A DNA stretch of 63,165 bases, filler included, from Octopus bimaculoides (lineage: Eukaryota), in NCBI RefSeq assembly GCF_001194135.2. It is 6 parts of 6 records of this genome, joined end to end, with 100 filler letters (N's around TTAATTAATTAA, not from the genome) between each part and the next. Parts side by side here need not be neighbours in the genome. Positions count along the whole stretch, not along the records: positions 37,054 to 50,304 come from NC_068985.1; 5 more parts are not named here. One strand, written 5' to 3'. Within the stretch, counting starts at the first letter, position 1, and the number at the start of each line of letters is the position of its first letter. Positions 1 to 63,165 of this stretch are shown one piece after another. Position numbers and translations under genes: made by a program. The notes under the pieces were generated by a model. That model searched no databases, was not told the origin of the DNA, and was given only the letters and a program-made list of their open reading frames with translations.

Positions 1-46
<46 letters not shown>

Positions 47-814
47 CATCATCATCATCTGTTTCCCATCCTGGCATGTGTTGGATGGCTTGAGAGCTCC
101 ACTTTTTTGGCATAGTTTTTATGGCTGGATGCCCTTCCTAACACCACCCATGTTGCAGATTGAACTGGGCAAACTCGAGAGTGCTGAACAGCATACATAT
201 ATACGCTCTCTCTCTGTCACACACACACACATATATTCACGCATACACATATATATTTACACACTATATATATATTCACACACGTATAGAGTATTATCAA
301 GTAATGGCCAGTTTCATCAGTAGGTGATGAAAGACTAGTTGCATGGTTCCAGACTTCGTGATCTCACGCCAACAGGACTCTCTCTCTCCCAGTGCGAAGG
401 TAGGAAACTTGCAGGATTAGAAAGCTAGAACTGTCGAAGGCAGACGAGCTATTTGAGAGCCAACAGTCGTATCAGAAGGAGGAGATGGGCACCGCTAGGA
501 TTATCAAACTTAGTAAAACGTTAGAATAGAAGTTTCATATTTAATTCTCTAAGAGATCAGTCGGGACCCGGAAGGTCCAGGCGCAAGAGAGTTGGAAAAC
601 ATTGGTGATAATAATTCAAGTGCACAAATGACAGAAACATATATATATATATATATATATATAGTCTGGAACCATGCAACTATATATATATACCTGAATA
701 TATATGAATGTACGTGTGTGTGTATATATGCAAACATTATCATATGCATTTTACGCACGTACGAACACATATATTTAATAAACATCTATATATGTTATCA
801 ATCTACCTATCTGA

Positions 815-853
<39 letters not shown>

Positions 854-1470
854 TACATACATATGTGTGTGTGTGTGTGTATAGAGATATACATACAGCT
901 GTGTGAATGTGTATATTATGTACATGTATAATGTTTACACACACACATTCATACATAAAGCTTCGTACCGTCTCTTGATCTCTCTTCTATTTCCTTTTAT
1001 ACAACATATTCAGCTGCTCCTTTACTTCATTCTTTCCACTCATCTCTCATTCTGTCACTCAGCTCGAATCCTTCACTCACTCACATACACTCTCTCTCTC
1101 TCTCTCTTATATCTCACATTGTATTTATTAACATCTCCTACCCATATTCCCTTTTCTTTTACTCTCATTCAATTACACTCACTAACTCTTATATTTTCCC
1201 TCTTTCTGATTACAACTATTACATTCTGTCTCTCCTTCTCCGTCTACATCTAAGTATCTGTCTTCCTCTTCTCTACCACTCACTTTATCACTCGCACTCA
1301 ATCTTTCTTCAATATTCGTCCATTTTTTCTCTCTCACTCTCATACTCTTTCTTAAGTATCACTCTTTTCTACAGTATACCGTTTTTCTTAAATAACACGT
1401 TTTACTATGCACACATCTAGATGTAAATAGGCATATACATACGTATATTTACTCAAACATTGAAAGCTGC

Positions 1471-1513
<43 letters not shown>

Positions 1514-1970
1514 TACTTGACAACACTATCTCTTTTTATTAAGTACTCTTTCTACATTATTATGTCTTTCCATCCATATCTATTAGCTATTGCTCTTTCT
1601 ATTCGACCCATCTAAATCTCCCTCTAAATTAAGTATTACGCTTTCTACACTGACGTCTATTCTCTGTATGAAGTATAATTATTTCTATAAGATCGCTCTG
1701 GCTTCTCTCTCTCTCTCTCTGTATATATATATATATATATATATATCATCTTTCTCTTGCCCCCTCTCTATGAAACATTACGTTTGCTACACGATCTCTC
1801 CCGCTCCTCTCTATAAAAACGTCCCTATTTCCATATTATCTCTCCTCTCTATTAAGCGCTTAACTCTTCTAACACAATACTCTCGTTCTCTCCATATTAT
1901 ATATATATATATATGTAAATACACACACACACATGCATATGTACATACACATATGTATATATATATATAC

Positions 1971-2020
<50 letters not shown>

Positions 2021-2619
2021 GTATGTATGTATTCTGTTATCGCTCCTCCACAGTCTATATACGAAACTATTACTCTTTCTATCGACATTATAAACCTCTC
2101 TGTAATAAAATAAACCGTCTTTCTTCCAGATCATCTCTTCGTTATATTAAATAAATATTAAATAAATACCCCTTCCTCTCTCTCTTTCTTACTACACTAG
2201 TTTCCTCTCCGACTATCTTTCATTCCCCCTCTATGTATATCTATACTATCTCTTATTTCTCTCTCTCTTTATATATCTATGCCTCTCTCAATTTTCCTCT
2301 CCCACTTATATTTCTTATTCTTTCTTCTACCTTCTCCCATTGTGTATCTATACTCTTACCCCGTATGTCTCTCGCTCATTCTCTCTCACTCCAGTTAGTT
2401 TCCAGCACGTTGAGTTCTCCCACTAGTTTAGTTGGCGTGTAACGAAAGAAAGAGACCCCATTTAAACAAGCCTCGAAAGACACTATCTCTCGCAAAAAAT
2501 GCATCACAAATGAAAGCAAAGAGAAAGCAAGAGAAGAAAGGAAGCTAAAGAGACCAAAAACGGAACAAACAAATAGAATAAGTATTGAAGTGTATGTAAA
2601 GACGGGGGAGAAATTTTCA

Positions 2620-2760
2620 GGTGCTGCCCGCGGAAGAACATATGTTGAGCTTAATTGCGTTGTGCGGCCATCTTGCCACCACTCTCCGCCATTTGATCAG
2701 TCGCTCGCTCGCTCGGCCAGGATCTGCTATTAGATGAGATTTTGCCCGGTTTCTTTACCT
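2620..2760 (+). promoter_or_regulatory. Probable core promoter of the AUTS2-like gene with two YY1-like motifs
   Basis: Local GC/CpG-rich island about 0.9 kb upstream of the ATG. GCGGCCATCTTG (2664-2675) and CCGCCATTT (2686-2694) match the YY1 consensus. Confidence 0.45.
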
Positions 2761-2900
2761 ACATTTTTATCCACGGATAACCTTACCGGGATTTTACTTT
2801 CTAAAGGAGTACTTTTTATTGAAATCGGCCCGAGGGAATTCATTCTAAATGTCGGGATTTCGGTGTTGCATTCATCGGTTTGAGTGAGTAGTAGAAGAGC

Positions 2901-2931
<31 letters not shown>

Positions 2932-3615
2932 TGGGTGAGTGAGTACGAAAGAAAGAAAGAAAGGGTGTGAGTGAGTGAGTGAAAGTGAGTGAGTAAGAGG
3001 GAGTGAGTGAGAGTGTGAAAGAGAGAGAGATAGACAAACAGCAAAAAAAAAAATATATATATAAGATTGTGTGAGTGTGAGTGAAAGTGCAAAACGAAAG
3101 AAAAAAGAAAAGCATAAAGGAAAAAAAAAAAAGAAATTGTTCTGTAATTCTCAGCCACTCTTTTATTTCTCGAATTCCTTACACCACCATCTTCGGATTA
3201 TTATTATTACCAATACTACTACTACCACCAAGCACCATTATTATTACTACTACTTCTACTACTATTATTATTAATATCATCATCGTCTCCGTTGTTGTTG
3301 TGTTGTTCGGTCGGGTTATTCCGGCCGCCTCCGCCACTCACTCATACTCCACACACATTCTATCCGCTGTCTCCTGCCGAAGTATATATATATATACATA
3401 TATATACATATATATATATATACATACACACACATACATACATCCATATAATATATATTATATATATATATAAATACATACACAGAAGTAAGTTATCATT
3501 TTTATTGTTTTTTTTTCTTTAAATCATCATTATTATTATTATTATTATTACCACCATCATCATCATCATCGTCGTCGTCATCATCATTGTAAATCCCAAA
3601 GAAAGTTGAATTTCA

Positions 3616-3910
3616 ATGGAATCGAAGGAGTCGAAGGCCCAGCAACGCACGCAAAGAAACAGGCGCCGTATGGTGAGAGGTCAGCAGCAACTGCAGGAGA
3701 AACAACACCAGGCGNNNNNNNNNNNNNNNNNNNNNNNNNNNNNNNNNNNNNNNNNNNNNNNNNNNNNNNNNNNNNNNNNNNNNNNNNNNNNNNNNNNNNN
3801 NNNNNNNNNNNNNNNNNNNNNNNNNNNNNGGATAGCCACCACAACAACAACAACAACAACAACAACAACAGTAATAACAACAACAACAACAACAATAATA
3901 ATAATGCTAA

Positions 3911-3942
<32 letters not shown>

Positions 3943-4106
3943 CCACTACTAATAATAATAATAATAATAGTAATAATAATAATAAGTCTAAACCGAAACC
4001 ACCTCCGCCGTCCCAGCGCCGGAGGCGAACCAGTTCCAATTCATTTGACGAGGATATTATTGATGGATTTGCCATCATCAGCTTCAAAACACTTCAGGAT
4101 ATGGAG
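3616..4106 (+). CDS. AUTS2: AUTS2/FBRSL1/tay-family protein, first coding exon (interrupted by a 115-N gap)
   Basis: ATG at 3616, with an in-frame TGA at 3607, gives MESKESKAQQRTQRNRRR, resembling the FBRSL1/AUTS2 N-terminal basic RxQRxR motif. After the gap another frame reads poly-N then RRRRTSSNSFDEDIIDGFAIISFKTLQDME, matching the family motif EEDIIDGFAxxSF. The exon ends at GAG|GTAAGG (4106/4107). Family assigned from remembered motifs. Confidence 0.8.
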
Positions 4107-4368
4107 GTAAGGGTGCTTTTCTATATTTTCTTTTCATGTGTTTGTATGGGTTTTAGTTTGTATAATATGGTTTCTGTTATGTTCTCTCTCGTGTTGGTTT
4201 TGTTTTGGGAAGTTGAGCTATTTTTACTCCCATCGAGGGACACACGTGTGTGTGTGTGTATGTATAATGTGTTTGTATGTGTGTGTGTGTGTGTGTAAAG
4301 ACTTTTGAATCTGTCTGATGCCATCATTTGTAATCAACTACTATATCTGTTTATTTGTATGTACCTAC

Positions 4369-4438
<70 letters not shown>

Positions 4439-6251
4439 ACATATGTATGTATACATGTACATATGCTTGTAACTATGTATATATGCATTTGTATACATGC
4501 GTATATATAGATACATATGCACATACACGTATATATATATATATATATACATGTATGTGTGAATATTGTATCGATATTTATATAACTCTCTCACCCCCTC
4601 TAACTATCTATACATGTATATATATATATATATATAATACACTTACATACACCGATCTGAATTCATATTTTTGTGGATGTCTGCCTGTCTAGCTGTACAT
4701 TTGCTTATCCGAGTGTTTACCTACCTATCTAGCTACTTAACTACTTAGGTAGACTATATGAATACCTAGCTAGCTAGCCAAGTTGTCCTTTCATTTCATA
4801 TGCCAGTCAATAGCTATGTAGCTAAACTACCATCCAGTTAGTTACCTAGCCTGCAATGAACCAATTTATCTGAGTATATGGCTAACCAAGTATTCCATCT
4901 ACCTTATATTAATATAGCTAACTAGCCTTGTAAGTTGCTGACTAGTAAGTTAACTACCATTATATAAAAGAGTTTTGAATAATACCAATCTATCGGTGTA
5001 TCTAGCTAACTAGTTAGTTAGCTATGCCGCGATTTATATCTAGGTATCTAGCAGGCCTGATGTCTAACTATTTAGCATGCTGTCTATCTAATTAGCTAGT
5101 CAATTATTCATTCATCTCAATTATCTATCGATAGCTATCTGCCAATATTCTGGGGTATCAAACCAAAGCAGATCATCTCATCAAGCTCCTAGCCTGCTAA
5201 CTAGCTACCTACCTAGCTAACTAGCTACCTAACCTACAATCTACCAATTAATCTGGGTATCGAGCTAGCAGAGTTTTATCCTCTACCTAACAACAGACAA
5301 CTAGCCTGATAGCTAGCTTGCAAGACTACTATATGCCAATCTGACAGGGTACCAACTTGGCTAGATATCCATCCATCTCGCTTATGTGTGAATACATGTC
5401 AATTTTGTAGCTTTACATCTTACTTTCTATCTCTGTCTGCCTCTCTCTGTCTATATAAACACATGTATTTAGATGTGTATATATGCGTGTGTTTCTTTAA
5501 TGTATAGCTAACGTACTAACTACAGAATCGTTTATATCTAGGTCTGTGAGACAGTATGGCGATGTATATATATGTGTGTATACACACTAATACAATCATA
5601 CAGTCAGTTCTGTATACACACAATGCGATAGTAACACTGGCAAATAACACACAGAGGTATATGTCTGAATATGTGTACGTACACATCACCTATAAGATGT
5701 GTGTATATACACAAACACTCATATATATTGGTATGGATGTGTGTGTGTGTGTGTGTGCAATGGACGTGAATGTATCCTGTATATAGTGAATATATTTGTG
5801 ATATGCATGTATTATAAGGTTGCTATTATTACAAAACTCGGTTCCTCTCTCTTTCATACATACACACGCGCGTATAAAGTGTATAAACATACTTAGATCT
5901 GTAATATATATGTATATACACACACACACATACAGAGAGAGAGGGAGGATAGTATATACGAACTTCTTTTCTTACGCACATTGTATTCTCTATATATGCA
6001 TATGAATTGATACGTGTGTATATATATATATATATATATATCGCACACATCGATACATGTATACTTATAGATGTATGTTTATTTACATATGTATTCATGT
6101 GCGTATATAGATGTGTATGTATTTATACACACATCTATAAGTACAAATAACTATAGATGGATATATGTCTATATATAGATCTCTCTCTCTCTCTCTCTCA
6201 TATATGTATGTATCTGTATATATTCCTATCTGAGTATGTGTGAGTATCTTA

Positions 6252-6297
<46 letters not shown>

Positions 6298-6986
6298 NNN
6301 NNNNNNNNNNNNNNNNNNNNNNNNNNNNNNNNNNNNNNNNNNNNNNNNNNNNNNNNNNNNNNNNNNNNNNNNNNNNNNNNNNNNNNNNNNNNNNNNNNNN
6401 NNNNNNNNNNNNNNNNNNNNNNNNNNNNNNNNNNNNNNNNNNNNNNNNNNNNNNNNNNNNNNNNNNNNNNNNNNNNNNNNNNNNNNNNNNNNNNNNNNNN
6501 NNNNNNNNNNNNNNNNNNNNNNNNNNNNNNNNNNNNNNNNNNNNNNNNNNNNNNNNNNNNNNNNNNNNNNNNNNNNNNNNNNNNNNNNNNNNNNNNNNNN
6601 NNNNNNNNNNNNNNNNNNNNNNNNNNNNNNNNNNNNNNNNNNNNNNNNNNNNNNNNNNNNNNNNNNNNNNNNNNNNNNNNNNNNNNNNNNNNNNNNNNNN
6701 NNNNNNNNNNNNNNNNNNNNNNNNNNNNNNNNNNNNNNNNNNNNNNNNNNNNNNNNNNNNNNNNNNNNNNNNNNNNNNNNNNNNNNNNNNNNNNNNNNNN
6801 NNNNNNNNNNNNNNNNNNNNNNNNNNNNNNNNNNNNNNNNNNNNNNNNNNNNNNNNNNNNNNNNNNNNNNNNNNNNNNNNNNNNNNNNNNNNNNNNNNNN
6901 NNNNNNNNNNNNNNNNNNNNNNNNNNNNNNNNNNNNNNNNNNNNNNNNNNNNNNNNNNNNNNNNNNNNNNNNNNNNNNNNNNNNNN

Positions 6987-7054
<68 letters not shown>

Positions 7055-7316
7055 ACACACACGTTGATATTGTGTAGGTGTAAATATGTGTATATCTGTT
7101 TAATATTTACTGGCCTTGTGGGGTTAAACATTTCGCTTCCCGACTCCATGGCTATCGGATGAGTTAAGTTCAACCGTGCAGCACCTCAGATAAGACGACC
7201 TCAGCCAATTAAAGCCATATTAGTAGTTTTGGTAAAGGGACACTGGAAAAACCTTGTTACATATATGTATCTATTCACACTCACACATAAATGCCTATAA
7301 ATATATATACACACCA

Positions 7317-7852
7317 GTCATTAGACTGCGGTCATGTTGGAGCACTACCTTGAAGGGTTTAGGTCGAATAATTCGAACCCTGCCAGTCTCTTTTTGATGA
7401 ACCACTAGGTTTAGGGAACGTAAACAAACCGACACCGGTTGTCAAGTGTTGATGGTGGGGACAAATAGAAACACAAAACACACACACATAGATGTGCATA
7501 CATAGCTATATATGATGAGCTTCCTTCAATTTCCATCTACTAAATCCATTCGTAAGCTTTTGTTAGACCTGGAAGGCTGTAGTAGAAGACATTGGCCTAA
7601 AGCACCGCACAGTGGGACTGAACCTGAGACTGCATAGTTGGAGGACACAAGGTGAAAGTTTGTTTACATTTACATTTCTGAAAATCACTGAGCTACATAT
7701 GGCGACATTTTTGTCATTTCCTTTGTAAATGACTTTGCTTCGTCAGAGAAATCAGAGAGTCCTTACCTGAGAGAGAGGTAAAAGTGTTGGGATTGGCATC
7801 CGGCTATATAAGAACATTGCAATGATATATCCATGTAACTTATACTAGCATG

Positions 7853-7914
<62 letters not shown>

Positions 7915-8039
7915 GCAGCTGTAGAATCTCTGCCAAATTGGATTGGAGCCTGGTGTACCCACCTGGTTCACCAGTCTTCAGTCAGATCATCCAACCCATG
8001 CTAGCATGGAAAGCGGACGTTAAACGATGATGATGATGA

Positions 8040-8078
<39 letters not shown>

Positions 8079-8234
8079 CACACATAATGCAGGAGTGGCT
8101 ATGTGGTTAAGAAGTTCATATTGCAATCACTTGGTTTTGGGTTAAGTCTCGCAGCTTGGGCAAGCGTCTTTGACTTAAGATTCAGATTGATCAAAACCTT
8201 GAGTGGATTTGGTAGACAAACTAAAAGAACCCTA

Positions 8235-8282
<48 letters not shown>

Positions 8283-9453
8283 GCACAAGTATACAGCATC
8301 TCAAGACAAAATCCAGTGTTGTGGCTTTCTTAAGTATATCCACATTAAGTATGACTGACAGATTGCTGTTCTAAACTGCTACTGCTTCTGTTGCTAATAA
8401 TGAATATATATATGTGTGTCTCCTTGTCTTGACTGCATAGTGTCCTTCATTTCCAATCTTCCATGAAAGCATGTCTGGCCATGGGGAAATGAAGTAGCTT
8501 CTTGGAAAAGGTAAGGGTTGTTGACAGGAAGAACATCTGCCTGTGGAAAATGTACCTCAATGAATTCTGTTTAACCCATGCAAGCATGGCTATGTGGATG
8601 TTAAAATGTTTCTGATGAGATATGTACATATATTCATATCTACCTATCTATATGTGTGTCTAGGTATAGCTGTGTTGTTAAGATCATTGTGCAGCCACCC
8701 GGTTTGGGGTTCAATCCCACTTTATGGCACTTTGGACAAGTGCCTTTCACTATAACCTCTAGCTGACCAAAACCTTATGAGTAGATTTGGTAGATTGAGA
8801 TTGGAAGAAGCCTATTGTGTGTGTGTGTATATATTTTGTATGTTTTATTTGTTTCAGTAATTAGACTGTGGCTGTGCTGGTACTTATTCTTTTGGTTTCT
8901 TTTGCAGAATTACTAAGTTACAGGGATAGGAATACACCACCTTTGGTTGTCAAGCAGTGGTGGGGGACAAACAAAAACACAGTTTTAGTTCCCTTCCACC
9001 AAATTCATTCACTTGGTCAACCTGAGGGTATAGTAGAAGACACTTGCCCTAGGTGTCACACAATGGGACTGAACCCAGAACCATGTAGTTGGGCAGCAAA
9101 CCTCTTACCCTACAGCCATGCCTGTGCCTATATATATGTGTGTGTGTGTGTGTGTTTATATATATAAATCTGTTTGCATCTCCTCCTCTTTACATCCTGG
9201 GCTAATTGTAAACAAGTGGGACCGTCATATCGGTACTGTTGTTTGTTGCAGTTGTGCTGTTTGTGATTGAAGAACTCAGAGAAATATTACCTTGCTGAGG
9301 AACAATTGAGTGTTGGTGAAAGGAAGAGCATCCACCCATAGAATATGTTACATTGAGTTGTTTAGCATGTATTGCAATCATGGAAGAATGTCAGTTAAAA
9401 TGATGATAATAATTGAATGTATATATGTGTGTATGTCTCTGTGTGTATGTGTA

Positions 9454-9496
<43 letters not shown>

Positions 9497-9917
9497 AAAA
9501 AGTTCTAATACTTACATTACCACATAGCAGGATGTAATAGAAAACCACACAGTTGGGAGGTGAACTTAGACACAGCCATATCTATATCAATTTGAGATGT
9601 GCGTGTGTATATGTGTATCTACGCATTCATGTACATATGTTATCATTTTAAAACCCACTTTTCCATGTTTGTATGAATGGGATGGAGTTTAAATGCAGCA
9701 GATTTTCCTGTAGACGAATGTCCTTCATGTCACCAACCCTCACCCATTTCCAAGCAAGGTAATATTTTTCCGTGGCCAGACATGTTTTCACAGAATACTG
9801 GAAATAAACGACACTTCTTGCATAATAGTGAAACTAAACTCACTCACACCTGTCATGCGATGTCAAGACAAGAACACACAAATCTCCACTCACACATACA
9901 CAATACACATTTATGCT

Positions 9918-9957
<40 letters not shown>

Positions 9958-11565
9958 CTTATTTCTTCCATCTTCTTACTTGTTTCAGTTGTCAGACTGG
10001 GGTCATGCTGGATCACTGCCATGCGTTTTATTTGAACTTATCAATCCCAATACTTTTATTCTGTCATTCTTTTTTGCTGAACTGCTAAGTTATGGGGATG
10101 TAAATAGACCAACACCAGGTGTTAAGCGGTGGTGGAATACAAGCTCATACACAAGGACACATACAAATAGATATACATATGTATTATACAATGGTCTTCT
10201 TTCAATTTCCATCCACCAAATCCACCCACAAGGCTTTGGACAACCCAAAACTATAGCAGAAGATGCTTGCCAAGGTGCTACCAGTGGGACTGAACCATGA
10301 ACCATGTGGTTGGGAAGCAAACCTCTTACCACACAGCCATGCCTGCACCTACACACTTATATATGAATGGATGCAGGTGTGGCTGTGTGGTCAAAAAGCT
10401 TGTTTCCCAGTGGTATGGTCTTGGGGTTCAGTTCCACTGCACAGTACCTTGGGCAAGTATCTTTTGCAATAACCCCAGGCCAACCGAAGCCTTGTAAATA
10501 AATGGGCTTGGTAGATGGAATTGAAAGAAGCACATTGTGTATATGTGTGTGTGTGTGTGTGTATATCATGGCCATACAAGTGATGTTTGTTTACAGTCTT
10601 CTGTGAAAAATATATCTAACAATGGGGAAATATTACCTTGTTGGGAAACAGGTGTAAGTTGGCAACGGGAAAGGCACCAGACCATAGAAAATCTGTCTAA
10701 CAATTTCCGTCTGACCCATGCAAGCAAAAGTGGATATTAATGATGATTACACATGCACACACGCACATATGTATATCATCATCATCATCATCACTTAACA
10801 TCTATCTTCATGCTGATACAGGTTAGGCTGTTTGACAGAATCCAACTAGCCAGAGGACTACATGAAGCTCCAGTGTCTGCTTTGGTATAGTTTCACTGAC
10901 TGGATGCCCTTCCTAATGCCAAATACTTCACAGGTTATGCTGGGTCCTTTTTTTTTTATGTGACACTGCCACTGCTGGGTTTGCAATGTAACTTGTAAGA
11001 CAAAAGAAAGAAAAGCCTTCTCAACTGAGCATGGTTGTTTTAGAAGCATGGTGGCTTTATGTCAGATGTTGAGAGACTAAGATATGCTTGAAGGACAAGC
11101 ACAAATGTCTTGTTATAGAAATAATATGTAGCTTACCTTGTATCATAGGAATGAGCATTTCTTTTGGCTTTACATTTCTGAGTTCAAACACTTCCTTTCA
11201 TCCTTTCAGGGGATAAAATTGACTAAGCCCCCTTCCCAAATATTTCAGGCCTTCTACCTATAGCAGAAAGAATTATATGGGAGTGTGTGGGAGTAGCTGG
11301 AAAGAGGATAAACCGAGATAATATTTCCTTATGGCTAAGCAGGGAAATATTTCCTTATGAACTGACATTCGTTTACAACCATCTTAGGACACATTCATAC
11401 GTGTACATGACAAGATTTTTTCGTTTTATATTTATGAAATCCAAGATGCTGCAAAATGGAACTGAACCAGAAACCACTTGGTTGGGAGCAAAGCGAGTAA
11501 GGTTCTTAAGCACACTGCCATGCTTGCATCTACTGATACATACACATGCAGGTTATATATATATA

Positions 11566-11609
<44 letters not shown>

Positions 11610-13094
11610 GTATATGTGATATATATGTATTTGTATTTCTACATTCGTATAGATATGTATATATACACATATACCTATCTTTGAATCTAAACATATACAA
11701 TGTGGTCTGGTCATCATTCTGTGATTATATATGTGTGTATATGCATATATATATATATATACATTTTGAAATATGCTCCGCTGGCCACTAGTTGATTTCA
11801 GTTAGCTCTTTTGCATTTCATTTATGCAAATTAGGTAGGTCATAAATGTGCTGTCCTCATTTTTGTACAAGTCTTAGGTGTCTCATCAACTGAAGGAGGA
11901 GACCTGCTGTACAGATGAAAATGCCCACAGTTGTCCTCTTGTCTCCAGACAATTAGGCTTTCTTTTTCCCTTATGGCATATCAGTTTTAATTCCTGAGAT
12001 TATATCTCTTTATTTGGTGTAGGTTCCAGTTGCCACCAAGAGACTACTATGTTTTCTCTGGAAGCATAAATCATCATCATCATCATCATTATCTAATGTC
12101 TGTTTTCTATGCTGGCATGGGTTGGATGGTTTGACCAGGGCTGGCAAGCAGGAGAGCTGCACCAGGTTCCAGTCTGATTTGGTTTGGTTTCTACAGCTGG
12201 ATGACCTTCCTCATGTCAACCACTTTACAGAGTATGCTGTGTACTTTCTATGTGGCATGGGTACTTTTACATGGCATCAGTCAGCATGGGTGATATTACG
12301 TAGCATTGGCGCAGGAGGTTTTTACATGGCTCAGAGATTTATCTTGTATGTGCCACTGGTCATTTGGGGTTATTTAGACTAACTTATTTTTCTGCCAGCC
12401 ATTTATAGATATATGTATGCATATATTTCGATTTTGGATTTGGTTTGCAAGATTTTTTATGTGATTTCGTGTGTTGAAGCATATTCTGTTGTGTCTGGGG
12501 AGAGTTATTTTCTTATTGTGCCTTAAAATTTAACACACTCACCGGTAAAATTTCCACTTATTTCTTATTTTTATTTTCCTAAAATTTTACCGGTGAGTGT
12601 GTTAAATTTTAAGGCACAATAAGAAAATGACTCTCCCCAGACACAACAACAGTGTATGCATATATTTGTCCAAAAAATGAGGTAATATGGGTATGGAGAG
12701 GAGTGCTCGATATGATTGGCAAATACCAAAAGCCACAAGTTCCTCTGAACCAACAAAGCCCAGGCAAGTAGTGGATCCTTGTAGTTGTGTGGTATTCAAT
12801 ATTTTGGAAGAGATAATTCAGAAAAACTTGTAAGGCAATGGGAAGATGTTATAGCAAAAGAAGAGCTTGAATCTAGGGAACAATGGAAGTTTATTGCGAC
12901 AAGCTATTTATAAGAAAATCTGTTATATGGTTGAAAAAAGATGTTTATGTGACACCTTGGGCAAGTGTCTCCTATGATAGCTTTGAACTTCTGGTTCAGT
13001 ACCACTGGTAGCACCTTGGCAAGCGTCTTCTACTATAGCCTCAAGTTGTCCAAAGCCTTGTGAGTGGATTTGGTACATGGAAACTGAAAGAAGC

Positions 13095-13137
<43 letters not shown>

Positions 13138-13253
13138 ATATGTATGTATATATATATATATAAAGGGTAAGAATAAACAGTGTCAAAAGGAAGAAGGAGT
13201 ACAATTCAAGAGCTGTTTAATGATCACTACACATGTTTTGATACAACATAGAT

Positions 13254-13299
<46 letters not shown>

Positions 13300-13413
13300 A
13301 TATGTATGTATATATATATATAAAGGGTAAGAATAAACAGTGTCAAAAGGAAGAAGGAGTACAATTCAAGAGCTGTTTAATGATCACTACACATGTTTTG
13401 ATACAACATAGAT

Positions 13414-13453
<40 letters not shown>

Positions 13454-14659
13454 GATTTAAGAAACTGCGTTTTGTTTTTGTCTCCTACCACTGCTTGACA
13501 ACCAGTGTTGGTGTGTTTATGTCCCCATAATCCTGCAGTTCAGCAAAGAAACTGATGAATTAAGTACCAGGCTTAGATATAAAAAAATGTACTGGGGTTG
13601 ATTTATTTGACTAAAAAAAATAAAAAATAAAAGATGGATATATATATATGGGGGCATAAACACACCAACACTGGTTGTCAAGCAGTGGTAGGAGACAAAC
13701 ACATAGGTGCAGGAGTGGCTGTGTGGAAAGTAGCTTGCCTACTGACCACATATGGTTCTGGGTTCAGTCCCACTGCATGGCACCTTGGATAAGTGTCTTC
13801 TACTTTAACTTCGGTCCTACCAAAGCCTTGTGAGTGGGTTTGGCAGACGGAAACTGAAAGAAGCCCGTCGTGTGTGTCTGTGTTTGTCCCCCCCCCCNNN
13901 NNNNNNNNNNNNNNNNNNNNNNNNNNNNNNNNNNNNNNNNNNNNNNNNNNNNNNNNNNNNNNNNNNNNNNNNNNNNNNNNNNNNNNNNNNNNNNNNNNNN
14001 NNNNNNNNNNNNNNNNGGGGGGGGGGGGTCGATTTTTTTCGACCAAAGGCGGTGGGTGCTCCAGCATGGCCACTCAAATGACTGAAACAAGTAAAAGAAT
14101 AGAAGAGTAAAAATATGTGTGTATATTTATGGATATATCTCCTTGAATATTCGTATGTCTCTCAGAATGTTAAGCACTCCCTATTCATCATGCTATCATA
14201 CTCTCGTGTGCATGTAACACTTTTTTCTTCATAAAGGACTGAGCCGGGAAGTGAAAGTTTGAGTTTCTTTTTCAGTCATTTACAAGGACGTTACTGCTTC
14301 TCTAGTGCTGGTGCCACGAAAGAAGCACCCAGTACAGACTGTAAGGTGGTCAGTGTTAGGAAGAGCATTCAGCTGTAGGGACCAAGCCTAAATATATTGT
14401 GATGAAGGTGAGGTTGTCCTGACACTTGGGTGGATATGTCTATCAAACTCACACCAGCATGGATATAAAGGATGTGAAAAAATAATGATGTGTGTGTGCA
14501 TCTGTATAGATTATATTATATAGAAATATATGTGTAGTGTATACATATTATATATATATAGGTACATACATATTTGTATATGTATACATGTTTAAATAGA
14601 ATGTGAGTAGGTGTAATGATATATTTGTATGCATACATGCATGGAAGTATTTTTTGTGC

Positions 14660-14697
<38 letters not shown>

Positions 14698-15588
14698 NNN
14701 NNNNNNNNNNNNNNNNNNNNNNNNNNNNNNNNNNNNNNNNNNNNNNNNNNNNNNNNNNNNNNNNNNNNNNNNNNNNNNNNNNNNNNNNNNNNNNNNNNNN
14801 NNNNNNNNNNNNNNNNNNNNNNNNNNNNNNNNNNNNNNNNNNNNNNNNNNNNNNNNNNNNNNNNNNNNNNNNNNNNNNNNNNNNNNNNNNNNNNNNNNNN
14901 NNNNNNNNNNNNNNNNNNNNNNNNNNNNNNNNNNNNNNNNNNNNNNNNNNNNNNNNNNNNNNNNNNNNNNNNNNNNNNNNNNNNNNNNNNNNNNNNNNNN
15001 NNNNNNNNNNNNNNNNNNNNNNNNNNNNNNNNNNNNNNNNNNNNNNNNNNNNNNNNNNNNNNNNNNNNNNNNNNNNNNNNNNNNNNNNNNNNNNNNNNNN
15101 NNNNNNNNNNNNNNNNNNNNNNNNNNNNNNNNNNNNNNNNNNNNNNNNNNNNNNNNNNNNNNNNNNNNNNNNNNNNNNNNNNNNNNNNNNNNNNNNNNNN
15201 NNNNNNNNNNNNNNNNNNNNNNNNNNNNNNNNNNNNNNNNNNNNNNNNNNNNNNNNNNNNNNNNNNNNNNNNNNNNNNNNTATATATATATATATATATG
15301 TGCGCGCGCGCGCACTCACGTTTCCTTTAACCAAATTCACTCACAAGTTATTGGTCAGGTCCAAGTTTCCGTGCAGTGGGGCTGAACCCGAAACCACGTG
15401 GTTGCAAAGCGGGCTTCCTAACAACACAGCCATGCATGCACGTATATATATGTGTGCGTGTGTTAACCACACGGCCATGCATGCACGTGTATATGTGTGC
15501 GTGTGTTACATCGTATATATATATATATATATATACTCTTTTACTTGTTTCAGTCANNNNNNNNNNTGCGGCCATGCTGGAGCACCGC

Positions 15589-15625
<37 letters not shown>

Positions 15626-15874
15626 GTGTATGTGTATATGCAATTATTGTGATTTCATCTGTTTGCTTCTATATAAGTATAGCTCTTAAAGCAGTAACTT
15701 AAGTGTTGAATGTTGGCTGTATGGTATAGTGTCTGGTGTATATATCCCATATACACAGATGGGCTTTTGTTGGCTTTGTCAAAGAACGGCTACACTAAAT
15801 TGGAATATATACATGCAAAGATGTGTATATGCATATGTAAAACATGCAGTTATAAGTATTTATACACACACACG

Positions 15875-15936
<62 letters not shown>

Positions 15937-16334
15937 TATGTATGCTATATAAACAAATTTGTAAATATGCGTGTTCATATACATATGCGTATGTATATAT
16001 GTACATAAAATTTGTGTGTGATTGTCTATGTACACATATATACCGTCATATATAGAGGTTTGTGGTGCAAACAGGAAAATAGAACTTAAAACGTGTATGA
16101 ATATACATTATATATATATATAGTTTTTATTAATAATGGGCAGAAGTTTTAGAGACTCAGGGCCCGGGAGTTCCGTGTATTGATGCTTACCAAACACACA
16201 CACACACGTATGTGTGTGTATGTGTAGATATATACCACGCGCACGCGTAATTTTATGCATATATTAATGCATGTGCTAATATAACTATGCATAAACCTGT
16301 GTGTATGTAATATACGTATGTATATTCGTAAATA

Positions 16335-16389
<55 letters not shown>

Positions 16390-16563
16390 AGATGTAAATA
16401 TAGATGTATATTTATACAGAAATGTGTGACTATATACACTACCAACCACATGGTTCCGGGTTCAGTCCCACTGCGTGGCATCTTGGGCAAGTGTCTTCTA
16501 CTATAGCCTCGGGCCGACCAAAGCCTTGTGAGTGGATTTGGTAGACGGAAACTGAAAGAAATG

Positions 16564-16600
<37 letters not shown>

Positions 16601-16680
16601 AGATGTAAATATAGATGTATATTTATACAGAAATGTGTGACTATATACACTACCAACCACATGGTTCCGGGTTCAGTNNN
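7317..16680. repeat. Cluster of full and partial family A SINEs in AUTS2-like intron 1
   Basis: Approximate copies at 7317-7640 (-), 8090-8235 (+), 8665-8820 (+), 8860-9125 (-), 9960-10350 (-), 10373-10545 (+), 11440-11530 (-), 12940-13100 (+), 15320-15590 (-) and 16440-16680 (+). Confidence 0.75.
13705..14110 (+). mobile_element. SINE family A, full length with internal gap
   Basis: Family A head and tail flank an N gap. Confidence 0.8.
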
Positions 16681-17798
16681 NNNNNNNNNNNNNNNNNNNN
16701 NNNNNNNNNNNNNNNNNNNNNNNNNNNNNNNNNNNNNNNNNNNNNNNNNNNNNNNNNNNNNNNNNNNNNNNNNNNNNNNNNNNNNNNNNNNNNNNNNNNN
16801 NNNNNNNNNNNNNNNNNNNNNNNNNNNNNNNNNNNNNNNNNNNNNNNNNNNNNNNNNNNNNNNNNNNNNNNNNNNNNNNNNNNNNNNNNNNNNNNNNNNN
16901 NNNNNNNNNNNNNNNNNNNNNNNNNNNNNNNNNNNNNNNNNNNNNNNNNNNNNNNNNNNNNNNNNNNNATATATATATATATATATATATATATACACGC
17001 ACACAAACACACGGATACGCACATATACATTATGTATATGTTGTTAACTGTGTTTATATATAGATGTATAAAGAATAATCTATACTCATGCCTACAGACA
17101 TCGTCTCCATATAATAGCTAGTTCGTGCTTTGTAAATGAATGTTCACTCTTTCTTGCCATTCATGTAGTCTCTCCCAAACCCATCCTCTTGTCCTTTTAT
17201 TTTCTGTTTGCCATACACACTCACACACGTACGTGTGTGTGTGTTGTGTGTGTTGATGTGTACTTTTGTGAATAAATGTAAATATTATACACGTATATAT
17301 TTCTCTATGTGTTTCTGAATTATATAAAACGTTCGTGTGCATCTACATATGTGTGCGCGAGCATTTCCGTCTCTGCGCATACATTTACCTCTCCTTGTGT
17401 ATGTATATTTATCTGTGTGCATGCATGTATATTTATGTATGTGTGTGTACGAGTGGGTATATATGTCTGTATATTTATCTGTGTGCAGGCATGTATATTT
17501 ATGTATGTGTATGTACGCGTGGGTATATATGTCTATGTATGTGCGTGTGCATATATATATATATGTGTGTACTTACATGCGTGTATTTAAATGTGTATAT
17601 ATATGTTTAAATATATGTGTGTATATATAATGTTTACGTTGTGCATGTATATATACAAATATATAGACGTAAGCATAATATTTAATTATATACCCACACG
17701 TATACCATGTCTGTATATATGTCTGGTATATTTTTTGGCCTACTTAGCTTTTCCCTTCTCGCCCTGTCTCTTACAGAATACTTGCAGTCTCGTGTGTG

Positions 17799-17857
<59 letters not shown>

Positions 17858-17957
17858 NNNNNNNNNNNNNNNNNNNNNNNNNNNNNNNNNNNNNNNNNNN
17901 NTTAATTAATTAANNNNNNNNNNNNNNNNNNNNNNNNNNNNNNNNNNNNNNNNNNNN
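17858..17957. other. Artificial scaffolding spacer N44-TTAATTAATTAA-N44
   Basis: Exactly 100 nt. The 12-mer is self-complementary and has stops in all six frames. Identical spacers at 36954-37053, 50305-50404, 58329-58428 and 61255-61354. Confidence 0.95.
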
Positions 17958-19162
17958 CTCCGCAAGAACCTAGTCGGCTTGGCTACAACAATATATAAAA
18001 TTTAAAACAGATTTCAAAAGATTTCCGGGTAAAAACGGCAACAACTTACAGAGCTTCGGGAGACACGTCCATCCGCTTGAATAATAATAATAATAATAAT
18101 AATAATATATGGCGGTGCCCCAGCATGGCCACAGCTCATGAGCTGAAACTAGATAAAATAAAAAAATGAAAATATATATATATATATATATATACTGACA
18201 TTCACGTCGTTGAATTTTTGAATTTCTAAATTCAATTGCGTTGTTGCAATAAAAGGTATGTTAACATATTTGGGTAGTCAGGGATAAGTTTCATACAAAA
18301 TTTATTATATTAAAGTTTCTAAGTTTTCTTGAGATGTTCGTTTGTCTGTCTGGTTGGAGAATACAGTCGTATTTTTGCAATGAAAGGGATGTTTACATTT
18401 TCGAATACTCAGGGAGAAAGAAAAGGAAAGAAAAGGAAGGTAAAATTTTAACAGAAAATTGTAGATACTAAGGTTTTAAAATTTACTGGAGATGATCTTT
18501 TGTTTGTCCGAACAGAGAAAACTGTAGCGTTCTTGGAATAAAGATGTTTACATTTTCGAATACTGAGGGAGGAAGGAAAGGATAGGTATTCACAGAAGTT
18601 GTAGATGTTATTACTATTATTATTATCAAAGATGTTGCACAGTATACAATATTGTGATGTATATTGAAGATATAGTGTGTACCAGGGACTTGTGTTATCA
18701 GTCAAGTCACAAGAACCTCACACAGACAGCACTTTATGCAGTGTGCGTGCAGTTCTCAGTAAAGTGCCCAGATGTTTCTTTAGGTTGGTTTGTATGGAAC
18801 CTAATGTTCCAATGATAACAGGAGCAAATTTATATTTGTTTCTCGCAAGTACCACATCTTAGCAATCGAAATTTTCAGGCCTCCCATATTTATCGACCGT
18901 TTTTCTCTCTCTTTTTCATGACAGTATGTTAATTTCTTGGCGTTGCCATGTCAATTATTAGGCATTTTTCTTGTCCTCTTTAAAGGCTACTATATCTGCC
19001 CTTCGGTACTTGAACACCTTGTCAGCTTGGAAATCAAAGTCCCAGAGGATCTTTGCCTTCCTGTTTACCTCCATTACCTTTTTTCTGGGTCAATAAAGAA
19101 ATCATCATTATCATCATCATATTATTATTATTATTATTATTATCATTATTATTATTATTATA

Positions 19163-19203
<41 letters not shown>

Positions 19204-19239
19204 CATTATTATTATCATCATTATCATTATTATCATGAA

Positions 19240-19445
19240 GGCGGCGATCTGGCAGAATCATCAGCACGCCAGGTGAAATGCTTAGTGGTATTTCGTCTGT
19301 CTTCATGTTCTGAGTTCAAATTCCACCAAGGTCGACTTTGCCTTTCATCCTTTCGGGATCGATAAATTAAGTACCAGTGAAACACTGGGGTCGATGTAAT
19401 CAATTTGTCCCCTCTCCCAAAATGGCTGCCCTTGTGACAACATTT
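19240..19445 (+). mobile_element. tRNA-derived SINE, family B
   Basis: ggcggcgatctggcagaatc...gagttcaaattcc...gtcgactttgcctttcatcctttcggg core. Degenerate copies near 11130-11275, 28765-28935 (-), 32070-32200 (-), 33600-33700 (-), 37870-37950 and 49000-49180 (-). Confidence 0.8.
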
Positions 19446-19732
19446 GGAATCATTATAATAATAATTATTACTAGCTAGACCCATGAAAACTTCGCGGAAA
19501 ATATAAAAAATGTAAATATAAAAAATGTAAATTGTGTGCTGGTGCCATGAGAAATGTTTCTATACTGTGACACTTACAGAATATAGAAAGAAGTGTAAAA
19601 CTGATAACTATATAATCCAACCAAAATATCTTAGTTATGCAAACATAAACAGAATTACTATTTATTCTTAAAATACAGTGTACATATTCAAAGAACCTTC
19701 TTGGTTTAGTGGTTTGGAACGTCCTTCTGGTA

Positions 19733-19939
19733 CTCTTTTACTTATTTCAGTCATTTGTCTGTGGCCACGCTGGAGCACCGCCCTTTAGTCGAAGAAATCA
19801 AACCCCTGGACTAATTCCCAGTAAACCTGGTGCTTATTCTATCAGTCTCTTCTACCGAGCAGCTAAGGTACAGGGACGCAAACACACCAGCATCGGTTGC
19901 CAAGTGACGGTGGTGGGGGACAAACACACACACATACAA

Positions 19940-19979
<40 letters not shown>

Positions 19980-20050
19980 GACGGGCTTCTTTCCGTTTCC
20001 ATCTATGAAATCCACTCACGAGGAGTTTCGGTCGGCCCGAGGTTATAGTA
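19733..20050 (-). mobile_element. SINE family A
   Basis: Tail and body on the minus strand. Further partial minus copies lie near 58520-58640 and 61030-61170. Confidence 0.75.
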
Positions 20051-21304
20051 GAAGATACTCTTTAAAGTATAGAGTTCAATTTTGTGTAGCCACCTGTTGG
20101 CAACTTTTCTCCCTCACCCATTTTGTAGGGGTATTACCCNNNNNNNNNNNNNNNNNNNNNNNNNNNNNNNNNNNNNNNNNNNNNNNNNNNNNNNNNNNNN
20201 NNNNNNNNNNNNNNNNNNNNNNNNNNNNNNNNNNNNNNNNNNNNNNNNNNNGCTCTTTTCACAGCTATACCTCGTTGGAAATTTGCATTAGTTTTTGTAT
20301 GAAATTAAAAAGGAAGGGAGTGGGGCTTATTTATAGTTTGTAGAGGAAACGTTAAACGTGCCTGAAAAACTAAACATGGTCTTTTCCCCAACTAAAAGAC
20401 ATAAAAAAACTATGAAAGAAGGCGAATAAGTATCAGGGTGGGGGAAAGAAGAGAGAACTAACAGTCGATCGTTCTAGAACTCCCAAAATTAAAACGTAAA
20501 CCCCTGAAAGACTTTCCCTCTTCTTCATTGTTAAAAGTAAAGATCGGTCGTATTTCAGTCTAATTGTCATTGTAAATGACTGAGGCTTTCCTTTGTCTTT
20601 CTCTATTGCTTCACTTTCTTTCTCTATGATTAAGAGAGTGCAGGTGCGTGGCTCAGTGGTTAGGGATATTCGACCCATGATTGTAAAGTCATGAGTACGA
20701 TTCTCGGCGACGCGCTGTGTTCTTGAGCAAGGTACTCTACTTCACCTTGCTGCAGTCCTCTCAGCTGGCAAAAATGAGCTGTAGCTGTAATTGAAAGGGG
20801 TCAGCTTTTTCATATTCTTCCAACTACTTGAAGGTTTTTCTTGCTTCAGTCCACTCAGCTGGCCAAAATGTGATGTAGGTGTAATTGAAAGGGGTCAGCC
20901 ATGTCATATTCTGTGAGGACTAATCCTCCGGAGAACTACGTTAATCGTATGCATGCCTGTGGAGTACTCAGCCACTTGCGAGTTAATTTTATCCTCGTGT
21001 TGTAATGAAAAGTGAAAGTGATCCAATATTTGCTATAGTTATTTGTCTTTGATTTAACAGCGTTTCTATGTATCTACTGTCTCTCTCTCATTTCTTTTTC
21101 TCTTTCACTTCCTCTGTGTCTCTCCTCTATCCCGCTTTTAATTTAACAATGTGTGTATGTAACTATGTATCTACTTTTCTTTTGATCTATGTATATACTT
21201 TTCTTTCGATGTATGCATCAGTCTACTCTGAAAATACAAAATACTTAAACATTTTACTTCTCCCTTCAACTATAGAAAAGTAACAGTGACATCCACATCT
21301 ATTT

Positions 21305-21349
<45 letters not shown>

Positions 21350-22249
21350 ATAACAGTCAGACAGATAGACAGATAGGCAACATTTCTTTTTGCAATTTCC
21401 ATATTTTCAATGCCTTTATCATATATCGTTGAAAACAAAAAGTTTACCTGCATTTTCTGCATGATAATGGTTCCATTCTCTTTCACTATTATTCTCTATC
21501 CACTTCCTTCCTTCACTCAATCTCTCTCTCTAAATCTCTCTCTTTCTCCCTTCCCTCTCCCTCCCCCTCCCTCCTCTATGTCTCCTTGCCTCCAATTGAC
21601 CTCCTGCGTTTAACGCATTGTATTTCTCTTACCTCTCAGTGCTAGCAATCTTCCCCCTCTCTCTCACTCCCTCTTACTTCCTCTTTGCTCCTTACTTCAA
21701 CTATACTTCCTCTGCTTCTGTCCCTCCCCTCTCTCCCGCTTTGCCGCTCACTTCAAGTATACCTCCTTTGCTTAACATCTTTTATTTCTCTTTTTCTTTG
21801 TACCTCTCTCTTCAACCTTTTTACCTCTTCCTTTGAAGTAAGTGTGGCACACACCACAGGTACGTGCGAAAACAAAAACAAAAACAAACTACGCGTATTA
21901 ATATTATTGATGGCTGCCATACTGTAAAGGAAATTTGAAGCTCTATAAGTTGAGATAGTGTTTGTAATCTTTTCGGCCTTTTTTAAGGCCTCATGTTTTC
22001 ATTTTATAGTTACCATTGCATTTCTGGGATTGTCTGGACTGTGCTGATAGTATTTTTGTTAAGAAACACTCCTTGTTTTGCAGGGGTTCTGCATCAATAT
22101 TTTTAAATCTTAACAACTTTTGGAAAATATTTGCTATTTTGTTATTCATTTAAAGATGGCTTATAAAGAAGCCATCATAATGTTCGACAGTGGGATGTGT
22201 TCCTTGTCAAAGGAGAATGAGAACAAAGATGTAGAATGGCCTACACTTA

Positions 22250-22328
22250 ATGACGTCATCTCGAAGAAAATTCAAAACTTTTGGTGACGGCAATGACAAC
22301 AACAATAACGGCAACAGTAACATCAGTG

Positions 22329-22363
<35 letters not shown>

Positions 22364-24900
22364 ATCAACAGCAGCAACAATGATACTAACAAAGCGAAAT
22401 TTAGAAATGTGAATATCACCACTTCCACCGCCGCCGCCACCACTTCCACTGCAAAGGAGGTTTACTTTGCGATTGTGGTGAGAAATTTGGAAGATTTCTG
22501 CATAGATGAAGAAAATCTGAAAATGGCCAGGAAAATCCTAAAAGGGAATGGGAGAAGAGTAGCCCTAAACCCTCCATCCGATGTAATAGAGAATATCTTA
22601 AGATGCACGGTCACATACTGCTACATCAGAGTTAAGTCACGCCAGGTAGAAAATGCTCCTGAGAGCGCAATACAAAAATTCTCTGGTGCTTGTGGGAACA
22701 GAAGACCCACATCACTCAAGGAAAGAAGTTTGGCACTATTGAGGTGAGATTTGGGACAGAAGACGAAGCCAGGTGCCATTCGGCAACCACTTTCAGGAAT
22801 AAAAACTTCTTAATCTCCAGCTATTGTGGCCAACACTTTGCTAAGGTTAGAGTGTTGAATCTGCTGCAAAGAATATCCATCACCTCGTTAGTGATGGCTG
22901 TCTTGGCAAATTTAGAAGAAGATGAAGTGACAATCTTGGAAGTCAAGAAAATACCTTATCAAAACTGGTCAAGTATAGGTATGGAACTGTCTTTACAATG
23001 TAAGCAAGACCATATCGACCAGCTTCCCAATCTAATCGATCTCCCGGATGCTACCCACCTATCAGTGTTAGTGGAGGGTAGAAAGCCAAGATGCCACATA
23101 TGTGGCTTTAAGAACTCAACAAAAAGATATACAGAAACCACAACTGCAACACAATTCGCAACCACTCTAACAAAAGGGACAAGAACAAGAACAACTTCAA
23201 AAACAGCAACATCAACAAGAATATTCATCAGATTCTCGATGAAATGTATCCATTAATCTCAATGTTGTGAACAAGTGCAACAGTGGATTGATGGATTTTG
23301 TAAGTCAAAACAAAAACAAAATAGAGAGAAAGAGATTTGAGGATGAAATCCTCAAAGCCCTCAAGGACAGACTATTAATTAAAACTTCGTCAGACGTTTA
23401 TAAAACAATGAGAAAAATTCCTCTGTAATGTCGGAATTTAAAAAAAAATTCAGTTGATAAAAGGCTGTTGGAAGGGCCTTTTAGAATATTTTCACCAGTA
23501 AGGAGATCCGGAACTTCTGGGTTTCTCAAAAATCAAGGTGAGTAACCTCCTCTTTTTCTTTCTCTGACTAACATGACTGTGCTGAGAATGAGGTGTGTGA
23601 ATGTGCATGACCTGAGATCAGTTTGGAAGCAAGGTCACTTGCTCAATGATCTCAGGTTACTTGATTTAGATGTAGTGAAACAAGGATCCCCGGAAAACAT
23701 GCTCTAGCATCTATTTTCGAGGACTACAAGGTATTCTCATCTTGTGGTTTATCAGGAGAGGGTTGCGGTGTAGCAGTGCTACTCTGGAAATCTTTAAATC
23801 TCCAAGTACGGTTTATCTTCGTGGACCCAGATGGCAGGGTGATGGTTTAGGACGTGAATGGCAGCAAAGGTGGTGCCTTTAGACTAGTGGCAGTTAATGC
23901 CCCAACAGGAGCTGGAAGGCCAGGTTTCTTCAAGCATCTAGAAACATCTCACACTTTAGTACTAGTGGGAGACTGGAATAATATTATGGATGTACAGAAG
24001 GACTGTGCGTTTTTAGTACATAACAGAAGTGGGTGTAAAAGCCTCAAAATCCTGCTCAGGACTTTCCAGTTTTCTGACAGGTACCAACTGGATTTCCTTG
24101 ATGTGCCAGTGTGGATATGGAGCAACTACAACTGGTCATTCAGATGGTATTTAGACAGTGTTTGTTAGGTCAGCGGTTTGGGATAGCACAGGTTATCCAC
24201 AATTTAAATTGGTTGGCTACACAGATCGGGTCTTATGGATAATATCCAGAAATCCCTGGCCTGTCAGTGCTACTGGCGAGCTCTGCTGGTTTGAGAGAAG
24301 CTCTACAGATAAAGTGCTGTCAGATGACTGAGGTGTGAACAAAGCAACGAAACCATTCCACATGCATCCGTCCAATGTCTTGGCATTGCAGATTTGTGGA
24401 GCTTTGTTAAACAGCTGTTGACGTGTGTAGGACAGATCAGGTTGTCAACTGAGCCCATCGTGAAGATAACCACACCACCTTCTTTTGGACAGGAAAGGAA
24501 GGCAGTTTTCCTCTGTCTGGTGGCTTTGGTGAAGGAAGTAGTGTGGTGGACAAGGCTGAAAGTACGGAAGACAGATACTTTCCTCTTTGACCAAGCCCTC
24601 ATTGACTTTTTCAGGTTCCACTTGTAAAGGAAGGTGAGTGTAGAAAGGGAAGTACTGACCCCCCTCCCATTCCCAGTATTTTTTCTGAAAGGTGGGTGAA
24701 TGTGGTGTGGATGGCCCACATGAACGGGCCTACTCTGAACATACACTTGTAAGCTGGAGGAGCTGAGAAAGAGAGAGGCACCTATTGAGGTGCCCCTGGC
24801 AGTTGGGGGTAACCAGGATGTGTGAACTTCCTCAGTTGTCCCTTTTTGTTTTGTGTTTGGCCATCATGGACAATAAAAAAAGTATTATTTATTTATTCAT
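22250..24900 (+). mobile_element. Tx1/L1-type LINE, decayed, RT domain deleted
   Basis: ORF1-like frames end in VEGRKPRCHICG (zinc knuckle). An AP-endonuclease remnant follows (MRCVNV, GVAVLL, RLVAVNAP, LVLVGDWN, YLD, GYTD). It is joined directly to the ORF2 C-terminal zinc region (RCEQSNETIPHA...C, KEVVWWTR) and an A-rich end. Confidence 0.8.
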
Positions 24901-25152
24901 TTAATTTTGAATCCTATTTTACCTAACCTTACTTATTCTAATCATCTTTTCTCTCTTACACTTTTGCTGTTTCCTACTCTCTCTCTCTCTTCCTTTCTCC
25001 CTTTGGTCACTGTCTCTCTTGCTTTTCTTCTGATAAGGTAACCAAGTATCTCCTTTATATCAACACACTTGTTTCTGGCCTCTTTCTTGTACTTCTCTCT
25101 CCTCTGTCTCTGTCTGTCTCTGTCTGTCTGTCTCTGTCTCTCTCTCTGTCTC

Positions 25153-25204
<52 letters not shown>

Positions 25205-25429
25205 ATCATGTACCTCCTTTATAGCAAGACACCTACTTATGCCTCTCTATTTCTCTACTACACTCTACTGGATCACCTCCTCTAATGCCCTCTCTGCTGT
25301 GGAAAGACACCTGCTCCAGTCTCTTTGTCACACTCTAATCTTTCATTCTCTGACACAAGTTCCCCTCCTCAAATGCCTCTTCCCCTCTCATAATTCCTTG
25401 CTTGCGAGTGCTTGTGAAAACCTGTTGAG

Positions 25430-26030
25430 GCAAGTGAAATGAAAATCAAAATCGCTGACATGGTCGATGACAGTACCGCCTGATTGGCACTCGTGCCAGT
25501 GGAACGTTAAAGCACCATCCAAGTGTGATCATTGCCATTTGAGCGTGATTGTTGCCAGTGTCTCCTTACTGGCACATGTGCCAGTGTTATGTAAAAGCAT
25601 CCACTACACTCTCAGAGTGGTTGGCATTAGGAAGGGCATCCAGCTGTAGAAACTTTGCCAGATCAGATTGGAGCCTGGTGCAGCCTTCTGGCTTGCCAGT
25701 CTTCAGTCAAACCATCCAACCCATGCCAGCATGGAAAGCGGACGTTAAATGACAACAATGATGATGATGAGACCACACTATAGGTGGTTGATGTTTGGAA
25801 GGTCATCCAGCTGTAAAAATCATGCCAAAACTAACCTTGCCTGTGCTAGTGCCACGTAAAAATGACCAAGTCAACTCTGTGGAGTGGTTGGTGTTAGGAA
25901 AGGCATCCAGCTGTAAAATTCCTGCCAAAACAGACACAGTAACCTACAGTAGTTTTTCTACCTGGCTGGCTCCTGTCAACCATCCTACCCTTGCATGCAT
26001 AGAAGATTGACGTTAAATGATGATGATGGT
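25430..26030 (+). mobile_element. RTE-related short interspersed repeat with (GAT)n tail, two tandem copies
   Basis: ggaagggcatccagctgtagaaa...ccaacccatgccagcatggaaagcggacgttaaa(tga)n. Other copies near 48-150 (-), 7910-8040, 8490-8610, 10560-10740, 10780-11050 (-), 12080-12340 (-) and 14300-14490. Confidence 0.75.
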
Positions 26031-26499
26031 CTCAAATTATAATTATCCCTTAAATTATTTCACAGCACTTTAAGGTTTTGATAGACAACAAATGAAATTA
26101 ATATTATTAACAACCTATTATAAAGGAAATTATTAATGTTTGTCTCAGTATTCTTTGCAGTGTCAATTCACATTTTTGTGTGTGTGTATGACATTAGTCT
26201 ACAGATGTAGATCTTCTTACAATAATCATGGTTTATACTTTTTTGTTTTTGTAAATATTTTGTATTAAAATACATAGCTTGTCTGATTTCCAGAGTACAA
26301 ATTGTTGTAGCAAGTGAGGAAACACTTTCATCCAGCATTGTCATTGTTTTACACAAGTTTTACTTGAATAATGACTTAAATTTCCCTTATCAACTGTTCA
26401 GAACCTTTTTGAGTCACTTCCTTAATGTATAAAGCTGAGATTGATGCCAAAAGTGCATCAACTCCATATATATAAAAATCTTCTATTTAAGAAGGTTTT

Positions 26500-27697
26500 T
26501 CTATTAAACCCTGTGTGTATGTCATTGTTCAGTTTTATTTCAAGATTTCTTGCAAATAGAGAAAGAGCCAGTTTCTAACCTAGATTCAAGGCTCCTTGAT
26601 TGGAATTTCAACATCAACAACAGGGTATTTTTGTTTGTATGTATATGTGCAGATTTGTATGCTCTGCTTAATGTATGTTTTCTCATACATAGAGTGGCAT
26701 ATCTAGACATGCTCATATGTATTTAAATGATAAACTTCTGGAAATTTTTAACAAAATTTTACAACTCCAGTGATAGATTGGATCTGTAGTCTTCGAACCA
26801 ACTTTTTGCTTTCTGATTTTGAGAAGCTTAATTTCTCAGGATTGGTATTTAGGCAGTGCGTTACATTTCCCAAGGCCCTAATAATTACAGGTATAATCCT
26901 GAACTTGCAATCTGGATAGAGTAACTGCAGATTTCTCAATAATACTGCATAGGTGTTCTCTTTTTAACTTTGTTTACATCTGCTGGGCAGCTAATTTCCA
27001 CAACTGTGCACAATTTCTCTTCTCTATTCCAAATCATTATATCAGGTCTGTTGCAGTACTGGGATATTCCATCAGTACTCCATTTTGTTATGAGTGGCTA
27101 TGGCTTCTATCATACTGTGGGTTCTTATTTCTTTGTCCTTGGGCTTATCCTTTCAATGGATTTCCTTTTAGAGTATCCTGGCCACACCATGTCTCATTTG
27201 TAGATAATACTGTGAGGACATTTTTGGACAACTGCTTATGGTGTGGTTGATATCTTCTGTGTTAACCCCACAAAGTCTGCATCGGTTGTCACAATTTACT
27301 GCTTTTCCTGCATCTCTATCCCTTTTGTGCATGAGGTACTTGGTTGATATTTCCTGTTCTTGGATTGCGAACACATACCCTTCAAAGTGGGAGGTAGTAA
27401 TGCAGCTATTATTGGTCCATGATAAACTGCTTTGATGACCAATGTTACTATCAACTTGGAGCTTCCTACTAACATGTCTATGCATAGTCTTCTGCTCATA
27501 TAGGCTCATCCTTTCATCTGATGATATGTTGCAGTAGAGTCATGTGACTTCTTTGGGCATGTATTCTAGGTTATCAGACAAAGAATGTTCCTCAAGGAGC
27601 TGGCTTCCAATTCTTATGATTTTATCAGCCTCATGTATGCAAACTTGGTCAAGGGATGCACTTCGACACTTGGTGGTTAAAAGATGTTGCTGAAGGG

Positions 27698-27700
<3 letters not shown>
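26500..27700 (-). mobile_element. R4/NeSL-type (restriction-like endonuclease) non-LTR retrotransposon, 3' fragment plus 3'UTR
   Basis: FEGYVFAIQEQEI, CRLCG...EDINHTISSC...Y..RH.VA, VVEISCPADVN and LLYPDCKFRIIPVIIRALG are CCHC-finger/REL motifs. Frameshifts and stops are present. Confidence 0.8.
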
Positions 27701-27728
<28 letters not shown>

Positions 27729-40383: not shown

Positions 40384-40904
40384 NNNNNNNNNNNNNNNNN
40401 NNNNNNNNNNNNNNNNNNNNNNNNNNNNNNNNNNNNNNNNNNNNNNNNNNNNNNNNNNNNNNNNNNNNNNNNNNNNNNNNNNNNNNNNNNNNNNNNNNNN
40501 NNNNNNNNNNNNNNNNNNNNNNNNNNNNNNNNNNNNNNNNNNNNNNNNNNNNNNNNNNNNNNNNNNNNNNNNNNNNNNNNNNNNTATATAAATGTATATT
40601 TATATATGTATATATATATATATATATATAATCAAAATAAGCAACAGGATATCAAGAGGTGATGCAGTACGACCGTTTCAAGCGGCTCCATTTAATTGAA
40701 CAATGCAATCATCACATCAATTTAAATGCAGGGCTATCCTCAGCTGCATAAATAAATAGAATTTTTTTAATCAGTTGGACACATTAATATAATTTTACTC
40801 AAATGCTCTAATAGAGCAAGAAGACGGAAAGAGTTCATGTTACGACTAATGTAGCTAAGAATATACTACACTTCTAAGAATTGTATGAAGTTTGTTGGGG
40901 TCAT

Positions 40905-41690
40905 GACTAGTTCTGTAGCGCGCCAGCAGGTAGCAACACATGGTTGCGTGCGCAGTGAGAGAGCTAGCAGTGACCTTCATGAGGCAGTGTGCCGAGTGAC
41001 ATCGCTGTGTTTACTTCGCAAGTTGTGATATTTGTATGTTTGTGATCACATGTATGCTGTAGTCTGCGATTTTGTCATGGATAGGAATAAAGATCCAACA
41101 TGAAATTTTGCGTTAAACTTGGAAAATCTGCTACAGAGATATTGAGCATGGGTGGTACGCAATGTTTCGAGTGACACGGGCGCTTTAAAAGCGGAAGAAC
41201 GTCTCTGGAAGACGATGCGCGATCTGGAAGACCTGCCACAAGCGTCATCCACAGAAATGTGGTTTTGTGCATCGAGAATTCGTGTCTCAGAGTCAGGCCG
41301 TCAATCAAGAGTTCTACTGCAACGTTTGAAGCGTTTGTGGAACACGAAGAATTGGATTCTTTACCGAGCTCTCCTCACTTGTGAGTTTTTCGCCAAAGAC
41401 AACATGGTATCGCTTCCACGCCCACCCTATTCGTCAGCGCCTGCGGACTTCCATCTCTTTCCAAAGATGAAAATGCAGCTCAAAGGTCACCGTTTCAACA
41501 CTGTTGTTGAGATCCAGAGTGAATCGCAGAAGGTCCTCGACTCACTTACGGAAAACGACTCCCAGGCCGGATTTCAGAAGTAGCAGAATCGCTGGGACCG
41601 GTGCATTGCTGCGCAAGATGACTATTTCGAAGGAGATAATGTTAAAACTTAGGGAAATAAGTCCGGGGAACCTTTTGATGCCGCCTCGTA
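40905..41690 (+). mobile_element. mariner element, internally deleted
   Basis: KFCVKLGKSATE, RFKSGRTSLEDDARSGRP, PPYS...APADFHLFPKMK..LKGHRF and RWDRCIAAQDDYFE. The 3' TIR ends cctcg-TA at 41690. Confidence 0.85.
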
Positions 41691-41989
41691 TTGTAAGGAA
41701 AATAACGATTCTACGTTTTATATTTTAAGTAATCTCGGAGAAATTAATTTTTGTAATTAAAAGAGATGTTAGTATTTAAATTACTTATTTTCACAAATAT
41801 CATACAGGTCGAAAGTTACGCGGAGAAATTATAAGAACCTAAATTTATAAAAAATTAAATTTTAGGTGAAAAGTAAAATAGAGGAAGAGCATTTTCACAA
41901 GTCAATGTTTATTTAAAAAGAAAAAATAAATTAAATTAAAATAAATAAAATAAATAAAAATGAAATGCTTAACTTAAATGAATGCTTTT

Positions 41990-42433
41990 TCTTTTATCTT
42001 TCACTTGCTTCAGTCATTGGACTGCAACCATGCTGGGACACGCCTTGAGGAGTTTAGTCAAGCAAATCGACTAAATTTATTTGACTAAGCCCCTCAAAGG
42101 TTTAGTCAAATCCTTGACGGGTTTAGTCAAGGGTTTGACTTATTTTTTAAAGTCTGATACTGTTTCTATCGATCTCTTAGGCGATCCACTAAGTTACGGG
42201 GACGTATACAAGCCAACACGGTTGTCAAGCGATGGCTTGGGAGCAAACACAAAAACACACACATATATGTATATACGACGGCTTCCACACAGTTTCCGTT
42301 TACCAAATTCATTCACAAGATTATGGTCGACCCAATGATATAGTAGAAGATGCTTGCCCAAGGTACTACGCAATAGGACTGAACCCGAAACCATGTGGTT
42401 GGGAAGCAAGCTTCTTGCCACACAGCCATGCCT
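41990..42433 (-). mobile_element. SINE family A in tetraspanin intron 1
   Basis: Reverse complement of the family A consensus, ending cacagccatgcct. Confidence 0.8.
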
Positions 42434-42483
42434 AGCCTACTTTTCTTTCTAATAGAGATAGTTCTTCATTTTGTATTACTTAC

Positions 42484-42543
42484 AAAAAGTAAAAGATTGA
42501 GAATGACAATAAGGCTTCTTCCGCATGATTCAACGTAATCCAT
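42484..42543 (-). CDS. Tetraspanin coding exon 1 (N-terminus and start of TM1)
   Basis: Acceptor tttcttttatatttcag| at 42552, then 8 nt of 5'UTR. ATG at 42543 gives MDYVESCGRSLIVILNLLLF (60 nt), ending at donor TTT|GTAAGT, phase 0. Fits the tetraspanin C..L...N.LF pattern. Confidence 0.8.
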
Positions 42544-42870
42544 TTTCCTTGCTGAAATATAAAAGAAAGATAGAAATAACATAGAATTCTCGACTTGCGT
42601 ATGTGTTATTAATAATATCAGTCCAGTTCTAAAACATATGGAGTCAAAGATTACGTGTAGATGTGACATAAGTAAATAATGTACTGTCATTTCATTTTTA
42701 TTTTATTTTTAGCTTCAATGTATGTATACATACTTCAAGTGACATCTTAAATTTAATCTCATTTCATTTTTCGATGAAACAGATTACATAAGATGTTTAA
42801 TAGAAATTTAATCAAGATGAGGCATTCTTGTTGTAAAACATTTGCAACTTAAAACCATTTATGTATGTAT

Positions 42871-42963
42871 CCATAACAGCCGATCTTACCAATCGGTTTC
42901 GCACTAGGGATCCAACGGAGTCCGATTATGAAACCCTGCACTCATCAGAGGTAACCGTTATGG
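42871..42963 (-). ncRNA. Type I hammerhead ribozyme (intact core)
   Basis: Minus strand reads ccataacggttacct-CTGATGA-gtgcaggg...ccctagtgc-GAAAC-cgattg-GTA-agatcggctgttatgg. All core nucleotides are present, with G10.1-C11.1, a 3-bp stem III, a GUA triplet and a 9-bp distal stem I. Folded by hand. Confidence 0.75.
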
Positions 42964-44198
42964 AACGAAATATAACGACAGTTCTCTATATATATATAGG
43001 CAGTCCTAGCTACTCCTTGGTATGCGCCCTTTGATAGACAACCGCTTAAAATATAAAAGTTTCACCTTCGTACATTTTAAACACTAACTCAATCAATGAT
43101 AGTTTATCAGTACGTGCAACTTAACTTTACCTACACCGTAAGTATGAAAGCAAAGGTGACCTTGGAGAGGAAAACTGCAGCATAGTACCCTTTTTTTACA
43201 ATTTTTTTCTTTTAAGATGATTTTAACTAAATAGGTTTACTATCAATCAATGTAATTATCCATGGCAAAAATAATTTCACATAAAATTTGAATTCTAAAA
43301 TTCGTTTTTTTTTTTTTGTTATTGTATGCAGAAGAGGAGGATTTTTTTTACGGTCTCGCTGTTCGTTACTCATGTGACCGCCATCATCCAATCGACTTGA
43401 GTCAGTTCTTAACGATTAAGTCAACGGCCGCGTTAACAAACCTAATCTAAATGTTTTGGAAGGTCTAGGTTAGCAACTTTAGGAGTGGTCTTTGTTCAGC
43501 CACCTTTAATCCACTTTTAATCCGATTGGTTTGCCAAACAATAAACTAATCTTAACATTTCTGGGCGAAAATGAATTCAATGTAAGAGTGTGTTTATGTG
43601 CGTGTAAATGTACATCTACATGTGTGTGTGTCTACTGCGTATATNNNNNNNNNNNNNNNNNNNNNNNNNNNNNNNNNNNNNNNNNNNNNNNNNNNNNNNN
43701 NNNNNNNNNNNNNNNNNNNNNNNNNNNNNNNNNNNNNNNNNNNNNNNNNNNNNNNNNNNNNNNNNNNNNNNNNNNNNNNNNNNNNNNNNNNNNNNNNNNN
43801 NNNNNNNNNNNNNNNNNNNNNNNNNNNNNNNNNNNNNNNNNNNNNNNNNNNNNNNNNNNNNNNNNNNNNNNNNNNNNNNNNNNNNNNNNNNNNNNNNNNN
43901 NNNNNNNNNNNNNNNNNNNNNNNNNNNNNNNNNNNNNNNNNNNNNNNNNNNNNNNNNNNNNNNNNNNNNNNNNNNNNNNNNNNNNNNNNNNNNNNNNNNN
44001 NNNNNNNNNNNNNNNNNNNNNNNNNNNNNNNNNNNNNNNNNNNNNNNNNNNNNNNNNNNNNNNNNNNNNNNNNNNNNNNNNNNNNNNNNNNNNNNNNNNN
44101 NNNNNNNNNNNNNNNNNNNNNNNNNNNNNNNNNNNNNNNNNNNNNNNNNNNNNNNNNNNNNNNNNNNNNNNNNNNNNNNNNNNNNNNNNNNNNNNNNN

Positions 44199-44245
<47 letters not shown>

Positions 44246-44695
44246 CGCGCGCGCGCGCTTTATTGTGAGCATATGCTGAGAAAGAGGAAAAATAGTAGGC
44301 CGAAGAAAAGATAAAATGACATTTTAAAATCAAATTTAAAGTATAAGACTTTGTAGAGTTTCGAACTTACATGCAAAAACATAATCTGCACATTTAAACT
44401 CTTTGAGATATGATAAACATAGCAAATCCACTTCTCTCGCAGAGCATATACACTACCTTAAGAGAAAGAATGTACACTACTGGACAAAATCTTAAGACCA
44501 GTGAAAAAAACTGCCGAAATGAACTCCTTGCAGACCGTAATATTCGACTATTTTTCATTATAGATTCATTATTGGCAAATAGAAAATGCTATACGAAAAT
44601 CTAAAAAAATGTTTAACATTTAAAGTACAAAATATGCATTGTATGAAAACTAACAATATTTTACCTGGTCAAAAGTTTAAGACCATGACAAATAT

Positions 44696-45079
44696 GTTGT
44701 TGGCACTCTGTCGCTTACGACGTCGAGGGTTCCAGTTGATCCGATCAACGGAACAGCCTGCTCGTGAAATTAACGTGCAAGTGGCTGAGCACTCCACAGA
44801 CACGTGTACCCTTAACGTAGTTCTCGGGGATATTCAGCGTGACACAGTGTGACAAGCCTGGCCCTTTGAATTACAGGCACAACAGAAACAGGAAGTAATA
44901 GTGAGAGAAAGTTGTGGTGAAAGAGTACAGCAGGGTTCGCCACCATCCCCTGCCGGAGCCTCGTGGAGCTTTAGGTGTTTTCGTTCAATAAACACTCACA
45001 ACGCCCGGTCTGGGAATCGAAACCGCGATCCTATGACCGCGAGTCCGCTGCCCTAACCACTGGGCCATTGCACCTCCAC
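44696..45079 (-). mobile_element. tRNA-derived SINE, family C
   Basis: tRNA-like head ggcccagtggttagggcagcggactcgcggtcataggatcgcggtttcgattccc. Related copy at 20640-20995 (+) and a tail fragment near 51965-52015. Confidence 0.8.
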
Positions 45080-45669
45080 TCTTCTTATATACTCCATTTA
45101 AAATCTGAACGTTAACTTCCTGTGGTTTAGAGCTGCACCAATGCCAATGGAGAACAGTGTAAAGCACTCGTATAGATCCTATGATTCTACAACTCAGTAT
45201 TTTTTCTATTGATACTTGCACGTATGTTTGGGAAGCTGGATTAATAGTAAGACTATATTTAAATAATAGCCCAACAAGCTTAGCGGACAGATAGAAGTCG
45301 CCATTTGCAAGAGCTGACGAACAGAAAATGTAAACAATCGGCCCGTTCAACCCGGTTCCAGGATCCGTTCTGTTTACACTGTCTCGTTAGAGCGCTCTCT
45401 CATACAGCGCTCAGCCAGCCGAAGGCTTTCGGGACACGTGTAGTTTACGGTAACTAACCTACCTGTTACAGAAAATTAGCAGCATATACTGGCACTTTCT
45501 GTGATTGACCAGTTCGTGTCAGTCAGACCAATCACAATAAACTTTACAGCTACCGGTTTCTTTTAAACATTTACAGACAGGGTTTCTTGAAAAGGCTCAA
45601 GTTGTCACTCTCTTATAAGCAGTAGTACTCTCACTGGGTGAACATCAATTTCCAGCAACTGTAAAACTC

Positions 45670-45870
45670 CCTCGTGTCTCCAAGTGATAAACGAAGGAAA
45701 TATCAAGCTGGTTTTAAGCTGCAAATGGTAGCATACGCCAAATTCCACAACAACTGTGCTGTCGCGAGAGATTACGGTGTATGCACACTAGCCGATTCTA
45801 GAGAAGCATGTAGCAGACAAGGTGCAGGAGCAGCGTCAAAATGGATACGCTGTTTCAAGACCTTTATCTT
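45670..45870 (+). mobile_element. pogo-like transposase N-terminal remnant
   Basis: KRRKYQAGFKLQMVAYAKFHNNCAVARDYGV (Brinker-type DNA-binding domain), then in another frame LEKHVADKVQEQRQNGYAVSR (start of a CENPB-type HTH). Confidence 0.65.
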
Positions 45871-46429
45871 GGTCTCGTGAACCAAGATAAAATTTACAAA
45901 TTAAAGAAAACACTAGTAATGTCCTTTATAATAACATTTCTAATATAATACAATTTAATATTATACATACAATAAGTAAGTCTGTAAATCCATTTCAAGT
46001 AAATGGTGGTATTATGGTATACTTGACACCATCTTAGTTCTTGTAAAATAACAGACGTCTAAGTGACGTCACTACAGTAGTGTTTACACCAGCCAGGTAC
46101 GTTTGATGTGTATTATAGTAGGTAATTTACAATATTTAGCCACCTTTTGAAAAGAACTGGATAAATTTTAAACAACCGGGCCTGCAGAATTGTTGCATAC
46201 AAAGTTTACTGATTGAAACAGTTAAAATACTATTGAAGCACAAGGAAAACAGAGGCTTCTGGGGGTCGCAGGGGAAGCTACAGCTCACACGCTCCCTTTA
46301 GCTATGAACAACGCGCCTTCGGCGCTCGAGCTACTTTCCACGAAAACTTAGGGTAGTTTTATATAGCAAGTATAACTCAAAACCCACTTCTTAAATGGAA
46401 ATCCTGGGGGGGGGGAGTATATACGATAC

Positions 46430-46590
46430 ATAAAGCAAAATATACAAATCTGCATGTATACATACATACATGCAAAAATACTGTTGTTGATGTTGAAATT
46501 CCAATGACAGAGCCTTGGATCTAGATTAGAAACCGGCTCTTTCTCTATTGACAAGAAATCTTGAAATAAAACTGAATATGACAGAAACTC
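46430..46590 (+). mobile_element. 3'UTR-only copy of the R4-like LINE
   Basis: ctgttgttgatgttgaaattccaat...gagccttggatctag.ttagaaacc.gctctttctctatt..caagaaatcttgaa matches the minus strand of 26530-26660. Confidence 0.7.
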
Positions 46591-47087
46591 TGTTAATAAA
46601 CAAAATCACCACTGGTTAATATGACGATTTGGGCAAACTAAAATTAAAATATTCTGTAATAAAAGTCAGAGGCCATCTTGATTTTAATATTACACAAATA
46701 TCCGAGCAAGCAAAACAGAAAGAAGATACATTGAAACAATATTTGCAACTACTGTATCCAAAATACAAATTCAATTTTACTTTATCATTATTGGAATAAT
46801 AGACAGATCTTGTTAAATTTCTTCTAGCCACTCAAATTTTCTAAAAGTTTCACCTGATTATTTTTTAAATATACTTTTGATGAAGTTTTGTTTGTTGACG
46901 ACGAAAATCGCATTCATCGTTTTTTGTTTGTTTTTTTCGTGAAATTGATAATAAAGAAGTTTCGAGCATTTAAAGTTATGTAATTTTAGCCAATCGAATG
47001 ACTCCACTGGCCACAGCGAAGTTTGAACTATATGTTGCCATAGCAATTCCAGAGCATCGTTTTATGCCAACGATGAACAAGGTTGAG

Positions 47088-47260
47088 TTTGTCAAATCGC
47101 AAGATGGGACTCATACTCAACAAGTAGAAAGTACTTGAGAGAATGAATGGCGTTGTAGCACCCATTATTCTACAGTGGATTTGTATCTCTGCGAGTTGAT
47201 ACAGCGCCGATGGTACGAAAAATACGATCTATTTGAAAACTCTTAGAATGTGTAGGACAA
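47088..47260 (+). mobile_element. Merlin/ISXO2-like transposase C-terminal remnant
   Basis: FVKSQDGTHTQQVES...VDLYLCELI.RR.Y...DLFE resembles the FVDPxTGxHTQxIES / YLCEFxWRR motifs. Confidence 0.45.
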
Positions 47261-48555
47261 TTTCTTTAACTTCTAACAGACCAAGTACCAACTTATTTAA
47301 AACAAAGCTAGAGTGGATTCGGTTCCCCAGAGAAGTAAAGTAATATCATAATCGTCAAGGACGGTGGACTTAATACGCATCTGAACATAACAATTTTAAT
47401 TATTTTTAATTTGAAATATTAAGAGTTTTCACGCGTAGTTTGTATTTTTTTTCTGGACATCTATATTTGTGATTTCTGAATGGGTTTAAAATGTGTTATT
47501 CTCTTAATAAGTAGCATTTTGCGCCAAAACAAATCTTGAGCCCGGTTTCACTAAGAAACACTTTATCTCCATATCCATTGCCCATTTTAATACCATCACC
47601 TGGCCGTTTGGTATCTTCAGTGGAGGAAAGACACTTAAGGTCCTTTACTCCGCTTTTGTGTAGTAAAGGCACTCTTTAGAGAAGTAAAGATGTTCTATTA
47701 AAAGCATTCAGGCCAGTTTCTAATCTGACAATAATTTCATCCTTTCCCGATTCGAGGCTTGTAGAAACTGAAAATGGTGACTGGCACTGCACTTCCACCC
47801 ACAAGTCATGTAAAACAAAAGAGAAAGAACGATTGGCTTGCAAATTACGGGTTTAATCAGTCGTTAGAGTTTTCAAAATAAGTATATTATCAATAGTATT
47901 ATTATCCAGAACNNNNNNNNNNNNNNNNNNNNNNNNNNNNNNNNNNNNNNNNNNNNNNNNNNNNNNNNNNNNNNNNNNNNNNNNNNNNNNNNNNNNNNNN
48001 NNNNNNNNNNNNNNNNNNNNNNNNNNNNNNNNNNNNNNNNNNNNNNNNNNNNNNNNNNNNNNNNNNNNNNNNNNNNNNNNNNNNNNNNNNNNNNNNNNNN
48101 NNNNNNNNNNNNNNNNNNNNNNNNNNNNNNNNNNNNNNNNNNNNNNNNNNNNNNNNNNNNNNNNNNNNNNNNNNNNNNNNNNNNNNNNNNNNNNNNNNNN
48201 NNNNNNNNNNNNNNNNNNNNNNNNNNNNNNNNNNNNNNNNNNNNNNNNNNNNNNNNNNNNNNNNNNNNNNNNNNNNNNNNNNNNNNNNNNNNNNNNNNNN
48301 NNNNNNNNNNNNNNNNNNNNNNNNNNNNNNNNNNNNNNNNNNNNNNNNNNNNNNNNNNNNNNNNNNNNNNNNNNNNNNNNNNNNNNNNNNNNNNNNNNNN
48401 NNNNNNNNNNNNNNNNNNNNNNNNNNNNNNNNNNNNNNNNNNNNNNNNNNNNNNNNNNNNNNNNNNNNNNNNNNNNNNNNNNNNNNNNNNNNNNNNNNNN
48501 AAAGGGTTAACCGAAGTCATTAGATGGTTTATTCTATTCAGTATAATGAAGACAC

Positions 48556-48830
48556 TGTAGTAACGCCGTGCGCATGCGTAGTCTCACGCATGCGTGGAAT
48601 TCAACATCCAAGCTTTCCCGCTTTATTCTGTCTCTTTCTTGCTGGCCAGCGATTGAGCATGGACGTGTCCAGCTCGCTCCATCTTTCGAACTCACGCCAG
48701 ACAGCTCACATCAACATACCGATGTCTCAGCAACCATGTTCTCAACAACCAAGAGTAAAGCTGTATATATTCCACCATGAATAAATATTGTTTGAGTTGA
48801 TAGTTTGGAGTTCTGCGTTCCGTTAATTCC
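48556..48830 (+). mobile_element. Diverged single-arm copy of the 38457 TIR family
   Basis: TGTAGTAACGCC...gagcatggacgtgt...cagctcacatcaacat...tctcagcaaccatg...aataaatattg is colinear with 38457-38740. Confidence 0.65.
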
Positions 48831-50429
48831 TAATTTAATATAGGAAAGCAGGTGTACATCTAATGATGTATAACCCACTTTCCTATAACACGAAGGCAAT
48901 TGTGTATATTGGCGAAAATGGGTGGAAAATTATAAAATATGATCTACTGGCATGCACATATACAAAAGTAAGGATTTCTGATATAAGTAGAAGGCCAGCA
49001 ATTTTGAAGGGAGTGGGTTCAGTCGATACCATCGACCCCAGTCATTTACTTGTACAATATTTTATCTACTCAAGAAGGATAGCAAAGACAAAGTTAAACC
49101 CGGAATCATTTGAGCTTAGAACGTATAGAGCTTGAACAAAAACTGCAAAGCATGTCTTCGATACTCAAACGATTCTGCCATCTCCATAAAACCAATGTGA
49201 AGTAACGCCTATACGAAGAAAAAAAAGACAAATTTTTAGCTTACCATTGTACATGAGATTGAGATTCCACAGGAGATTTTTCAATGACGCCTTTGTGGCT
49301 TCATAACTTTTGACACGATATTGATCCAAAATTATCTTGTACGAGCGACCTTGTTTAGAAACACTGGTGGTATCACCCTCTACGTATGGCAACGATGACT
49401 TCACCGACTGCGCCATCGAAGTTTCTAGCAGAAAGATACACAAACTATGTGAGACTGTGTTTGTTGAAGTCTACCGCACGTGATCAATAACGGCTAGTTG
49501 ATCAATAATGGTATTTAAACAATAATGATATAATAACTTATTAAAGTAACTTGATCATCAAATTATGAAGTTTAGAGGTTAATCCGAATGCGTGCTAGCT
49601 CCATGATGCAATGAAGTAGTTGTTTTGAGGGGTCGTTGGTGAAACTCTTTATGAAATTTAGTGTTAGTAAAAACTCTTTACAAGATTTGTAGTTTTTGTT
49701 TGTTAAATTAAAGAAGTATGTGAAATTCTATTCTGTTTTACGTATTTTTCTAAAACAGAAAGATGGCCGAAGTAATGCGTAGTGTGTTCTTCGGTTTTAA
49801 TCGCTCTGGTTCCACCTTGTTGCAGCAAGATGTTGTTGATGACAGTGACGAATAAAAGAAACATCAGTTTGATGAAAGACTTTAGGTTCTCGTCCTTAAT
49901 TCAACAAGCTTTAAAGAGATATGTCAATGTTACATAAACTATCTTATTTATATATGCTAGTGAATTTTAAGTGGATACTACGTCTTTGTCTTATGATCAG
50001 TAATATCTTTGTAGGCAAGCATACCTCAGTGTGCATGTGTGTGCAAGTGTTTTGTAATGTATATATGCGTCTGTGTGTGTCCGTGCGTGCATGGGTGCAT
50101 ATGTCAATGCTTATAATAACACCGATGCCAGTTTTAGACAGCTGTATGCAGAACTGTTAATGCACGGGTCATTTTTAAGTGTCAGATTAAGCAGCCAAGA
50201 TTTGATCAGTTTCTAATGTCTGCGTGTGAAGTTACGTCAGTGTCAGATTAAATCGAAGTGCAAGGATCCTATATCATTTATGTATATGCATATATATATA
50301 TATANNNNNNNNNNNNNNNNNNNNNNNNNNNNNNNNNNNNNNNNNNNNTTAATTAATTAANNNNNNNNNNNNNNNNNNNNNNNNNNNNNNNNNNNNNNNN
50401 NNNNTATATATATATATATATTATTTTAT

Positions 50430-50690
50430 TTAAAAGAGTTCCAACTCTGTCTGTTTTTTATGTTTTATTTATATTCTTGTAAAATTAATGTGGGATATAG
50501 AATATGGAATATATAATATATAATATAAAAATGGATGGTACAATGAAATGAAGTATTGAATGTCTTATTGAATATATGAAATATTGAGTGTTCAATATAA
50601 AGAATTAAATATATAAAGGCGAATACGTATTTCTAATACCTTGTGGTATTCATCATGGGCTACGTCTGACAGACTGTAACAGACTAACAG
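50430..50690 (-). repeat. AT-rich interspersed repeat carrying the variant hammerhead (second copy about 58940-59206, +)
   Basis: Shares blocks such as cgcctttatatat, ctttatattgaacactcaatatttcat and ccatccattttta with 58940-59206 in opposite orientation. Confidence 0.7.
50618..50660 (-). ncRNA. Degenerate hammerhead-like motif homologous to 58971-59010
   Basis: ccc-ATGATGA-atacc(acaa)ggtat-ta-GAA-ATACGTAT-tc-gcc, with flanks homologous to those of the 58971 copy. Confidence 0.35.
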
Positions 50691-50747
50691 AATGAGATAA
50701 AAAAAAACCAAGGCTGTGGATTTATAAAGAACATTTATAAAGGGAAT

Positions 50748-50795
50748 ATCTTACAGCTGTTTCCGGGATATTTTACATACCCCTTCATCAGAGAC
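50748..50795 (-). ncRNA. Minimal hammerhead-like motif, palindromic stem III (PLE type)
   Basis: gtct-CTGATGA-a-ggggtat(gtaaa)atatccc-g-GAA-ACAGCTGT-A-agat. Stem II has 7 bp with an extra A.G pair at its base; GUA triplet; stem I 3-4 bp. Confidence 0.55.
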
Positions 50796-51108
50796 GGTGC
50801 AATAGTTATTATAGAAAAGATATGAAATATAGAGTAAAGTGGAGGAATGAAAACAGACGTGAGATACGTAAGGATATTGTATCTGCAGTTCCATTATTAA
50901 AGCAGAAAATCCCCTGATCTGTGGTGACAACTGCGCCCACATGCATGGAAGGAGGGAATGAATGCCACCTGTAGTCAGACGGAGCACCTGTGGCCAGACG
51001 GATTCTTATTTAATAATGGTTACCTTATTAACAAAAACAACTTATACATATAAGTTTCCTGTACCATGTGTGTGAGTTCCAATGGTATTTATAATAGGTC
51101 ATTCCAAG

Positions 51109-51234
<126 letters not shown>

Positions 51235-51915
51235 CAGGGTGTCCCAAAGGTCACCGATGGGTTTCAATTTTTAAATAACTTCCTTAGCTTTTACAAATAG
51301 TTGCATGACATTTTGATACAATATAAAAGACATAATGGAATTTAATATGCACTAGTCAAATTTTGCAACATATGAAAAATGACATCTCTTAAATGGTAGC
51401 TATGTTTGACTTCGCATGCCCGTGCAGTTCCCAAAACTTGCACCATAACGAGTAAAGGCCATTCAAAGTAGGCCTCACACATGATTCTAGCAAGGTAGAG
51501 CAACGCAAGAGAAATAATGCAGTTGCTACGGCAGTGATTTAGAGAGAGAATAATCTCCCGCTACGGCAATGTCAACTGGCCTTCACGTTCCCCAGACTTG
51601 ACAAGTCCGGATTTTTTCTTGTGGGAATACCTTACAGAGAGGGTTTACGTCAACAAACCGGAGACGCTGGTGCAACTGAAGGAGAACATCAATAGAGAAA
51701 TCAGAGAAGTGGGGTCTGAAACTCTTGAGAGTGTTACAGTGCAAGTTTTGGAAAGAGCACGGGCGTGCAAAACTGGGTGCCATTAAGTAATCTCATTTTT
51801 CATATGTGATGTAGTGGAGCTGCAAGATTTGACATGCGAATATTAATTTCCGTTATGTCCTTTATATTGTATCAAAATTTCATGCATTTATTTGTAAAGT
51901 TAAGGAAGTTATTAA
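51235..51915 (+). mobile_element. Tc1/mariner-superfamily (DD37D/maT-like) deletion derivative with long TIRs
   Basis: Starts TA-CAGGGTGTCCC. Inverted arms of about 75 bp at 51274-51349 and 51840-51913. Internal WPSRSPDLTSPDFFLWEYL..RVY transposase C-terminus. Confidence 0.8.
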
Positions 51916-52407
51916 CATTCTATGTCACCTTGAAATCCTTTGAGATCTACGTTAAAGTGTCTGTTCTGTAATCGGATCAACTGGGACACTCATTGTCGTA
52001 AGCGACAGAGAGCCAGTTAAAGGAATGGTTCTGGTCATATTACCTATGTTGTAATTTACTTATTTTTCTTCCTCGTCTTTTTCTCCTCCTTCTTCCTCCT
52101 TTCTTCTCTATTTCTTACCCTTCTTCTACTTCTTGATTTTCTTCATCTTCTCTACTGTTTCCCCCAGCCATATTTTTTTCTGCTGTGGCAGTGACACTGT
52201 ATTTGCCCCGTCCGTCATTTCACATTTATTTTTAACCTTTATATATACGTGGGAAATGCTACTCTAACGTTTAGATCCACAAATATTACGTAAAATGTTT
52301 CACTTGGAATTATTGAATGAACCGATGTGGAAAGCAGAGTTGTTACAGAAATAATAGTAAATGGTCATTAAAGGCGTGATACATACATACGTGCATACAT
52401 ATATATA

Positions 52408-52484
<77 letters not shown>

Positions 52485-63165: not shown

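What the first reader, a model, noticed from the sequence alone, without database searches (positions are those of the whole stretch)
42871..42963. Full type I hammerhead ribozyme, sense to and just upstream of the tetraspanin first coding exon
Seen in sequence (minus strand): invariant core CUGAUGA (42948-42942) and GAAA (42900-42897), closing pair G10.1-C11.1, and an extended stem II (gugc/gugc with two G.U pairs, then aggg/cccu). Stem III is ACC-gauu-GGU and the triplet is GUA, with predicted cleavage between 42887 and 42886. Stem I has 2 proximal bp, an internal loop and a 9-bp distal helix (ccauaacgg/cuguuaugg). Established: a stem I internal loop plus a large loop II is the architecture of fast natural type I hammerheads, as in metazoan retrozymes/PLEs and the intronic amniote HH9/HH10. 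Inference: it lies about 320 nt upstream of the acceptor at 42552, so if that acceptor is used it sits in the 5'UTR intron. Self-cleavage could then couple to splicing or gene output, or mark a retrozyme-like family in cephalopods. No tandem partner is visible, so circRNA production from this copy is not implied.
Basis: partly seen in the sequence, partly recalled or inferred. Interest (0 to 1): 0.85.

Follow-up and report, generated by a model that had tools for sequence, protein, structure and literature searches.

The report
Lone hammerhead ribozyme motif upstream of tetraspanin
A complete, far-from-chance hammerhead self-cleaving RNA motif sits on the gene's strand about 320 bases upstream of a tetraspanin gene's first coding exon; it is most likely a stray copy of the ribozymes that mobile elements scatter through animal genomes, and nothing yet shows that it cuts or regulates the gene.

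Summary
On the minus strand, 42964-42870 carries every invariant hammerhead core position: CUGAUGA, G10.1-C11.1, GAAAC, A15.1-U16.1 and a GUA triplet. The three helices have type I topology, with predicted cleavage between 42887 and 42886. A descriptor no stricter than the candidate expects about 1e-7 to 1e-5 such motifs in the window, and 0.01-0.14 in a 3-Gb genome.

Family membership by model is not met. No Rfam family matches, even at E<=10 on 111 nt. A covariance model I built from four experimentally active animal type I hammerheads does not recover it either. Three features depart from the usual form:
- "Loop II" is really a 41-nt extended hairpin.
- Helix I has only 2 Watson-Crick pairs next to the cleavage site.
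- A 6-bp alternative hairpin sequesters the cleavage site.

It is a single copy. There is no tandem partner, no second copy in 13 kb, no rod-like flanks, no RT/GIY-YIG remnant nearby and no relatives in the searchable collections. Sense orientation to the tetraspanin gene is confirmed. Intron status rests only on an AG acceptor.

Best reading: a solitary, mobile-element-derived type I hammerhead, possibly still a slow self-cleaver. Domestication is untested. This is a new member of a known kind, of moderate interest.

The parts
42870..42964 (-). Whole type I hammerhead motif: a three-way junction of 95 nt
   Evidence: Read directly. It is the only descriptor hit in the piece.
42953..42964 (-). 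Helix I, 5' strand of the distal helix; it pairs with 42881-42870
   Evidence: Nine Watson-Crick/G.U pairs (42963-42955 with 42871-42879), plus U42954.G42880, U42953.G42881 and T42964-A42870. Pair probability is 0.999.
42949..42952 (-). Helix I proximal part, 5' strand. A42952 and C42951 form the internal loop; C42950 (2.2) and U42949 (2.1) are paired.
   Evidence: Only two Watson-Crick pairs flank the cleavage site: U42949-A42886 and C42950-G42885. An alternative reading adds a C42951.A42884 mismatch, an A42952-U42883 pair and a bulged C42882.
42942..42948 (-). Core box CUGAUGA (C3-A9)
   Evidence: Read directly.
42901..42941 (-). Helix II as a 41-nt extended hairpin. GUGC/GUGC (G10.1-C11.1 plus two G.U pairs) is followed by bulged A42905, AGGG/CCCU, UUCA/UGGA, CGG/CCG and an ACU triloop.
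   Evidence: -11.6 kcal/mol folded alone. A42905 occupies the place of the last loop-2 nucleotide, which is A in 3 of 4 verified type I hammerheads (column 23 of A1).
42897..42900 (-). Core box GAAA (G12, A13, A14, A15.1), followed by C15.2
   Evidence: Read directly. It fits the GAAAY consensus quoted in the PMC7229834 supplement.
42888..42897 (-). Helix III hairpin ACC-GAUU-GGU (A15.1-U16.1 plus two C-G pairs and a tetraloop)
   Evidence: It is one pair longer than the '2 bp + tetraloop' helix III of invertebrate retrozyme hammerheads (PMC7229834).
42886..42887 (-). Predicted scissile bond between A17 (42887) and A1.1 (42886); the triplet is GUA
   Evidence: It follows from the core numbering. 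GUA is also the triplet of the active axolotl Ax353 hammerhead.
42870..42886 (-). Helix I, 3' strand: proximal A42886 and G42885, internal loop 42884-42882, distal 42881-42870
42880..42896 (-). Competing inactive hairpin CCGAUU(42896-42891)/GAUCGG(42885-42880). Its loop holds the scissile bond.
   Evidence: It is part of the MFE fold, -29.0 kcal/mol against -24.7 for the hammerhead fold. Pair probability is 0.84, against 0.02 for helix III and 0.001 for proximal helix I.
42484..42551 (-). Tetraspanin first coding exon (acceptor AG 42553-42552, ATG 42543-42541, donor GT 42483-42482)
   Evidence: Pfam PF00335, E=4.7e-10, for exons 1+2.
39965..40228 (-). Tetraspanin second coding exon
42987..42998 (-). 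(TA)6 run, 23-34 nt upstream of the 5' end of the hammerhead
   Evidence: It is either a microsatellite or a TATA-like element; function not tested.

Best explanation
This is a genuine type I hammerhead ribozyme motif by descent and design, not a chance look-alike. It is present as a solitary copy and most likely came from the hammerhead-bearing retroelement lineage of animals: non-LTR retrozymes, or SINE-like or PLE-related repeats. It lies in sense orientation in the 5' region of a tetraspanin gene, either in a 5'UTR intron or in promoter-proximal DNA.

If it is transcribed on the minus strand, the junction would fold as follows. Helix I is 42964-42949 with 42886-42870. Helix II is the 42941-42901 hairpin. 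Helix III is 42897-42888. This fold places G12, G8 and the C3-A9 box around the GUA triplet. The 2'-OH of A42887 then attacks its 3' phosphate, leaving a 2',3'-cyclic phosphate on ...GGUA and a 5'-OH on AGAUCGG....

Shown: the complete core, the three helices, the strand and the position. Inferred: the mobile-element origin, transcription, and catalytic competence. I expect cleavage to be slow at best. Only two Watson-Crick pairs flank the site in helix I, and a 6-bp alternative hairpin competes for it. I assume no dedicated host function.
For: - Every invariant position is canonical, including GAAAY and RUH (consensus quoted).
- The chance expectation is 1e-7 to 2e-6 per 100 kb and 0.008-0.14 per 3-Gb genome. 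There were zero hits in 60 Mb of random sequence and one hit in the piece.
- Helix III (3 bp + tetraloop) is at least as strong as the 2 bp + tetraloop of active invertebrate retrozyme hammerheads.
- The GUA triplet matches the active axolotl Ax353 motif.
- Bulged A42905 sits where the last loop-2 nucleotide sits, which is A in 3 of the 4 verified motifs. This fits a hairpin inserted into loop 2.
- Most eukaryotic type I hammerheads belong to repeats (PMC3088659; PMC7229834).
- In Xenopus, retrozyme monomers are spread evenly over the chromosomes, and about 43% of all retrozyme sequences overlap introns (bioRxiv 10.64898/2026.07.22.740005).
- The motif is a 47-50% GC block in a flank of about 25% GC.
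- The low predicted helix III probability is not informative. Verified active hammerheads score just as low on that measure.
Against: - No Rfam family, hammerhead or other, matches at E<=10.
- A model built from four active type I hammerheads recovers only a 6.7-bit fragment.
- Proximal helix I has 2 Watson-Crick pairs. Its pair probability is 0.001, against 0.15-0.8 in verified motifs.
- The hammerhead fold is 4.3 kcal/mol above the MFE.
- There is no second copy, tandem unit or rod-like flank.
- No RT or GIY-YIG remnant was found. The three minus-strand frames of the 3.6 kb beyond the assembly gap upstream of the motif gave no Pfam match. Nine further ORFs from both strands elsewhere in the piece gave only one unrelated BrkDBD match.
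- No related sequence turned up in viral, metagenome or prokaryote collections. The mobile-element origin therefore rests on base rates, not on an observed family.
Confidence: 0.55

Rival explanations
1. Dead relic. The motif descends from a real hammerhead-bearing element but no longer cleaves. Drift has weakened proximal helix I (an A.C mismatch at 1.3/2.3, five G.U pairs overall), and the alternative hairpin traps the cleavage site.
For: - Proximal helix I pair probability is 0.001, against 0.15-0.8 in active controls.
- The alternative hairpin has probability 0.84, and the hammerhead fold is 4.3 kcal/mol above the MFE.
- Five G.U pairs and one A.C among about 26 pairs is the pattern that transitions leave in a once-perfect helix.
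- No covariance model recognises it.
Against: - Not one of the roughly 15 invariant core positions is mutated. That would be unlikely after heavy neutral decay.
- Helices II and III and the distal part of helix I are intact.
- Nearest-neighbour folding also fails to predict helix III for hammerheads that are known to be active.
Confidence: 0.2
2. Domesticated cis-regulatory ribozyme. On this reading it is a single-copy hammerhead kept by selection in the 5'UTR intron or first exon-intron boundary of the tetraspanin gene. Self-cleavage would compete with splicing or set transcript output, as proposed for the amniote intronic hammerheads in RECK and CTCL.
For: - It is sense to the gene and 318 nt upstream of a good polypyrimidine-AG acceptor.
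- It is compact, with no recognisable element flanks or rod structure around it.
- The core is perfect.
- A GGUAAG 5' splice-site-like hexamer (G|GUAAGA, G at 42889) overlaps the scissile bond. It ranks second among candidate donors in the 1.1-kb upstream region.
- There is a precedent for domesticated intronic type I hammerheads (PMC6155905).
Against: - No comparative data could be obtained.
- Intron status is unproven.
- Nothing in Rfam, including its HH9/HH10 models, matched at E<=10.
- The splice-site overlap is expected by chance in roughly 10% of such regions, and its score (6.7 bits on a rough matrix) is unremarkable.
- The base rate favours repeat-derived copies.
Confidence: 0.1
3. Chance look-alike. 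On this reading an ordinary genomic hairpin or small inverted-repeat element happens to contain CUGAUGA and GAAA at compatible positions.
For: - No covariance model supports it.
- No relatives were found.
- The 93-nt fold is only modestly better than shuffles (z = -1.8).
- The finding was selected by eye from an unknown number of windows.
Against: The expected number is 0.008-0.14 even for a whole 3-Gb genome on both strands, and 1e-7 to 2e-6 per 100 kb. There were no hits in 60 Mb of random sequence even at the minimal descriptor level. Beyond the two boxes, G10.1-C11.1, Y15.2, U16.1, R16.2 and H17 are all correct.
Confidence: 0.07

Closest known systems
Type I hammerheads of metazoan non-LTR retrozymes (coral Amil224, mussel Mg353, axolotl Ax353/Ax330; Cervera & de la Pena 2020, PMC7229834)
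   Same: The topology is type I. The CUGAUGA / GAAAC / RUH core is identical. Helix III is short and capped by a tetraloop. The GUA triplet matches Ax353. The 4-bp basal helix II is followed by an A at the last 'loop 2' position. The surrounding sequence has low GC.
   Different: Helix II carries a 33-nt extension in place of a 5-6-nt loop. Helix I has 2 proximal Watson-Crick pairs rather than 5-6. There is no tandem repeat unit, no self-paired 170-400-nt unit and no second copy in 13 kb. A model built from these four sequences does not recover the candidate.
Amniote intronic hammerheads (the Rfam HH9/HH10 families; motifs in RECK, CTCL and DTNB; de la Pena & Garcia-Robles 2010, as reviewed in PMC6155905)
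   Same: It is a solitary type I hammerhead lying sense within, or next to, a protein-coding gene's non-coding 5' region. Cleavage could in principle compete with splicing.
   Different: Those motifs are defined by deep orthologous conservation and canonical loop-loop contacts. Here conservation is untestable, nothing in Rfam matched at E<=10, and intron status is only inferred.
Minimal hammerheads in the pseudo-LTRs of Penelope-like elements (Cervera & de la Pena 2014; PMC6155905, PMC8557442)
   Same: They are animal type I hammerheads linked to retroelements. PLE-type elements often insert at microsatellites such as (TA)n, and a (TA)6 run lies 23-34 nt upstream here.
   Different: PLE hammerheads usually lack helix III and tertiary contacts, whereas this motif has a 3-bp helix III and long helices I and II. 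No RT or GIY-YIG remnant was found: none in the three minus-strand frames of the 3.6 kb upstream, and none in nine further ORFs sampled on both strands.
Schistosoma Sm-alpha hammerhead (crystal structure 2GOZ; recalled from memory plus PMC6155905)
   Same: It is type I, with a 4-bp helix II ending in a loop whose last nucleotide is A. The 5'-strand internal loop of helix I contains UAC; the candidate has UUAC at 42954-42951.
   Different: In Schistosoma the helix I loop lies about 5-6 pairs from the core. Here it lies 2-4 pairs away, and loop 2 is replaced by a hairpin. The resemblance is recalled from memory and was not tested.

Membership tests
Hammerhead ribozyme (class) | CUGANGA box (C3-A9) | tested here: met
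   CUGAUGA at 42948-42942, minus strand.
Hammerhead ribozyme (class) | GAAA box (G12-A15.1) followed by Y15.2 | tested here: met
   GAAAC at 42900-42896. The consensus GAAAY is quoted.
Hammerhead ribozyme (class) | A15.1-U16.1 pair and R16.2-U16.1-H17 cleavage triplet | tested here: met
   A42897-U42888; the triplet is G42889-U42888-A42887.
Hammerhead ribozyme (class) | G10.1-C11.1 closing helix II, and three helices around the core | tested here: met
   G42941-C42901. Helix II has 4+4(+7) pairs, helix III has 3 pairs, and helix I has 2 + 11-12 pairs. Caveat: only 2 Watson-Crick pairs of helix I adjoin the core.
Hammerhead ribozyme (class) | Tertiary contact between helix I loop and helix II loop (needed for fast cleavage) | tested here: inconclusive
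   A42905 occupies the position of the last loop-2 nucleotide, which is A in 3 of 4 verified motifs. However, the helix I loop is 2-4 pairs from the core rather than 5-6, and no covariation data are available.
Hammerhead ribozyme (class) | Match to curated covariance models (Rfam release 15, 4227 families, which include its hammerhead models) | tested here: not met
   No match at gathering score over 13 kb, nor at E<=10 over 451 nt or 111 nt. My own model of four active type I motifs gives only a 6.7-bit fragment. The likely causes are the 33-nt helix II extension and the short proximal helix I.
Hammerhead ribozyme (class) | Site-specific Mg2+-dependent self-cleavage | not testable with these tools
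   This needs an in vitro transcription and cleavage assay.
Metazoan non-LTR retrozyme | Type I hammerhead inside tandem repeats of about 170-400 bp | tested here: not met
   No tandem array and no second copy were found. A 554-nt assembly gap begins 680 nt upstream, so an adjacent array cannot be fully excluded.
Metazoan non-LTR retrozyme | Unit RNA is highly self-paired (rod-like or branched) | tested here: not met
   The 183-nt context folds no better than shuffles (z = -0.09).
Metazoan non-LTR retrozyme | Multi-copy family in the host genome | not testable with these tools
   The source genome is not in any searchable collection.
Penelope-like element pseudo-LTR hammerhead | Adjacent RT (and GIY-YIG) open reading frame on the same strand | tested here: not met
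   Pfam finds no RT or GIY-YIG in the three minus-strand frames of 44246-47880. The nine further ORFs tested on both strands gave only an unrelated BrkDBD match.
Domesticated intronic hammerhead (HH9/HH10 type) | Lies in an intron, sense to the gene | tested here: inconclusive
   Sense orientation is shown. Intron status rests on a single AG acceptor at 42553-42552; no upstream exon was identified.
Domesticated intronic hammerhead (HH9/HH10 type) | Conserved at the orthologous locus across species | not testable with these tools
   No tetraspanin orthologue or homologous DNA could be retrieved.

The most novel reading that the evidence does not exclude
The motif could be a single-copy, orthologously conserved and catalytically active hammerhead of a new architectural variant: a hairpin inserted in loop 2 and a short proximal helix I. 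On this reading it works as a cis-regulator of the tetraspanin gene. Its scissile bond overlaps a GGUAAG 5' splice-site-like sequence, and a (TA)6 run lies about 30 nt upstream of its 5' end. U1 binding or splicing and self-cleavage would then be mutually exclusive fates of the first exon-intron boundary. This would be the first invertebrate counterpart of the amniote intronic hammerheads.
Probability: 0.06. Interest if true: 0.8.

Novelty: new member of a known kind. Interest (0 to 1): 0.4.

Why it matters
Type I hammerheads are common in animal genomes, usually as thousands of retroelement copies, so one more is not surprising in itself. Two things make this copy worth a cheap follow-up.

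First, Rfam's covariance models miss it entirely although its core is perfect. Hammerheads with an expanded helix II and a short proximal helix I may therefore be under-counted by standard annotation.

Second, it lies sense and promoter-proximal or intronic in a protein-coding gene. An active ribozyme there would sever the capped 5' end from the coding exons.

If a genome-wide search shows a family, it would define a hammerhead-bearing repeat in this lineage; I found no report of one for cephalopods in the searchable literature. If the motif is single-copy and conserved, it would be a rare invertebrate example of ribozyme domestication.

Tried and rejected
1. Rfam cmscan at gathering score on the whole piece, then at E<=10 on 451 nt and on 111 nt. 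No hammerhead hit; only DLEU2_2 and CRISPR-DR64 noise.
2. My own covariance model R1, built from coral, mussel and two axolotl hammerheads and run with filters off. The candidate was not recovered; the top hits (up to 11.8 bits) are stem-only noise.
3. My first pattern search, CTGATGA-N{8,38}-GAAA, missed the motif because its gap is 41 nt. I replaced it with a script.
4. A degenerate family pattern run on viral contigs gave 0 hits. On metagenome contigs it gave 14 hits. All look like bacterial coding sequence without helix I, which is about the number expected by chance.
5. The exact halves of the motif on viral contigs gave 0 hits, and two chance 18-mer hits that lack GAAA. The specific pattern on prokaryote genomes gave 0 hits.
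6. The tetraspanin exon 1+2 protein against the 5.8-billion protein collection gave no homologue at E<=1e-5. Exact look-ups of two window ORFs found nothing on record. The orthologous locus, species identity and copy number therefore could not be addressed.
7. The search for PLE or retrotransposon coding remnants next to the motif found none. The first attempt, with raw DNA references, failed on stop codons.
8. Secondary-structure probability as a test of activity was rejected as non-discriminating for helix III, because verified active hammerheads score equally low. I kept it only for proximal helix I.
9. A rod-like retrozyme structure in the 183-nt context was not supported (z = -0.09).
10. 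Literature searches for hammerheads in cephalopods, octopus or squid found nothing specific.

Full report
**1. Observation.**

I read the minus strand of 42780-43060 and rebuilt the proposed structure pair by pair.

- The CUGAUGA box is at 42948-42942 and the GAAA box at 42900-42897, followed by C.
- G10.1 (42941) pairs with C11.1 (42901).
- Helix II is GUGC/GUGC with two tandem G.U pairs, then a bulged A42905, then AGGG/CCCU.
- Helix III is A42897-U42888, C42896-G42889 and C42895-G42890, with a GAUU loop.
- A17 is 42887, so the predicted scissile bond is 42887|42886 and the triplet is GUA.
- Helix I has two proximal Watson-Crick pairs (U42949-A42886, C42950-G42885). An AC/AUC internal loop follows. 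It can also be read as a C.A mismatch, an A-U pair and a bulged C.
- The 9-bp CCAUAACGG/CUGUUAUGG helix comes next. Two U.G pairs and T42964-A42870 extend it to 11-12 pairs.

One correction is needed. The 24-nt 'large loop II' is predicted to pair further (UUCA/UGGA, CGG/CCG, ACU triloop). Helix II is therefore a 41-nt imperfect hairpin, -11.6 kcal/mol folded alone.

**2. Is it more than chance?**

I wrote a descriptor no stricter than the candidate. It requires:
- CUGANGA followed by G10.1;
- C11.1 followed by GAAA, 10-60 nt downstream;
- at least 4 contiguous helix II pairs;
- a helix III of at least 3 pairs, including A-U, with a 3-8-nt loop;
- H17;
- at least 2 proximal helix I pairs;
- a distal helix within a 6x6 internal loop.

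It finds exactly one hit on the two strands of the 13,251-nt piece. It finds none in 60 Mb of first-order Markov sequence trained on the piece; that run hit the time limit after 3 x 20 Mb.

A layered simulation gives these rates:
- 3.4e-9 per nt per strand for the basic descriptor, or one per 293 Mb;
- 2.3e-11 with a distal helix of at least 9 bp;
- 1.3e-12 with a distal helix of at least 12 bp.

This means 1e-7 to 2e-6 expected per 100 kb, and 0.008-0.14 per 3-Gb genome on both strands. The descriptor was written after seeing the candidate, and the number of windows screened is unknown. Even so, the whole-genome expectation stays below one. I treat chance as unlikely (about 7%).

**3. Tests against models of the family.**

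These fail. Rfam release 15 gives no hit at gathering thresholds over the piece. It gives none at E<=10 over 451 nt or 111 nt. At that size, any hammerhead model score must be below roughly 13-15 bits.

I then took four type I hammerheads whose self-cleavage was measured from the supplement of PMC7229834: coral Amil224, mussel Mg353, and axolotl Ax353 and Ax330. I aligned them (A1), built a calibrated covariance model with the canonical structure (R1) and searched the piece with filters off. The candidate appears only as a 6.7-bit fragment (42933-42952), below unrelated stem-only noise.

The most economical reason is architectural. The verified motifs have a 4-bp helix II capped by 5-6 nt and 5-6 contiguous proximal helix I pairs. 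The candidate has a 33-nt extension inside helix II and two proximal pairs. So it passes the motif-descriptor definition the field uses (CUGANGA / GAAAY / RUH plus helices) but fails every covariance-model test I could run.

**4. Likely competence.**

*For.* No core position deviates. Helix III (3 bp + tetraloop) is at least as stable as the '2 bp + tetraloop' of efficiently cleaving invertebrate motifs. GUA is the triplet of Ax353. A42905 lies immediately 5' of the 4-bp basal helix II. That is the slot of the last loop-2 nucleotide, which is A in three of the four verified motifs (column 23 of A1). From my own memory it is also A in the Schistosoma ribozyme. This suggests a hairpin inserted into loop 2 that spares the contact adenine, but that is inference from a single sequence.

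*Against.* The hammerhead fold (-24.7 kcal/mol) lies 4.3 kcal/mol above the MFE (-29.0). The MFE replaces helix III and proximal helix I by a 6-bp hairpin, CCGAUU(42896-42891)/GAUCGG(42885-42880), whose loop contains the scissile bond. In the ensemble this hairpin has probability 0.84, helix III 0.02 and the 1.1-2.1 pair 0.001.

*Control.* The four active hammerheads also show A15.1-U16.1 probabilities of 0.03 or less, so that number says little. Their 1.1-2.1 pairs, however, score 0.15-0.8. Proximal helix I is therefore a real weak point. I put detectable self-cleavage at roughly even odds, and fast cleavage as unlikely.

**5. Surroundings.**

*The gene.* The motif is on the same strand as a tetraspanin gene.
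- The first coding exon is 42551-42484, with a polypyrimidine tract and AG at 42553-42552, ATG at 42543-42541 and donor GT at 42483.
- The second exon is 40228-39965.
- Joined, the two exons match Pfam Tetraspanin at E=4.7e-10.
- The 3' end of the motif is 318 nt upstream of the acceptor.
- Whether that acceptor is used, and where a 5' exon lies, cannot be seen. An assembly gap of 554 N starts at 43645, which is 680 nt upstream.

*Signs of a mobile element.*
- There is no tandem partner and no second copy, even a diverged one, in the piece.
- The 183-nt context folds no better than shuffles (z = -0.09). The self-paired unit typical of retrozymes is therefore absent.
- No RT or GIY-YIG remnant was found. 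The three minus-strand frames of 44246-47880 gave no Pfam match. Nine other ORFs sampled from both strands across the piece gave only an unrelated BrkDBD match.
- No tRNA-like sequence is present.
- The motif is a 47-50% GC block, with about 25% GC downstream of it.

**6. Relatives elsewhere.**

None could be obtained.
- A degenerate family pattern gave 0 hits in viral contigs and 14 in metagenomes. All 14 look like bacterial coding sequence without helix I, about the number expected by chance.
- Exact halves gave 0 hits, plus two chance 18-mers without GAAA.
- Prokaryote genomes gave 0 hits.
- The tetraspanin fragment has no homologue at E<=1e-5 in the protein collection, and two window ORFs are not on record.

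Copy number, orthologous conservation, covariation and even the claimed cephalopod origin remain untested.

**7. What it most likely is.**

Established knowledge sets the base rate.
- Most eukaryotic type I hammerheads belong to repeats (PMC3088659).
- In animals these are non-LTR retrozymes and PLE-related sequences (PMC7229834; PMC6155905).
- In Xenopus, retrozyme monomers are dispersed evenly, and about 43% of all retrozyme sequences overlap introns (bioRxiv 10.64898/2026.07.22.740005).

A solitary copy in the 5' region of a gene is therefore ordinary for a species that hosts such elements. I give 0.55 to 'genuine, mobile-element-derived solitary type I hammerhead, possibly still a slow self-cleaver, with no dedicated host function'. 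I give 0.20 to the same origin but catalytically dead, 0.10 to a domesticated regulator of the tetraspanin gene, and 0.07 to chance.

**8. Comparison and novelty.**

It works like, and by core definition is, a hammerhead ribozyme. It cannot be filed as a retrozyme, because it lacks a tandem unit and a self-paired unit. It cannot be filed as a PLE hammerhead, because it has a helix III and no adjacent RT. It cannot be filed as an HH9/HH10-type domesticated motif, because there is no model match and conservation is untestable. The expanded helix II and short proximal helix I make it an atypical instance that standard annotation misses. I rate it a new member of a known kind, with interest 0.4.

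The most novel reading still open is this (about 6%). The motif would be a conserved single-copy ribozyme whose scissile bond overlaps a GGUAAG 5' splice-site-like sequence. A (TA)6 run lies about 30 nt upstream of its 5' end. Self-cleavage would then be coupled to splicing of the first intron.

**9. Limits.**

The decisive experiments are a genome-wide and cross-species search, transcript mapping, an in vitro cleavage assay with core mutants, and cyclic-phosphate or 5'-OH end capture. They are standard and are listed separately.

Noticed in passing
window 42884-42890 (minus strand): The hammerhead's helix III 3' strand plus its cleavage site spell UUG|GUAAGA, a 5' splice-site-like sequence with G at 42889. 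It scores 6.7 bits on a rough matrix and ranks second among GT sites in the 1.1 kb upstream of the coding exon. If used with the acceptor at 42552, it would define a 337-nt intron.
   Followed up: partly
window 42987-42998: A (TA)6 run lies 23-34 nt upstream of the 5' end of the hammerhead. It could be a TATA-like element or simply a microsatellite. (TA)n is reported as a preferred insertion target of some PLE-type elements (PMC8557442).
   Followed up: no
window 38457-38737 and 38768-39048: This is a near-perfect inverted repeat: 281-nt arms, 98% complementary, and a 30-nt spacer that contains a 10-N run (38749-38758). It is either a foldback element or an assembly artefact. Partial copies at 91% identity lie at 48700-48743 and 48770-48792.
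   Followed up: no
window 37054-37270 (+) and 42115-42330 (-): Two inverted copies of an interspersed repeat, about 215 nt long and about 80% identical, with an internal TG/TA microsatellite. One sits in tetraspanin intron 1 just downstream of coding exon 1; the other sits at the edge of the piece.
   Followed up: partly
window 41152-41583 (+): The C-terminal part of this 143-aa ORF (…PADFHLFPKMKMQLKGHRFNTVVEIQ…) looks like a mariner transposase remnant inside tetraspanin intron 1. There is no Pfam hit, and only a weak match to the SETMAR transposase domain (E=0.1).
   Followed up: partly
window 45674-45880 (+): This 68-aa ORF matches the Brinker/psq-type DNA-binding domain (PF09607, E=2.8e-7). 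It is probably the N-terminus of a decayed pogo/Tigger-like transposase.
   Followed up: no
window 40384-40584, 43645-44198, 47913-48500: These are assembly gaps (N runs), flanked by microsatellites: (ATCT)n at 40320-40383, (CA)n at 40290-40320 and (GT)n at 44199-44245. The gap at 43645 is the nearest unknown sequence upstream of the hammerhead.
   Followed up: no
window 42043-42131: Three local copies (70-100% identity) of a 20-nt unit, CCTTGAGGAGTTTAGTCAAG, spaced 48 and 21 nt apart. They adjoin the interspersed repeat in intron 1.
   Followed up: no
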